From: an uncultured virus (IMG/VR IMGVR_UViG_3300005253_001911)
Taxonomy: Duplodnaviria; Heunggongvirae; Uroviricota; Caudoviricetes
IMG/VR virus record: IMGVR_UViG_3300005253_001911
Reading direction: 5' to 3' (one strand)
Length of the DNA stretch: 64,000 bases
The position numbers were made by a program, and so were the translations under genes. Below the pieces are notes generated by a model. That model saw only the letters and a program-made list of their open reading frames with translations, ran no database searches and had not been told where the DNA came from. Shown piece after piece: positions 1 through 64,000 of this stretch (its first letter is position 1; each line of letters begins with the position of its first letter).

Positions 1-846
1 TTTTTTTTTTTTACTATATTTTTTTCCCTTTCTTAAAAATTTTTTTTTTTTTATTATTACCCAAAAAAAATCATATCCTTCTAAATATTTTATATCTACC
101 CCCGCCGTAATGACTACGGACGCAGCATCTTTTGTCCATGATTCTTCTGCAGCAATTTGTTGTAAATAACCCAATGCAGCACGAGGTACACCATTAGCTT
201 CTTCTGATATATATTGTAATATCTCAATTTTATAATCAAACCCTTCAAATTGACATACCTGTTCTAATAATTTACAAACATCATCATCTTGCAAACGACC
301 AAATTGTGTTATTTTACACCTGTTTCGCGTAACCTCTTTTAGTTTCTGAGGCTCATTAGTACAAAGAATAATATATACATGCTCTGGCGTGTCTTCCAGA
401 AATTTTAGTAAAGCATCTTCTGATCCAGAATTGCCACCAAGTTTATGTGCCTCATCAAATATTGCTACTTTGTATCGTTCTCCACCCATAGGAGCTGATG
501 GTAAATCCTCTAATATCTTTCTCGTAGTAGCAACATCACCAGTCCTTCCAGCGTCACTCTCTATCACTGCAAAACTATTTAAATTCAATATTGCAATACA
601 AGATGCGCACTGACAACAAGGCTCTCCTGATACTCCCTCTATACAGTTTAATCCTAATGCTATAAGCCTTGCAAATGTAGTTTTGCCACATCCTGAAGGT
701 CCAGTAAACAAGAGAGCATGAGGTAATGTATTATTTTCCAACGCTTTATTTATAATTCTTTTTATTGTTTCATTACCAACTACTTCACTAATCTTACAAG
801 GTCGATATATTTTATTAAGATCACCTTTACCTCGTCTGACTATCAT
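1..846 (-). CDS. dnaX: DNA polymerase III gamma/tau-like clamp loader subunit (partial, runs off the left end)
   Basis: Not in the ORF track; translated by hand from ATG at 846: MIVRRGKGDLNKIYRPCKISEVVGNE...LLFTGPSGCGKTTFARLIALGLNC...PCCQCASC...KVAIFDEAHKL...LLKFLEDTP...NRC. Shows Walker A, Zn module, DEAH Walker B and an SRC-like motif. RBS AAAGGAG at 853-859. The last ~90 nt are low complexity. Confidence 0.9.
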   Translation of the reverse strand, partial: MIVRRGKGDLNKIYRPCKISEVVGNETIKRIINKALENNTLPHALLFTGPSGCGKTTFARLIALGLNCIEGVSGEPCCQCASCIAILNLNSFAVIESDAGRTGDVATTRKILEDLPSAPMGGERYKVAIFDEAHKLGGNSGSEDALLKFLEDTPEHVYIILCTNEPQKLKEVTRNRCKITQFGRLQDDDVCKLLEQVCQFEGFDYKIEILQYISEEANGVPRAALGYLQQIAAEESWTKDAASVVITAGVDIKYLEGYDFFWVIIKKKKFLRKGKKYSKKKK

Positions 847-864
847 ACAATTCTCCTTTAAAAA

Positions 865-1081
865 TGGTGGGGAGCCGGTGACCGGTTCATATTAGAATAT
901 TTTCTAACATATTTTTTATCAACAATTTAACAAGTTTATACAACACAACAACGTATAATGTCTGCCACTATTGACACAATCAACAATGATAAGTGGCTGC
1001 CGATCAAGGCCATCTGAGTATTGTCTATTTATCTTTTTCCTCTTAAATGACATTAAAAAGAGTAGTCACCCACATCTCCCC
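865..1081 (-). ncRNA. Putative ~217-nt structured RNA with tRNA-like acceptor stem and encoded 3' ACCA
   Basis: 5' GGGGAG (1081-1076) pairs with CUCCCC-ACCA (874-865), and GGUGACU (1070-1064) pairs with GGUCACC. Internal hairpins at 1040-1062, 964-997, 936-958, 916-933 and 889-910; several need G-U pairs that form only on the minus strand. Confidence 0.65.
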
Positions 1082-1090
1082 GTAAACCAT

Positions 1091-1381
1091 TTATTCCAGT
1101 TCGCCTAAGATACTCTCGTCCTTACTATAATCACCAACTATAGTACTCGCGTTGGTCACCTTAACCGCATCATCAAGGCGTCTAATCTCCAATGCAATGC
1201 GACTAATCATCTTGTCCAAATGCTTCACGTCATAGACAGGAGTCTCAATCACATCGTCCTTAGTCTCTCCCCATCTACGTGTTCTCGTTGAAGAATTATC
1301 ATCCCTTAAACTCACCAACTCTCTATGCCGTTCCTTCAACGTGTTCTTCCAGGACAAACCCTGGCTAATTGTAATTTCCAT
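1091..1381 (-). CDS. Small helical protein resembling the DIP1984-like/DUF6847 family
   Basis: N-terminal ITISQGLSWKNTLKERHREL and C-terminal YDVKHLDKMISRIALEIRRLDDAVKVTNAST fit my recollection of the family pattern (KLAEAL..R..L..R / DV..L......A.E.R.LD..IQ..N..T). Strong RBS AGGAGG. Confidence 0.6.
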   Translation of the reverse strand: MEITISQGLSWKNTLKERHRELVSLRDDNSSTRTRRWGETKDDVIETPVYDVKHLDKMISRIALEIRRLDDAVKVTNASTIVGDYSKDESILGELE

Positions 1382-1412
1382 TCCTTACCTCCTAAAATTT
1401 AGTAACACCTAT

Positions 1413-1441
1413 ATTATAGAATAAAATTCCCTATTTGCTAG
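1413..1441 (-). promoter_or_regulatory. Promoter CTAGCA-N17-TATAAT (copy 1)
   Basis: Minus strand TCTAGCAAATAGGGAATTTTATTCTATAATATAGGTGTT; same motif at 39257-39285 and 62257-62285. Confidence 0.8.
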
Positions 1442-1498
1442 ACCAATTCTTATATTTTTCTGCCTAAAAAATAGACATTTACACTAACAATAGTTAGT

Positions 1499-1972
1499 TT
1501 ATTCACTATGTATTTCTGAATTTTCCAACAAAAATAGAAGCTCACAGATAATTCCCTGACCACCGTTAGCAATGAATGTAGCCCAACATTTATCCTTTAA
1601 ATATTCTCCTACATCATCTGGGCACAATGACTTAGGTATTATCTGACAACACTTTTCATCGTTTACTTTAGCCCCTATATAAACGACCTCATCAGGGGTA
1701 CAATTGTACCTACGCATAATCTCGCCTAATATATCTACTTTTTCTTTTTCACTCTTCGCCCAGTAAAAGGCTATATTTCTGCGCCTACACATATTGTAAT
1801 TAATATGGTTGTCATCAGACATAAAAACGAATTTAAAATTTTGCTTTATTTTATTTATTGCGGCAAAATCCTTGCTCTGGTAGGTCTTATATATTACATG
1901 ACCCATCTCATCTTCTGATCGTTTACCATTTGTTATTACACCATCTATTTCGCTTACAATTAATTTAATCAT
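1499..1972 (-). CDS. KdsC/YrbI-like HAD phosphatase with degenerate catalytic motifs
   Basis: IKLIVSEIDGVITNG (DxDG changed to ExDG); YIGAKVND (GDxxND changed to GAxxND); C-terminal NGGQG. Confidence 0.75.
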   Translation of the reverse strand: MIKLIVSEIDGVITNGKRSEDEMGHVIYKTYQSKDFAAINKIKQNFKFVFMSDDNHINYNMCRRRNIAFYWAKSEKEKVDILGEIMRRYNCTPDEVVYIGAKVNDEKCCQIIPKSLCPDDVGEYLKDKCWATFIANGGQGIICELLFLLENSEIHSE

Positions 1973-2130
1973 TATTTCTTCGACTCCTTCTCTTCACAAC
2001 GAGCATTCTTAAACACCGTTCTGTTTTTCTTGGTACAAAACACAGCCACAAATGTTCTACAAATACCAGCTCCATCCATTGAACCATTAGGCTGTTTGGC
2101 GTATTTACACATCATATCACAAAATTTCAT
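1972..2130 (-). CDS. Small Cys-rich protein, 52 aa
   Basis: Not in track. Hand translation MKFCDMMCKYAKQPNGSMDGAGICRTFVAVFCTKKNRTVFKNARCEEKESKK; fills the gap and overlaps both neighbours. Confidence 0.7.
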   Translation of the reverse strand: MKFCDMMCKYAKQPNGSMDGAGICRTFVAVFCTKKNRTVFKNARCEEKESKK

Positions 2131-3095
2131 TTTATAATTGCCGCCTTTAATTTTTTTGTAGTAATAACAGCAGTTCCTATCTCACCAACAACAACCCCCG
2201 CTGCAATGTTAGCCAATTTAGCCGCATCTTTAGGATCCATTCCAGCAATTATTCCCAAAGTAAAGACACCTATAACTGTATCCCCAGCTCCACTTACATC
2301 AAACGTAGTCTGGGGCACTGTCGGTATATATGTTATATCCCCACCAGCTTCAAATAGAGCCATACCTTTTTCGCTCCTTGTTATTAATACAGATCCACAC
2401 CTTAAATCATGTAATATCTTTTTGCCAGCATACTCTAAGTCTTTTTCATTTTTTATATTAAATCCACAATAATAGCCGGCTTCGTTAGTATTGGGTGTAA
2501 GTATATTTACATATTTATGACGATAAAAATTATCCTTATGAGGATCGGAAGCTATAAATATATTAGATCCATTTACTATCTCCATTAAATCATGCATAAA
2601 TAACGAGGACACAACACCCTTATTATAGTCAGAAACTATAATACCATCAATAGATTTTAGACTATCTTTTACAAAACCCAGAAGCGTTTTTTTATTTTCA
2701 TTACTAATTCTATTAGTGCTCTCCCTATCAAATCTTACTATCTGACTATTGTTACCAACAACCCTGGTCTTTATAGTAGTAGGTCTATTGGGATCAGCTA
2801 CTACCCCATATATCTCCAACCCCAAGTCGCCGAGATAAGATAACAATCTGCCCCCATAGGTATCTGTACCTATTACTCCACACACAATAGGCTTAGCACC
2901 AAGCAAAGCTAAATTATGTGCCACATTAGCAGCCCCTCCTAATGTAACGATCTCATTCTCTACTTCTACTACTGGTACTGGAGCTTCAGGCGATATACGT
3001 GATACATTCCCACATATATATTTATCTAACATTATATCACCTATTACCAATATCCTAGCCTTATTAAACCCATTAATGTAATTATTCATAGTCAT
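2127..3095 (-). CDS. rfaE1: D-glycero-beta-D-manno-heptose-7-phosphate kinase (HldE/RfaE domain I, PfkB fold)
   Basis: ILVIGDIMLDKY..G.VSRISPEAPVPV, GGAANVA, SDYNKG, TPN, DVSGAGDTV. Confidence 0.92.
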   Translation of the reverse strand: MTMNNYINGFNKARILVIGDIMLDKYICGNVSRISPEAPVPVVEVENEIVTLGGAANVAHNLALLGAKPIVCGVIGTDTYGGRLLSYLGDLGLEIYGVVADPNRPTTIKTRVVGNNSQIVRFDRESTNRISNENKKTLLGFVKDSLKSIDGIIVSDYNKGVVSSLFMHDLMEIVNGSNIFIASDPHKDNFYRHKYVNILTPNTNEAGYYCGFNIKNEKDLEYAGKKILHDLRCGSVLITRSEKGMALFEAGGDITYIPTVPQTTFDVSGAGDTVIGVFTLGIIAGMDPKDAAKLANIAAGVVVGEIGTAVITTKKLKAAIIK

Positions 3096-3942
3096 TTTCT
3101 GAAGTAGCTCCTTTAATATCTAACCAATCTTTAGTTTTTCTTACCCGCGAATTTACTTTTTCAGCAGCTCTACATGTATCTAATTCTAAATTATTTTCTT
3201 CAGCCCATTTAATAAATGCTTGCACATCTTTTGGAAAACACTTCCCTCCATAACCTCTTTGTCCATCATGCCCTGGTATATCAGTATGGCTATTACCTAT
3301 TCTACAATCGGCTAACCACATATCTCTCAGATCTTCGTATGGCACACCAATATTTTCAGCTATATCATACATCTCATTAAGAAATGCAATCTTAACTGCG
3401 AAAAACGCATTAGACATATACTTAACAACTTCTGCAGCTTCCCGTGTAGTGTGGTATATGGGCGTATGTTTAAATCTTACTCTAAATACTTTTTCAACTT
3501 TCTCAGTAATCTTTTTCTTACCGCCCAAAATGATCCTGGCTGAATTAATAAAATCTAATTTTGCTTGGCGCTCAGTAAGGAACTCCGGACAGAACACAAA
3601 GTCATGTCCTGGGTATTTATTTGCGCAATTCCTTGTAGTTCCAGGTATAATAGTACTCCTTAAAATAATAATTTTTCTTTTCTTAGCAACCTTGACCACA
3701 CTTTCTACTGCATCATATATACTAGATAGATCCTGTTCTCCACTATCTTTCATAGGAGTAGGCACTCCTATAAATACAAAGTCAGATGAATTAACCGTGT
3801 CATCTAACGAGTCATAGATGTTATCGTACTTGTCATAAATTTTTATATCTGCATGTAGAACAAACCCATGCAGCAATGCACTGCCTAAAAACCCAAACCC
3901 TATTATTCCAATTTTTGGTTTATCAATAATCTGGTTCTTCAT
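3082..3942 (-). CDS. UDP-glucose/GDP-mannose dehydrogenase family (short form)
   Basis: IGFGFLG, VPTP, RSTIIPGT, PEFL, AEVVKYMSNAF, GYGGKCFPKD. Start moved to MKNQ. Confidence 0.88.
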   Translation of the reverse strand: MKNQIIDKPKIGIIGFGFLGSALLHGFVLHADIKIYDKYDNIYDSLDDTVNSSDFVFIGVPTPMKDSGEQDLSSIYDAVESVVKVAKKRKIIILRSTIIPGTTRNCANKYPGHDFVFCPEFLTERQAKLDFINSARIILGGKKKITEKVEKVFRVRFKHTPIYHTTREAAEVVKYMSNAFFAVKIAFLNEMYDIAENIGVPYEDLRDMWLADCRIGNSHTDIPGHDGQRGYGGKCFPKDVQAFIKWAEENNLELDTCRAAEKVNSRVRKTKDWLDIKGATSENDYE

Positions 3943-4258
3943 ACTCTGTTCCCTCCCATAATTCGCCAAATGGCATACATATTTCTATACATTCATCAAA
4001 TATTTCTTGAGCTAAAGCTCTCCAATCCCTTCTTGGACTAACACAAGCTACTATAGCCACTTTTCCCTGGTCTTCCATAAGTTTAGCTATCTTAGCTATT
4101 TTCCATATGTTCTCCAACCGTTCTTCATCAGTATATCCTGTGGGAAAATATTTTCTAACTTCATCCCCGTCTACAACTACACCATTAGTTTGTTTAGCAA
4201 TCCTATATGCAAGTGTTGTTTTTCCCGAATTTTTTCTGCCTGTTATCCAATATACCAT
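3923..4258 (-). CDS. cysC: Adenylylsulfate (APS) kinase-like, minimal 111 aa
   Basis: VYWITGRKNSGKTTLA, VDGDEVR, GYTDEERLENI, VSP, YEEP. Confidence 0.8.
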   Translation of the reverse strand: MVYWITGRKNSGKTTLAYRIAKQTNGVVVDGDEVRKYFPTGYTDEERLENIWKIAKIAKLMEDQGKVAIVACVSPRRDWRALAQEIFDECIEICMPFGELWEGTEYEEPDY

Positions 4259-5161
4259 CTATTTTAATCCCATTTCTTTTTTATATTCTTTAATCCATTC
4301 TGTTAGTTTAATTGTAGGTTCCCATCCTAATAATTTTTTAGCTAATCGTATATCAGCCAGCGTTTCTTTTGGTTCTATTCTTGCTGGTACATTAACAGTA
4401 GGACCTCCTATCATATTAGCTAATGCATTGACACTATAATTAAATCCTTTTCCTATGTTTATAACTTCCCCATGGCCAACTTTGTCACTTTTCGCGGCTA
4501 ATATATTAGCTCTAACCACATCAACAACGGAGGTAAAATCTCTTCGCTGTTCGCCATCACCAATTATAGTCATAGGATCTCCTTTAAGTCTCTGCTGAAC
4601 AAATATACCCATGACTAAGCAGTAGGCGCCTTCCAAAGCCTGACGATTACCATATACATTGAAGTATCTTAGCGACACTGTTGGCAATCCATATATATCC
4701 GTGAATAATTTACAATACAACTCACCTACATATTTCTGCAATCCGTAAGGGCTCAGTGGATTAGCCGGCATGGTTTCTTTCAACGGCATAACTGACTGAT
4801 CCCCGTAAGCAGACGATGATGCACTATAAATAACCTTATCTACTTTATATTCCTGCGCTGCTTTCAAAACATGCAGCGTACCGTTTAAATTTATATAATT
4901 TGCCAATATAGGATCTTCTATTGATGGTTGAACTCTAGGAAATGCTGCAAGATGAAACACACAATTTATACCACTAAACTCTGGCCTAATATCACTAAAA
5001 TCTCTTATGTCCACCTCACAAAATTCAGCCTTTGGATTTATATTTTCTTCCTTTCCAGTTGACAAATTGTCTATTACTCTAACTTTATGTCCATCATCTA
5101 TTAAAGCATCCACTAAATTTGACCCAATAAATCCTGCACCGCCTGTTACTAAACATCTCAT
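4259..5161 (-). CDS. NAD-dependent nucleotide-sugar epimerase/dehydratase (extended SDR)
   Basis: TGGAGFIGS, SSSAYG, PYGLQK (YxxxK), LRYFNVYG, GDGEQRRDF. Confidence 0.92.
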   Translation of the reverse strand: MRCLVTGGAGFIGSNLVDALIDDGHKVRVIDNLSTGKEENINPKAEFCEVDIRDFSDIRPEFSGINCVFHLAAFPRVQPSIEDPILANYINLNGTLHVLKAAQEYKVDKVIYSASSSAYGDQSVMPLKETMPANPLSPYGLQKYVGELYCKLFTDIYGLPTVSLRYFNVYGNRQALEGAYCLVMGIFVQQRLKGDPMTIIGDGEQRRDFTSVVDVVRANILAAKSDKVGHGEVINIGKGFNYSVNALANMIGGPTVNVPARIEPKETLADIRLAKKLLGWEPTIKLTEWIKEYKKEMGLK

Positions 5162-5172
5162 AATATTCTCCT

Positions 5173-5970
5173 TTATCCTCTAGGCACTCCCCAAAAATGA
5201 CATCCATTACATAAAGGCACAACACATCTATCTCCTGCAATATGATGGTTTAGACGTCTTTTTCTTTTATCACCGTTCCATATATCTATCAACTTTATTT
5301 TATTAACATTACCAATAACTCCTAATCGTTTTGGATCAAACCTTACACACATAGAAACCTCACCAAGACGATTAATAGCCATATGCCCTAATATTTCCCA
5401 ACATATGCCTATCTCTGGTATAACTGGTTCTTTCTTATAGTTAAAACTACCCATAGGATCATGTAAAACTCTCTTGACTATCAATCCGGGTAATTCTTTC
5501 CACCTATCTATATTAACATCGCCTAAACATCTATAAATCATAGACGGCTTTCTATTACCCTTCAGCCTCAAAAATTCCTTGACTAATTTGTATTGCTCTT
5601 CGCCTTCCGTATCATTTTCTATCACGGATATAGTTAGTGTCTCCATATTAGCTATAATTTCATTTGCCTTCTCCACTAATAATTTACCATTAGTGTCCAT
5701 GCATCTTATCTGCCTATTAAATAACTTCATGGCTTCGCCAAATCTGGGATATACTAGAGGCTCTCCATTATTATGCATCTGTACTACTATGTTATCGGGC
5801 AATTGTTTAGCTATTTTCTTAACTAATTTGAAATCCATGTGTCCATAGTTCATAGCTATTTCTGGATAATCTCTATCTATTTTTCTCCGCCCGCACATCC
5901 AACAATTCTTATTACACATATTTGTTAGTTCAATATTTACTGTGGTCAGCCCATTAAAATACTTTTTCAT
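5173..5970 (-). CDS. Radical SAM protein with SPASM/twitch domain
   Basis: IELTNMCNKNCWMC, GEP, DTNG; C-terminal C...GEVSMC...GNV...IWNG...CNGC. Confidence 0.9.
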   Translation of the reverse strand: MKKYFNGLTTVNIELTNMCNKNCWMCGRRKIDRDYPEIAMNYGHMDFKLVKKIAKQLPDNIVVQMHNNGEPLVYPRFGEAMKLFNRQIRCMDTNGKLLVEKANEIIANMETLTISVIENDTEGEEQYKLVKEFLRLKGNRKPSMIYRCLGDVNIDRWKELPGLIVKRVLHDPMGSFNYKKEPVIPEIGICWEILGHMAINRLGEVSMCVRFDPKRLGVIGNVNKIKLIDIWNGDKRKRRLNHHIAGDRCVVPLCNGCHFWGVPRG

Positions 5971-6758
5971 CTTATAGTCCATCCCCCATCAATCACTACT
6001 GATTGTCCTGTCATATAACTTGAAGCATCAGACGCTAAGAATATAAGAGCTCCGTGTAAATCCTCTAACCTACCAGTTCTACCAAGAACAGTTCTGTCTC
6101 TAAGTCTCTGTAAAAACTCCTCATCATTAGGGCTATTGTACGAATCTGTACTAGTATTAGGAAATGATCCAGGAACAATAGCATTACATCGTATACCATA
6201 CTCACCGTAAAATGATGCAGTATACCTCGTCAAAGCCAGTATAGCCGCCTTAGCAGCACCATAACTTGGAGGATTAAAAGCATCTTTACCCTCATACAGA
6301 CTTGGATCAGGTGCAACTAAAGCATACATTGAGCTAATGTTTATTATTGATCCAGATTTCTTCTGCTTCATTTTTTCACCCAGCACTTGTGTAGCCAAGG
6401 CATGCCAATACACACCAGACTCAAAGCTTTTATTCCACTGTTCCTTAGACATATTCTCCAATTTACCAGATTGATCATTAAACCCAGTATTTTTGCTAAA
6501 TTCATAAGCGTTATTGATAAGTACATCTACATCATTTATAGATTCAAGGCATTCTTTATAATCCTCTGTGTCATAAAAATCAACGGATAAGTAATCAACA
6601 CCGATCTCTTCAGCCAGTCTTTTAATTTTTGATCCTCGGCCCAATAATACAACATGTGCTCCAGCATCGGCTAAACATTTTGAAAACGATCGTCCAAAAT
6701 ACCCAGCAGCTCCGGTTAGAACAACTGTTTTATCATGTAAAGAAAATAGTGATTCCAC
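5967..6758 (-). CDS. Classical SDR oxidoreductase
   Basis: TGAAGYFG, INNA, SMY, YGAAK, SYMTGQSVVIDGG. Confidence 0.9.
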   Translation of the reverse strand: MESLFSLHDKTVVLTGAAGYFGRSFSKCLADAGAHVVLLGRGSKIKRLAEEIGVDYLSVDFYDTEDYKECLESINDVDVLINNAYEFSKNTGFNDQSGKLENMSKEQWNKSFESGVYWHALATQVLGEKMKQKKSGSIINISSMYALVAPDPSLYEGKDAFNPPSYGAAKAAILALTRYTASFYGEYGIRCNAIVPGSFPNTSTDSYNSPNDEEFLQRLRDRTVLGRTGRLEDLHGALIFLASDASSYMTGQSVVIDGGWTIR

Positions 6759-6766
6759 ACATCCTC

Positions 6767-7336
6767 CTATTTCGTTACCTCAATATACAAAGACCATCCA
6801 GCATATCGTTCATAATCTTTGCCTTTAAATATCTTTGAACACTTGTTATACTCCATACTTATAACATCTTTGAATTCTGTTCTAGCAATAAAAGCCCTCA
6901 TCAATTCCTCATCAAAACCTAGTTTATGCCCAGTTCCAAGTCCTCTTTTGTTAGTATGGAACCAAGCGGTTAAGTATCCCATAGGAGTTGCCGGCATAAA
7001 CAGTGGTTTGGCGCAATATTTCTTGTGAGAAAGTTCTTTGGGGTTATTTATATATTGCTTTATAGCATAAGCACTATCAGGTACTACTATTCTACACTTA
7101 CCTCCAGGTTTTAAAATCCTGTAAAACTCTTGTAACACAAATGTAATCTGCACCGGTTCCACATGTTCCAATGTATCTGATGTATAAATATTATCCACAG
7201 AGTTATCTTTAAACGGTAGCGGTTCTTCTTCATTTAAATTATGGATATAATCTGAAGTAGTACTAATATCCACAGTCTTCCATCTGCCGGCCATATCTCT
7301 TCTATGTTTCTGCCCCCCTACATCTATGTTTAACAT
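6767..7336 (-). CDS. Class I SAM-dependent methyltransferase
   Basis: LNIDVGG, LPFKDNSVDNIY..DTLEH, RILKPGG...VVPD. Confidence 0.8.
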   Translation of the reverse strand: MLNIDVGGQKHRRDMAGRWKTVDISTTSDYIHNLNEEEPLPFKDNSVDNIYTSDTLEHVEPVQITFVLQEFYRILKPGGKCRIVVPDSAYAIKQYINNPKELSHKKYCAKPLFMPATPMGYLTAWFHTNKRGLGTGHKLGFDEELMRAFIARTEFKDVISMEYNKCSKIFKGKDYERYAGWSLYIEVTK

Positions 7337-7337
7337 T

Positions 7338-8216
7338 CTAACCCCTCTCAATCATAACATACCGTGCAATTTTAGGTGAGTATTTATTTTTACCAGGCAT
7401 CCATTGCTTATTTTCACGGCAACACGCTATTAGCATATGCTCTTCAGAAAAATTATCATACAATCCCCTGTTTGATTTAAATGATTTTATAGGCTCATAT
7501 CCCCACTTCTTAAATAAATCAGGAACTATCACACCTGCAGAAATTACATATTTAACTTTAAAGCCACATTTCAAAAATTTTTTCATCCAATGTTCTAAAC
7601 TATGGCTTTCATTGTAATGGATTGGGTGTAATTCCATAATTATTTTACATGGAAAATCTTTAGTGGATACAAGCTCATACATGCCTTCCATGACTTCAAC
7701 TTCGTGGCCCTCTATGTCCATTTTTATTAGTTCTGGAATATCCTTATCCTTACAAAAATTTGTCAGCGTATCTACTTTTACTTTTAGAGCAGCACCTTTA
7801 GTATTTTTAGTTTTAGCCATGCCACCAAGATTCGAAGACTTTCCTACGTAAAAATCCATTTTTCCACTTTTATTAGACGCGCCCATATTAAATACTTGTA
7901 CTCTATCACTATAATTATTAAGTTTCATATTAGCATTTAGTAATTCAATGTTTGCCGGGTCAGGTTCTATTGCGTATATTTTACCAGTTGGCCCAATTTT
8001 ATCCGCCATTAGTAAAGTAACATATCCAATATTAGCACCTAGATCCATACAAACCATGCTCTCAGTAAGCTCCTCTTCCAATGTCTTTATAAGTTCAGGC
8101 TCTCTCGGCCCGCTGCTCTTTATAGATATCGTATTCAAATTGGCATGAATTCCTCCCTCGCCAGGCCTAAGCCTCATTTTATATTTACCGACTTGTCGCT
8201 CTACATAATTAGACAT
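7338..8216 (-). CDS. FkbM-family methyltransferase
   Basis: DLGANIGY, AIEPDP.N, LIKMDIEGHE. Confidence 0.9.
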   Translation of the reverse strand: MSNYVERQVGKYKMRLRPGEGGIHANLNTISIKSSGPREPELIKTLEEELTESMVCMDLGANIGYVTLLMADKIGPTGKIYAIEPDPANIELLNANMKLNNYSDRVQVFNMGASNKSGKMDFYVGKSSNLGGMAKTKNTKGAALKVKVDTLTNFCKDKDIPELIKMDIEGHEVEVMEGMYELVSTKDFPCKIIMELHPIHYNESHSLEHWMKKFLKCGFKVKYVISAGVIVPDLFKKWGYEPIKSFKSNRGLYDNFSEEHMLIACCRENKQWMPGKNKYSPKIARYVMIERG

Positions 8217-8895
8217 TTTTATACCTCCAATTTAATATAAATTCACATAATTCTAAATCCCCTATAGTATCTATTTGAAACGAATTTTCCTGGCCCATTT
8301 CATATATTACAATATTACCTCCAAGCCTATTATTTAATACATTCACAACCCAAGGCTTAAATATATACATAGATCCATTTTCCATATATTGCACTGGAAA
8401 ATCCTGCTCTCTCCATCGATTTTTATAATCATAGTTTATAGGCATTATATTTTTATCTGCCAACGTCCATATATATTTATTAAACCTACAGGCTGAAAAC
8501 AACGAGTCAGCCTCCTGCTTTATAAAGATATTTATAGCATTATCAATATCATCGTCTTCTCTTATAGGTGATGTACATTGAAGAAAAACCACTATATCGG
8601 GAATATAACTATCTACCTCTTTCAAATGCTTAAGCACATGTATTATAACGGACTCCGACGAAGCTTTATCACCGCTAATTTCTTTTGGACGACATACTAC
8701 TTCTGCACCATATTCCTTAGAAATCTTTGAGATGTCATCACCATCAGTAGAAACAACTACACGATTAACCATCCGTGATCGACTAGCATGTAGAAGTGTA
8801 TGAGCTATAAGAGGTTTTCCACACAATAAACGAGTATTTTTTCGTGTAAGACGCTTTGAACCTCGCCTCGCAGGTATAACTGCTAGTATATTCAT
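8209..8895 (-). CDS. neuA: CMP-nonulosonate synthetase (acylneuraminate cytidylyltransferase)
   Basis: IPARRGSKRL.RKN, VSTD, LQCTSPIR, ENGSMY, QIDT..D. Confidence 0.92.
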   Translation of the reverse strand: MNILAVIPARRGSKRLTRKNTRLLCGKPLIAHTLLHASRSRMVNRVVVSTDGDDISKISKEYGAEVVCRPKEISGDKASSESVIIHVLKHLKEVDSYIPDIVVFLQCTSPIREDDDIDNAINIFIKQEADSLFSACRFNKYIWTLADKNIMPINYDYKNRWREQDFPVQYMENGSMYIFKPWVVNVLNNRLGGNIVIYEMGQENSFQIDTIGDLELCEFILNWRYKNV

Positions 8896-8896
8896 A

Positions 8897-9727
8897 TTAT
8901 TTTCTCAACTTAGCTTTTATTTCTTCTTCCTCAGGAGTAATTGTCCAATCACCGGTGCCCATAGCTTGTTCCAATGCTCTAACATGAGCACCTATTTTAA
9001 GTATCCCAGAAGTCTCTATAGAGGCAGCTTGATCACTTCCATACATAGATCTGTCCAACGTCATATGAAATTCTATCATCTCAGCCCCTAGAACAGACGC
9101 GGCTAAACACATTTGAATACCTGAATTATGATTACTAAATCCAATTTTATATCTCGGATACTCTTCTTTAAGTGTTTTAATAAAATTCAAATTCATATCC
9201 TCATTTTTCGTAGGATAAGTACTTTTACAAGCTAGAATATATTCTACTTGATTACCAAAAAGGTTCAAACAACTATCTACCTCATCTTTAGTACTCATAC
9301 CTACCGAAATTATAACAGGAATATCTGACTCTTTAATAGCAGTCAGTAATTCATAATCAGTTATAGAAGCACTGGCTACCTTTATATAAGATACATCAAA
9401 TCGGTTCAAAAAATCAACAGATTTAACATCCCACGGGGAAGCAAACCAACCCTTTAAATGATCCTTCTTTCTAACATAACTATTAATTTGGGTATAATCA
9501 ATTATATCAAATTCTATACCTCTCTTCTGTTCTCCCTGTGTAGTTCCCCACGGACTCTCCCTAGGTGAATCTAAAAATTCCTTTGTATATACACTGTTTA
9601 TAACTCTCTTTTGAAATTTAACATAATCCAGCTCCGCTAAGTTAGCCATATCAATCATTTTTTTAGCTAAATCCATATCTCCATTATGATTAATTCCAAT
9701 CTCCGCGACTATAATTATATTACTCAT
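8897..9727 (-). CDS. neuB: N-acetylneuraminate/nonulosonate synthase, short form without C-terminal SAF domain
   Basis: AEIGINHNGD, VKFQKR, KVASA, STYP, GFSNH, IEFHMTLDRSMYGSDQ. Confidence 0.92.
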   Translation of the reverse strand: MSNIIIVAEIGINHNGDMDLAKKMIDMANLAELDYVKFQKRVINSVYTKEFLDSPRESPWGTTQGEQKRGIEFDIIDYTQINSYVRKKDHLKGWFASPWDVKSVDFLNRFDVSYIKVASASITDYELLTAIKESDIPVIISVGMSTKDEVDSCLNLFGNQVEYILACKSTYPTKNEDMNLNFIKTLKEEYPRYKIGFSNHNSGIQMCLAASVLGAEMIEFHMTLDRSMYGSDQAASIETSGILKIGAHVRALEQAMGTGDWTITPEEEEIKAKLRK

Positions 9728-10469
9728 TTATAATTTCTCCCTTCTCTATATCATAGTATTGTAAATCAGGGTATAAAGCTGTGTTTTTATGTCCTACAAG
9801 AAAAGTGCCACCATATTTACTCATTCTTTTTTTAGAAAACCATACTATAAAATTCTTAATATGAGCAGTATTATGAGGAGCATCAGGGTCCTTATCCTCA
9901 TGATCTTTATTCCATTGACAATGAGTTTCCCCGTATTCTGGCCTATCTGTCCAGAAATAACGAGAATCATACATATCTACCCCAAAAAATATTACTTTTT
10001 TATATTTAAATCTTGCAAATAATTCTAATAGCATAGTCATAGACGAATTGAGATTGCATGTTAACGTATTTGGATCACTACTAGGTGTGTATTTTGGCAC
10101 AATAGGTTTCTTCACTGTATTTATTTTGTACATTCTATAAGAATAAACTAGTTTATCATGCCCTATAACATCCAAAAGATAAGTTCTTTCTTGATTAACA
10201 ATGAAAGTTACGTCCTTATAATCATCACGAGCAGCTATTCTCCTTTTTATAACATCTCTATTATATTTTTTAACTTCCGGATGATAAAATTTAGGTACAA
10301 ATGGATGATATACCCAATTATTTATAGCCCAAGTATCGGTTTTCGAAATTGCTTCCCACTGCTCATCTGTTATATTATTAATTGATGGGCCACTACCAAG
10401 AAATACAGCAGTGTGAGATCCCCTTAACCCATATATATCTTTTATTTTATTCATTCGAGCCTCCGGCAT
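9720..10469 (-). CDS. Maf/DUF115-like putative nonulosonate transferase
   Basis: FLGSGPSIN...AIN and FFGVDM motifs; adjacent to neuB and neuA. Confidence 0.55.
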   Translation of the reverse strand: MPEARMNKIKDIYGLRGSHTAVFLGSGPSINNITDEQWEAISKTDTWAINNWVYHPFVPKFYHPEVKKYNRDVIKRRIAARDDYKDVTFIVNQERTYLLDVIGHDKLVYSYRMYKINTVKKPIVPKYTPSSDPNTLTCNLNSSMTMLLELFARFKYKKVIFFGVDMYDSRYFWTDRPEYGETHCQWNKDHEDKDPDAPHNTAHIKNFIVWFSKKRMSKYGGTFLVGHKNTALYPDLQYYDIEKGEIINE

Positions 10470-10470
10470 T

Positions 10471-11457
10471 CTATTTTAAATATAACCATTTTTTATGTTT
10501 TAATGTCCACTCAACTGTCTTTTTAAGAGCTTCATCAACAGACATAGGAATTTTATATCCCATATTTTCTAACTTGCTGCCGTCCAAGGCATATCTTAAG
10601 TCATGTCCAGGTCTTGAACTGTGAAAATCTACTATCTCATATTTTAATTTCGCGGCCATAATATCAGCTATCATTTGGGCAAGTTCTAAATTGGACAGCT
10701 CTTTTTCTCCTACTATATTATATATTTCCCGCTGTTCATATTTATCTAATAACCAATGAACTGCACTCGCTACATTCCTAGCATGAATATAAAAACGCGA
10801 ACCAGCTTTTTTCCTATCAGCAGTTCCATGTATAGTTACAACTTCACCATGCTTAATTTTTCTAATACACAGAGGAATAAATTTTTCTGGGTGTTGTCTT
10901 TCTCCAAACACATTCATACAATGTGTAATAAATCCTGGCAGCTCATAAGTATTCATATAAGCCAAGCACAGCTGCTCAGCTCCAGCTTTTGTTGCAGCAT
11001 ATGGATTTGTACAATTATATCTATCCCATTCTTTATAATTAACTCCTTCCGGAGCTGGCCCAAATACCTCATCAGTGCTAAAATAACCAAACGCTTTCAA
11101 ATTATTACATTTCCGAGCAAACTCTAACATGTGTAGAGTTCCTACCACATTAGACATTACAAAAGGCTCCGCACTATCTATCGATCTATCCACATGGGTC
11201 TCAGCAGCAAAGTGTAAAATATAGTCTACATCTCCACATTCTTTCTGAATCCCTTCAGATATTGGTAAAGTTATATCAGTAGTAAAAAATCTCACTCTTT
11301 TATTATCAAATGCGTTGATATCCCTAACTCTATCAAGGCCATTAGCGGCATAAGTTAGTTTGTCAAGAATGTAAATTTCAAAATCCGTCTCCTTCAGATA
11401 ATGCTCAACGTTATGAGCACCGATAAATCCGCAGCCGCCAGTTATCATTATTTTCAT
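10471..11457 (-). CDS. rfbB: dTDP-glucose 4,6-dehydratase
   Basis: TGGCGFIG, LDKLTYA, HFAAETHVDRSI, STDEVFG, PYAATK, PEKFIP, RPGHDLRYA. Confidence 0.9.
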   Translation of the reverse strand: MKIMITGGCGFIGAHNVEHYLKETDFEIYILDKLTYAANGLDRVRDINAFDNKRVRFFTTDITLPISEGIQKECGDVDYILHFAAETHVDRSIDSAEPFVMSNVVGTLHMLEFARKCNNLKAFGYFSTDEVFGPAPEGVNYKEWDRYNCTNPYAATKAGAEQLCLAYMNTYELPGFITHCMNVFGERQHPEKFIPLCIRKIKHGEVVTIHGTADRKKAGSRFYIHARNVASAVHWLLDKYEQREIYNIVGEKELSNLELAQMIADIMAAKLKYEIVDFHSSRPGHDLRYALDGSKLENMGYKIPMSVDEALKKTVEWTLKHKKWLYLK

Positions 11458-11473
11458 AGTTTCAATCCTTCCT

Positions 11474-12421
11474 CTATATAAGTTTTTTAGCTCGTACTAG
11501 AAATTCCTTCATCCTGTTTTCATAGGTCATAGGCTCAACATGCTTCCTGGCGTTTTTTAAAATTCTTAATCTACCCTTTTCGTTATTCAAATAAAAATCA
11601 CATTTGTCTTTAAATTCCTCAAAAGTTTCAAACATAACTATGTTTTCACCGTCAATAAAACCTAAGTTTTCTGCGTCACCACTCTTCTGACCTATATGAA
11701 GTGCATTGCACATAGGAATTTCATAGTATTTAGTAAAGGTCATGCCCACAAAAGTCTTTTTATAAAACCACCTATGCTCTATCTGACAAGTGCTTACGCC
11801 TATTTTACATTGATTAATTCTTTTACTAAAACCCATAGGCGATAATCCCTTAATCATTATATGGTTATATTTACTCGCAGATAAATATTTATTTATTTTT
11901 TTTCTTATATTTATTTTAAAATTACTAGCAGGAATACAAGTATCATATTTAACAGATTCTCCATAATTCCTATGTATAGCAGTGTTATAGGACCAGGGAA
12001 TCCAAATATAATTCATATCCCTATCGAAATAGTCTTTAAAACATGAAATAGTACTACCATTATTAACTAAAATAACATCAAATTTATGATGATTAGCTCT
12101 GTCGTTGTATATCGAATTTGTTAATCTAGTATGACAATCTCCTGAAGACACAACTGTAGGAATACCATATTCATATAGGGGTCGCATTTTCAAGGAATCT
12201 ACAGACGGGCCTACAAAATTTTTATAGATGAAATCAAAATCATGCTTCTTAATCAGTGCTGCTATCTTCTTATCTATAAGAGCTGGGTCTTTCAATTTAA
12301 CAATATCAACAAAAATTACATCTGCCTGTTTATGTAATTCATCAAATACAGATTGGTCATTGCTGTACCTAGCATTTGGTGGTGTGTAAGATAGACGCAA
12401 TATTTTTAATTTTCTATCCAT
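11474..12421 (-). CDS. CgeB-like GT-B glycosyltransferase
   Basis: C-terminal KYYEIPMC...GFIDGENIVMF...FYLNNEKGR...TYENR. Confidence 0.7.
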   Translation of the reverse strand: MDRKLKILRLSYTPPNARYSNDQSVFDELHKQADVIFVDIVKLKDPALIDKKIAALIKKHDFDFIYKNFVGPSVDSLKMRPLYEYGIPTVVSSGDCHTRLTNSIYNDRANHHKFDVILVNNGSTISCFKDYFDRDMNYIWIPWSYNTAIHRNYGESVKYDTCIPASNFKINIRKKINKYLSASKYNHIMIKGLSPMGFSKRINQCKIGVSTCQIEHRWFYKKTFVGMTFTKYYEIPMCNALHIGQKSGDAENLGFIDGENIVMFETFEEFKDKCDFYLNNEKGRLRILKNARKHVEPMTYENRMKEFLVRAKKLI

Positions 12422-13017
12422 TTTTTATACTCCTCTACACCTATCAAATTTAATATTTCTTTTCTATTTCTGTTAAAGTATTTCCATTTCAAACATTCTT
12501 CAATGTCAACATCCGTTTTATACAATTCCTGTTTGCCTCTTCTTATAACACCACATCCAAAATCAACATTTACCACAAATATGCTCAGATCATTTCTAAA
12601 ATATCTAAGTTTAAAAACAGATTTCCACCCATCACCCGTCCACCGGCCAGCTATTCTTGGCCTGGATTGCATAGATACTATGGTGGGATTACAGTCATGT
12701 ATTACTACAGTACCATTATCATTTAAATGTTTCAATGAATTTACAATGTCTTTGTCTATCTGCTCAAAATGATGTAACCCATCTATAAAAACCAAGTCGT
12801 ACCTTTTATCCTTACCAATCTGATTAAAAAAATCATCTGATGTCATAACAAATTTATTGCCTGATACTGGTGGTCGGCGCCATTCTGGATCCACGCCGTC
12901 TTTATCTTCAATTAATATCACATCAAAGTTATTTTTAGGATTCTTGACACCTATCTCCAGGTATGAAGTATAGTTGTATTTTTTTACTAACCCATTAATA
13001 ACACCTGTTCTATTCAT
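12406..13017 (-). CDS. Class I SAM methyltransferase (Methyltransf_24-like)
   Basis: SYLEIGV, GVDP, TSDDFF, DLVFIDGLH, IHDCNP, WTGDGWK. Confidence 0.85.
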   Translation of the reverse strand: MNRTGVINGLVKKYNYTSYLEIGVKNPKNNFDVILIEDKDGVDPEWRRPPVSGNKFVMTSDDFFNQIGKDKRYDLVFIDGLHHFEQIDKDIVNSLKHLNDNGTVVIHDCNPTIVSMQSRPRIAGRWTGDGWKSVFKLRYFRNDLSIFVVNVDFGCGVIRRGKQELYKTDVDIEECLKWKYFNRNRKEILNLIGVEEYKKWIEN

Positions 13018-13693
13018 TCTCCATATACTTCAACTTTTCAAGATATTTTTTATATCGCTCTTTTTTAGGCCCAAATACAGATTTATGCGCGCTCCACACA
13101 TACGCATCGTTACAAGCATCAGGATCTAAATATTTTCTTGATATTAACAAGAAATTCATGCCATTCTTTTTCTCTTCATATATCTTAGCCAGTGTGGGCT
13201 GGTCATTTTCATGCTTCAATTTGCCTATCATTGCCCTTTTATAGTATTCTTCTAAATATTTTTTAGCGTTATCAGTATTACTAATTGCTATAAAACCACT
13301 CATTATTTTATTGATGTTAACCCAAACAAATCCTACATCGTAATTTTTCATTTTCTTTTTTAATCCACCTAATTCTTGTACAAGCATCATATCTATATCC
13401 ATACTAATAAACAACTTTTCATTCTCAAATCGATTCATCGTATCTAATAAAAATTTACCCTTTCTACATACTAACTGATATAACCAACGCGTGGCTATTT
13501 TTGGATCAAACTCCATCGACATGTTTTCTACATAAAGAACACTACTAAATGACTTTAGTTCATCGACCTGTTGTTTAGACAAATTAAAAGTGTAGAGAGT
13601 AAATTTTACTTCTGGCTCATATACTGCAAACGACCTAATTAATAATGGCGCCCAGTAATAATAACCACTATCGAAATATAACATTACAATCAT
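13010..13693 (-). CDS. Putative GT-A fold glycosyltransferase (DxD)
   Basis: SMDIDMML, IMSGFI, NDQPTL. Confidence 0.6.
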   Translation of the reverse strand: MIVMLYFDSGYYYWAPLLIRSFAVYEPEVKFTLYTFNLSKQQVDELKSFSSVLYVENMSMEFDPKIATRWLYQLVCRKGKFLLDTMNRFENEKLFISMDIDMMLVQELGGLKKKMKNYDVGFVWVNINKIMSGFIAISNTDNAKKYLEEYYKRAMIGKLKHENDQPTLAKIYEEKKNGMNFLLISRKYLDPDACNDAYVWSAHKSVFGPKKERYKKYLEKLKYMENE

Positions 13694-13697
13694 ATCA

Positions 13698-14417
13698 CTA
13701 CTCCTTCTTTTGTAGGTTCACGTATACATCAATTAATTTTTTTGAATAGGGTAGTTGAATAAAATCAGATATCTTATCCAGCCCGCCAGATTTCAAATCT
13801 TCGAACTTCACTTCAATATATGTATTATTATCTAATTTTTTCTTTAATTTTTCCCACTGTAGTTTGGTCTCATCCCAATACCATTCTAATTTTTGTTTAC
13901 CAGTATAATTATTCCAATTTTTTACCCGATTAATAGCAAAGGCATCCAAAGGTGTATAAAAAACGGTTGCCCATAATTTATTATAAAATTCTTCGTAATT
14001 ATTCCTATGCTTTCTGTGGTCTTTAAATCTACCTAAAAAAGAAGCAATAACATCTGCCTTGTTTCTCTCTAAATAAATAATTTTATAGTTACATTTCAAA
14101 TAGGGTAGACTATGTCCAAAAAATCTTCCTATTTTATGATCAGTAATAAAATATTTACTATCGTTTGAACATTCAAAATTATATAATTTCATTTCTAAAA
14201 ATTCTCGCTGAATTTCTATAGATTCAGTGCTATCTAACACAAGTTTTTTTAATCTATAAATTGGAAATCCAGTCCAATTTTCATGTGTAATAAAATCTTG
14301 ATTAATATTGTAAATTCTGTTCTTTGACCAAGCATTCATTCCAAAAACCTGAGCCAAAAATGCAGTGCCACTTCTACCTGTTGTAAATACACAAATAAAT
14401 GTCATGTCTTCCATCAT
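13698..14417 (-). CDS. Sulfotransferase-fold protein
   Basis: 5'-PSB loop TTGRSGTAFL, 3'-PB IIYLERN....ASF, VKFEDL. Start moved to follow the GAGGAG RBS. Confidence 0.7.
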   Translation of the reverse strand: MMEDMTFICVFTTGRSGTAFLAQVFGMNAWSKNRIYNINQDFITHENWTGFPIYRLKKLVLDSTESIEIQREFLEMKLYNFECSNDSKYFITDHKIGRFFGHSLPYLKCNYKIIYLERNKADVIASFLGRFKDHRKHRNNYEEFYNKLWATVFYTPLDAFAINRVKNWNNYTGKQKLEWYWDETKLQWEKLKKKLDNNTYIEVKFEDLKSGGLDKISDFIQLPYSKKLIDVYVNLQKKE

Positions 14418-14436
14418 ATACTCCTCAACCTGTATT

Positions 14437-15102
14437 TTATTCTTCAAGTTCAATATATAATATATGGTGTTTAAATATTCCTGCTGATGGTCTATACTTG
14501 AAATCATATTCTTTTATCACACCGCTATCTTTTAAACTATCTAATTCCTGAGTTAATAACGGAAGACTCACCGCCCAAGCTTTTGGTTTGATCATTTGAT
14601 CCATTTGTTTGAGTAACTCATCATCAAAACTTGGTCCAGTAAATATTATATATTTTTTCGCTACTCTAATCATTTCTTTAAGAGAATCCCATGATCCCCC
14701 CACATGCATACAAACATGAACTTGAATTAAAAGATCTACATAATTATCCGGGAACGGAATATTAAAAGTACTTCCAATTTTAAATTCCGAATCTATATCA
14801 TATTTTTCAAATATTTTCTTTGTGTGTTCTATCATATGTGGAGAAAAATCTAAACCCAAAACTTTGGACAATTTTTCCTTAAATGCCCATAAATAAAGAC
14901 CTGTCCCACAACCAATATCTAATAAAGATATTTTCTTTTCTTGTTTGTCTATCAATTCTTCTATTACTTTAAATACTTCAACAATGCCCTTATAATTTAT
15001 AGATTCACCCTTAGTCTTTTTAAACTCTTCATGATCTCCAAATATTGCATTAAGACTATCATATTTTTCTTTTTTTAACCAAATATCTAATTGTTTTTTC
15101 AT
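14437..15102 (-). CDS. Class I SAM methyltransferase
   Basis: LLDIGCGTG, GLDFS, IPFPDNYVDL, EMIRV. Confidence 0.85.
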   Translation of the reverse strand: MKKQLDIWLKKEKYDSLNAIFGDHEEFKKTKGESINYKGIVEVFKVIEELIDKQEKKISLLDIGCGTGLYLWAFKEKLSKVLGLDFSPHMIEHTKKIFEKYDIDSEFKIGSTFNIPFPDNYVDLLIQVHVCMHVGGSWDSLKEMIRVAKKYIIFTGPSFDDELLKQMDQMIKPKAWAVSLPLLTQELDSLKDSGVIKEYDFKYRPSAGIFKHHILYIELEE

Positions 15103-15135
15103 TATTACCCTCCTTTATATTTATACGAAATAACA

Positions 15136-15843
15136 TTAGTTTTTTTTAGATATCTCTTTTTCAGAAGAAACTATCAATAAACTACTTGCTTTTGCTTTAG
15201 TATTCTTTTCGAAAACTTTAGCACCCGTATATATATAATTAAACTCATTCATCATCTTTTCAAAAACATTAAGGTTATTTCTAGATACCTCTATCATTAT
15301 GTCTGGACTATATTCTTTAATAATATTAAACGCCCCTTTTAAAACATCAATCTCGAACGTCTCTACATCAATCTTTATAAAATCAACTTTTTCTTTTATG
15401 ATATCATCTAACAGCACAACAGAAACTTCGCCCTCATTACCTACTTCTTCCACTGAAATTCCCCAGCTATTTGCACCAGAATTACTAGATTTTCTTACAC
15501 AACACTTGCCAATTCCACTTGAAGATCCCGCAGCGACTCTATAAGTTGTGACATTTCTCAGATCATTTAATTCTATATTATCACATAGTACTTCGTACGA
15601 TCTTCTAGTGGGTTCAATAGATATTACTTTTTTTGCCTCTAAAACTTTAGAAAAATAAATAGTATGGTTGCCTATATGGGCCCCAACATCTACTACAACA
15701 CTTTCATCATTTATAATATCTTTTAAAAATCTAAGATAAGTTTCTTCAAAAAAATTTTTATGTTTTGTTATATATTTAAAAAGATACTCATGTTGATCAC
15801 AATTAATTTTTATATTGTGATTACCATACTTAAATTCTATCAT
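15136..15843 (-). CDS. FkbM-family methyltransferase
   Basis: VDVGAHIGNH, SIEP, FIKIDVETFE. Confidence 0.9.
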   Translation of the reverse strand: MIEFKYGNHNIKINCDQHEYLFKYITKHKNFFEETYLRFLKDIINDESVVVDVGAHIGNHTIYFSKVLEAKKVISIEPTRRSYEVLCDNIELNDLRNVTTYRVAAGSSSGIGKCCVRKSSNSGANSWGISVEEVGNEGEVSVVLLDDIIKEKVDFIKIDVETFEIDVLKGAFNIIKEYSPDIMIEVSRNNLNVFEKMMNEFNYIYTGAKVFEKNTKAKASSLLIVSSEKEISKKN

Positions 15844-16471
15844 TTTTTTCTCTCAATATTAATATATTTTCTTTAGTCATCCTTCCAGCAGCAAAAAATT
15901 GATTTTCAAATAAATATCTTTCATTAAAATAATCCCTAAAACTCTTCCTAAAATATTTATTTCTCCTTACACCAAAAACCATAGTACAATCACTAGTAGT
16001 TATTTGAAGTAAATCTTCTATATATTCTTCTATTTTACTATGAAATCCTACCGATAAAAATGACATAACAAAATCAATATTACTAAGTGTATTTAAATTT
16101 CTTTCTCTAATATCAAAGATTTCAAAATTAGTCATACCATGTTCACGTACAAATTTTTCAGTCAAAGACAAATCATTATAATAACTTTCTGCATTATTAA
16201 ATCCAAATTTTATATCTTCACTAACATAAGAGGTGTCAGCCAATATATAATGTATAGAAGGATCTTGTAGTTTACTGTTCAAATATACAGACATTCTTCC
16301 AAGACCACATCCTAATTCTAAAACATTTTTAGGCATTCCTACAAAATCTTTAAACAACTCATATTCAGACACACTCATACCTAAATAAGCATCCTCTTGT
16401 TTTATAGTCTGAGACACATGTAAAACAGCCATTTTTTTATACTCTTCAGTTATATTAAATTTGAAGCTCAT
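15830..16471 (-). CDS. Class I SAM methyltransferase
   Basis: VLELGCGLGR, ILAD, DFVMSFLSVGFH. Confidence 0.75.
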   Translation of the reverse strand: MSFKFNITEEYKKMAVLHVSQTIKQEDAYLGMSVSEYELFKDFVGMPKNVLELGCGLGRMSVYLNSKLQDPSIHYILADTSYVSEDIKFGFNNAESYYNDLSLTEKFVREHGMTNFEIFDIRERNLNTLSNIDFVMSFLSVGFHSKIEEYIEDLLQITTSDCTMVFGVRRNKYFRKSFRDYFNERYLFENQFFAAGRMTKENILILREKNDRI

Positions 16472-17406
16472 ACAATTTTCTCCATTATATTAATATATTT
16501 TTTAGCAGCATACTCGGCTGTTAATCCTTCTGGTAGTATAACTCTACGTTTATCCACAGCAATTTTTAACATAGCTTTCAAAATATTATTTTTAACATCA
16601 GTAGATAACTTATTATATGGATCTTTATAGATATAATCCGGTTCTAAAGATTCAGACTCTCCCGGCACAACTATACATCCTTCAGTTAATTCGCACATTT
16701 CAGTGGCGCCTCCACATGCGTTTGTGGTAATAACAGGCATACCAGCAGCAATAGCTTCGGTCACAGAGCTTGGACAAGAATCTTTTTTGGATAGATGTAG
16801 ATACATATCACAAGTCTTATATACTTCTCGTATTTCATCAAATTCTATTTTATTTTTGATATCACTATAAATTATATTAGGGTGTTTTACATGCCTAGTG
16901 CCCTTCCTCATAGGACCCAATATATATAACATAGCCTTTGGGCAATGATTTAAGAACTCATCAAATACCTCTATAGTTTCCTGTAATCTTTTATGTCGAC
17001 GCCACTTTGCACAACTAACAATATTTATACCATCATGTTCTTCAAAATTATCCCAATCAGCAGAATCAATTCCATTATACACCACATCATATATATTTGT
17101 TCTTCGTTTAGTTAAATATTTTTCACACATTCTTTGAGATAAATTACTTTGATAAACAACAGCATCCGCCTCACTATGAGCCTTACTTATTTCAATATTT
17201 CTTCCTTTATAATTTTCAGCTTTATCATAATATACACCATTTAGTCTCAAAATAATAGGTAGACTATTTTTAGACCTTATTCTTATTATAGATAACTGCA
17301 CATCAGCCCCCTTAGGATTACTTACAGCATTCCAGCCCATTTTATCACATGCCTCCATCATTCTCTTGACAGCGGCTTTTTGTCCAGCATCTATAAAAAT
17401 TTTCAT
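16468..17406 (-). CDS. GT4-family glycosyltransferase
   Basis: VYNGID, RHKRL, DSCPSSVTEAIAAGMPVI. Confidence 0.85.
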   Translation of the reverse strand: MKIFIDAGQKAAVKRMMEACDKMGWNAVSNPKGADVQLSIIRIRSKNSLPIILRLNGVYYDKAENYKGRNIEISKAHSEADAVVYQSNLSQRMCEKYLTKRRTNIYDVVYNGIDSADWDNFEEHDGINIVSCAKWRRHKRLQETIEVFDEFLNHCPKAMLYILGPMRKGTRHVKHPNIIYSDIKNKIEFDEIREVYKTCDMYLHLSKKDSCPSSVTEAIAAGMPVITTNACGGATEMCELTEGCIVVPGESESLEPDYIYKDPYNKLSTDVKNNILKAMLKIAVDKRRVILPEGLTAEYAAKKYINIMEKIV

Positions 17407-17431
17407 TTATTAATCACCAATATTCTATCAT

Positions 17432-18172
17432 TCATTTCTTTTTCTCTGCTCTCCTTTTTCTAGTATCCTCATAAATTTGTTTCCGCATTTTATTTACAAA
17501 TTCCCTATACGTAGCACCCTTATGGTGTAAAGATCTTGATAAATTGTCTACATGTAACCTATAACAATGTAATGCCTGATCTATAAAAAACAATTTGCCA
17601 ACTTCTTCCATTTTTAAAGTTAAATCTTTATCCACTGTTTGTTTCAATTTAGGGTTGATGCCTTCTGTCATATCATAATATTTTTTCTTGACTACCTTTA
17701 GATGGCTTATTCTGCCGCCCTTCTCAAAATAATTGTCTATTTGTTTTGTTTTATAAATTTTTTTTCGACTTAAATCTGCTTTACATTCCCAATAATTACT
17801 ATAAGTCATTGCAACTTCTGGGTGTTCTAAATGAGCCTTAACACTTACATTTATAGAATAATCTTCCGCCAGTGCATCATCCGAGTCAAGTATAACCACC
17901 AACTCACCCTTTGATTCTCTAATAGCTTCTCCTAGACTATAACCATACCCAATGTTTTCCCTATGAGTAATAATTCTTACTTTATCTTGTATACAATGAT
18001 CCTTTATACACTTATCAATTACCCCCAGTGAATTATCGGTAGAACAATCATTTACTATTACTAATTCCCAATTTAAATAATTTTGTATAGCAATACTTTT
18101 TATAGCATCTTTTATAAACACCTCTTGATTAAAACAGGTCATTGCTACACTGACTAATGGATTTTCGTTCAT
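17432..18172 (-). CDS. GT2-family glycosyltransferase
   Basis: PLVSVAMTCFN, VNDCSTD, LDSDD, VDKDL. Confidence 0.9.
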   Translation of the reverse strand: MNENPLVSVAMTCFNQEVFIKDAIKSIAIQNYLNWELVIVNDCSTDNSLGVIDKCIKDHCIQDKVRIITHRENIGYGYSLGEAIRESKGELVVILDSDDALAEDYSINVSVKAHLEHPEVAMTYSNYWECKADLSRKKIYKTKQIDNYFEKGGRISHLKVVKKKYYDMTEGINPKLKQTVDKDLTLKMEEVGKLFFIDQALHCYRLHVDNLSRSLHHKGATYREFVNKMRKQIYEDTRKRRAEKKK

Positions 18173-18945
18173 TTATTTTCCTCCCATTCTTCTATTTTAT
18201 ATCTCAAAAATCCAAATAATTTTTCGTTGTGTTTTTTATAATATTGTAATAAATCATTCCTAATCTCCGAAGACATTGGTTCATACTTACTACTCCATAC
18301 TTTATAGTTCTTAATCTTACCATCCTCGTTTAGATCAAGGGTTCTATTTGTAGCTACCTCGGATGTAGTTTCTTTGACTACCATATCGTGGTGTTCTACC
18401 CCCAAAAAATCACACAACTTATTCAACTCTCTATTAGTGTCCTCTTTCATACGTTCTTGAATAACAATATACAGACTTTTTTTAGGAAAAAACTTCATAA
18501 CACTATTCATTATCTGTAAATAATATGACCCACGACATAAATATCCTCTTTGTCTAGCTAAAGACATATCAAACGGCTTACTCAATTTACGGTGATGCAT
18601 TTGATACTCAGAATAAGCTCTATCAACTGGATTTCTAACATTAAGAACTAATTTTACATCGGGCATATGCTTCGCCATTCTTTTCATCGTCATTGGTTCT
18701 TCTATGTAGTTTGCAGATTTTTCACCACAACAGTCTCCAATAAACAATCCTTTATACCAATCTATTCCTTTGTTCCATGTCTTATGAGGAGCACCATTAT
18801 TCCAAAACCTTATCTCAGTCGAAGCAATTTTTGGATCCTCCCAATTTTTACACATATTAATGCCTGGATGTTTATTCAGATTATGCCATAATACAGTAGT
18901 GCCGCATTTCATACCCCCTATTATAACAAAATCTGGAAATTTCAT
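18169..18945 (-). CDS. Sulfotransferase (heparan-sulfate sulfotransferase-like domain)
   Basis: PDFVIIGGMKCGTT.L...L..HP, GEKSANY, RNPVDRAYSEY. Confidence 0.9.
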   Translation of the reverse strand: MKFPDFVIIGGMKCGTTVLWHNLNKHPGINMCKNWEDPKIASTEIRFWNNGAPHKTWNKGIDWYKGLFIGDCCGEKSANYIEEPMTMKRMAKHMPDVKLVLNVRNPVDRAYSEYQMHHRKLSKPFDMSLARQRGYLCRGSYYLQIMNSVMKFFPKKSLYIVIQERMKEDTNRELNKLCDFLGVEHHDMVVKETTSEVATNRTLDLNEDGKIKNYKVWSSKYEPMSSEIRNDLLQYYKKHNEKLFGFLRYKIEEWEENK

Positions 18946-19895
18946 AACTGTTCCTCCAAATAGTCTACTAGTTTTTTCATATTTACTTCTCTACTACTTA
19001 TATTATTCACTAAATGATCATACATCTTATCAACTAGATCCCAGTTCGGATTTTTTATAATCTCTGCTGCCTGCTCTATATTCCTTGCTTCATACACCAT
19101 AGCAGTATCGCCATCAAATGCATAATCCATACACATACCGTTCATTGGAGCATCACTACATATTATCAAACACCCACACAAAGCAGCTTCCATCGAAACA
19201 TTAAAGAGCCCCTCAAGTTCAGTAGGGGCAAACCATATATCACATGAGTTATAGACATTATTTAACTCATCTATAGAAATATTAGCCCAAAAAGCAGAAA
19301 GAAACCCGTCCTTTCTTTCTTTATCCCCTATACCAACATACTCATAGTCATCATGGCCTAATATACTAGCCAGCTCAACAAAATCTTCCCATCTTTTAGT
19401 TGGCTTGCCGTTATATAAGCATCCTATTCTTATTTTTTTCTGCCCTAACTCACGATAGCGTAACCTACGATCTTCCCACATACCTAAATCAATACCAGAA
19501 TAAACCACTACAGAATCAGCTCTATAAGTAGTAAGTTTTTGTTGCAATCCTTTAGAATTCACTATATTTAATATGTTTGGATTTCTATAATAATCCTCCA
19601 GTAAATATTCTGGCGCTGACCAAGACTCATGTCCTCTAATGTACCACGCTTTTTTATCGACATTACTACGTAAAGTACCAACAACATCTGAGTTAGCCAC
19701 AGCAATTATAACGTCAAGATCATTGGGCATATATCTTACAGGCGGTTTATGTTCAAACCACGTGAACTTATCCGCAACAGTTATAATATCACACTCATGC
19801 CCTATTGAATTTAGAGCCTCACAACATTTTATAATAGTTTTGGTTCCACCATTATTACCAAGTCCACTATTGGAACTATTAAACGCTAATTTCAT
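18942..19895 (-). CDS. GT4-family glycosyltransferase
   Basis: NGGTK, SGID, EGLFNVSMEAALCG (EX7E). Confidence 0.85.
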   Translation of the reverse strand: MKLAFNSSNSGLGNNGGTKTIIKCCEALNSIGHECDIITVADKFTWFEHKPPVRYMPNDLDVIIAVANSDVVGTLRSNVDKKAWYIRGHESWSAPEYLLEDYYRNPNILNIVNSKGLQQKLTTYRADSVVVYSGIDLGMWEDRRLRYRELGQKKIRIGCLYNGKPTKRWEDFVELASILGHDDYEYVGIGDKERKDGFLSAFWANISIDELNNVYNSCDIWFAPTELEGLFNVSMEAALCGCLIICSDAPMNGMCMDYAFDGDTAMVYEARNIEQAAEIIKNPNWDLVDKMYDHLVNNISSREVNMKKLVDYLEEQL

Positions 19896-20976
19896 CTATT
19901 TTCTCCCTTATAAATTTACCAGCATGATCAAGAGATAAATTCTCTTCATAATATTTTCTTGGATTATAATATTCTAAATGATTTAATACCATTTCTACAG
20001 TACTCCAAAAATTCTCTTGACTAGTTAATTCGCCTGTAGCATCCTTAGTACAAGAATCAACAACACTTACCATATATCTGTTTTGCCAAAATCTTATAAT
20101 AGTACTCCAGAAATTCTTTTTATTAGTTAATTTGTTTGTAGCATCATCAGCCCATGAATTATTAGCACTTACTATATATTTACTTTGCCAAAATCTTATA
20201 TCGTCCAAAACTATTATAGGTATTCCACACGCTAACATTTCAGGTATTACTCTCGGACATGAATCTACTCTACTATTAACAGCCACTATGCCTACTTTAC
20301 ATCTAGATATATTTTTAGCCATACCAGTTCGTGAAGATCTAAGGGATGTGACATTATCACCATGCGCATATCTCTTAGGTCTATTACCAAGATTTAATAA
20401 TTTTATATTTTTCGGTACCGTACTATATACAAAATTGTGCCCTTTGAACGATTGAGATGCATTAGCTGGAAAGCATACATCAAAATCCTTTTTACAATCA
20501 ATAGGATAAAATACATTATCGGCTGCTGGTTTGACATATAATGTCGTCAAAGCCTTTGGAAATTGTGCCTTACATATCTCTACCTGCTCAGGTGAGTCCT
20601 GTAATATAATATCATAGTCGTGAAATCCTGGCTGTGGCAAAAATCTATTCCCGGCACCATAATAAATCTTAACAGCCTTAGGAAACCTTTTTAGAATTGT
20701 ATGATATTCTTGAAAGCCTCCTCTACAAAATATAACATCAGGAACAAATTCAGTTTCATAATTTTCAAAAAACGGAACCCAACGCTCAGTAAAATTTTCT
20801 GTAAATTTCTTAGTCCTTTTTCCTCCCCAATACCACAACTCACTGCTATCATTATCCTCTAACATAGCAAAAAATAATTGAGACCATACATCATCAATGT
20901 CTTCGCGCTTATCAAACATAATTTCTTTTGCATTTCTATCCTGAGGCACTTGTCCTCTTAGCATTAAAAATTTCAT
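19879..20976 (-). CDS. GT-B glycosyltransferase with an internal 34-aa tandem duplication
   Basis: KGH, DSCPRVIPEMLACGIPII; duplicated IRFWQ...NFWST segment. Confidence 0.75.
   Translation of the reverse strand: MKFLMLRGQVPQDRNAKEIMFDKREDIDDVWSQLFFAMLEDNDSSELWYWGGKRTKKFTENFTERWVPFFENYETEFVPDVIFCRGGFQEYHTILKRFPKAVKIYYGAGNRFLPQPGFHDYDIILQDSPEQVEICKAQFPKALTTLYVKPAADNVFYPIDCKKDFDVCFPANASQSFKGHNFVYSTVPKNIKLLNLGNRPKRYAHGDNVTSLRSSRTGMAKNISRCKVGIVAVNSRVDSCPRVIPEMLACGIPIIVLDDIRFWQSKYIVSANNSWADDATNKLTNKKNFWSTIIRFWQNRYMVSVVDSCTKDATGELTSQENFWSTVEMVLNHLEYYNPRKYYEENLSLDHAGKFIREKIDEISV
19999..20199. repeat. Two diverged tandem copies of a 102-bp unit inside a GT gene
   Basis: AGTACTCCA(A/G)AAATTCT...TAGTTAATT...TGTAGCATC...CACTTAC...TTTGCCAAAATCTTATA starting at 19999 and again at 20101. 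Confidence 0.9.
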
Positions 20977-20985
20977 TTCTACCCC

Positions 20986-21666
20986 TTATTTATCATAAAT
21001 TAATAATTTTTTCCACTCATCATGAATTCTTAAATCATCACGCCCCTGATGATCTGTGAACACATAGCATGGCATTTCGTGCCATAGAGCCCAATATAAC
21101 AACACACTTGGAAACCCAACAAAAGATTTACTCGTAGATACAGCCCCTAATGCTTGAACAAAAGAAAGTTCCCCGCAATGATTGACGCCATAATCAACTT
21201 TAAAATCTTTATCAGTTCCAAGCCATAGTATCTTATCTTTATCATAGTTCTCGCTCACATACTCCACTACTGGCTTTTTCTTGTAGCTCCTATCACCGCC
21301 AGAATGTACCTGCACCGCAACACATTCAGACTTCTGTTCTGTACTTTCAGTGAATGGGTTATGATACCCCTCATCCACACATGGCTGCCAATGATATGGT
21401 CTACGAGGTATGTGTATATGTCCTTTAGAAAACACATTAAAGCACTTGTTGTAGTTACCATTGTTGGTGTACCACCATTCTCTTATATTGGTCACAACCT
21501 TACATTCATGTTGTATGCCAAAAAGATCCAATAATTCCATAGATAATTTAAGTCTATTAGCACTAGTATCTATATGTGTATAAATAAAAGGATTGGGATA
21601 TTCTAATAGTTTCAAAATAATTATGAAGCAGTCTCCCAAACCACCAAATCCTAAGCATTTATCCAT
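20986..21666 (-). CDS. GT9-like glycosyltransferase (short)
   Basis: GGLGD N-terminal motif, VAVQVHSG, FVGFPS. Confidence 0.6.
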   Translation of the reverse strand: MDKCLGFGGLGDCFIIILKLLEYPNPFIYTHIDTSANRLKLSMELLDLFGIQHECKVVTNIREWWYTNNGNYNKCFNVFSKGHIHIPRRPYHWQPCVDEGYHNPFTESTEQKSECVAVQVHSGGDRSYKKKPVVEYVSENYDKDKILWLGTDKDFKVDYGVNHCGELSFVQALGAVSTSKSFVGFPSVLLYWALWHEMPCYVFTDHQGRDDLRIHDEWKKLLIYDK

Positions 21667-22540
21667 TTAGTTCCTCCATTACAGCACTAGCTACTATCTC
21701 TGGGTCTATCTCCCTACACTCTCTATTTGTACAAGTTTTAAATCGCGGAGTATTCTGACACGACAGACAGTCTAACTTATCGTTCTGTAAAATCCTACTA
21801 TGTATATGAAATCTCTTATCATAGTTCTTTATAGTAGAAGTATAGGTAAATATAACTATATTTTTAGTACCAAGACCATTAGCATAGTGATACAAACCAC
21901 TATCATTACCAAGAAATAAGCCACTATTATATATAACTCCACCAGTAGCCAGTAATCCTAGGCCAGTTCTATCAATAGTCCCTTCTACATATTCTTCCTT
22001 ACTACCAACAGAACAAATCTCAAGATCACCCAGTAATTCAACTACTTCCTTATAATAAGGATAACCTTTTAGCCTCCAACTATCAGACACTTTACCTTTC
22101 TTATTATATCCATCATGTATAACTAAATCATACTCCTCTGTGAGAGGCGCGTAATTACATTTACCACCCCATAATAGATCTTCTTCTCTAGCACCAAGTT
22201 TTCTGGCAAGATCCATATATGTATCCACCTCAGACCGATCAGGTCTAACAGAATCAGACATAGCTAACAGTGGAATACGAACTAACGGTCCAACATTTAC
22301 ATGGTTCCTAGTCCAATAAGTGGATACCTTCCCTATGTAATCCTTTGGATTAATGTGACCAATTTCATTGCCACTGAACCACTTACTGGCATAAGGGGTT
22401 ATGTGAGGTATAGAGTAGTTACCAAATGCGTGCCAGACGTCGATTTCGAAGCCTAGGACCTCTTTTATAGTACGTATAGCAGGAATATTTTCTACAACAT
22501 TCCCAACTCCCTCTGCCGTCATGAAAAGTATTCGCCTCAT
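21659..22540 (-). CDS. GT9-family (heptosyltransferase-like) glycosyltransferase with C-terminal 4-Cys motif
   Basis: EGVGNVV, FLGNDSGLYHYA, CLSCQ...C....C. Confidence 0.8.
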   Translation of the reverse strand: MRRILFMTAEGVGNVVENIPAIRTIKEVLGFEIDVWHAFGNYSIPHITPYASKWFSGNEIGHINPKDYIGKVSTYWTRNHVNVGPLVRIPLLAMSDSVRPDRSEVDTYMDLARKLGAREEDLLWGGKCNYAPLTEEYDLVIHDGYNKKGKVSDSWRLKGYPYYKEVVELLGDLEICSVGSKEEYVEGTIDRTGLGLLATGGVIYNSGLFLGNDSGLYHYANGLGTKNIVIFTYTSTIKNYDKRFHIHSRILQNDKLDCLSCQNTPRFKTCTNRECREIDPEIVASAVMEELNG

Positions 22541-23457
22541 TATTTACCCCAGTGTATTACATCTTTAGACAAATATAAAGTCCCATTCCAGTCATCCAAC
22601 TTAGGAGAAAATGGATGAAAATCATCATATTGCTTGCTTTTTGTCATCTCATATAATTTATTATTATCTACTATAAATCTTAAATTTACTAACCTCTCAT
22701 CAAAACTCTTACCTGATAATTTACCCGGCCGATTTTTTCCGTAGAACCCTATATGTGTTTGTCTATTAATATCAGGCATAATTACATATTTATCTTCCTC
22801 TATCATCGCTACATCTACAAGACGATTGAGCATGCCGGCTTGTTCGTTGTGGCAATCGCCGCGCGATCCATATTTGTACCCCTCATCTCCCCAATGCTCT
22901 TGGTAGTTCTGATTAAGAGACACAACAAATCGAGATCTACTGTTATAATCTTTATAATACACAGGAGTAATACACGGTAATATATAGTCCTCAAAAAACT
23001 CTTTCATTATTATTGATCCCCATGCTGCATATCGATGAGTTCTAAAAACCTCATTTATTTCTTCTCCATTTTCAGGGGTATAAGCTGAGTATACACTGAC
23101 TTTAACATTATCCATATTCAGTAGTAGATCCATATACTGAAAGTAAGTCTTGTGTATACATATATCATCCTCTATGTAAATAACGTAATCAGAAGTCATT
23201 TCGAAAGCTTCTTTCATCCCCAGCAAAATATTTTTTGTAAGTCCGTGGTGTGAATTTCTCACTGTGACTCTGTGCTCATATGGATACTTCTTTATTACAT
23301 CTATAACATCTTTTGTATAACCCTTATCCAATACAAACAGTGTTATAAGATCGTCTGAAAATTTATAATACTCCCGAGCTACAATTTCATGTTCTATCGT
23401 TACTTGCAGCATTTCAGCTCGATTCCACGCTACTCGTAACACAATATTTTTACTCAT
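22540..23457 (-). CDS. Putative GT-A glycosyltransferase
   Basis: AWNRAE, HGLTKNI..G, IYIEDDI, WG, HIG..G. Confidence 0.7.
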   Translation of the reverse strand: MSKNIVLRVAWNRAEMLQVTIEHEIVAREYYKFSDDLITLFVLDKGYTKDVIDVIKKYPYEHRVTVRNSHHGLTKNILLGMKEAFEMTSDYVIYIEDDICIHKTYFQYMDLLLNMDNVKVSVYSAYTPENGEEINEVFRTHRYAAWGSIIMKEFFEDYILPCITPVYYKDYNSRSRFVVSLNQNYQEHWGDEGYKYGSRGDCHNEQAGMLNRLVDVAMIEEDKYVIMPDINRQTHIGFYGKNRPGKLSGKSFDERLVNLRFIVDNNKLYEMTKSKQYDDFHPFSPKLDDWNGTLYLSKDVIHWGK

Positions 23458-24572
23458 AGCGATTTAATTACCTCCATCATCTTCATACCCATCTGATCCC
23501 AGCTTAGATTCTTAGATATATAATCCTTCAACATCCCACCCTTATTAGCAGCCTCTGATTGATTATTATATACATGCCTCATCAAATTTATAGCGTTGCC
23601 CAGATCTGGCTCAGCCCACATTTGATCTCCCCTATACCAGGGCGATTGCGGCATTCCAAACACAGGGGTCATAGTATAATTAACAATATAACTATGTTCT
23701 GGCTTAGCATATTCGTTTACTCCGCCCAAACCAGTAACTATAATAGGATTACCAATAGCACCAGCCTCAAACGGAACCAGGCCAAATCCCTCACCACGAT
23801 CAAGACTTACAAGACAATCCCCAAATTTATGTAGACCCAATATTTCATCTCTACTAAGCATATCTCCTACTAAATAGATAGATGGATAACTATCCATAGG
23901 CATAATTTGTTTCAAACGCTTAATCATATCTTTCACAGCTTGTTTTTCCTGATCAGAAAATCCATTTCTATAAGTTTTCAAAATAAGAGCTACTTTTTCT
24001 TTATTCTGAAATGCATGCCAATATGATTTAAGTATTGCCATAGGGTGCTTACGTTCAATGAACTGCAAAATAGCATAAAATTTATAAGCATTAGGATCTA
24101 CTCCCCTAACACTATATGTATCAATATTGTCATACTCAAGCACATCAATTCCATGCGGCACTGAAAAAACCGGAATAACTACTCCTGATTTTCTATATAC
24201 TTCCACACTCCAATCACATGATACCATACACCCTTCTACATTATCGTTTATATAATCAGGCCAATCTTTGTGCAACTTATCGGTCTCCCATACACAATAA
24301 CCTACATTGAACTTTCCTGTTTCTCTTGCCTTAGACCAGTGTTCCGGTGTCAAATGAATTACCACAATATTATAATCAATATCTCTATTCACCAGGCTTT
24401 TTAAAATAACCCCATCTCGGCCCAGATCAACATGATCCTGTTCAAATGATACGGCTTTAATTGTTATAGGTATACCTAAACGGTGCAATGCAAGTATATA
24501 CCCTCTTGATGCCTGTGCATACCCACTAGCATCAAACACTGGTGCAACATACTTAATTCCTTTTATTTCCAT
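23454..24572 (-). CDS. GT4-family glycosyltransferase
   Basis: SGYAQA, WET, PHGID, ERK, RGEGFGLVPFEA, WAEPD. Confidence 0.88.
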   Translation of the reverse strand: MEIKGIKYVAPVFDASGYAQASRGYILALHRLGIPITIKAVSFEQDHVDLGRDGVILKSLVNRDIDYNIVVIHLTPEHWSKARETGKFNVGYCVWETDKLHKDWPDYINDNVEGCMVSCDWSVEVYRKSGVVIPVFSVPHGIDVLEYDNIDTYSVRGVDPNAYKFYAILQFIERKHPMAILKSYWHAFQNKEKVALILKTYRNGFSDQEKQAVKDMIKRLKQIMPMDSYPSIYLVGDMLSRDEILGLHKFGDCLVSLDRGEGFGLVPFEAGAIGNPIIVTGLGGVNEYAKPEHSYIVNYTMTPVFGMPQSPWYRGDQMWAEPDLGNAINLMRHVYNNQSEAANKGGMLKDYISKNLSWDQMGMKMMEVIKSL

Positions 24573-24574
24573 AA

Positions 24575-25957
24575 TTATATCTCCTCAGCATCTATTGATC
24601 CACCACTTTTCTTCTTACCTTTACCTATTTGACCAAGCACATCTTCTACTTCTTTACTTACCTGCTGAGTATCCTGATATGCCTTATCAAATATTTTCAC
24701 CCACATGGGAGCTATATTCTTTTGCCAGTCCATCTCAGTAGTAATCCACTTATACCCATTCTCAGCTCTACGCTTAGCTTCATCTCTATTATTATAAACA
24801 TCCAACAAAATCTTTACCAAATCCTCAGTGTCTGTCAATGGACGCATAACCTCATTATCATGCTGTATTACTGTCCATAAACTAGATTTATTACCACTCT
24901 TACACAGATAACCTGTTTCCTCAGTAATGTACTCAGGTAACATAGTATTATCTGGCATAACTATAGGCACTTTAGCAGCCATAGCTTCCATCCATGCAAG
25001 TCCAAAACCCTCTCCCAGAGTAGTACTGATGATAACATCACTTGCATTATATAAAAGGTTTAATACTTCGCGTGGGTATCCTTGATTAGGTCCAAAATTT
25101 TTCGGAAAAATAACATCCTTACTAATGTCCATACCCATTTCATCACATACGGCCTTCAAATCCCATCCTTGATCTTTCATGGCCATGTGTAGATACAAAA
25201 TAGATTCAGGCACTATCTTTCTGAACTCTTTAAATGCCATAATAGTTCTTGGTACATCTTTTCTTTGTTGATTTCTATTGACATTTGCTATAATAAAATA
25301 ATCCTTATAAGGGCCGAAATACTGGCTCCTAAATTCTTCCACCTTCTCCTTATCAATAGGAAAATATTCTCTTGGATCCACACCATGGGGCACCACTTGA
25401 ATATCATCCCTATGAGGTAATACTTTTAGACTTTCTTGCCTACCAAACTCAGAATAGGCAACCAAATAATCAGCCGGATCAATATTCTTGCTCCATTTTT
25501 TTTTCAATACTGAATCAATCGGGTAGTATAAGATGGATTTGAACGGTGTCTGTCTATTCTTATGCAAGTGGGGTATTAGTTTAGGTATGAACTCCATTAT
25601 AAAACTATCTTGCAAGAAAAATAATATATCAAATTCCATCGTTGGTACCATATCCAGCACTTTCTGTCTTCCATAAGGATCCTTCTGCTGATTAGTACCA
25701 GTCGGCCAGATCCTGTATGGCATATCATGTGGATCGCCCCAAAAATTTATCCCAAGTATATCAATATCATACCTACCAGTATTATACAGTCCTTCAAATA
25801 TATTCCTACTAACTGTTCCAAATCCAGTAGCGCATGTGGGAGAGTCACAGTATGCAAGAACCTTAATTTTATTGCCCTGCGCTTTCATTCTGGGCACCAT
25901 AGGTTTGTTCGCCATTGGTTTACCACTCCTTCTCTTACTGGTCCTACTCTTAGCCAT
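24575..25957 (-). CDS. GT4-family glycosyltransferase
   Basis: DSPTCATGFG, PHGVD, NRNQQRK, GEGFGLAWMEAMA. Confidence 0.9.
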   Translation of the reverse strand: MAKSRTSKRRSGKPMANKPMVPRMKAQGNKIKVLAYCDSPTCATGFGTVSRNIFEGLYNTGRYDIDILGINFWGDPHDMPYRIWPTGTNQQKDPYGRQKVLDMVPTMEFDILFFLQDSFIMEFIPKLIPHLHKNRQTPFKSILYYPIDSVLKKKWSKNIDPADYLVAYSEFGRQESLKVLPHRDDIQVVPHGVDPREYFPIDKEKVEEFRSQYFGPYKDYFIIANVNRNQQRKDVPRTIMAFKEFRKIVPESILYLHMAMKDQGWDLKAVCDEMGMDISKDVIFPKNFGPNQGYPREVLNLLYNASDVIISTTLGEGFGLAWMEAMAAKVPIVMPDNTMLPEYITEETGYLCKSGNKSSLWTVIQHDNEVMRPLTDTEDLVKILLDVYNNRDEAKRRAENGYKWITTEMDWQKNIAPMWVKIFDKAYQDTQQVSKEVEDVLGQIGKGKKKSGGSIDAEEI

Positions 25958-26621
25958 AATAATTTCTCCTTTGTATACTTTGATCGTATAATCTTTGCCA
26001 ATATTTTCTATTAGTATTAGCTCTTGAATTACATGAGTTACATAAAGTGATTAAGTTATTTGGATCACAATTCTTTTTAACATAATTAACATGATGAATA
26101 GTTAATCTTTTACTAGTCCCCCAGCAATATGGATTTTGACAAGTATAATCATCTCTTTCTTTAATTGACTCTTTATATTCCTTATCTATCCATATATCAC
26201 AATAAGGCTCACAAGAAATGCCGCCCTTCCAGTTTGAATTATCAACACCTGATCTTTTTATATATGAACAAACCCAACACCGCCTACCCATCAACCATTT
26301 ATTCCAAGAAATTCTATAATCATGTCCAAATAAACAAATACAATCTAATTTTTGCTTGTTATCTATATATTCATTGGTCAAAAGTACATAACCTTCCTTT
26401 TCAAATTCTTTCCTAATAAACTCTATATCAGGTTTTACTTGTCCAGCACAGTAAGGACATCTATAACCATTTTTAAAATTATTCCAATTTATATCATGTC
26501 CATGTCCTTTTGAACAAATATATTTTAATTTTTGAAAAGCACCTATATACTTATCTGTTAAAAGAGTATATCCCTCTTTTTCCATTTCACTCTTGACAAA
26601 TTCATATGTCAATTTCCGCAC
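25950..26621 (-). CDS. HNH homing-endonuclease-like protein with 2 Zn-ribbon repeats
   Basis: Two C-x2-GH...W...G.RC..C repeats, NWKGG, RDDYTCQNPYC, IHHVNY.K.N...NLITLCNSCN. Confidence 0.85.
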   Translation of the reverse strand: MRKLTYEFVKSEMEKEGYTLLTDKYIGAFQKLKYICSKGHGHDINWNNFKNGYRCPYCAGQVKPDIEFIRKEFEKEGYVLLTNEYIDNKQKLDCICLFGHDYRISWNKWLMGRRCWVCSYIKRSGVDNSNWKGGISCEPYCDIWIDKEYKESIKERDDYTCQNPYCWGTSKRLTIHHVNYVKKNCDPNNLITLCNSCNSRANTNRKYWQRLYDQSIQRRNYYG

Positions 26622-26633
26622 AGTTTTACCCCT

Positions 26634-27770
26634 TTATTTCTTAATAGTCTTGTAAGCTAAAAATGGTGCAGTATAAGTCTTTTTAGACTCTTCTATAATC
26701 TTAGCTTTATGTACTGGATTTCTTATTAGATAACTATCTACTTCTTTTTTAGACATAGATACCATCTTTAAGAACTCCTTTATAGGCACGCATTCATGTA
26801 TAGTTTTTATATCATACGCTGTTCTCGCATTCTGTCTGATATATAGTTTTTTACCCTGCCCAATAACATCCTCTTCACCAGTCTTAATTTTTTCCATTAT
26901 ATAGGTCTTTAATTGTCGTTCTCTGTTATCCAGTATTCGTTTCTTACTTTTTACTTCAAGATAATCTTTTACCAGTTCCTCGTCGTTGTAATCCTCGGGA
27001 TTTTTTTTAATAAAACTCGCACCTGACAGTGCTTCCTGATATGCAGTACAATTATCAGTAAAATCACACCAACAACACATATCATTTAGCATCGGAGGGC
27101 AGTCTTCCTTCTCAAGTTTCAACATCTCTTCATAAATAGCCAACATATATCTCATAAATTCAGCACGTTCTTCATCAGTTCTATAAGTATAGACCGGATT
27201 ACCTCTCAAATAATCAAGTGATAGTATAATACGCTTATATTCTGGGTATTTTATACTTGCGACTACATCATAAATCGATAGCTGTATGTCAGACTTCAGT
27301 TCATCAGCCGTCTCAAAATATTTAGAAGTTTTATAATCAACAACAAGAAGAGTTTCCTCACTCAATGCTTCAACCTTATCCATGGCACCAGTCATCATAA
27401 CTCCTTCGTCAGTCGTCACATGAAACCTGTCTTCCACTGTCAGTATTGTACCATTTGCAAAGTCATTTACTCTTGCCATTACCATTTGCAAACCATCATG
27501 GTATATATTTGTATCTGCAATACCCTCTCTTGCGGCTAATGTATTATATAAATCCCTGATACGTTCTATATCAGCTGTAGTAAACTGCTCATTCTTTTTC
27601 CAAATTTCGCCTGCTAATGCTAATGCATCATGCACTGCTATACCAAGTTTGAACGATACGTTAGATTTTCTCGGCAATTTTAGTATATAATTGCAGCAAT
27701 ATTTCCATCGGCAACTCAAGTACATTTGCATCCGCGTGGCAGACATTATTATATTCTTTTTCTTAGGCAT
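26634..27770 (-). CDS. PD-(D/E)XK exonuclease, Cas4/RecB-like
   Basis: SAT.....SC, G.AVH, E, GAMDKV, VVDYKT, QLSIY, CCWCDFTDNC (Fe-S staple-like). Confidence 0.85.
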   Translation of the reverse strand: MPKKKNIIMSATRMQMYLSCRWKYCCNYILKLPRKSNVSFKLGIAVHDALALAGEIWKKNEQFTTADIERIRDLYNTLAAREGIADTNIYHDGLQMVMARVNDFANGTILTVEDRFHVTTDEGVMMTGAMDKVEALSEETLLVVDYKTSKYFETADELKSDIQLSIYDVVASIKYPEYKRIILSLDYLRGNPVYTYRTDEERAEFMRYMLAIYEEMLKLEKEDCPPMLNDMCCWCDFTDNCTAYQEALSGASFIKKNPEDYNDEELVKDYLEVKSKKRILDNRERQLKTYIMEKIKTGEEDVIGQGKKLYIRQNARTAYDIKTIHECVPIKEFLKMVSMSKKEVDSYLIRNPVHKAKIIEESKKTYTAPFLAYKTIKK

Positions 27771-28243
27771 TATCCCTTCTCCTTTAAAATCTCATTCCAA
27801 TACAACGCTTGAAGTATAGCATCCGTAATATCGTTGCCTGTTTCAAAAGTGTATTTCTTTAGTTTTACTTTATATTTATTCTTCACATATTCAAATACGT
27901 CTTCTTTAGTCTTCAGTTCATAATAACTTCTAATTGTTTGAGGGCTTATAAATAGAGGTTCTGCACCCAGCTCTAAAAAACACTCTAAATTTAGCACCCC
28001 TGTGAACTGCATTAGCACTTTCAGTGTTTTAACATTCTTCAAGTAAGTCTCTTCTATTATCACATAGTCCGGAAAATATGTCTTAAATAGAACATTAGAT
28101 GCGCTCTTAAACCAATAGAGTTTTTCCTGTAAGCGGTAGCTCTTGGGAGGTTCTATGGTCCCAAACTCTCGAATTTTTCCATGAAACATAAAAGCCCATC
28201 CAGTAGAAACAGATGATACATCAAATGATAATATTTTACTCAT
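27770..28243 (-). CDS. RuvC-like Holliday junction resolvase
   Basis: ILSFDVSSVSTGWA, VIIEE, DITDAI. Confidence 0.8.
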   Translation of the reverse strand: MSKILSFDVSSVSTGWAFMFHGKIREFGTIEPPKSYRLQEKLYWFKSASNVLFKTYFPDYVIIEETYLKNVKTLKVLMQFTGVLNLECFLELGAEPLFISPQTIRSYYELKTKEDVFEYVKNKYKVKLKKYTFETGNDITDAILQALYWNEILKEKG

Positions 28244-28592
28244 GTCTCAATATCTCCCATTCAAAACCACACATACCGCATGCATAGGTAGAATCGTCCT
28301 TCTCATGGACAGTTGGTGAGCTACACCGCACACAATGGTCAATTAAGTCCGTCATAGTACTTGCATCAAATGGCTCCGAGCCCATAGTTTTAATAAACTC
28401 TTCGAACGCTTCATCAATATTTTCATCCTCCATCGACGCGCCATCCATAAATTCACCATTATTTGTTCTATATGTATAGTCACAATTTGTACATACGCAA
28501 TACCCTATTTCCATATTAGACTCACAATGATTACATTGTATATCGTCTGTATGTAGAACTAAAGCTTCTTTTTTACATTGTGGACATTTCAT
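28236..28592 (-). CDS. Multi-Zn-ribbon hypothetical protein
   Basis: CPQC, CNHC, CTNC, CVRC, CGMC. Confidence 0.7.
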   Translation of the reverse strand: MKCPQCKKEALVLHTDDIQCNHCESNMEIGYCVCTNCDYTYRTNNGEFMDGASMEDENIDEAFEEFIKTMGSEPFDASTMTDLIDHCVRCSSPTVHEKDDSTYACGMCGFEWEILRHE

Positions 28593-28593
28593 T

Positions 28594-28953
28594 TTAATTC
28601 TCCTTAACTGTTATTGTAAACTTAATAAAATAATCTTTACCAACGTATATACCAGCCAAAAACTTATTTAAAGATTCTCTTATTATATATTCTACAGAAG
28701 CCCATTCAAGCTCTTCCTCTGTTATATCTGATATATCCGTTCTAATAACGCCATCGTAAGCTGGCGGTATCTGTTTGCACCTATCTGTAGGCGGCATAGA
28801 CAAATGATCCATATATTCTCTCAGTATATCTCCAAGATGAGCTTTACACCGATATGACGGATGTAATTTACCATCTGAGGAGTGTAAAGAAGCAGGAAGA
28901 GTGTGTTGTACTCCAGTGCCGTACTTCTCATTTAGTTCTTTATATGTAGCCAT
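28594..28953 (-). CDS. Hypothetical protein
   Basis: Strong RBS AGGAGGAG; packed in the operon. Confidence 0.65.
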   Translation of the reverse strand: MATYKELNEKYGTGVQHTLPASLHSSDGKLHPSYRCKAHLGDILREYMDHLSMPPTDRCKQIPPAYDGVIRTDISDITEEELEWASVEYIIRESLNKFLAGIYVGKDYFIKFTITVKEN

Positions 28954-28954
28954 T

Positions 28955-29122
28955 TTACTCCTCCTTTACCATTAGCTCTGTAAGGCACTTATTACATATT
29001 TTAACACACATATGATCTGTAGTAGGACTAGAATAGTCGTTTATACGCAGTTCTCTTAGCTTTACTTTTTTTTCTTTACACACATTACAATAGCTATTTC
29101 TTACAATTTTTGAACTAATCAT
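28955..29122 (-). CDS. Small Zn-finger protein, 55 aa
   Basis: Not in track. Hand translation MISSKIVRNSYCNVCKEKK...VKICNKCLTELMVKEE; fills the gap exactly. Confidence 0.65.
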   Translation of the reverse strand: MISSKIVRNSYCNVCKEKKVKLRELRINDYSSPTTDHMCVKICNKCLTELMVKEE

Positions 29123-29123
29123 T

Positions 29124-29516
29124 TTACTTTTCCTTTGGCACCATTTCTATAACATTTCCGATAATTTCTACCTCATCTCGCTTAAATACCATAGCAATAG
29201 GCGTAAATGCCTCACCGTCTTTCAAATCTGGATACTGACTTGTTGCAAATAGTATCTTAGATATGGCTGGCATATACAAGGTATGTGTCCTGGCTGATTT
29301 ATCATATTTCAGCAGGTCAAACTCACCCTCATCCGCACTAAATATTTTTGGATCTAAATCTGTGTACAGACCCTTACGTGGTATCGTAATACTATAGTTG
29401 TTGTCCTGTACTTTGAACCGATAATTTCTGGCCGGTAACAACATAGCCGTAGGAGTACCTACAGCGTCTGTAAAACTCTCTTCTTCCGCGCTTTTTTCAA
29501 CTTTATCTTTACTCAT
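29124..29516 (-). CDS. Hypothetical protein
   Basis: RBS AGGAGG; operon packing. Confidence 0.7.
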   Translation of the reverse strand: MSKDKVEKSAEEESFTDAVGTPTAMLLPARNYRFKVQDNNYSITIPRKGLYTDLDPKIFSADEGEFDLLKYDKSARTHTLYMPAISKILFATSQYPDLKDGEAFTPIAMVFKRDEVEIIGNVIEMVPKEK

Positions 29517-29527
29517 TACTGCCTCCT

Positions 29528-29749
29528 TTAAACATCTATAATTACATTTATAGTGGTTTGCATACCAGTAATCTTTTCCAATGTATCAAAATCTCCATCA
29601 TATACTTGCTTCAAAGCCGCTTCCTCAATACTTTGTAGTGTATCACCTTGATAATGATTTAATTCGACAAGAACTGTGTTATTAATTCTGACCTTAACTG
29701 TTCCTATCTTTATCTTTTTTTCACCATTAACTTCTATTATTTCAACCAT
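29528..29749 (-). CDS. Hypothetical protein
   Basis: RBS AGGAGG; overlaps the primase stop. Confidence 0.65.
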   Translation of the reverse strand: MVEIIEVNGEKKIKIGTVKVRINNTVLVELNHYQGDTLQSIEEAALKQVYDGDFDTLEKITGMQTTINVIIDV

Positions 29750-30782
29750 TACTGCCTCCTATAATACATTTAATATTTTCTATACTTACATCTCCAGGAT
29801 CTTTATCCAGAAATGAAAAAAACTTTGGTATAATATTTATCTTACCTTTCATATCTTTTACTGCTTTTGCGGTACCTTTTACCCCCGCCTCATCGCCATC
29901 TAATAGTAATATAATAGTAAAAGCATTACTATACAATAAACTCTGCTGTCCAGTAGTTATTCTACTACCCATACATGCCACAGTATTCTTATATCCTGCC
30001 ATATGGCATCTCCACACACCTTTAAATCCCTCTACTATTATCAGGGTTCGCTTTTCACCCATATGTTTTTTAGCATTATTCAAATTATATAGAACTTTAT
30101 CCTTGTCAAACCCTTTTGTTAGCAGATATTTATAGTCTTCGTCTGCCTTTCCTGTTATATCTCTACAACTATATGCTTTCAATACCCCCTCAGAGCTCCG
30201 TATCGGTATCACATCTCGTTGATAACCATACTTGTCTACATAACCTCCGCCTACTTCAAATTCGTCCAATAATTCTGCTGAAAACCCTTTTTTTTCAAAA
30301 TAATCTGACCTAAACTTTCTGAAACTCTTTAGATAGGCTTCGGTGACTAAAGCTGAAGGCACCTGTTTATTATCTTGCATTCTATCTATAAATTCTCTTC
30401 TATCTTTAAGCCTTTTGAACTCAATATAAGAGGTTTCGTCGTGTATATTTACCCCACTGATATTTTCCAAGTATTTTACCGCGTCCATAAAAGATAGATT
30501 CAACATATGTTTTAGTAAACTAATTACATCGTACCCTATCTCCTCATGGCACCCATGAGAAAAACACATCCAGTTTTTAGTACGCTTATTCATACGAAAT
30601 GAGGTCTTATTATCCCCTCCATGGACTTTACAAGGCGCTCTTACCTCATCCGAAACACTTCTCGATATCTCAAACCCCAGCATACCCAACAACTGATCAG
30701 CATTTACTGATTCTTTCAACCTGTTCAGTTGATTTCTGCGTTCTTCTTTAGAAACTCTCTTTTGGGTCATTGGACTCGTCAT
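29742..30782 (-). CDS. dnaG: DnaG-type DNA primase
   Basis: Zn finger CKVH...CFSHGC; TOPRIM IVEG...MGS...LDGDEAG...DPGD. Start position uncertain. Confidence 0.9.
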   Translation of the reverse strand: MTSPMTQKRVSKEERRNQLNRLKESVNADQLLGMLGFEISRSVSDEVRAPCKVHGGDNKTSFRMNKRTKNWMCFSHGCHEEIGYDVISLLKHMLNLSFMDAVKYLENISGVNIHDETSYIEFKRLKDRREFIDRMQDNKQVPSALVTEAYLKSFRKFRSDYFEKKGFSAELLDEFEVGGGYVDKYGYQRDVIPIRSSEGVLKAYSCRDITGKADEDYKYLLTKGFDKDKVLYNLNNAKKHMGEKRTLIIVEGFKGVWRCHMAGYKNTVACMGSRITTGQQSLLYSNAFTIILLLDGDEAGVKGTAKAVKDMKGKINIIPKFFSFLDKDPGDVSIENIKCIIGGSNG

Positions 30783-32145
30783 TTCTTTCCTCTTTTTTAC
30801 TTTCATTATAGTCTATAAGTTGCTTCGGTGCCTCACTTAAGTGCAACATTCTCTTGGTAAATGAGTATCCTATGCCTTCTTCAGGAGTTGTTCCACCCCT
30901 TCTACTATCAGTAATTATAAGTTTATGTGTGCCATATTCCTTCTCAAATGGGTGTACTTTATCCATCTCTTCCTTAGATTTAGGCTTAAAAAACATCAGA
31001 ACATCAGCATATCGTAGTATTCTATCACTGTCTGCTATATCATCCTGCCTGTTAATCTGGTTGGCACACAACACGGGAATTTCTAACTCACCTGCCAAAT
31101 CTTTCAGCGCAGTAGTAACATCCCCCAGCACCTGATATTCCTTTTTGTTCTTAAAATCTGCTCCAGAAGGCGCTTTTATGTAGTCAAATATAGCAAACTC
31201 CATACCTTCTACATGCTTATATTTCTTATACAACGCGATCAATTTCTCTACATTATATCCTGGCATATACTCATGAAAATACTTACCCTTGTTGATTATT
31301 TTGGCGGCTTTACAAATTTTTTCATACTGCTCATCTGTGTATCCGCCGTGAGTAACCACTCTCTCAGGAACTATGGCAAGCATAGAAATAATACGAGCTC
31401 GCCACTGCTCGAACGGCATCTCTGTATCCACACACAGGGTAGGCTTACCCAAATTATATGCCACATACGCACCAACCGCTGCAAGAAAGGTACTTTTACC
31501 ATGCTTAGGTCGTGCGCATACTACATGCAGAGCACCAGGAACCAGCCCGTCTATCTGCTTGTCTAGTATGTCAAATCCAGTGCTTATACCACAATATTCT
31601 ACTGGATTATATCTGCGTTCTTCTATGTATTCATCCAACCCATCCGATAAATTAGTAGCTTCTTTCACTGCTTTGGACTTAATTGACAAATCCATTATAT
31701 CACTACTCACAGTACCTATCATATCAGTAGCAGTTACGTCCTCATTGCGAGCATCTACTTCTGTGTTGGACATATTTCTACTCAATGAGTTATGTAATTG
31801 GTGTTTAGTACTACTATTCAGAATTTTGTCAATATAATATTGTAGATTATCCTTGGTTGTATCTATATTTAAAATAGATCTGATGTAATCATACCCACCG
31901 ATTTTTTGCAGCACACCATTATGATCAGCTTCATTCAGTACCAGTTCCCCATCTACTTTAGGTACATCCCTCTTTATTAGTGTGCCTATTATCAACCAGA
32001 TCATCTCGTGATCTGGTAGTAAAAAGTCTTTTGAACCTATCGCTGATGCAATAATATAATAATTCTCAACAGAATCAAAACAATACGCAAGCAAAACCCG
32101 CTCATAGTTAGGTTGACAAAACATTTCTTTTGATAATTCGCTCAT
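30748..32145 (-). CDS. dnaB: DnaB-like replicative helicase
   Basis: GISTGFDILD, ARPKHGKST, DTEM, IFDYI, LKDLAGELEIPVLCANQINR. Confidence 0.92.
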   Translation of the reverse strand: MSELSKEMFCQPNYERVLLAYCFDSVENYYIIASAIGSKDFLLPDHEMIWLIIGTLIKRDVPKVDGELVLNEADHNGVLQKIGGYDYIRSILNIDTTKDNLQYYIDKILNSSTKHQLHNSLSRNMSNTEVDARNEDVTATDMIGTVSSDIMDLSIKSKAVKEATNLSDGLDEYIEERRYNPVEYCGISTGFDILDKQIDGLVPGALHVVCARPKHGKSTFLAAVGAYVAYNLGKPTLCVDTEMPFEQWRARIISMLAIVPERVVTHGGYTDEQYEKICKAAKIINKGKYFHEYMPGYNVEKLIALYKKYKHVEGMEFAIFDYIKAPSGADFKNKKEYQVLGDVTTALKDLAGELEIPVLCANQINRQDDIADSDRILRYADVLMFFKPKSKEEMDKVHPFEKEYGTHKLIITDSRRGGTTPEEGIGYSFTKRMLHLSEAPKQLIDYNESKKEERNDESNDPKESF

Positions 32146-32992
32146 ATTTATACCCCTGTTTTTTAGTTAGTATTTTTCTATAAAATTTTGTGTGATATTC
32201 TCTATTAAAATTGGCTCTTGAATTACAGGAATTACATAGTGTAATCAAATTGGACAGTTGACAATTCTTTTTATCGTAATTTACATGATGAATCATTAGT
32301 TTCTCACTAATGCCATTACAATTTGAATTCTGACATTCATAATTATCCCGGACTTTTATATCTTCTTTATATTCTTTATCTGCCCATGCATCACAATATG
32401 GTTCACAAGAAATACCCCCTTTCCAGTTTGGATGCCCAGGTCCAGAATTATTTATATTGGCACACACTGGACATCTACGACCATATTGCCATTTTAACCA
32501 TGAAATACTATGCATATGTCCATTAGGACAAACATATTTCAATTTTTGTCTATTATTTTTATATTCATTAGTCAACAATATATAATTATATTTTTTAAAT
32601 TCGCTTTTTATAAATTTTATATCGGGTTTACCAATACCAGCACAATAAGCACATCTATGGCCTTGTTGCCACATAGCCCATCGCATATTATACACATGTC
32701 TATTTGGACATATACATTTCAATTTCTGATGAGCGTTTATATAATCAGTGGTTAAAAGTATATACCCTTCGACAGCAAATTCTGATTTAATAAAATTTAT
32801 ATTTTTCTTTACCAAGCCTGCGCATTCCGCACACCTAATACCGTTTTTAAAATCTGCGGGCCACATATAACGAACATGATTATTTATACATCTATATTTT
32901 ATCTTTGTACGCCTGTTTTTATATTCAGACAGCAGTCTATATCCCTCTTTTTCAAATAAATTCTTTACATATTCATGTGATAATCTACGCAT
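32108..32992 (-). CDS. HNH homing-endonuclease-like protein with 3 Zn-ribbon repeats
   Basis: Same architecture as 25950-26621; HPNWKGG, RDNYECQ, IHHVNY, LCNSCN. Confidence 0.85.
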   Translation of the reverse strand: MRRLSHEYVKNLFEKEGYRLLSEYKNRRTKIKYRCINNHVRYMWPADFKNGIRCAECAGLVKKNINFIKSEFAVEGYILLTTDYINAHQKLKCICPNRHVYNMRWAMWQQGHRCAYCAGIGKPDIKFIKSEFKKYNYILLTNEYKNNRQKLKYVCPNGHMHSISWLKWQYGRRCPVCANINNSGPGHPNWKGGISCEPYCDAWADKEYKEDIKVRDNYECQNSNCNGISEKLMIHHVNYDKKNCQLSNLITLCNSCNSRANFNREYHTKFYRKILTKKQGYKYERIIKRNVLST

Positions 32993-32993
32993 T

Positions 32994-33461
32994 CTATAAT
33001 CTCCGCTCGTCCCTACTAAATTTCATTTCATGCTCTCTACGCGTAAGTTCTCTCTTAAAACTTTGTATAAGTTCAAGATAATGTTTTTCTAAACCATCTG
33101 TCAGCTTTATTTCTGCCTCAAGAAGTTCAACGCCTTTTTCTATGGCTTGTAGTTCTTCATGTGCATCTATTACTTTCCGCCTTCTTTCCACTTTAGTACC
33201 TTTGAGTTCTGACTGGTTTATGTAGGTATCTATGACCCTATTCTTCTGCATTAGTTGTACCTTGGTCTTGTTGATTTGCGACGAGAAAAAAATTAGGAAC
33301 TGTGAAAGACCTATGGTATACTGCGAGATCTTCGCTGATGGCGTAGCCTCCAGATTTCTTACATCAAACGAAAATATCTCATTCATAAGACCTTCATTTT
33401 TTGGCATTTTGAATACCATCAGTTCTTCTGCTCGTTTATTTAGTGCGTCTTCTATTGTCAT
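32994..33461 (-). CDS. Coiled-coil hypothetical protein (UvsY-like size and position, unverified)
   Basis: All-helical and charged; lies between recA and dnaB. Confidence 0.55.
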   Translation of the reverse strand: MTIEDALNKRAEELMVFKMPKNEGLMNEIFSFDVRNLEATPSAKISQYTIGLSQFLIFFSSQINKTKVQLMQKNRVIDTYINQSELKGTKVERRRKVIDAHEELQAIEKGVELLEAEIKLTDGLEKHYLELIQSFKRELTRREHEMKFSRDERRL

Positions 33462-34042
33462 TTAAACTTCTCCATAATATTTTCACGAGCCTTGGGATAA
33501 TGTTTATCCAAAACCTCCGTTTTGAAAATAAAAGCTAAAGTTCCAAGCACAGCAATACCAAGTATTATATGCGTAATGCACCATTTATACCATGGATTTT
33601 TCAAAATTGGAGCAGTTGGAACTAATACAACCTCAGCAGCACCTCTCTCAGCTTTACGATCATCTATTTTTTTCAGAATTTCTATTTGATTATCTTTCAA
33701 ACAAAATACATGTCTACAAATACGTTTATTTTCATCTATGGTTTGTACTCTATCCTCAAATTGATACACAGACTCTGTCGGGGGCCTAAAATTAGGCACA
33801 TCATCAAAACCACAATCATACCCAGCAGTGTACTTCATACCTGTACGTTTATAAAAGTCATATAATTTATTGGTAAGTATTACAAAAAAATGCTTGCTGG
33901 AAAAAAGATCCTCTGACACCTCCCACCGGTGCACATTACATACATCGTTCTCCCAATGATCCATAAGACCAATAAGATCTTTATCTACTTTTATATGGAT
34001 ATAATAGGTATTATTATAATAGCTACTATGTCGCATTTTCAT
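33458..34042 (-). CDS. Hypothetical protein with one C-terminal TM segment
   Basis: Hydrophobic stretch ITHIILGIAVLGTLAFIF. Confidence 0.65.
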   Translation of the reverse strand: MKMRHSSYYNNTYYIHIKVDKDLIGLMDHWENDVCNVHRWEVSEDLFSSKHFFVILTNKLYDFYKRTGMKYTAGYDCGFDDVPNFRPPTESVYQFEDRVQTIDENKRICRHVFCLKDNQIEILKKIDDRKAERGAAEVVLVPTAPILKNPWYKWCITHIILGIAVLGTLAFIFKTEVLDKHYPKARENIMEKFK

Positions 34043-34289
34043 CCTCGCTTCGCTCTTCCCATATAGGGTGCTTACCAGTACACAAGTAGTCCCTGGCTAC
34101 TATCTTGCCGTTCTTATCTATCTCTACCCACTGACCCAACATACCTATCTGTTTACATGCAAATGACCTATCACAATACTTTTTATCTCCATGAATTGTG
34201 CCGTCATTTAGAGGCACAAAGTCTGAACAATCTTTTTCTTTATCTACGTCGTGAGGATCTTTCTGTCCCGGAATTATTATTTCAGTCAT
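34026..34289 (-). CDS. Hypothetical Cys-containing protein
   Basis: Start moved to MTEIIIPG; overlaps neighbours. Confidence 0.6.
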   Translation of the reverse strand: MTEIIIPGQKDPHDVDKEKDCSDFVPLNDGTIHGDKKYCDRSFACKQIGMLGQWVEIDKNGKIVARDYLCTGKHPIWEERSEDENAT

Positions 34290-34479
34290 CTTTCTTTTCC
34301 TTCTCCCCTCTAAAACATTTATCACATAACATAACCCAATGAGGTCTATAAAAAAATCTTTTTTGACTATCCGTATCAAACACATTGTATGCTACTTTGA
34401 TTATATGACCTTCATCGACCAATTTTATACTGTTACATCCAGCACATTGAAAATGAGTGGTGCCATCTTCTAAATTCAT
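34282..34479 (-). CDS. Small Zn-finger protein
   Basis: CAGC...LCDKC. Confidence 0.6.
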   Translation of the reverse strand: MNLEDGTTHFQCAGCNSIKLVDEGHIIKVAYNVFDTDSQKRFFYRPHWVMLCDKCFRGEKEKKDD

Positions 34480-34829
34480 GATAATTTCACCTTTAATATA
34501 GCTTTCATTATATTACTTTGCATCAATCTGTATTCTATTTTATCATTGTATCGTATAAGCATAAGTGCCATACGATTTTCCTCAGCGTATTCTATCTTCA
34601 AGTTATCTCGTGCCTTTGAGTCCAGAAATACTAATTTATCACCATGGAAATGCTTGTTAAATTCATAATGCTGCTGACCTTGACATTCTATCAATAAGTT
34701 AAGTTCTTTTATGAAAAAATCAAAGAACAATCTACTACCTTTATAATTCACATAATGCTCTTTTCTAATAGTAAAATGCGGATACCACTCTCTGAACTTA
34801 TCATAGACCTCGTCGGAGAGTTTACTCAT
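34476..34829 (-). CDS. Vsr/DUF559-like PD-(D/E)XK endonuclease
   Basis: LFFDFFI.ELNLLIECQGQQHY, RDNLK, LIRY. Confidence 0.8.
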   Translation of the reverse strand: MSKLSDEVYDKFREWYPHFTIRKEHYVNYKGSRLFFDFFIKELNLLIECQGQQHYEFNKHFHGDKLVFLDSKARDNLKIEYAEENRMALMLIRYNDKIEYRLMQSNIMKAILKVKLS

Positions 34830-35859
34830 TTGATAACCCCAGCACGGACTTGACCTTAGACTGTAGTTCAGCATACATATCTTGGTTATCAATAAAAGCT
34901 GCTGTCAAACTATCTTTACCTTGGTATTTGTCTTCATTATATTTAAACCAGGCTCCTGCTTGCTCAATCAAACCAAAATCAACTCCTAAATTTATTATCT
35001 CGCCTGAAAAATTATACCCAACACCATATATTAGCTCTATACCCGCTGTTCTCCATGGGGCCGCAAGTTTATTTTTTACTACCTGAAATTCACTAGTATG
35101 TCCAGAAACAAGCCCTTCGCTATCAATTATACGAGATTTTTTAGATTCTCCGCCTTCTACCTTGATTCTACCAGTCGCGTAGAAAGACAACGCTTCTCCA
35201 CCCGTAGGAGTTCTATCATCTCCCCATTTCCCTATATTATGCCTTATTTGATTGATAAATATAAGTAAAGTATTTGTGCGATTAGCTATTGGTGTGAGTT
35301 TTAAGCATGCCTTACTCATAAGTCGTGCAAGTAGTCCAATATAATTGTCGCTAATCTCCCCTTCTGCCATGCCCTTCGGCAACAGAGCAGAAACACTATC
35401 TACAACCAGAACATCAACTTCCCCACTCTTCATGAGTATCTCTGCGATCTCAAGATTTTCGTCGCCGGTAAATGCCTGGACCAAATCTATACTATCAGGA
35501 TTGACACCTATTACTGTTCCCATATTTCTCACTAATTTTGGATCTAGTGAGTGTTCTGCATCTACATATGCCACATTCATATCCCTCTTCAGGGCTTGCA
35601 TACACACGCTCAGTGCTAGTGTAGATTTACCACTACTGTTGGGTCCATATACCTCGTAAAGTCGTCCTCTGGCGAATCCTCCGACACCTAATGCAGCATC
35701 CAACGCTAAACACCCAGTAGAAACAGCGTCAATTTTCAAGTCCTCGTGGTCTCCTAGATAACTAATAACTCCTTCTCCGTACTTCTTGGTAATTGCTTTT
35801 CGTGCTATCTCTAAAGTGCCCTGATCCTTAATTTCCTTAACTTCCTTCTTCTTAACCAT
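34822..35859 (-). CDS. recA: RecA recombinase
   Basis: GPNSSGKST, VDAEHSLDP, VVDSVSAL, FINQIR, GGEAL.FYA, VVKNKLAAP, GAWF. Confidence 0.97.
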   Translation of the reverse strand: MVKKKEVKEIKDQGTLEIARKAITKKYGEGVISYLGDHEDLKIDAVSTGCLALDAALGVGGFARGRLYEVYGPNSSGKSTLALSVCMQALKRDMNVAYVDAEHSLDPKLVRNMGTVIGVNPDSIDLVQAFTGDENLEIAEILMKSGEVDVLVVDSVSALLPKGMAEGEISDNYIGLLARLMSKACLKLTPIANRTNTLLIFINQIRHNIGKWGDDRTPTGGEALSFYATGRIKVEGGESKKSRIIDSEGLVSGHTSEFQVVKNKLAAPWRTAGIELIYGVGYNFSGEIINLGVDFGLIEQAGAWFKYNEDKYQGKDSLTAAFIDNQDMYAELQSKVKSVLGLSNE

Positions 35860-35869
35860 ATTTTAGCTC

Positions 35870-36547
35870 CTATTGTTCTATCTTTGCTATTATTTTATCA
35901 AGTTTATTATCTATAAAAGACTGCTTTTCTAGATCACGTGCTAACTCATATTCCAACTCTTCAGCCTTTTGCCTCAGCTCTGCTTCAATACGTTTTTCCA
36001 ACCGATTATTCAGAATTTCTATTGCTTTACCTGTAATCCAACCAGATTTACCCTGGCCTAACACCCTTATACTAATAGGATTTTTAAATCTGAATTCCTC
36101 TTCGTGATTAAATATAATGTCAATTATCTCTATTCCACGTTGTATAGCGTTGGATTTATTAAGCCCTCTTAGTTCTATTGCCTCAACAAATAACCGCGTC
36201 ATGCGCATTTCTTGTTGCCAATTTTCATAATAATCTGTCTGTCTACCAGGATATTTAGTCCACAAACGCATAAAGAAATAGTTACGTAGGTCTTTCAAGG
36301 TCACTACCCGATCATTCACCATTAGTAGTTCGGACACCGCATAACCATGCTCTATGGCTAACTCTTTGGACTCTTCCTTGGTCTTTACTACCCTATATCC
36401 TATACATTCAACCACTTCTATAGCTTTTTCAAGCTGTACTTCTTCAGTGGATTTTCCATCGCCAAATAAATCAAGTTGACATTCCTCCGCAGGTGGATCG
36501 GGCCACTTAAACCCAGTTTCTTCTCTATATCTTTTCGCCATATTCAT
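35870..36547 (-). CDS. Hypothetical protein
   Basis: Long ORF in the operon; contains QLDLF, a canonical beta-clamp-binding motif. Confidence 0.7.
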   Translation of the reverse strand: MNMAKRYREETGFKWPDPPAEECQLDLFGDGKSTEEVQLEKAIEVVECIGYRVVKTKEESKELAIEHGYAVSELLMVNDRVVTLKDLRNYFFMRLWTKYPGRQTDYYENWQQEMRMTRLFVEAIELRGLNKSNAIQRGIEIIDIIFNHEEEFRFKNPISIRVLGQGKSGWITGKAIEILNNRLEKRIEAELRQKAEELEYELARDLEKQSFIDNKLDKIIAKIEQ

Positions 36548-36549
36548 AG

Positions 36550-37674
36550 TTATCTCCTTTTGACTACTGTTAGTAGAGCTGTGTGCTTTTCGTTATCACT
36601 TGCCTTGAAAACTATATAATTATTACCATCAGTAAAATTTAGTTCTAAAGATTCGCCTATAAAATCATGTAGCAATGAGTCCAAAAACTCACCATTCACA
36701 TCAATATCCAGGTTAGACTCAAACGGCTCATCAAATGTCTGTACTGAGTCTACTCTATCATTCTTTATAGTAAGTGTCTTATCATTAAAATTAAGTGTCA
36801 ATCTATGATTATCTTCTGCGTCTAAAACATCCATAACTGCGTGAATAGTGTCAATAAAATCAACTCTCGGAAAACTAATAACCCTATCCAAATCAAACAT
36901 CGGTCTATAGTTTGGAAAATCCTCGCCAATAATAAGATTACCAATAATATACAGATTATTGGACTTGATATAAATATATCTTCCGTCAAATATTACAAAT
37001 ACTTGTGCATCGTCATCAAGAGTACTTCTTAAGATAGACGCTAAGTTATAACTCATAACTTTTGTATCTTGTATAAGATCTGCATTGATATCGATTGAAA
37101 ACTCTGCAAGTTTCACACCATTAGTTCCAGCAAATACAATACTATCCTGTAATATTGTTATACCCACTCCAGTAATAGCTTTTCTAACCTCACCAGGATT
37201 AACACAGTGAAGCACCCTATTTATACCTCGTTTTAGAATATTACTATTGACGATCAACTGAGCTTCGCCGAACGGCTTAATAATTGGGTAAAGTTCCGGT
37301 TTGAATACCTCAAACTTCAGTTTCTTATATGCCGGCTTACCAGATTGAAAACATGTTTTAGTTTTTATAAGCCCTAACTTATCACTCACAACGAAATGAA
37401 AATCTTTTGTTCCATAATCCTCTATAAGAGGAACAAATTTCATAATATATCCCTTAACCTTGTCAAGATTCAGTAGAACCTTACCTTTTTCAATAACTTC
37501 GACCTCTTTCGCTGTCACTACCAAATTTACATTTCCATCTGTCGCTTTAAATTTTACATCGTCTCCAGCATCTATCAAAATCATGCCAGTAATGCCTGAT
37601 TCATTCACCTTAACAACATTAGATAAACGAGAAATTATTCCTTGTAGCTCATCTACCGGTATTTTAAATTCCAT
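36550..37674 (-). CDS. dnaN: DNA polymerase III beta sliding clamp
   Basis: 374 aa; KATDG, R.AITGV, AGTNGVKLA, LIIGEDFPNY, NGEFLDSLL. Confidence 0.85.
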   Translation of the reverse strand: MEFKIPVDELQGIISRLSNVVKVNESGITGMILIDAGDDVKFKATDGNVNLVVTAKEVEVIEKGKVLLNLDKVKGYIMKFVPLIEDYGTKDFHFVVSDKLGLIKTKTCFQSGKPAYKKLKFEVFKPELYPIIKPFGEAQLIVNSNILKRGINRVLHCVNPGEVRKAITGVGITILQDSIVFAGTNGVKLAEFSIDINADLIQDTKVMSYNLASILRSTLDDDAQVFVIFDGRYIYIKSNNLYIIGNLIIGEDFPNYRPMFDLDRVISFPRVDFIDTIHAVMDVLDAEDNHRLTLNFNDKTLTIKNDRVDSVQTFDEPFESNLDIDVNGEFLDSLLHDFIGESLELNFTDGNNYIVFKASDNEKHTALLTVVKRR

Positions 37675-37688
37675 CCTTTGCCTCCTAT

Positions 37689-38096
37689 TTATTTAATACG
37701 TTGAAAAAAACTAATCTCAAAGTTTGCCGACTCTTCAGAATCAGATCCATGAACTATATTATGTCGTATATCTGTCGCAAGTTCATGTCTAATTGTATGT
37801 GGTTCTGATTTCATATAATCTGTGGGCCCCATCAATTTTCTATACTTTTCTATAACACCCGCTCCTTCTAATACCAACATTACACATGGCCCACTCGACA
37901 TAAAATCTGTCTGACCCTCGAAAAACGGCTTATCTTTATGCACTTTATAGAGTTCTTCTGTTTGTTTTTTGGACAACAATGTCATTTTCATGTCAACTAT
38001 TTTAAATCCTTCCAGTTCCATTCTGGTGAGTATGTGACCTATCAGATCCCTTTTTACAGCGTCCGGTTTAACAATTGCTAACGTTCTTTCTGTCAT
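37689..38096 (-). CDS. ndk: Nucleoside diphosphate kinase
   Basis: ERTLAIVKPDAV, HKDKPFF, FMSSGP, NIVHGSDS. Confidence 0.97.
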   Translation of the reverse strand: MTERTLAIVKPDAVKRDLIGHILTRMELEGFKIVDMKMTLLSKKQTEELYKVHKDKPFFEGQTDFMSSGPCVMLVLEGAGVIEKYRKLMGPTDYMKSEPHTIRHELATDIRHNIVHGSDSEESANFEISFFQRIK

Positions 38097-38106
38097 AATT
38101 CTCTCC

Positions 38107-38280
38107 TTAACTATTTATAATTTCCCAAGGTGTTGGGATCTTGTAGTCTTCTACCAATTCAGCAACTTCATACCCACATTCCATGCATCTTTTTAATGTC
38201 CCTGTAAAGGATGAAAATTCTTGGAATGATGTGTCCTTATCACAGTATGGACAATGTTGTTCTATGTAAGTTACTGTCAT
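38107..38280 (-). CDS. Small Zn-ribbon protein, 57 aa
   Basis: Not in track. Hand translation MTVTYIEQHCPYCDKD...KRCMECGYEV... Confidence 0.65.
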   Translation of the reverse strand: MTVTYIEQHCPYCDKDTSFQEFSSFTGTLKRCMECGYEVAELVEDYKIPTPWEIINS

Positions 38281-38429
38281 TTAACCCGTCCCCTATTCTT
38301 TCCTTGTTTTATTTTACTTATTACATCATGAGAAACTCCGAACATTTCTCCTATATGTCGTTCAGTTAAAGTGCTTTCTTCTAAAAGAAGCTTGATATGA
38401 TGGATTTCTTTAACCGTCAATTTAGCCAT
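38277..38429 (-). CDS. Small helix-turn-helix protein, 50 aa
   Basis: Not in track. Hand translation MAKLTVKEIHHIKLLLEESTLTERHIGEMFGVSHDVISKIKQGKNRGRVK. Confidence 0.65.
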   Translation of the reverse strand: MAKLTVKEIHHIKLLLEESTLTERHIGEMFGVSHDVISKIKQGKNRGRVK

Positions 38430-39189
38430 TAATAATCTCCTTACCGGCTCTTAATTCAGCAAGTTTCCACGCATAATCATACAAATGGAGCCCCTTACTG
38501 GAAGCTATTATTTCGCCGTCGTCAACACCTATTTCTGCACTCATATACTCTTTAAGTAACTGAATTGCTCCCAAATTAGCGGGGAAGCCAGAATATAGAT
38601 CCCAACTACGAAAATATACCACAAAGTGTAAATGACCATCACTTATTCTTGTGTCTATTGTTCTTAAGCAGGGAGGATCTTTTAAAGATATATCTGATGG
38701 AGCAGAAACGGACATGCACGCCTGATTTGTCCTGTGACCATCTTCTTTATACATATTTATAACTTCGCTAATTTGGTCTATTTCTATAAAATCCAGGTAG
38801 TCAGACAAGCCAGAAAGAGTTATCACTTCTATAGAGTCGGTAAATGATTTGGTATTAGGAAACTCAAAGTAATTCCACCCAGCCAAACGCTCGCCGTATG
38901 TATAGTCTTCTCCCTCTTTTTTTGTGGATGTCATTAGATATGGTAGGTATTCTTCAAGGTATCCGTCTGCGACGGGGTTGGGTATGCCTAAATGTGGTGG
39001 GATATCAGGGAGTAGCGGACGCACTCCTGGATATTTGATATGAACAGTTATATAGTCAAATTCAAGGCGCTGTTGTCCTTCATAACTGCCTCTATCTATT
39101 GTATATTTTCTGCCCGATTCCAAAATTCTATCAATACATTGGAACCATGCGTCTGGCAGTGTAGTAGACTCAATAAACTCCAGATTCAT
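38422..39189 (-). CDS. thyA: Thymidylate synthase family protein
   Basis: YTYGERL, DQI, PPCL, FRSWD...GFPAN, LHLY. Asn at the specificity position indicates a dUMP substrate. Confidence 0.85.
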   Translation of the reverse strand: MNLEFIESTTLPDAWFQCIDRILESGRKYTIDRGSYEGQQRLEFDYITVHIKYPGVRPLLPDIPPHLGIPNPVADGYLEEYLPYLMTSTKKEGEDYTYGERLAGWNYFEFPNTKSFTDSIEVITLSGLSDYLDFIEIDQISEVINMYKEDGHRTNQACMSVSAPSDISLKDPPCLRTIDTRISDGHLHFVVYFRSWDLYSGFPANLGAIQLLKEYMSAEIGVDDGEIIASSKGLHLYDYAWKLAELRAGKEIING

Positions 39190-39213
39190 CTAAATTTCTC
39201 CTACATTAAATTA

Positions 39214-39248
39214 TGTGTCATACGTCTTGCGTCATGCATATTGTGTCA
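39214..39248. repeat. Five tandem heptamers between the promoter and thyA (possible operator)
   Basis: TGTGTCA TACGTCT TGCGTCA TGCATAT TGTGTCA. Confidence 0.55.
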
Positions 39249-39256
39249 ACACCTTT

Positions 39257-39285
39257 ATTATAGAATAAAATTTATCATTTGCTAG
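39257..39285 (-). promoter_or_regulatory. Promoter CTAGCA-N17-TATAAT (copy 2), heads the replication module
   Basis: Minus strand TCTAGCAAATGATAAATTTTATTCTATAATAAAGGTGTT, preceded by a T-rich tract. Confidence 0.8.
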
Positions 39286-39309
39286 ATAGAAAATAAAAAA
39301 ATTAAAAAA

Positions 39310-41154
39310 TTATAAGCCAGTTATAGAAGCACCTAAATGTTTTACCCAGCTGTATTTTACTTTAGGATCAATATACGCCGACAGATCAGCCATTGGGCCC
39401 CACTCACCTACTATGGAAGCCCCTAAACTCGCTCTTCTATAAGTTGAAACTCTATCAATCAGATCTCTAACAGCTTCATCTACTGTGCTATAATTGGACA
39501 TATTAAAGATGTACTTCTGTCGTATATCTCTACGCTCTACCATATCATCTTCAGTATTTAAATAAGAATCGGCCCATATAGTCCAATGCCGTTCTCTATC
39601 GACTCTATAAATTGTATTTGATCCCTTTACATAAAAATAATGGAACGGCTCGGCACCGCCTCTCTGAAACATTATCTCAACAAATCTACGCCAGTTTTCT
39701 CTCCACCTATTATTAAAATCAATAACAATTTCATGTGTTTTTGGACTTACATTTTCAGGTAGCTCTGTATAATTTGTTTGTAACACTGGTGTTACTGTTG
39801 CTCCAAGATCATAACTATTAAGTATGCCATTTATAGTAGCTGAAAGATTGGCGCCGTAAAAACTTCCATATATTATTGGTAAAGTATCAAATGTTTTATA
39901 TACATCATTCACACTAAAGTTTATGTTTAGTTGTGTATATTTTCTTACCGCCGGGACAAAAGTTACTGTAAATTTATCTTCCACATAATAGTCTTCGGCG
40001 TTTATATAAGCTCCCAAGTCCCTTATAGTATCTGCTGTACCTCCACCATACCACCCTGTGATAAAAGCTTTCAACTCTGACTTATATATGGTATACATAG
40101 ATGCGCCTAAATTACTATAAGCAGACCCAAAACACTGAAAATTTATTACAGCTTTCATATCTTTATGTTCCAACAAAGATATTTGCAAAGCTCGCTTCAT
40201 TAAAATAGTCTTCGGTATAATTATAGCACCTAAGTTTGCCAATTTTCCAATTGCAGTTATCGAAGCTCCAAGATCAGCCGCCTCTATTAAACTAATAATA
40301 GCGTTCAAATCTGTGGTTGCCCAGCTAGACACCAAAGCTGGTAAATCTACAGGAATTTGAAATCCTTTCCAACCTCTGATAATTGCGGAAAGATCTTGAC
40401 CAGGAATTGGGTTTAGAGAAGCTTGTATATCATATGGACCATATCCTCCAATTAAAGTAGCGCCCAAATTACTTATAGCCCAACCATGTAGTATGCCGCC
40501 TAAGTCTAATTTTTCGCCAGGATTAATAGCCGCGCCTAAATCTTTATAAGCTTGAGTAAACGATTTAATTACAGCAGGCAAATTTGTAAAATCAATTATA
40601 TTTATACTAGCAGACAAATCACCCAGCAATAAATTACTAGCAATAGAAGCGGTCAAATTAGCATAAGTACTCTGAAATATATTTATTCTTGCACCTAAAT
40701 CAACTGGTCCAGCAAGCAATACACTATTAATTGTCGCACTTAAATTTCGTAGCTCTATTATATTTATACTACCAAGCAGATCAGCCGGAGGGTGTGCTCC
40801 TATTTCTACACCTAAATCTTTTATAGCCCAACCATGTACATCTCCGCCCAGATCATTATCATCTTGATCGAATCTTCGTATAGCAGCCACTAAATCACTA
40901 TAAGTTTGAATAGTGGGCTTTATATAAGCATTTAAATTATCATAACCTTGAAGACTAGTGGAAGAAATAGACGCTGACAAATCAGCACTTGATTGACTAA
41001 TTACATTAATAGCAGCTTGTAGATCTGCTGTTTGTTGAAAAGTAGGTCTAAGCCCAAACCGGAAAGGTACCTCACTAAAATCCGGCTTAGTGTATCCACC
41101 AGTCGTAAAGCTAAAAGGAATATTCCTTATATTTGGCGGGATATAATTAGGCAT
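39310..41154 (-). CDS. Probable virion protein with many DL(G/S/P)A-x-I repeats
   Basis: ADLQAAI, ADLSASI, DNLNAYI, KDLGVEI, VDLGARI, GDLSASI, KDLGAAI, ADLGASI and others at roughly 13-17 aa spacing. Confidence 0.65.
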   Translation of the reverse strand: MPNYIPPNIRNIPFSFTTGGYTKPDFSEVPFRFGLRPTFQQTADLQAAINVISQSSADLSASISSTSLQGYDNLNAYIKPTIQTYSDLVAAIRRFDQDDNDLGGDVHGWAIKDLGVEIGAHPPADLLGSINIIELRNLSATINSVLLAGPVDLGARINIFQSTYANLTASIASNLLLGDLSASINIIDFTNLPAVIKSFTQAYKDLGAAINPGEKLDLGGILHGWAISNLGATLIGGYGPYDIQASLNPIPGQDLSAIIRGWKGFQIPVDLPALVSSWATTDLNAIISLIEAADLGASITAIGKLANLGAIIIPKTILMKRALQISLLEHKDMKAVINFQCFGSAYSNLGASMYTIYKSELKAFITGWYGGGTADTIRDLGAYINAEDYYVEDKFTVTFVPAVRKYTQLNINFSVNDVYKTFDTLPIIYGSFYGANLSATINGILNSYDLGATVTPVLQTNYTELPENVSPKTHEIVIDFNNRWRENWRRFVEIMFQRGGAEPFHYFYVKGSNTIYRVDRERHWTIWADSYLNTEDDMVERRDIRQKYIFNMSNYSTVDEAVRDLIDRVSTYRRASLGASIVGEWGPMADLSAYIDPKVKYSWVKHLGASITGL

Positions 41155-42001
41155 TAATCAGCCCTCGTTTAATCATGATAGACTTATAAAAATTTATATG
41201 AAAATTTCGATTAAAATTAGCCCTAGAATTACAGGAATTACATAGTGTAATTAAATTAGATAGATCACAATTCTTTTTATCATAATCAATATGATGGCTA
41301 CATAATCTTTTACTGGTTTTCCAACAATCAGAGTTTTGGCAAATATAATTATCACGCTCAAAAATAGATTTTTTCAATCTATTATTAAATTCTATAGAAT
41401 AAGGCTCAAAAGAAGCGCCGCTATTCCATGAAGGATTTCCATCACCTTCTAATTTAATATAAGCACACACAGGACATCTACAGCCCTGCTGCCAATTGTT
41501 CCATCTAATCCTATGTCTATGTCCTTTAGAACAAATACAATATAGTTTTTGCCTACTGTTGATATATTCAGTAGATTCAAGTATCCATCCTTCATCTTCA
41601 AATTGCTCCTTAATAAATTCTATAGTAAGTTTAGCATTTCCATAACAATAAGAGCATCTATATCCTTGCTGCCACATATCCCAACTAATATTATATCTAT
41701 GATCGTTTGGGCAAATATATTCTAGCTTTTGTTCACAATTTATATATTCCTTTGTCAAAAGGATATAGTTTTCAATCTCAAACAATAACATAATAAATTC
41801 TATAGTTGGTTTACCTTGACCAGCACAGTAAGAACATCTATGGCCTGCATACCAATCACCCCATGTAATACTATGTTCATGGCTGTTAGGGCATACATAA
41901 CTAAGCTTAATATTACTGTCTATATATTCATTTGACAATAATAAACATTTTTCTTCCTTAAACTTATCTCGCACAAACTCTATAGTTAGTTTTTTAGGCA
42001 T
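41147..42001 (-). CDS. HNH homing-endonuclease-like protein with 3 Zn-ribbon repeats
   Basis: MPKKLTIEFV, three repeats, NPSWNSG, RDNYICQNSDC, HHIDY, LCNSCN. Confidence 0.85.
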   Translation of the reverse strand: MPKKLTIEFVRDKFKEEKCLLLSNEYIDSNIKLSYVCPNSHEHSITWGDWYAGHRCSYCAGQGKPTIEFIMLLFEIENYILLTKEYINCEQKLEYICPNDHRYNISWDMWQQGYRCSYCYGNAKLTIEFIKEQFEDEGWILESTEYINSRQKLYCICSKGHRHRIRWNNWQQGCRCPVCAYIKLEGDGNPSWNSGASFEPYSIEFNNRLKKSIFERDNYICQNSDCWKTSKRLCSHHIDYDKKNCDLSNLITLCNSCNSRANFNRNFHINFYKSIMIKRGLINA

Positions 42002-42004
42002 TTT

Positions 42005-44242
42005 TTACTCCGGCGTAAGATAATCATAAATTAAGGCATTAGTCCCACTATCAGTGGGATGCAGTGCAACAGCATAATGTGCTTCATTATATGAGGTTAC
42101 TATTGAAAATGTACCACTAACACCAGTAGACTCAGTACCACTTACTAATACACCAGTACTTCGTCTATAAAGTCTCACAGGAATTCCTGAAGCACGAGTA
42201 CCATTAACCTCTGTGTACCCTTCGCACAAAAATCTATTTGTAAAAGTATAGGTTTGACTAGTCCCTGTACTACCACTTGAAGTTGATTTGATATACCAAC
42301 TATAAGTTGTAGCAGCCGGCGTGGATAATGCTGCTGTAGAAGTAGCTTGAGCACCACTATCCAGCCCATAAACAGTAGATCCTATTTGATTATTGCCATC
42401 ATCATAAAATGTAGCAGCATATACATAGGGAATATCTGCACCAGTAATAGTTGTTGTAAGTTGTAATGTGTGATTAGTTCCATAAACTGTGGATAAATGT
42501 ATCGGTATAGGACCACTAAAAGTAAAAATGGTGGGTTCTATGCCTAATGCATAGGTAATCAAATCACCAAAATTACTATAATAAGTGGCTTTAGTCCAGG
42601 CAGTTGAACGAACACTGTCGGATATACGTACTTCATCTATTATACCATCAAAATTACCTTGACTACCAACTTGATATCTACCAATTTTGAATGTATTAGA
42701 AGTATCAGACACTAAAACTGGTTTTCCACCTACACTAGTAGTTGGAGAACCATCCTTATAAAATTGTATAGTTCCAGCATTATAGGTTATATCAACTGAT
42801 TGTTGTACCCCAGTATCAAAAAAGCTAGATTCAATGTGACTTTGCCAGCCACTATTATTGTACTGAAAGTAAAGAGTGCCAGCGAAATTCAACATGGAGT
42901 AATTTTCAATTGAAGTACTCTCCTGGGCCATATCTATAATACCAGCAAAAGCTGGGTTAGTTAGTGGCTTCACAATAGCTGATATAGTTAAAGCTCCAGT
43001 AATATCCAGACTGGCATCCGTCCCACAGTCTATTAAATCATCACTGCCATCAAAATCTATAGCTTTACCAATCTGCCCATCTATTAAATCGGCACTAGTC
43101 ATGGATCCACCAGGAGTTCCATCATTACTATTAGATGTAGAATCCCTCATTATATCAGATACATCTCCGGCAGGACTTTGTCCCATATGCCATACACCGA
43201 CAAAATTACTATCCCAAACACTTTGTGCTGGTGTTTCGCCAGTATCGCCTATATAACCAGAATTAATAGTGTGTGTAGAATCATAGTATAAATAAAGAGT
43301 AGTGTCAGTTCCAGAAACTATAGTCGGAACTTTAGTCCATAACCATGATTGATTATTTTCTGAATCCCAGTAATCTATTTCAACAGGTAGTTCAGTTTCT
43401 ACTCCAGAAACAGTGGCCGTAACAGCTATTTTCTTTCTATTATCCCAAGAGCTTCCATATGGTCCTGTCGGCGGAATAAAATCTGAAGTCCAACGAGCTA
43501 TTCCTTTTGAAATACGAAGCTCGTCTATATATCCTGCAAGTTCGGAGGCAGATAAACCTCCTACCCTTAATTGAGAAGTATGATCATTTAAAGTAAACGA
43601 ATAGGATAATTCTTCTATACCATCAAAATAAACTGTATTTAAACCAGAATCATAAATCCATACTACATGGTGCCAATTATTATCCACTCCTAGTGTTATA
43701 GTTTGCCACGCGCCCAGAAAAACCTGGAGATCATTATCATTATATCTTATCGACCACCTTTCATCATTATTTACACTGTCCCAGCGTGAAATTACATGCC
43801 CAATTCCTGTATGAGAAACATCTTTCATTACCCGAAAATCAATAGTGAAAGGGCCGCCTGCAAAATCCCAGTCGGCACTATCAGCTATACTCAAATAATC
43901 TCCTGTACCATCAAAATAAGCACTAGAACCACCAAACATAGACTGCGCAGTAGATATTTGTGCGTTATCATTAGCTGTGATCGTATGACTACTAGTTGAT
44001 TCATCTATAAAAGATGTACTTCCATTTGTTCCATCACAATGTAATAATAATACTGTGCCAGAAGCTAAAGTACCAGAAGCAGGAGTTAATTCAGTAAATA
44101 CAGCTGAAGCATCAAAGCTAGTTATACCAGTACCAGATGATAAAGTTATAAGTACAGGAAAATTGATGATATTTTCATCTACCTTGGTCGAATCTATGGT
44201 TAATGTTAGTTTTTTATTATTATTCCATCCAGCAAGACTCAT
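42005..44242 (-). CDS. Tail/adhesin-like protein: DUF2341 plus two LamG (ConA-like) domains
   Basis: NFPVLI, ELPVEIDYWD....WLWTKVP, LYLYY, VWDSNFVGVWHM, GKAIDFDG, IDELRIS/IDEVRIS. Confidence 0.8.
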   Translation of the reverse strand: MSLAGWNNNKKLTLTIDSTKVDENIINFPVLITLSSGTGITSFDASAVFTELTPASGTLASGTVLLLHCDGTNGSTSFIDESTSSHTITANDNAQISTAQSMFGGSSAYFDGTGDYLSIADSADWDFAGGPFTIDFRVMKDVSHTGIGHVISRWDSVNNDERWSIRYNDNDLQVFLGAWQTITLGVDNNWHHVVWIYDSGLNTVYFDGIEELSYSFTLNDHTSQLRVGGLSASELAGYIDELRISKGIARWTSDFIPPTGPYGSSWDNRKKIAVTATVSGVETELPVEIDYWDSENNQSWLWTKVPTIVSGTDTTLYLYYDSTHTINSGYIGDTGETPAQSVWDSNFVGVWHMGQSPAGDVSDIMRDSTSNSNDGTPGGSMTSADLIDGQIGKAIDFDGSDDLIDCGTDASLDITGALTISAIVKPLTNPAFAGIIDMAQESTSIENYSMLNFAGTLYFQYNNSGWQSHIESSFFDTGVQQSVDITYNAGTIQFYKDGSPTTSVGGKPVLVSDTSNTFKIGRYQVGSQGNFDGIIDEVRISDSVRSTAWTKATYYSNFGDLITYALGIEPTIFTFSGPIPIHLSTVYGTNHTLQLTTTITGADIPYVYAATFYDDGNNQIGSTVYGLDSGAQATSTAALSTPAATTYSWYIKSTSSGSTGTSQTYTFTNRFLCEGYTEVNGTRASGIPVRLYRRSTGVLVSGTESTGVSGTFSIVTSYNEAHYAVALHPTDSGTNALIYDYLTPE

Positions 44243-45084
44243 TTTATTCTACTCCCCACTATGTTTTTCATAATATTTTTATAAAACTCTTCATGAAATT
44301 CTCTTCTAAAATTAGCTCCACTATTACATGAATTACACAGTGTTATTAAATTCACCGGAATGCAATTCTTTTTTATATAATCTACATGATGTAGAACTAA
44401 CCTAGTACCAGTTCCCCAACAATATGGGTTTTGACATTCATAATTATCTCTAGCTTTTATATCTTCCTTATATTCTTTATCCGCCCATGCATCGCAGTAA
44501 AGCTCACAGGAAATACCATTTTTCCAATTTGGATGTCCTGGGCCAGATTTTTTAATATAAGCACATGTTGGGCACCTGGTTCCTCTACTCCAGTTAGACC
44601 AACTTACTGCATGCTCATGGCCTAAAGAACATTTATATAATACTCTTGCTCGCCAACTAAAGTTATCTATTGACAAAATAATATAGTTTTCATTCTCAAA
44701 GGATGATTCAATCTTATCTAATACAAGGCAGTGAATACATCGCCTGCCTGATCGCCAATCATTCCAACTAATTTTACGTTGATGTCCATTTGAACAAATA
44801 TATTCTAATTTATTACATGAGTTTACATATACATCTGTTAAAAGAATATAGTTTATATTCTCAAACTGTGATCGTATAAATTCAATAGTAGGTTTTCCCT
44901 GACCATCACAATAAGGACATCTCCTACCCTCTAGCCATTTGCCAAAACTAATACTATGTCTATGTCCTTTAGAACAAATATAATCAAATTTTTGGCGTCC
45001 ATTTATATATTTATCATTAGATGTCAATTTATAATTATCTAAAGCAAATGATTTTTTCACATAGTTTAAACTATATTTCTTCAT
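44239..45084 (-). CDS. HNH homing-endonuclease-like protein with 3 Zn-ribbon repeats
   Basis: Three repeats, HPNWKNG, RDNYECQNPYC, HHVDY, LCNSCN. Start moved to MKKYS. Confidence 0.85.
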   Translation of the reverse strand: MKKYSLNYVKKSFALDNYKLTSNDKYINGRQKFDYICSKGHRHSISFGKWLEGRRCPYCDGQGKPTIEFIRSQFENINYILLTDVYVNSCNKLEYICSNGHQRKISWNDWRSGRRCIHCLVLDKIESSFENENYIILSIDNFSWRARVLYKCSLGHEHAVSWSNWSRGTRCPTCAYIKKSGPGHPNWKNGISCELYCDAWADKEYKEDIKARDNYECQNPYCWGTGTRLVLHHVDYIKKNCIPVNLITLCNSCNSGANFRREFHEEFYKNIMKNIVGSRIK

Positions 45085-47273
45085 TATTCTTGTACCCCGA
45101 ACCAAGTTTTGATCCTAGTTTCGTAATCTGTTATATCAGCCCCTTCAGGTATATCTGTCTTAATATAAATATTTTGACTCTGTTGAGGTTGTATGTCTTC
45201 AGTTTTTATTGCTGGCGGCAACAAAATTTTCTCCAGTGTAGCGTCGCCCCTAAGAGTAACTTCTGTTCTATGGTATCTCGCCTTAGGTAAAAAATACCCA
45301 TCCTTTCTTACTTCTTGCCATTCAGCAGTACCACCAATTCCCCATACTGGATCATATGAAGCTGGTATCCAGTTAGAAGTATTTTGAAACTCTACAACTG
45401 AATCATTATTAAAAGGAAAAACACCAAACACAGGTTGTGCATTACTCGCAATACTAGTAGATCTTGTTATATCTCCCGCGGCCTTATCAATAAAATACAA
45501 CATATTATTAGTCGTACTTATAACAAAACAGCCGTTGTGAGCACCCCTTAATCTGTTAGCATTATTAATAAAAATTGGTCCTACATCTACCGAGCCGCCA
45601 CTAGTAACATGATATACATAACTATCATGTCTATACCAAAAACCATCCTCATAATCAGTAGTCACTCTATTAACCTGTGTATTATTATAAGCCGGTGTTT
45701 CTGGTAAAGTAACAGTTTTTACCACCCCCCCACTCGAATTATATCTATACGCTGTAGCAGTATCACCATCTTTATTGTCTACTACCCAACACCCATTATC
45801 AAGTGTACCACATATAGCCCGGGGTGTTTCTAAAGCAATACTATGTATCGTTGTACCACTAGTATTCTTATGTATTACCAAATCGTCCACCTTATCTGTA
45901 TACCATACTCCGTCACCATCTAATTCAACAGCAAAATCATATAAAAAATCAATAAAACTATCACTTATAGACGCTAAAGCGCTCAGAGTACTGTTAATAT
46001 GCTTCAAAGTTCGAGGAGTCCCAGGAGCATCTGGATTATATGAACTCGAATATGACCATAAACCCCCACTCTTATCAAATTCTAAATTTACATCTCCAGA
46101 ATAAGCATAGTTACTATCACTCCAAAGACCCGTAATAACAACACCACCTGATCTATTATATATACGCACATATGTACGTACAGTAGTAGAAAAAGAATAC
46201 ATGTATGTCATTACAACATAACCAGTACGTCTATCTACAGCCATAGACATTCCATAAGTACTTGCGCCACCATCATAACTAAACCATGTAGCATAAGAAC
46301 TAGTATATGGTATATATTTTGTAGGATTCATGTTTCTAGTAGCAAGTACCAAATACGCTTCAGATATAGGTGTTGGCTCCGTATTACTACTCTTCACTCT
46401 TATAGTTCCATTATAAACATTTGCATCATAACTAATACTACCAGTTCCACTAACAGCTGTCCCATCTGTTATAAAATAACTTGAGTTATATTGATTGTCC
46501 AATTTGAATATGGGGGTGGCGTAAGTTCCACTTGTACTGGGTGATGAGATTATTACTTCGTCAACACTAACCTCAGTATCAACAAACGATCCCATACTCC
46601 ATCTATAAGTTGAATTAAGATTATCATCTTCTATTAAAGCGCCATCCTCTATTCCGTAATATGTTCCATTTTGACTCGACGAAATTTTTACATACTCATC
46701 CGCAACACTACCTGTATAATCAACTACTGTGTAAGCCGTGGCAGCCATACCGGTTAAAGAACTACTATTATTAAATAATGAAATAGTCTCTGCAGTTCCT
46801 TCTGAACCCACTGGAGTATCTTCCAAATACTTAGCATATTGACTTCCATCAGAACCAAATGCTACTATATAATCATTATTCACCGCCTCATATTCATGGA
46901 TAGTCATACCAACGCCAGAAATAGTAACAAGAACAAATCTCGGTGCTTTAGGCTCTACCAATGTTGGATAATAATAAGTTGACACATTTGTAGTGAGTTG
47001 GCTATAACTACTGCTTTCAGCATCTTTAACATAAAATACAATATTAGCTGATTTTGTTAAGTCACTGCTATAAAGACGTACAGAATCTAATTTTATTCGT
47101 TGACTTATATCTGCCTCTAAATAAAGTACGCCAGACACAGTCACTGATACCCCACCAGAAGCAGTGGTCCCATCTAATAAACTCTCCAGTTGCGCCCACG
47201 ACAGACTAGTATTACCTGTTCCACTAGATGTTAGTGATTTTAATGATCCGTTACGAATTAAGTTGTACTGCAT
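45084..47273 (-). CDS. Probable virion protein with a beta-propeller-like region
   Basis: Ser/Thr/Gly-rich; blades such as FDKSGGLWS, LDGDGVWYTD, LDNGCWVVD, YEDGFWY. N-terminus MQYNLIR resembles MPYNFLR of the 2512-aa neighbour. Confidence 0.65.
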   Translation of the reverse strand: MQYNLIRNGSLKSLTSSGTGNTSLSWAQLESLLDGTTASGGVSVTVSGVLYLEADISQRIKLDSVRLYSSDLTKSANIVFYVKDAESSSYSQLTTNVSTYYYPTLVEPKAPRFVLVTISGVGMTIHEYEAVNNDYIVAFGSDGSQYAKYLEDTPVGSEGTAETISLFNNSSSLTGMAATAYTVVDYTGSVADEYVKISSSQNGTYYGIEDGALIEDDNLNSTYRWSMGSFVDTEVSVDEVIISSPSTSGTYATPIFKLDNQYNSSYFITDGTAVSGTGSISYDANVYNGTIRVKSSNTEPTPISEAYLVLATRNMNPTKYIPYTSSYATWFSYDGGASTYGMSMAVDRRTGYVVMTYMYSFSTTVRTYVRIYNRSGGVVITGLWSDSNYAYSGDVNLEFDKSGGLWSYSSSYNPDAPGTPRTLKHINSTLSALASISDSFIDFLYDFAVELDGDGVWYTDKVDDLVIHKNTSGTTIHSIALETPRAICGTLDNGCWVVDNKDGDTATAYRYNSSGGVVKTVTLPETPAYNNTQVNRVTTDYEDGFWYRHDSYVYHVTSGGSVDVGPIFINNANRLRGAHNGCFVISTTNNMLYFIDKAAGDITRSTSIASNAQPVFGVFPFNNDSVVEFQNTSNWIPASYDPVWGIGGTAEWQEVRKDGYFLPKARYHRTEVTLRGDATLEKILLPPAIKTEDIQPQQSQNIYIKTDIPEGADITDYETRIKTWFGVQE

Positions 47274-47643
47274 GTGATAAACCTCTCTTTATCATTATTT
47301 CCGTATAGTAAGATGTGTGCCATTTCCTATTTTTATTTGCTCGACCATTACATGATCTACATAGAGTAATTAAATTCCATGGATTACAGTGCTTCTTAAT
47401 ATAATCAATGTGATGAATAACTAACTGCTTGTTGATGTGCCAGCAATCAGAGTGCGGCCGGCCAGCACAATATGGACACCTCCTTCCATTACTCCAATTA
47501 TTCCAAGTAATATTGTGTCTATGTCCTTTAGAACACACATATTTCAATTTAATATGAGCGCCTACGTATTTCTTACTTAATAATTTATAACCCTCTTTTT
47601 CAAATTGTTCTCTTATATATTCTATAGTTAATTTCTTACCCAT
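47251..47643 (-). pseudogene. Internally deleted member of the HNH Zn-repeat family
   Basis: One repeat (…RCPYCAG) is fused directly to RPHSDCW…HHIDY; the NWKGG/RD…CQN segment present in the four paralogues is missing. The ORF is still open. Confidence 0.65.
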
Positions 47644-47653
47644 TCCATTCTCC

Positions 47654-50600
47654 TCACACCGTTGTGAGCCATTCTACAAGGATGCTTGCAGTATTTGGGC
47701 TCTGTGCAAATCTTTCATTTTTAGCAGGTCTTACATATATAGTTTTACTCGTCCCAGCTGGTACAGCTTGAAAAACTATAGGTAAATTTGTAGAACCCAT
47801 GCCGTAAAAATCAGTACCATTCTCGCTGATCTGCAAAAATTCATTAGCGGTGTATGAAATATCTTTTTCTACTCCCTCTGTTTCTATATTAAATTCAGTC
47901 TTACAATAGTTATAAATTTTTACGTTGTCAAAAATCGCGCTTCCATAAGTGTCACTATTATGTGCGGTCTGAGCGGTAGCTCCGCCTAGTTTTATGACCG
48001 CTGATTTCGTATCATTTACCCGCCAGGCAATTTTACTTGTTACAATCAACTCATTGTTTATGTAAATCCTAATGGTGTCTTTATTGTCAGTAAATGAGCC
48101 ATCATGGCTCCATACAAATGCTATGTGTATAATTTCATTTATGCTTATGAAACTATTAGACGGTAAATCCCCTACATCTATCTCAAAAGTACTCAGAGCT
48201 TTTCTTATATGTCCTGTAATTGGCTGTAGCCATGCTCCTGATTTTATTCCCAGCGAAATAATATTGTTGTTATTATTTACCATCGAGAATAATAATCGAG
48301 AATTTAAATCATTAAATAAATTCCTTCCAGTGCTATCAGTGTATGGTTTCATCCAGAATTCTATAGTACCTCGTTCTAATGTCATCCCTGCTAGCGGAAT
48401 TTCTAAATAATCATGCCCAATAAGGCACATCCCTTTGTCAAATTTGACATCGTCTTCAAACACATTTCGTTGTATTTTTAGATCATCTATATTCATAATA
48501 AATGCCTGACCAACCCCACGAAATCTAAGTCTAATGGACGACAGATCCTTGCCATTATTTTTAAAATCTATCTTGGGAGACACAAAGCCAAATATAGATT
48601 CAAATTCATCAGCGGACGGATAAAATTCACTTGCGTCTTCAAATTTCAGCCGCATATCATTCCAGCCTGTACTTAAACTCATATCACTTACATCCCATTT
48701 ATAGTAAGCATTGTCCGCGCTATTTATCACACCAAAAGTTACATCCCCAAAACTCAAGTCCAATTTACTTACATCACTTATATACCACCAGAAGTGTAGT
48801 ACGTCTTTTATATCAAAATACTCATCGAAGCCAAAATCATCACCCTCTATAAACGATACCGTATCAGCAGTAGATGAATCTGGATAGTCTATCTTTAGGG
48901 ATCTTCTACCGACTTTAACAGTTAAGGCATCATTACTTAAAGTACTAATCGTTGAGTTCCACCACCAGTTATATTCAGTAGGATTATATTTAGTATCTCC
49001 AAACACCTTCAAAGTACTTAAATAATCTTTACCATATTTACCAGAATCGTCGTCATATGAATAATTCTCAGCGATATCTCTTTTAACCGATACCCATTTG
49101 ATAAGTCCAGTAGATCGGTATATATTAGGATTTCTAATCCCCCAAGTATATGTGGGATCTATATGCTGTACCCCCTTTACTGTATACCTACCAGCCTCAG
49201 GTACAGTAATAGTGCCTGATTCATTAAGCCATGTAGTTGCAACATCTATATCCGCAAAATAATCAACCGTAGCCGGACCAACTAGTCTTAAACTAATTTT
49301 TGATTCCTCGGGGTAATCAGCAGTAAATAAATCTGTACTGGCATAGGCAGCCCACTCAACTATATATGTACCAACATCAAAATACACATTAGTACCAAAT
49401 ACATACTCAGTAGCACCGGCATCCACCCAACTATCGGTTTTCTGATAATATGTAATATATTCTCCATCTAGTGTGAATGAAACTTTCTGTGGGTCATCAA
49501 ATATATTATCAGAATACTTAAAAAATGTCTCATTATTATCCCAGTCTGTATCTGTATCTGTCACATCCTTATTAATAAGCGAATGATTCGTCACATCAAA
49601 CTGATCAGTAAGATCTGTAGCAACTATAGGCCAATCCTCACTATTTACATACCCAGAATCTGTATATGTATATATCTCTATTTCACGCAAATAACTTCCT
49701 TTAAACAGTTCATACAAGCCAGTCTCCTCATCAATAATTAACTGCCTTTCATAATCATATCCAGTTATTGTTAGTTTGGCTCTTAAAGCACTTATAGGAT
49801 CAAACTGATGCAGTCTATAATGATCACTGTTACTGCTCACTGAAACTACAGGATTATATATTTCTCCATCAAAATGTAATACAAGTTTAGCATAATCATC
49901 TATGCCAGAATTAGTAACACTATAAGCTTCTGTTGGCGGGGTAAAATTAGAAGTCCATCTAGAGTCTCCTTTAGATATACGCAGTTCATCCATATATCCA
50001 TTGAAGTTTCTATCAAATGTAGTTCCTTTAGCACCTATATATAATGGATACTCAAGTGGAGTATTAGATCCCACACCAGAAGTAGTCGTACCTATTTGTT
50101 GGCCGTCCACAAATAATCTAACGGTACCAGAAAATGAAGTCACAGCTACATGATACCACGTATTCAAAGAGGGAGTCCAGTCCTGCTCTATAACATTGGG
50201 TGTAGATGCACGATAAGGTACATATCTTAATTTATTAGTACTATTTTTATAATCAACTTGAAATGCAACATTAGGATCAACGTCTGCTCCGAACCATAAA
50301 AATGTATCAAAACCATCAGCAGTATTAAAGCTAGAAAATTTAACTCTAAAATCTATAGCATAATGATTCGATCTAAAATCCCAATCATCACTGTCATCTA
50401 TTGTCAAATAAGTAGTAGATCCATCAAAGTACATACTATCCCCAAAAACACCTGTTGATGAAGAATAACGTACTGATGGAGTAACCTCATGTCCAGGATC
50501 ATATACTGAGTATGCAGTACTAAAAGTATAATTAGTATTCATAACCCCAGAATCTGCAGGATCATATCCATGATATAGTACAACTTTATTTATAGTGTAG

Positions 50601-53600
50601 GTTTGATCAAAATCTATTCGCATATAAGGATCTACGCTATCTACCTCTTGAAATCCCCAACAAGCTTGAGCTCTATAATCATTGTTTACACCATTTACAG
50701 CGTTCTCTGGATAGTAGTCCAAAAAGTAATAATTAGTGCCTGTAACTGTAGCATCATAGGCCACATTTATAGGCGGATTATAATCCGATAGTATATTACC
50801 CAAAGATTGCCATTCACAGTTGTACCCGCCAGCAGGTCCAAAAACTGTCTCTATTTCAGGATAAATACCAAGTTTTCTCAGGCATCTAGTAGTTTCATCA
50901 CCGGTCAGTATGTTTACACGTAGCCATCTTAAATCACTGCGCGTACTATTATCCCAAGTTACATTATACGGGCTTGAAACCTCACTATTAGAATAATCCA
51001 TGTTTGAGTCTGACAGTAATAATTTATTAGTAGCACTACCGTAATTTCGTATTACATCTATATCGTACCTATTAGACAAATCAATTACAAAATAAGTATT
51101 ATATGTACTATTCGAATAGTTAAAACTTAAATTACCACTTTCATCGTCCCATAAAATATAATTATTATCATTTACAGAATTAACATAAACATTGGCGGAA
51201 TTAAAAAACTCTGAAAGATGATTTTGATGTATAATTCTTATTTTATTAACAGGATCTAAGCCTGTCAATTTAAACCCTATAGCAGTGTTATATCCAGATA
51301 TACCAGGCCCAGGATTCATATCTACACCATCAGAAACTACCCCACTGCTTTGAGCCATATTGTCATTACTACTATCAAAATATACTTTCTCTATCTCAAC
51401 TAAGGTATCGTTATAATAAGCATCAATATATCTTGCTTCCACCGACATCAAAGGACTTTTAATATCTACATCGTCTATCCATCCAGATATTGAATTACCC
51501 TGAGAACCATGATTAGCATGGACTATACCAAATTTGGTACTATCCCAAGCTATACTGCTGCTCATCGATCTAGTACCAAACAAACTAGCACCATCCCATG
51601 TATCTGTCCATATAAACATAGCATAAGAACCGGACCCATTAGACGTTACTTTTACATAATAATCCGTATTCATTTGCCAATAAGGCCCTGGATTGACAAT
51701 TGCCACTAAATCCGAAATAGAGCCATTCATATTTGTAACCTTTAGTTCTATTGAATTCCAACCAGTAGAATTTAGATAAAAAGAAAGGCGCAATCCAGCC
51801 TTAACTATCGGAATATTTGTCAAGCCTATGCTGACTCCAGCCAGACCACTGTTACTAGTAGCTCTGAACTTAAATTTAATTTCAAGTGAATCAGCTTCTG
51901 AGATTGTGCTATTAAATGTTTTGTAAGCCAGTTGATACCCAGCATTATCTTTGTATACTGTAAAACTAAATCGCTTATTAATACTATCCCAACCGCCGCC
52001 ATAAGAATAACTACCAGTATTCGATATCGTCCAGTTTGGATCCACATTAAAAGCATCTACATAGTCTATAATAAGTGGAAATCCTATTTTCCAATATTCA
52101 CTAGACACTGAATTGAAAGTAAATTCAGTTTTTCTATAAGAGTTATTGCAAAAATCCAAAGATACACCGCTGGAAATAGTACCATAACTTTGCCAGTGTT
52201 CATCGTCCTCGTTATAATAAGCATTTTTACTATTAGACAATATATTTTTCAATGCATAAGAAGGTGTGTTTATTGCGCATTGACTATTGTCATTTCTTAT
52301 ATTATGATCATCGCTTTTGAATAGTTTGCACCCCGGACCTATTTCTGGCTTCTCTATCTCATCGTAAGAACCCATCTTGCTCCAGAACACTAGGTTATCC
52401 ACCTCATAGGTCTGGCGAGGTAAATCCACAGTCAAATCAAACGGCTTGTCATAAACATTTTCCAATGTAATAGGAGTAGCTTCATTTACTGCACCAGATT
52501 TAGCGTGATCTAATAACACAATATCAGAACAATCGCCTGTTTTTACTTGATCCCCGACCAATAATTCTATTTCATTAATAGAAAACTCAGTAGAGGCATC
52601 AAACTCCATAGTAATATATCTAGGAGCTCCTCCTAGAAAAGCTTGTATTTTTCCAGAAGTTAGTTCGTTAAAAGATGGAGAAACCCATATTTCTCCATAG
52701 TCTGAAAAAGACAATGTGACATTATCCAAAAGGGATGGGGTGGTTTTCATTTTACTATAAAGCTCTATCTCTGATATTTTAGTACTATTATGATGATTAG
52801 TATAAATTCTAAACCCAAGAGACTCTATCTCGTCAAAGTTATGTTCTATTATAGTCCAATCGGTACCTATAGATGCACTATATTCCTCCCAATTTATAGG
52901 ATCTTTATTTCCACTTGCATACCTAACTCGTGCACTCGTAGGATTATTAAATATATAATCATTATCTCCAGGTAAATATTCTATACCGTCTAACTTTACT
53001 GAATTATAAGAAGGAATTAATCGAAATTTAGTATCATCAGCATTACCAGTAAATTCATATCGACCTAAATAATAAGACAACGCCATACTTCTAAAGTTAT
53101 TTCTCTCCTTGAAATAAACAATGCTTTTATGTATAGGAGCAGATTTTTCATTGGGAAATTTTAGAATAAAAGCTATAGGATCATATTTAAATCCACCAAT
53201 TCCACGTGGAACATTTGGCCAACAATATTCTGTCTTACCTGTACATGTATAATTATACAACCACTCAGCATCCCCATTCACATAAAAATATGAGTGGTTG
53301 TCACCAGTTGTATACAACCCACTGGAATCAGATCCATAACTAGTACCTACCTGTCCATTATCTGCGGTGCGAATAGAATCATCCAGAGCGTCTCTACCGT
53401 AATACGTATTAGTATGAATATCTGTAAATCCAACAATAGTAATCCAATTTATTCCAGTATGATAATGCGATTGACTAAATAAATCCACTTCCCAACTCAC
53501 ATCAAGACAACTAGCAACGTTAAACTCAAAATAGCTTGCATCCTCACTGCCATATATATTTATTTCTTCCACATTTATTCTGTCACCAAGATCTATATCA

Positions 53601-55192
53601 AGTATAGTGTTAGTTTGCCATCTATCTCCCCTAGCATAAATAGAAAGCCCAGCCAATCCATAGGAAAACGGAACACCAGGATCAAAAATACCTGTTGCTT
53701 CACCGTTTATTTGACAGAAAGTAGCATCTGGCAAACCGGTCTTTGACACGCCAACATACAAATCAGCGTTATATATCCCTATAAGATCACCTTTGTTTAC
53801 AAGTATATCGCAATCTACTCTATATACCAATGGTCTAGAAGTATATAGATATGAAGCGTTCTCTGTTGGCAAGCTCAATGAGTATACGGTTAATAATTGA
53901 CCATCACTTCTGGGCCTCAAAATTTTTATCCTCGACGCGCTATCTACTTTACCATACATATAAACAGCTTTTAATTTACCATTATTATCTATAGGGTGTG
54001 AATAATCTATTATGGTCTTACCCACATTATTTAAAGAATCATAATACTCGCCTGCCGCTAAACTAGATATAAGCCTATAAGTACCTACTTCATTGAAATC
54101 TCGTCTACCACCCTCCACACTGTATTGAGTAGGATCATGCATATATGCAAAGTTATCTGTATCACCATCTATAAGTTTACTTATCTCATAAGCCGAAAGA
54201 AATCTTGATGATGCATAATCAAAACCCGTAGCTGGATTAGTACCTGTTACTTTGGTTGATATATCATTTTCCTCTGAATCTTCAAACCCCAACGACTTAG
54301 CCGCGGAACCTGTTATTCCAACAGCACTTGTTGTTCCTACAGTACCAGAAGTTATTTTCAACTTATTTAGTTCAGAATACTCACAACTAGAATATGAATA
54401 ACCACCTATATTAAACGTACTTATTTTGTTAGCAATTATTTTAGCTATATCTATACCAGTTGCGTTTTCATTATCGCCGAGATTAAAATATTCATACCCA
54501 TACCCATCAATGTCAACTGCCAGTTCATCACTAACACCAGACACAGTAGTATAAAAACTACTAGATGTACCAGCCACACAACTGCCTCTTATACCAGCGC
54601 CAGGGCAGTTATGCTCGTAGAAAGGAAAATAAGAACATTGAGTATTATCACACGCAAATTTAGATAATGAACTAATCTTTATGAACTTAATAGCAAAGTG
54701 ATCACCAGACCACCCATCTATAAACGGATAAACTCTTAAATTATTTATGTTGCCCTGCCACTCAGGAGCTGGCCCCATATTTATACTATAAAGTCTCCAC
54801 TTATCATCAACTACAAGATCAAAATCTATCTGCTTAGTAGAATCCCACACTGCTTCGCCTAATCTTAACCATTGTATACGTCCTGTAGTAAGACCCCCTA
54901 CAACTTTATCTGGATTATTATTAGTAACCTTCATCAATATTTTAATATAATAATAATCTTCTGCTTCCACCACCGAGAATACATTATTACGACTTATATA
55001 ACAGCTTCTATCATTTGCAGTACCAAACAATGTGCCATTCCAACATCCATATAAATAAATATTGTTATAAATGTCCCAATTATCCACGTCGCCATTTATA
55101 TGAAAATCAGATGAATAAGCATCCAATGTATCATGTACACAGAGAAATGAATTTTCAATTATTCTTGCGTCCCGAAGGAAGTTGTATGGCAT
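47654..55192 (-). CDS. Very large virion/tail protein, 2512 aa, with carbohydrate-binding-like, discoidin-like and LamG domains
   Basis: WQGNINNLRVYP, ENAVNG...RIDFDQTYTINKVVLY...LREIEIY, WYHVAVT...YMDELRISKG, GTIEFWMKP...HIAFVW...FDNVKIYN. Confidence 0.75.
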   Translation of the reverse strand: MPYNFLRDARIIENSFLCVHDTLDAYSSDFHINGDVDNWDIYNNIYLYGCWNGTLFGTANDRSCYISRNNVFSVVEAEDYYYIKILMKVTNNNPDKVVGGLTTGRIQWLRLGEAVWDSTKQIDFDLVVDDKWRLYSINMGPAPEWQGNINNLRVYPFIDGWSGDHFAIKFIKISSLSKFACDNTQCSYFPFYEHNCPGAGIRGSCVAGTSSSFYTTVSGVSDELAVDIDGYGYEYFNLGDNENATGIDIAKIIANKISTFNIGGYSYSSCEYSELNKLKITSGTVGTTSAVGITGSAAKSLGFEDSEENDISTKVTGTNPATGFDYASSRFLSAYEISKLIDGDTDNFAYMHDPTQYSVEGGRRDFNEVGTYRLISSLAAGEYYDSLNNVGKTIIDYSHPIDNNGKLKAVYMYGKVDSASRIKILRPRSDGQLLTVYSLSLPTENASYLYTSRPLVYRVDCDILVNKGDLIGIYNADLYVGVSKTGLPDATFCQINGEATGIFDPGVPFSYGLAGLSIYARGDRWQTNTILDIDLGDRINVEEINIYGSEDASYFEFNVASCLDVSWEVDLFSQSHYHTGINWITIVGFTDIHTNTYYGRDALDDSIRTADNGQVGTSYGSDSSGLYTTGDNHSYFYVNGDAEWLYNYTCTGKTEYCWPNVPRGIGGFKYDPIAFILKFPNEKSAPIHKSIVYFKERNNFRSMALSYYLGRYEFTGNADDTKFRLIPSYNSVKLDGIEYLPGDNDYIFNNPTSARVRYASGNKDPINWEEYSASIGTDWTIIEHNFDEIESLGFRIYTNHHNSTKISEIELYSKMKTTPSLLDNVTLSFSDYGEIWVSPSFNELTSGKIQAFLGGAPRYITMEFDASTEFSINEIELLVGDQVKTGDCSDIVLLDHAKSGAVNEATPITLENVYDKPFDLTVDLPRQTYEVDNLVFWSKMGSYDEIEKPEIGPGCKLFKSDDHNIRNDNSQCAINTPSYALKNILSNSKNAYYNEDDEHWQSYGTISSGVSLDFCNNSYRKTEFTFNSVSSEYWKIGFPLIIDYVDAFNVDPNWTISNTGSYSYGGGWDSINKRFSFTVYKDNAGYQLAYKTFNSTISEADSLEIKFKFRATSNSGLAGVSIGLTNIPIVKAGLRLSFYLNSTGWNSIELKVTNMNGSISDLVAIVNPGPYWQMNTDYYVKVTSNGSGSYAMFIWTDTWDGASLFGTRSMSSSIAWDSTKFGIVHANHGSQGNSISGWIDDVDIKSPLMSVEARYIDAYYNDTLVEIEKVYFDSSNDNMAQSSGVVSDGVDMNPGPGISGYNTAIGFKLTGLDPVNKIRIIHQNHLSEFFNSANVYVNSVNDNNYILWDDESGNLSFNYSNSTYNTYFVIDLSNRYDIDVIRNYGSATNKLLLSDSNMDYSNSEVSSPYNVTWDNSTRSDLRWLRVNILTGDETTRCLRKLGIYPEIETVFGPAGGYNCEWQSLGNILSDYNPPINVAYDATVTGTNYYFLDYYPENAVNGVNNDYRAQACWGFQEVDSVDPYMRIDFDQTYTINKVVLYHGYDPADSGVMNTNYTFSTAYSVYDPGHEVTPSVRYSSSTGVFGDSMYFDGSTTYLTIDDSDDWDFRSNHYAIDFRVKFSSFNTADGFDTFLWFGADVDPNVAFQVDYKNSTNKLRYVPYRASTPNVIEQDWTPSLNTWYHVAVTSFSGTVRLFVDGQQIGTTTSGVGSNTPLEYPLYIGAKGTTFDRNFNGYMDELRISKGDSRWTSNFTPPTEAYSVTNSGIDDYAKLVLHFDGEIYNPVVSVSSNSDHYRLHQFDPISALRAKLTITGYDYERQLIIDEETGLYELFKGSYLREIEIYTYTDSGYVNSEDWPIVATDLTDQFDVTNHSLINKDVTDTDTDWDNNETFFKYSDNIFDDPQKVSFTLDGEYITYYQKTDSWVDAGATEYVFGTNVYFDVGTYIVEWAAYASTDLFTADYPEESKISLRLVGPATVDYFADIDVATTWLNESGTITVPEAGRYTVKGVQHIDPTYTWGIRNPNIYRSTGLIKWVSVKRDIAENYSYDDDSGKYGKDYLSTLKVFGDTKYNPTEYNWWWNSTISTLSNDALTVKVGRRSLKIDYPDSSTADTVSFIEGDDFGFDEYFDIKDVLHFWWYISDVSKLDLSFGDVTFGVINSADNAYYKWDVSDMSLSTGWNDMRLKFEDASEFYPSADEFESIFGFVSPKIDFKNNGKDLSSIRLRFRGVGQAFIMNIDDLKIQRNVFEDDVKFDKGMCLIGHDYLEIPLAGMTLERGTIEFWMKPYTDSTGRNLFNDLNSRLLFSMVNNNNNIISLGIKSGAWLQPITGHIRKALSTFEIDVGDLPSNSFISINEIIHIAFVWSHDGSFTDNKDTIRIYINNELIVTSKIAWRVNDTKSAVIKLGGATAQTAHNSDTYGSAIFDNVKIYNYCKTEFNIETEGVEKDISYTANEFLQISENGTDFYGMGSTNLPIVFQAVPAGTSKTIYVRPAKNERFAQSPNTASILVEWLTTV

Positions 55193-55585
55193 TTACTTTT
55201 CTTTCCTTATCGTACATTGTTTAATAATATCCACAAGACAGTAGCCATCTCCGGCAAAGCCGCTGCATTGGCCACAGTGTTCCAAGCCATTATCTGCGTC
55301 CACGGCTTGTGTATTTATATGTTCAGAAAACATTTTCTGTTTCTTGAGTTCCATTACCTGTTGGGCTGTTTTTCTTCGATATCTTAACTCCCACTCTTTA
55401 TATGTAAAGTTATAGGTTTTTTCACATAATCTACATTGATATACCAGATATTGTTGGATAGATGCATCCACAACTTTACCTTCATCATCGACTAAATAAT
55501 CCATATCCTTCATATATTGGTCTAGAGTGGCCATGTCGTTGATTACTAACCCCTCGCCGCAATTATCACAATCTATATCGAACAT
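55193..55585 (-). CDS. Cys-rich hypothetical protein
   Basis: CDNC, CRLC, CGQC..., C, C. Confidence 0.7.
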   Translation of the reverse strand: MFDIDCDNCGEGLVINDMATLDQYMKDMDYLVDDEGKVVDASIQQYLVYQCRLCEKTYNFTYKEWELRYRRKTAQQVMELKKQKMFSEHINTQAVDADNGLEHCGQCSGFAGDGYCLVDIIKQCTIRKEK

Positions 55586-55593
55586 AATATCTC

Positions 55594-58500
55594 CTAGTTT
55601 AATGACGCTACAGAACCCGCCAATTGCATAGTTACAGAGCCATACTCTGACGCATTAATTCTGTTTGCTACTTCCTCATTTCGTGCCAGCTCCGGACCAA
55701 TATATCCCATTGGATTAGTAAGTACTGCCCCCATACCATTCTCCCATGCTGTAAATACATCTATACTCCAATTCAAAGTGCCAGTACATTTATGTTGAAA
55801 CACATATTCAAACACATTTTCAGTAGATCTCCAGAATATTGAGCCGTGTTTACCACAATTACTGATCTGTTCTATATTTTTATAATCGGCTATAAAAAGG
55901 TGGCCACAAGGACTATAAGTACCTTGTTTGTCTACGCTTTTAAGTGGACGAACCACTGAATTATGAAACGAGCAACCCCAAGCTGGAAAAGTTATACCTA
56001 TTTCAAGCAACTTACTATCAAGACTTGGTGGAGCTACAGAGGTAAGTGAGAATGAGGTTTCGCCCTCGTTTATTATGGCATCATATATATTTTTTTGTTC
56101 TTCCTCTGCCTTATACAACCAACTTAATCCTCCACCTACTCCTATTGACATCGCTTCCTTGTCTGAATGGGTCTCAAATAGTATACGTCCTCTACTTTTG
56201 TTCATAGTTTTAATGTTGCCAGCACTACTAGGCATTCCAACAACCCCACCTATACTATCATATTGATAAACAGTAGATCTATCCTTTGGTATGACATAAA
56301 GCAAGGATCCTGTACTATCAGCGCCGTGGGGCGGAAAGTCACCATGTTTTCCAACTGATATATTATATTTACGCTCCCATGTAGTTATATCTTCTGTGGA
56401 ATCTTCGAATCTATTATAGTATACATAAACATTCTGTATATGTACTTGATTTAATACCCCACTCTTATTATAATAATTACTCAAATTGCCCTTGGCATTA
56501 ATTTCTTCAGTGGTTGCTTTTAATCTAATTTTTATTCTAAGGTATTGATAAGGACTTTTAATATCATTGACATTGAAAGCTATATCATAAAATCCCCTAA
56601 CAGATCTTAGTGTATCTTTACTACCCGACAAAAACATACTATCTACTTTACTTATCTCAGTAAATGAAATGCCGTCTGCAGATTTATATATTGTAACTCC
56701 GGGAAGATGATACAAATCACCAAGAAATATCGATTCCGCTGTATTTGGCGTGCCTCCTTCTACTTCTTCAGCTCCCAATCCAAAATCAATAGAGACAGCT
56801 CCAATAGACATATCATTTGCCAATTTCATGTCTATGTTTAATTCGTTAGAGCCATCACAGTACTTCAAATTTAGATTATATTCCGCAGGATAAAACTCTG
56901 TTAAATCTTCTAGAGACGCCCAGTTATTATTTTCCTTTTCTCCTGCAGTCATACAGTCTGCTAATTTATCCAACTTTATTTCATAATCTTCTGAATTCAA
57001 TAAAACTGCACTTCGAGGTAAATACTTGAGCATCCCCGATCTAATAGTAACATCTAAACCTCTTTGATAATACTCTAAAACCTCATCACCTATTGAATCA
57101 TAAGTTGTAATAGTCCTATCCGCATCTGGAGTTGTGCTAGTAAATCCAGTATCAAATAAAGTAACCTCGGTCACCCACGGGGATGTAGTACATGTATCAT
57201 ATAGGGTTTTGTTACATCCGATACCATCGGCCCACACACCATCTAAATCAAAACATCTCTTAGGGCCACTATTTAGTTTTATACTCCATATAGGATCGTC
57301 ACCGTAGTTACCTATGCCCTCCTCTACAGGCGCCGTCAACCAAAGCACTTGATCTCCTTCATCACAAACTAATCTATGTTCGCCTAACATATAATCATAT
57401 TTATAATCAGGATGTTCTACATTGAAATAAATATGCCGGCCTATAATATCATCTCCAGATTTACGTTGCGGGGTAACAAGTTTTTCTTCCATTAAAGTGG
57501 AATTATCTATGGTAGGATGATCTCCTATATAAGTATAACTAGCACAGGTTCTATCTGATGTATTAAGATCGTATCTTTCTAACTCGCCCCACAATTCCTG
57601 CCAAGCCCATTGTATAGACTTTGATAGGTCTCCTTCTGGATAATCTTTATATGTATACCACGTAATAATTGGTACCAGTACACTATTGATTAGTCTGTAA
57701 TATGGATCTTTGGGAAACGGATAATACAGCCCCGCTAATGAACTATGGGTTCTAAATACCTCGTCGAAATCATATCTCATTGCTACTAAAGCGGCCATCT
57801 CCATACTCTCACTAATTTGCACGCCTTCTATAGTATCGTTTACCGTCAAAAATCCAAACTGATGCATAAAACTACTAGTATCATCATAAAAATCATTGCT
57901 ACAATACATTAAATATGGATAAGAAGATGTTGGATTAGTAATACTTGCACTGGCATAAAACTCGTTTATTGGAACCCATTTTCGCTTACGTATAAAACTC
58001 GTTCCTTGTACTACATAATAATCTATGTTATCCATTGATCTATAACTTCTCATAAAATCTCTATAAGTATTACCGAATTTAGGCGAAGCGCCACTATTTT
58101 GTAGCATCTTTACTTTGTCTAATCCAGTTACCCCACCCCTATATCTACCATACCCCGTAAAAAGATTTTCAGTCTTTTTAGTTGAATTACAATAAGACCA
58201 ATCACATAAACAATTCCATAATGACGCGTGTGAATCACACGTCTCTCCAAAACTATCAGCTGGGCCTAACATACGCATATCATGGCTGCCATGCGGCGGA
58301 TCAGCCCAGTCTTCCCAAAATACTTCCATAATTCGTATATCCCACTCACTAAGATTGCCTGTTATATTATATCTGTCATAAGAATTACAATCAACATACG
58401 GATACCACATAGGCCCAAGACCACTGTTAAAACTTAAATCATGATCACCACATGGAGGTGTATATCCTTTATAAACTGGATCTGGATCAACTCTTTTGCC

Positions 58501-61095
58501 AGCCTGTTCACCTTCTCTGATATAACAATTATATTCTGGTAATAGTGTGGCATATTCATAGCTGGCGTTCCAAGCATATTTAATTTCTACATCTCTACAA
58601 AAAGGCTGACGTATCCATGTTATAAGTTTTGTTTTTACATGGCCCTTAATTCTACCAGTTATCCCTCTAAATACAATAGAAACCATAAGAGGCTCGTATC
58701 CAAATTTTCTAATAGTATATAAATTGTCAGTGGCATTTATAACAAAATTCTCTCTGTAGCTTACTGAATCATCTTCATCTATAAATGATTCCAGCTCTTC
58801 TTCTCCCCCAAGGGGATTTTCTAATGTGCGTCTTTCATATGTCACAAGCTCTTTTATGGATAAATAATCATTTTTACAAAAAGAATTAAAGTTATTAATA
58901 TCTTTCGGCCTGATAATAAACTGATTCACTTCCATTCTATCATTACAGCTCTCATATATAATCATTTCTTCTCTGCCAGTCTCATTACCATCATCATCTA
59001 CATGAACTATCTCTAATTTACCTTCAACTTCCCATGGTTTGATTACATAACTTAATACCTTAGTCTCGTCAACCTCATCAGGTATAACTACTAAGGCATA
59101 ACCGGCGTTGCCGAAGAACTTAGTGTTTTTTATATCCAGCTCTATATCAGATCCTACAGTAACCTTATACAGTCTATAAGTCAATTCATAAGTTTTGTTA
59201 TCTGGAATAATTGAAGGGTTAGCCGATAACCTGTCACGGACACCATCAAGATACATATAATAGGATAAGTATTGGCCATAATCACCGCGTTCTTCATTTA
59301 TGAGTGGAAAGAAACTAAATGATACAGATCCATTATCATTCAAATACGCAGAAAAATCACTTCCATAATCAGGCAAATAATCTATCTCTCCATCACCGGA
59401 AAGACTAAAACCAGTTTGCCCAATAATACCGCCGACATATATCTTTTTAAAATATATCTTATCGAATTCCCATCTACCACTACCTTTGTTAAACACAAAT
59501 ATATTATTATCCCCCCACCTACTAGGGGCATCTATATAAAACATATTCTGGTCGCTACCAAATTCTGACGCTGGCATTTTATCTGGCATTGCATCTATTA
59601 TAAAATCTAATATGCATTCTAACTCATCATAAAACTCATCGAACACAGCTCCACTACTTAATTCTAACTTGGCTTCTATTTCAGACATATTCATATATTC
59701 TTTTAATCTTTCAGCTACATGTGAAGGAAAATTTAACTCTGGATCATCTATGTTAAAAGCATATGTTTCACTATTATACCAGAACATATCACCAAATATT
59801 AATACACTATTGTGATCAATATCTGATGACTCAAATATATTTAAACTTTCACCGTCAATATCTTTTAAATCTTCACCATGAATATCCTTATTATCGAATC
59901 TATTTCTAATAATAGGTGCAAGTACTATATCTTTTAGTTCTCTTACTAAATCGGGATATTTCTTTCTATAGTCATCAGCCACCGTACCTTCGGTCAGCAT
60001 AGCTTTATCATGTTTTATTTCAAATGTATCAAAGTCATTTATATAAGTTCTATGAGCAGGTATAAGATACTTGTCATCTGACTGAACAGACACAGTACCA
60101 TCCCATGCATATAGATATGGTTCTATAAAAGAATCCTTAAATTTCTGTTCTTCCCATTTTTCTTTTCTTATGTGATATCTCAGCTCCAACACTTGTTCAG
60201 CCAGTACCTTGTCACCTAGACGCATCTTCTCGTCTATACAGTATTGCCAACATATACCACTAGTATATCTAGGGCACTCAGGTTTAGCACCATTACAAGG
60301 AGATCTATTCATGTGCAGATCAAAATCCCACTTAAATCCATTACCTACATCACCGCTATAATTCTGAACTATCTCATCTGGATTAGTACATCTAAAAGTG
60401 ACAGTGTTTACCTTGCCGAAATTTGGACTATCCAAAGACGATTCAGCTGTAAAATCCTCGTTATCAGCTTGCCACCAATAACATCTGCCCAGGTCTGCAC
60501 GCTTGTTGTATACTTCATGGGATAGTGGTAATCGTACATCAAAACCACTTATAGTAGTAAATACACCATCTTCATCAGCTTTCTTTGTACCATCTTTGTC
60601 GTCTGGCTGAAGTGAAGAAAACCCCATAATATATGAAGAATATGCAGTACACTTTGTAGCAGTACCAAACCCATCACATCTACCATCATTATACTCAGTG
60701 ATAGCGCTATAATCAGCTGGGGTTGTAACCTTTCCTTCTTCTATCACAGATTTAGTAGCCCATTTTTTACCCGTTCTTCTATTTACAACATGTCTACTAT
60801 GATCAGGTACTATACATCTTTTTTGGGTTCCAGTACCAGCATACTGATTACACTGTGCTTGTGTGCCTACCAGATTACAATGCGGATAAAACGAGGCTCT
60901 TATCAGATTACCCTCTGAATCCTTAACCTCTACCGGATTACCCTCTGAATCTGTAACTTCATCTCCATCCGCATTAGTTTTCTTTTCTGTAAAAGTACAA
61001 ATAGCATTAGTAACATCCCAATTAGGACACAGTCCAGGTTCTATAGGATTACCGTCACTATCTATACTCCAGTATTGACACACATTAGCTGCCAC
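55594..61095 (-). CDS. Very large acidic Cys-rich protein, 1833 aa, probably structural
   Basis: Long open ORF in the structural module; dense Cys, especially C-x-x-[YW] motifs in the N-terminal ~300 aa. Confidence 0.7.
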   Translation of the reverse strand: MAANVCQYWSIDSDGNPIEPGLCPNWDVTNAICTFTEKKTNADGDEVTDSEGNPVEVKDSEGNLIRASFYPHCNLVGTQAQCNQYAGTGTQKRCIVPDHSRHVVNRRTGKKWATKSVIEEGKVTTPADYSAITEYNDGRCDGFGTATKCTAYSSYIMGFSSLQPDDKDGTKKADEDGVFTTISGFDVRLPLSHEVYNKRADLGRCYWWQADNEDFTAESSLDSPNFGKVNTVTFRCTNPDEIVQNYSGDVGNGFKWDFDLHMNRSPCNGAKPECPRYTSGICWQYCIDEKMRLGDKVLAEQVLELRYHIRKEKWEEQKFKDSFIEPYLYAWDGTVSVQSDDKYLIPAHRTYINDFDTFEIKHDKAMLTEGTVADDYRKKYPDLVRELKDIVLAPIIRNRFDNKDIHGEDLKDIDGESLNIFESSDIDHNSVLIFGDMFWYNSETYAFNIDDPELNFPSHVAERLKEYMNMSEIEAKLELSSGAVFDEFYDELECILDFIIDAMPDKMPASEFGSDQNMFYIDAPSRWGDNNIFVFNKGSGRWEFDKIYFKKIYVGGIIGQTGFSLSGDGEIDYLPDYGSDFSAYLNDNGSVSFSFFPLINEERGDYGQYLSYYMYLDGVRDRLSANPSIIPDNKTYELTYRLYKVTVGSDIELDIKNTKFFGNAGYALVVIPDEVDETKVLSYVIKPWEVEGKLEIVHVDDDGNETGREEMIIYESCNDRMEVNQFIIRPKDINNFNSFCKNDYLSIKELVTYERRTLENPLGGEEELESFIDEDDSVSYRENFVINATDNLYTIRKFGYEPLMVSIVFRGITGRIKGHVKTKLITWIRQPFCRDVEIKYAWNASYEYATLLPEYNCYIREGEQAGKRVDPDPVYKGYTPPCGDHDLSFNSGLGPMWYPYVDCNSYDRYNITGNLSEWDIRIMEVFWEDWADPPHGSHDMRMLGPADSFGETCDSHASLWNCLCDWSYCNSTKKTENLFTGYGRYRGGVTGLDKVKMLQNSGASPKFGNTYRDFMRSYRSMDNIDYYVVQGTSFIRKRKWVPINEFYASASITNPTSSYPYLMYCSNDFYDDTSSFMHQFGFLTVNDTIEGVQISESMEMAALVAMRYDFDEVFRTHSSLAGLYYPFPKDPYYRLINSVLVPIITWYTYKDYPEGDLSKSIQWAWQELWGELERYDLNTSDRTCASYTYIGDHPTIDNSTLMEEKLVTPQRKSGDDIIGRHIYFNVEHPDYKYDYMLGEHRLVCDEGDQVLWLTAPVEEGIGNYGDDPIWSIKLNSGPKRCFDLDGVWADGIGCNKTLYDTCTTSPWVTEVTLFDTGFTSTTPDADRTITTYDSIGDEVLEYYQRGLDVTIRSGMLKYLPRSAVLLNSEDYEIKLDKLADCMTAGEKENNNWASLEDLTEFYPAEYNLNLKYCDGSNELNIDMKLANDMSIGAVSIDFGLGAEEVEGGTPNTAESIFLGDLYHLPGVTIYKSADGISFTEISKVDSMFLSGSKDTLRSVRGFYDIAFNVNDIKSPYQYLRIKIRLKATTEEINAKGNLSNYYNKSGVLNQVHIQNVYVYYNRFEDSTEDITTWERKYNISVGKHGDFPPHGADSTGSLLYVIPKDRSTVYQYDSIGGVVGMPSSAGNIKTMNKSRGRILFETHSDKEAMSIGVGGGLSWLYKAEEEQKNIYDAIINEGETSFSLTSVAPPSLDSKLLEIGITFPAWGCSFHNSVVRPLKSVDKQGTYSPCGHLFIADYKNIEQISNCGKHGSIFWRSTENVFEYVFQHKCTGTLNWSIDVFTAWENGMGAVLTNPMGYIGPELARNEEVANRINASEYGSVTMQLAGSVASLN

Positions 61096-61396
61096 TATTA
61101 TCTATTACCTCCAAACTAAATTTACCAGTATGTTCATCTACATGGTAACAAATCTTTTTAGCCCCTTCATAAAATCCAATACTACGTCTTTCTACTCTGA
61201 AACTCTCTTGTATACCTGGCACCACACTGGCACGATACTTAACAAAATAAGCTTCTTTACCAGACAAATTCCACTCGCGGCCGTCATAAAAAAGGGAGAG
61301 CCTTGCGATCTGGTTTTTAGGTACTTTTTTCCAGTCCAAGTCACTCTCCCTGAGTATTGATCCATTAAATAATTCTACTTCCCATCCCCTTCTCAT
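61085..61396 (-). CDS. Hypothetical protein
   Basis: RBS AGGAGG; overlaps the start of the next gene. Confidence 0.7.
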   Translation of the reverse strand: MRRGWEVELFNGSILRESDLDWKKVPKNQIARLSLFYDGREWNLSGKEAYFVKYRASVVPGIQESFRVERRSIGFYEGAKKICYHVDEHTGKFSLEVIDNSGS

Positions 61397-61417
61397 AATA
61401 CCTCCTTTGATCCTGTA

Positions 61418-62191
61418 CTATCTATATTTTCTATTTATTTCTGCCACACCACTATTATTTACAATACCTCTTTTTAATAATTCTTCACCATCCCACAACT
61501 CTATATTATATTTTTGTTGAGCTAGTATAATCTTTTCCAAATCCTTTTTTTTCTTTCTACCTTTTACTTCAATATACTTTTCTTTATCCGGTAAATAGAA
61601 ATCCGGTAAATAGTTTACACCATATTTTACTTTTAACCATTTATACTCATAATACCAATTAATATTATTTCTTGTCAAATAATCAGCTACTTTAACTTCC
61701 CAACCAGAGCGCATCCACTTCCTGCCCTGATGTGGGGTGTCGTAATAAGAACCTTTTCCCCAATGACTATTAAACCCGATCTTTCTACCATTAGTAAAAG
61801 CCTCCGACATTTTCTTACGAGCTTCCTCGGTATGTCCTACGCCATATATAGGATTTAGTTTTCCCATACGGGCTTCGCTCTTAGTTCTAGTAGGAATTCC
61901 ATATTGTTTCATTTTCCGGTGAATAGGCGCTATACCACAACCAAATTTCTTACCAATTTCTACAGGATGAAGTTCCTTGTTCCAATATAAATCATATAAA
62001 ACATTCTTTGGTATATCCACACGTATAAATCTATTACCATCTGGATTACTAACTTTCCATTTTCTCAGCCTAGTACTAATAGCTGTCTGAGACACATTGA
62101 AATATTCTGCTATTTCTATCTGCTTGCAACCATTATTATACATCTGTATAATTTCTTTTTTTTCCTCATCTAGCCATAATATCCTTTTCAT
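61418..62191 (-). CDS. Homing-endonuclease-like protein: HTH repeats + NUMOD3 + PD-(D/E)XK nuclease
   Basis: EIAEYFNVSQTAI, NPIYGVGHTEEARKKMS, RSGWE, YLPDFYL....YIEVKG. Start moved to follow the AGGAG RBS. Confidence 0.8.
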   Translation of the reverse strand: MKRILWLDEEKKEIIQMYNNGCKQIEIAEYFNVSQTAISTRLRKWKVSNPDGNRFIRVDIPKNVLYDLYWNKELHPVEIGKKFGCGIAPIHRKMKQYGIPTRTKSEARMGKLNPIYGVGHTEEARKKMSEAFTNGRKIGFNSHWGKGSYYDTPHQGRKWMRSGWEVKVADYLTRNNINWYYEYKWLKVKYGVNYLPDFYLPDKEKYIEVKGRKKKKDLEKIILAQQKYNIELWDGEELLKRGIVNNSGVAEINRKYR

Positions 62192-62256
62192 ATCAACGCT
62201 CCTATAGTATATTTTTAGATAATTCATTCTTTATTAATAAATAACCATCTACATAT

Positions 62257-62285
62257 ATTATAGAATATTTTTTCAATTTTGCTAG
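62257..62285 (-). promoter_or_regulatory. Promoter CTAGCA-N17-TATAAT (copy 3)
   Basis: Minus strand TCTAGCAAAATTGAAAAAATATTCTATAATA. Confidence 0.75.
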
Positions 62286-62333
62286 ATATTTTTACAATAA
62301 AAATATATAATAACTAATTGAAATTACTTATTA

Positions 62334-63920
62334 TCATGAATAATCAAAATAATTTCTGTAGTTGACGGTTGAATTTGCGCCAGTTTCTGATGAGCCAAGT
62401 CTAATATTCAACCACATAGGATCACTTGTCATACCTCTTAGTGGATAATTACCTACAGCCTCACTTGCATCTGCAGTCGCTACAACAGAAAGATTATCTT
62501 CTGTAGCATACAAATAGGTTGGAGGCGTATCACTGTCAATATCAGTAGCTGCTAAATCCATACGCCACTCTTGACCAGTCATTGGTGAACCACCAGCATT
62601 ATTAGCCGGACCAACCGTACCAAATCTAAAATAAGTATCACTGTTTCCAGCATTATGATGACTAAATGATCCATTACTCTGTAAACCAAACTTCACTGTA
62701 CTCATCTGTGTTGCACCAGACTCTATCTCAAACATAACTGCCCTTAATGAGCTCTCAGTTGAAACGGTCACATTGCCATAATTCAAACTTGTAATGTTGT
62801 AACTTGCTGGCTCCGGCGGTTTACAAATTATAAAGAACTCATCGCCTGCAGCTAAATTATTGCCGCCAGTGAAATTGATGTATAACCCTCTTGTTCCCAC
62901 TCTTGTAGCTCCAGATGAAGTAGTACCTCTTGAAGCCCCACTCATATCACCTCTATCGGAACTCCATACAAATTCTGCAGTCCCAATCGCAGCATTAGCA
63001 TTTGAACCTTCAGCATAGTCCGGTTTAGAACAGACTATTGTCCATGCAGTGCCAACAGTGTTAAACACCGCATCAGTAAATTTAGCCATCAATCCATATT
63101 TACCTACACTATACCAAAAGTCTGGGTATAGCAGTTCAGTCCAATCAGTTTGAGTGTCATCGCCACCACCAGTACCCGTCCATTTCATCCTTGGTACATT
63201 TCCAGTACCAGCACCCATAGTTGTACCATTAGTAACATCTATTTCTATCACATAAGTAGTATCTCCACCAGTATTATTGAACACGCCACCAGTAGTCATA
63301 GTACCAGCATACGTATTACTACCTCCCTTACTAGCACTTCCTATACCCCTCACAGCAATATTATCATTACTAATGACTATACTATAAATCTCATCGAAAA
63401 ATCCATAATAAGTTCCAGTAACCCCTATAGTACCATCAAATGTATTGGAGGTAGCACTTCCACCTGTTTCCGTCTTAGTACTAAATCCAAGAACACTATG
63501 AGCTGTGTTTGTACCACTAGTAGCTACAGTGACACTAGAAGCTGATCCTAAAGTTCCAGAATATATTTGAAATCTATTACGTTTTGTTATAGTTCCACCA
63601 ATAGTTACATTTTCCCATTTACAAATTGCATGATCCCATCGTTCATCACTCTTACCAAGATTGTGCATCTTTTCTGTAATATCCCTTGCTACAAAGCGTG
63701 GGTCGAGCGCGCTTCCCGAAACTACAGTAATATATGGGCCACTATCCCCGTCCATTGAAATATGCAATCTGTTAGTTGTTGGCCCTATAGTAATCGTATC
63801 TCCGGGATCCGCAGTACCGACCGAATATCCGCGAGTACCTTTACCTCCCTGGCTTCTACCAAGACCCGCTACTCCGGACGCTGTTGTAGAATAAGCCACC
63901 CATCTCGTTACAGCTGCCAT
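62334..63920 (-). CDS. Probable virion structural protein, Gly/Thr/Ser-rich
   Basis: 528 aa, small-residue rich, strong RBS AAGGAGG, located in the structural module. Confidence 0.65.
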   Translation of the reverse strand: MAAVTRWVAYSTTASGVAGLGRSQGGKGTRGYSVGTADPGDTITIGPTTNRLHISMDGDSGPYITVVSGSALDPRFVARDITEKMHNLGKSDERWDHAICKWENVTIGGTITKRNRFQIYSGTLGSASSVTVATSGTNTAHSVLGFSTKTETGGSATSNTFDGTIGVTGTYYGFFDEIYSIVISNDNIAVRGIGSASKGGSNTYAGTMTTGGVFNNTGGDTTYVIEIDVTNGTTMGAGTGNVPRMKWTGTGGGDDTQTDWTELLYPDFWYSVGKYGLMAKFTDAVFNTVGTAWTIVCSKPDYAEGSNANAAIGTAEFVWSSDRGDMSGASRGTTSSGATRVGTRGLYINFTGGNNLAAGDEFFIICKPPEPASYNITSLNYGNVTVSTESSLRAVMFEIESGATQMSTVKFGLQSNGSFSHHNAGNSDTYFRFGTVGPANNAGGSPMTGQEWRMDLAATDIDSDTPPTYLYATEDNLSVVATADASEAVGNYPLRGMTSDPMWLNIRLGSSETGANSTVNYRNYFDYS

Positions 63921-63923
63921 TTT

Positions 63924-64000
63924 TTAAACCTCCTTAACTATGAAATTATTTTTAACATTTTTATTACTATGAACCCATTTATGACATTTCTTACACAAAG
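63924..64000 (-). CDS. 3' end of an HNH endonuclease gene (partial)
   Basis: Hand translation ...LCKKCHKWVHSNKNVKNNFIVKEV*, a typical LCxxCHxxxH HNH terminus. Confidence 0.6.
   Translation of the reverse strand, partial: LCKKCHKWVHSNKNVKNNFIVKEV

What the first reader, a model, noticed from the sequence alone, without database searches (positions are those of the whole stretch)
865..1441. Separately promoted small DIP1984-like protein followed by a CCA-ended, multi-hairpin RNA: candidate new ribonucleoprotein system
Seen: the largest intergenic gap in this gene-dense window lies directly after a 96-aa helical ORF that has its own promoter (1413-1441) and RBS. On the minus strand, 9 nt after the stop, the gap reads GGGGAG-AUGUG-GGUGACU ... 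GGUCACC-GG-CUCCCC-ACCA. The two ends therefore form a 6-bp plus 7-bp closing helix with a tRNA-style discriminator and CCA. Inside are back-to-back hairpins: CUCUU/AAGAG (1040-1062), GCCACU..UUGA/UCAA..AGUGGC (964-997), UUAUACG/UGUAUAA (936-958), UUGUUAA/UUGAUAA (916-933) and AUGUUAGAA/UUCUAAUAU (889-910). The G-U pairs work only on the minus strand, and UUG/UUGU recurs in loops and stems. Known: RNase P and 3' trimming release RNAs with acceptor-like stems ending in CCA (tRNA, tmRNA). There is no T-loop and no G3-U70 pair, so this is neither. Inference: a stable processed RNA of ~217 nt whose UUG repeats bind an oligomer of the adjacent protein (scaffold, sponge, toxin-antitoxin or anti-defence role). 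The DIP1984/DUF6847 assignment is from memory of the family pattern.
Basis: partly seen in the sequence, partly recalled or inferred. Interest (0 to 1): 0.85.

Follow-up and report, generated by a model that had tools for sequence, protein, structure and literature searches.

The report
New tRNA-ended phage RNA with partner gene
The gap holds a real, evolutionarily conserved folded RNA of about 215 bases that matches no catalogued RNA family, ends like a transfer RNA, and always follows one small phage gene of unknown function, so the two probably form an undescribed RNA-protein pair.

Summary
Window 865-1081 (minus strand) folds far better than shuffles (z -4.19) and matches no Rfam family, tRNA or tmRNA. 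All 24 distinct loci I found that encode a relative of the 96-aa protein (41-100% identity, AT-rich and GC-rich phage contigs) carry the same RNA downstream on the same strand. Two closing helices, a hairpin and further stems are kept through many compensatory changes (90% of cells paired against 42-49% for slid partners). Conserved single-stranded blocks include AUGUG, GAUAA, ACC and a nearly invariant UUGUUGAUUGUG inside a UUG-rich tract. The CCA tail is not universal but recurs: 10 of 21 full-length elements have CCA 0-2 nt after the closing helix (background 1 in 700). Its presence tracks whether neighbouring phage tRNA genes encode CCA in 9 of 10 loci. The module often lies in phage tRNA islands, once beside a phage RNase P RNA and once beside a tmRNA. 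I read it as a new stable, tRNA-style-matured phage RNA that probably works with the co-transcribed DIP1984-like (short DUF6847-like) protein. Binding, expression and function are untested.

The parts
1413..1440 (-). Promoter-like motif TAGCAAA-N15-TATAAT in front of the small gene
   Evidence: 3 copies in the window against 0.14 expected, all on the coding strand. Present upstream of the gene in related loci. Not called by the generic sigma-70 scan.
1388..1393 (-). Ribosome-binding site AGGAGG of the 96-aa ORF
   Evidence: Read directly from the sequence.
1091..1381 (-). 96-aa helical protein, a short distant relative of DIP1984/DUF6847
   Evidence: Pfam DUF6847 E 0.0012, 19.3 bits, below the cut-off of 27. 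NCBIfam DIP1984_fam 18.8 bits, below the cut-off of 70. AF2 model is helix, beta-hairpin, helix with pLDDT 71. 274 cluster representatives at E<=0.001.
865..1081 (-). The whole structured RNA ('RNA X'), 217 nt including the ACCA tail
   Evidence: z -4.19. No Rfam, tRNA or tmRNA match. Covariance model R1 gives 176.8 bits and a single hit in the 64-kb window.
1076..1081 (-). P1, 5' strand GGGGAG (pairs with 869-874)
   Evidence: GGGGAG/CUCCCC, GGGAAG/CUUCCC and GGGAGG/CCUCCC, plus unrelated longer helices in distant members.
869..874 (-). P1, 3' strand CUCCCC
   Evidence: As above.
1071..1075 (-). Junction AUGUG, conserved single strand
   Evidence: Kept in AT-rich and GC-rich members.
1064..1070 (-). 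P2, 5' strand GGUGACU (pairs with 877-883)
   Evidence: On a structure-blind MAFFT alignment of 18 sequences, 91.3% of cells are paired against 5-44% when slid. 6 of 7 pairs change on both sides.
877..883 (-). P2, 3' strand GGUCACC, preceded by the conserved ACC (884-886)
1040..1062 (-). P3 hairpin CUCUU...AAGAG
   Evidence: 98.9% paired, with 4 of 5 pairs changed on both sides once distant members are included.
1028..1039 (-). Conserved single strand GAAAAAGAUAAA (GAUAA core)
   Evidence: GAUAAA occurs in 13 of 20 elements. Alignments.
964..997 (-). P5 stem GCCACU/AGUGGC enclosing the nearly invariant UUGUUGAUUGUG (975-986)
   Evidence: The stem covaries among AT-rich members (helix 6). UUGUUG occurs in 17 of 20 elements.
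958..977 (-). Alternative helix GUGUC/GACAU that overlaps P5
   Evidence: Predicted by RNAalifold. Two positions swap UC/GA against CU/AG, and 11 of 12 sequences keep the helix, one with a mismatch. It cannot nest with P5.
911..957 (-). UUG-rich tract; its local hairpins are lineage-specific
   Evidence: UUG is about 2-fold over mononucleotide shuffles in 19 of 20 elements.
890..909 (-). P7 hairpin
   Evidence: All 7 pairs change on both sides. Deleted in L020 and L010, so it is dispensable.
865..868 (-). Discriminator-like A plus CCA
   Evidence: CCA lies 0-2 nt after P1 in 10 of 21 elements, against a background of 1 in 700. It is concordant with tRNA-gene CCA status in 9 of 10 loci.

Best explanation
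The locus is one transcription unit of a large environmental tailed phage: promoter, a small DIP1984-like protein gene, then a roughly 215-nt structured RNA ('RNA X').

RNA X is a member of an uncatalogued RNA family. Its two ends pair (P1) and stack on a second long-range helix (P2). A hairpin (P3) and conserved junction nucleotides form the core. A UUG-rich region with a nearly invariant UUGUUGAUUGUG is displayed in the interior.

Inferred: the RNA is cut out of the polycistronic transcript the way tRNAs are, by RNase P at the first G of P1 and by 3' trimming to a discriminator. CCA is either encoded or added. This would give a stable RNA that acts in trans.

Inferred more weakly: its partner is the protein encoded just upstream (gene order as for smpB-ssrA), with the UUG-rich strand as the likely contact. 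The pair may serve a translation- or tRNA-related task, because it sits in phage tRNA islands.

Shown: conservation, covariation, strand, gene linkage, CCA statistics.
Inferred: processing, stability, protein binding, function.
For: Fold and catalogues:
- z -4.19 on the minus strand.
- No Rfam family at gathering score in the window, and none relevant at E<=10 in 700-1600.

Linkage:
- All 24 distinct loci with a protein homologue carry RNA X downstream on the same strand.
- 19 were found by model R1 at E<=0.01 (18, L023).
- 3 were weak R1 hits at the expected place: L030 E 0.19, L026 0.28, L035 2.9.
- 2 were found by eye only, L024 and L031.
- The downstream gene varies, and ORFs or other RNAs are inserted between gene and RNA in L009, L023 and L029.
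- There is one copy in a complete 204.6-kb phage genome and one in this window.

Covariation:
- 90.4% of cells paired against 76.0% shuffled (0 of 500) and 42-49% slid. 31 of 37 pairs change on both sides (model-fitted alignment).
- On the MAFFT alignment, 85.4% against 78.0% shuffled and 36-49% slid.
- P2 alone on an 18-sequence MAFFT alignment: 91.3%.
- Frequent G-U pairs fit only the minus strand.

tRNA-type end:
- CCA lies 0-2 nt after P1 in 10 of 21 elements from seven lineages, against 1 of 700 at offsets 5-39.
- Where RNA X has CCA, 16 of 17 neighbouring tRNA genes encode CCA. Where it lacks CCA, 0 of 10 do. L023 is the one exception.

Context:
- tRNA genes lie within the fetched flanks in 10 of 20 loci, with a tmRNA in L030 and an RNase P RNA at 172 bits in L012.
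- The next gene's RBS follows within about 10 nt and there is no terminator, so release needs processing.
- RNase P is known to process non-tRNA substrates, including phage regulatory RNAs (passage read in PMC4919922).
Against: - No expression data exist: no listed sequencing run is RNA.
- 11 of 21 elements lack an encoded CCA, and L023 breaks the tRNA concordance.
- P1 ranges from 6 to 18 bp and there is no T arm, so the RNA is not a standard RNase P substrate shape.
- The GC-rich member L024 folds no better than shuffles (z -0.68, 53 of 200).
- L024 and L031 were not recovered by the covariance model.
- The protein is near-neutral (median pI 6.6, 8 of 57 above 8) with an acidic tail, which is not the usual look of an RNA binder.
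- Lineages are few and partly related, so the shuffle statistics overstate independence.
Confidence: 0.55

Rival explanations
1. RNA X is a stable trans-acting RNA, but its partner is a host or other phage factor rather than the adjacent protein. It would act as a sponge or decoy presenting many G/U-rich sites. The small gene would merely share the transcript.
For: The UUG-rich single strand is the most conserved sequence feature. The adjacent protein is near-neutral. Three loci tolerate 0.4-1.1 kb of inserted genes or RNAs between gene and RNA. ROOL and GOLLD are phage RNAs near tRNA islands with no known protein partner (passages read in bioRxiv 10.1101/2024.12.08.627333).
Against: The same protein family sits upstream on the same strand in 24 of 24 loci, across 41-100% protein identity and 28-59% G+C of the element, while every other neighbour changes. 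No candidate target was found: complements of the core motif are not enriched in the window (14 seen, 9.0 +/- 3.1 expected).
Confidence: 0.2
2. RNA X is a cis-acting intercistronic element. It would act as a processing, stability or 'punctuation' signal that uncouples the small gene from downstream genes, with no life of its own.
For: It lies between ORFs with no terminator, and the next RBS follows within about 10 nt. tRNA-like ends would suit a punctuation role.
Against: Roughly 190-245 nt with conserved junction nucleotides, and a nearly invariant 12-mer kept across distant GC contents, is far more than a cleavage signal needs. It stays with the upstream gene while downstream genes differ.
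Confidence: 0.12
3. RNA X is an aminoacylatable, tmRNA-like translation factor, and the small protein is its SmpB-like partner.
For: It has an acceptor-like helix plus N-CCA. The gene order resembles smpB-ssrA (recalled). It lies in tRNA, tmRNA and RNase P RNA islands.
Against: There is no T arm and no ARAGORN or Rfam tmRNA call. There is no G3-U70 pair. One-base indels between close kin inside the UUG region exclude a conserved tag frame. L030 already has a standard tmRNA. The protein is helical, not an SmpB-like barrel.
Confidence: 0.06
4. The conserved feature acts at the DNA level as an origin, priming or packaging site rich in GTT/TTG.
For: There is a strand-asymmetric G/T-rich tract next to replication genes in this window.
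Against: Helices are kept by compensatory changes with many G-U pairs that would be A-C on the other strand. The plus strand folds worse. The replication-gene neighbour is not conserved.
Confidence: 0.03
5. The gap encodes a small protein: the 44-aa ORF at 919-1053 on the minus strand.
For: An ATG-started 44-codon frame exists in the window.
Against: The frame is not kept in relatives, which have indels of 1 nt and early stops. The conservation pattern is that of paired helices.
Confidence: 0.01

Closest known systems
Stable small RNAs of phage tRNA regions: T4 RNAC and RNAD
   Same: Phage-encoded small RNAs transcribed from the tRNA gene region, with roles still unknown (passages read in PMC3014915, and PMC9697503).
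   Different: No partner protein gene is reported for them in the passages read. RNA X has its own conserved upstream gene.
ROOL and GOLLD RNAs
   Same: Structured RNAs of phages and prophages, often near tRNA islands, with unknown function (passages read in bioRxiv 10.1101/2024.12.08.627333).
   Different: They are much larger (GOLLD often exceeds 800 nt per that text; ROOL's size of roughly 580 nt is recalled), have no known protein partner, and are in Rfam. RNA X gave no Rfam hit and has a CCA-type end.
tmRNA with SmpB
   Same: Paired 5' and 3' ends followed by N-CCA, a long-range second helix, and a small partner protein gene just upstream (gene order recalled).
   Different: No T arm, no conserved tag frame, and not detected by ARAGORN or Rfam. 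A true tmRNA coexists in L030. The protein fold differs.
RNase P-matured phage regulatory RNAs (C4 antisense RNA of P1/P7) and other non-tRNA RNase P substrates
   Same: Non-tRNA RNAs released by RNase P (passage and reference list read in PMC4919922). The role of an acceptor-like stem with CCA in that release is recalled.
   Different: C4 is a short antisense repressor (size recalled). No Rfam hit to it. No antisense targets were found for RNA X.
DIP1984 family / Pfam DUF6847 (PDB 3kdq)
   Same: The 96-aa protein aligns to the C-terminal half of both profiles. Its model overlays 3kdq_C at TM 0.60 over 75 columns. The nearest ESM Atlas clusters are viral DUF6847 proteins.
   Different: It scores below both curated cut-offs, is about two-thirds the length, and the Foldseek E-value is 5. 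The family itself has no known function.

Membership tests
tRNA | Cloverleaf with D, anticodon and T arms | tested here: not met
   ARAGORN found 0 genes in the window. No Rfam tRNA hit.
tRNA | Acceptor helix followed by discriminator and CCA (encoded or added) | tested here: inconclusive
   N-CCA after P1 in 10 of 21 elements, concordant with neighbouring tRNA genes in 9 of 10 loci. The actual RNA ends are unmapped.
tmRNA | tRNA-like domain with T arm, G3-U70, and a tag reading frame | tested here: not met
   No ARAGORN or Rfam call. G3-C in P1. 1-nt indels in the interior between close kin.
Bacterial RNase P RNA | Match to class A/B models with the conserved P4 core | tested here: not met
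   No hit at E<=10 in 700-1600. The same tool finds a 172-bit RNase P RNA elsewhere in L012.
Any Rfam 15 family (including ROOL, GOLLD, C4, 6S, SRP, Y RNA) | Score at or above the gathering threshold | tested here: not met
   0 matches in the window. The best in the region is 17.3 bits to a snoRNA model, by chance. None on RNA X in L009, L012, L022, L023 or L024 at E<=0.1.
DIP1984 family / DUF6847 | Score above the curated Pfam or NCBIfam cut-off over the full profile | tested here: not met
   19.3 bits on profile positions 65-136 of 141. 18.8-24.5 bits. This makes it a distant short relative, not a member by the curated rule.
DIP1984 family / DUF6847 | Fold like PDB 3kdq | tested here: inconclusive
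   3kdq_C is rank 9 with TMq 0.60, rmsd 3.7 over 75 columns, E 5. There are 0 hits at E<=0.001, and the model pLDDT is 71.
Type III toxin-antitoxin RNA | Tandem direct repeats of the RNA upstream of the toxin gene | tested here: not met
   The RNA lies downstream of the gene and is a single multi-helix fold without tandem units.

The most novel reading that the evidence does not exclude
RNA X and the DIP1984-like protein form a new tRNA-ended ribonucleoprotein, a functional analogue of tmRNA-SmpB or of a small RNP enzyme. Large phages would carry it in their tRNA islands to act on the host ribosome or on tRNA maturation or repair.
Probability: 0.15. Interest if true: 0.9.

Novelty: categorically new. 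Interest (0 to 1): 0.78.

Why it matters
If confirmed, this adds a new structured RNA family with a tRNA-type end. It would also give a first functional handle, an obligate RNA neighbour, for the DIP1984/DUF6847 protein family, which has a crystal structure but no known role. It would extend the list of mysterious RNAs that large phages keep in their tRNA islands (T4 RNAC/RNAD, ROOL, GOLLD). The system is directly testable because both parts are small and co-encoded.

Tried and rejected
Searches that found nothing:
- Rfam at gathering and at permissive thresholds gave nothing relevant.
- PHROGs gave nothing under E 0.075.
- The PDB sequence search gave nothing under E 0.1. The best was the ribosomal protein uS7 N-terminus at E 0.14, treated as chance.
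- tblastn of three family members against 50,697 GenBank phage records gave no match.
- Our-findings look-ups by sequence gave nothing.

Steps that could not run:
Cellular relatives were therefore not examined. DUF6847 rang only in the control genome Deinococcus radiodurans, for which no locus was given.

Ideas tested and dropped:
- The antisense-target idea: complements of the core 12-mer are not enriched.
- An RNA-first scan with a 15-mer of the P2 region gave 41 hits. Only the 2 already known loci were real, and the other 39 lacked the partner strand, P1, GAUAA and the protein, so they serve as a specificity control.
- An H-type pseudoknot of P5 with the GUGUC/GACAU helix: only 1 nt would have to span a 6-bp stem, so I treat them as alternatives.
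- A tag or small ORF reading, rejected because of indels.

Recalled leads not tested: resemblances of short motifs to phi29 pRNA, to 4.5S and RNase P RNA cores, and to a T4 translational operator. Rfam did not support the first three.

Full report
**What is there.** All genes of the 64-kb window lie on the minus strand. The window carries phage-type replication genes (primase, DnaB, RecA, sliding clamp, clamp loader), giant tail-fibre-like proteins and a large glycan-synthesis cluster.

At 1091-1381 (-) lies a 96-aa ORF with an AGGAGG ribosome-binding site. Nine bases after its stop begins a 217-nt stretch (1081 to 865). It opens GGGGAG-AUGUG-GGUGACU and closes GGUCACC-GG-CUCCCC-ACCA. The ribosome-binding site of the clamp-loader gene follows about ten bases later.

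As RNA of the minus strand it folds at -62.5 kcal/mol, against -44.9 +/- 4.2 for 200 dinucleotide shuffles (z -4.19, none as good). The other strand gives z -2.58. ARAGORN finds no tRNA or tmRNA in the window. Rfam 15 gives no match at gathering score and nothing meaningful at E<=10.

**Relatives.**
- A word-indexed search found 18 close relatives of the protein.
- A full HMMER scan with their alignment found 274 cluster representatives at E<=0.001 and 103 at 1e-10, nearly all about 95-100 aa.
- None is in 50,697 GenBank phage records, tested with three queries.
- DNA could be fetched for 17 metagenome loci and for viral contigs.
- After removing duplicates this gives 24 distinct loci, with protein identity to the window from 100% down to about 41% and element G+C from 0.28 to 0.59.

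**Linkage.** Every one of the 24 loci has the same RNA downstream on the same strand. 21 elements are full length and 3 are cut by a contig end (L005, L010, L017).
- A covariance model built from 12 AT-rich members (R1) recovers 18 at E<=0.0023, including the distant L029, L028 and L025.
- With filters off it recovers L023 at E 1.1e-5.
- L030, L026 and L035 are only weak hits at the expected coordinates (E 0.19, 0.28, 2.9).
- L024 and L031 were recognised by eye from the shared architecture.

The RNA usually starts within 10-60 nt of the stop. In L009, L023 and L029 it is separated by 0.4-1.1 kb holding inserted ORFs, other structured RNAs or a tRNA. The gene downstream of the RNA differs between loci.

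R1 finds one copy in this window. It also finds one copy in a complete 204.6-kb phage genome with terminal repeats.

**Architecture.** From the alignments and an automatic helix table:
- P1 is formed by the two ends, 6 to 18 bp, with its sequence free to vary.
- A junction follows, AUGUG in many members.
- P2 is 7 bp (GGUAGYC type).
- One or two bases later comes hairpin P3.
- A conserved single strand with a GAUAA core follows.
- Next come one or two variable hairpins.
- A nearly invariant block UUGUUG(A/G)UUGUG leads into a UUG-rich tract.
- Then come a conserved ACC, the 3' strand of P2, 1-14 bases, and the 3' strand of P1.

UUG is about twice as frequent as in mononucleotide shuffles in 19 of 20 elements. 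The most widely shared hexamers are UUGUUG (17 of 20), UUGAUU (16) and GAUUGU (15).

In the AT-rich members a stem (P5) encloses the invariant block, and a last hairpin (P7) precedes ACC. P7 is deleted in L020 and L010. A second helix (GUGUC/GACAU in the window) overlaps P5 and also shows a two-position swap. With one base between them the two cannot coexist as a regular pseudoknot. I leave open whether they alternate.

**Covariation.**
- Model-fitted alignment of 18 matches: 90.4% of 534 cells are standard pairs, against 76.0 +/- 1.0 after shuffling partners (0 of 500 as high) and 42-49% when the 3' partner is slid by 1-3 columns. 31 of 37 pairs show a change on both sides, against 15.7 expected.
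- That alignment leans towards the model, so I repeated the count on the structure-blind MAFFT alignment of 12 sequences. It gives 85.4% against 78.0 shuffled and 36-49% slid, and 14 pairs with double changes (6 of 500 shuffles reach that).
- For P2 alone on an 18-sequence MAFFT alignment that includes GC-rich members: 91.3% paired against 5-44% slid, with 6 of 7 pairs changed on both sides.
- G-U pairs are common in P1, P2 and P3, which fits only the minus strand.
- Caveat: the sequences fall into a handful of lineages, so the shuffle counts overstate independence.
- Negative result: the GC-rich L024 element folds no better than its shuffles (z -0.68).

**The 3' end.** Counting all 21 full-length elements changes this.
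- CCA begins 0-2 nt after the core of P1 in 10 elements: window, L006, L007, L008, L011, L025, L026, L030, L031, L035. These come from seven lineages.
- CCA occurs once in 700 positions at offsets 5-39 downstream.
- In L026 and L025 the helix could extend over part of the CCA.
- Where RNA X carries CCA, neighbouring phage tRNA genes encode CCA in 16 of 17 cases: L025 9 of 10, L026 2 of 2, L030 3 of 3, L031 1 of 1, L035 1 of 1.
- Where RNA X lacks CCA, they do so in 0 of 10 cases: L012 0 of 2, L001/L019 0 of 6, L020 0 of 1, L029 0 of 1.
- L023 is the exception, with tRNAs 3 of 3 and RNA X without CCA.

This is what one expects if the 3' end of RNA X is made and maintained like that of a tRNA.

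**Context.** It points the same way.
- tRNA genes on the same strand lie within the fetched flanks in 10 of 20 loci. L025 has ten, on both sides.
- L030 has a standard tmRNA.
- L012 has a 264-nt class A RNase P RNA (172 bits) abutting tRNA-Val, 160 nt beyond RNA X.
- This window itself has no tRNA.

**The protein.**
- Pfam DUF6847 matches at E 0.0012 (19.3 bits, cut-off 27), with residues 3-77 aligned to profile positions 65-136 of 141.
- NCBIfam DIP1984_fam gives 18.8-24.5 bits for three members against a cut-off of 70.
- An AlphaFold2 model from 19 sequences (pLDDT 71, pTM 0.49) is a helix, a beta-hairpin and a helix.
- Foldseek finds nothing at E<=0.001. The uncharacterised Corynebacterium diphtheriae protein 3kdq_C is rank 9 (TM 0.60, E 5).
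- The nearest ESM Atlas clusters are viral, two of the top three carrying DUF6847 on 60% and 20% of members.

So it is a short, distant relative of that family, not a member by curated thresholds.

Invariant or near-invariant residues include R18, L22, L25, P48, Y50, D56, K74 and N77. The family is near-neutral (median pI 6.6) with an acidic C-terminal tail. None of the 20 listed papers held 'DIP1984' or 'DUF6847'.

**Transcription.** However, TAGCAAA-N15-TATAAT at 1413-1440 recurs at 39257-39284 and 62257-62284, always on the coding strand in front of genes. That is 3 copies seen against 0.14 expected. The motif also precedes the small gene in the related AT-rich loci. The unit is therefore promoter, small gene, RNA X, running on into the next gene.

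**Reading.** Shown: a new, conserved, strand-specific structured RNA family, single-copy, tied to one small protein family, with a CCA-type 3' end signature and a home in phage tRNA islands.

Inferred: it is excised like a tRNA. RNase P is known to process 4.5S RNA, tmRNA and phage regulatory RNAs (PMC4919922, passage). It would then act as a stable RNA.

Inferred more weakly: it acts together with the co-encoded protein, with the UUG-rich strand as the displayed surface.

Its nearest analogues are the function-unknown T4 RNAC and RNAD from the tRNA region (PMC3014915 and PMC9697503, passages). ROOL and GOLLD, phage RNAs near tRNA islands, are also close (bioRxiv 10.1101/2024.12.08.627333, passages). 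It is a member of none.

**Earlier notes of this scan.** Two notes describe DIP1984-like genes next to uncatalogued structured RNAs. One concerns about a hundred bacterial and archaeal loci. The other concerns large phages, beside a tRNA, with a G/U-rich strand. I could not inspect those loci, and they are leads, not support. My own phage loci show the second pattern independently.

**Left open.** Expression, true ends, protein binding, oligomer state, any link to cellular DIP1984 loci, and function.

Noticed in passing
L012:2119-2382: A 264-nt bacterial class A RNase P RNA (172.2 bits, E 2e-54) is encoded on a phage-like metagenome contig. It abuts tRNA-Val and lies 160 nt downstream of RNA X. 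One literature search for phage-encoded RNase P RNA returned one paper, which I did not read.
   Followed up: partly
L030:886-1249: ARAGORN calls a tmRNA (tag AEPLSMYAMA*) on a viral contig, between tRNAs and about 1 kb upstream of the DIP1984-like gene.
   Followed up: no
L023:1174-1334 and L023:1353-1526: Two further structured elements lie between the small gene and RNA X. One is closed by an 8-9-bp helix (z -2.41). The other is about 175 nt with an acceptor-like stem and a T-arm-like hairpin, and neither ARAGORN nor Rfam calls it.
   Followed up: partly
L001:5055-5127: ARAGORN calls a tRNA with anticodon CUA (labelled Pyl, an amber-reading tRNA) in the phage tRNA cluster.
   Followed up: no
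window 1413-1440, 39257-39284, 62257-62284: A phage-specific promoter-like motif TAGCAAA-N15-TATAAT occurs three times on the coding strand (0.14 expected) and is conserved in related contigs.
   Followed up: partly
window 2127-26000: A roughly 24-kb phage-borne glycan cluster holds NeuB-type synthase, cytidylyltransferase, epimerases/dehydratases, two sulfotransferases, APS-kinase-like, radical SAM/SPASM, several methyltransferases and at least six glycosyltransferases.
   Followed up: no
window 1-110: The window begins with long A/T homopolymer runs. The clamp-loader ORF (1-846, minus strand) therefore ends in a low-complexity lysine-rich tail that may be an assembly-end artefact.
   Followed up: no
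window 1972-2130 and L001:1042-1206: A 52-54-aa cysteine-rich ORF (MKFCD.MC.YAK...) is conserved near the module in two distant relatives. It has no family match.
   Followed up: no
L009:1789-2347: An ORF of roughly 180 aa is inserted between the small gene and RNA X in this relative only.
   Followed up: no
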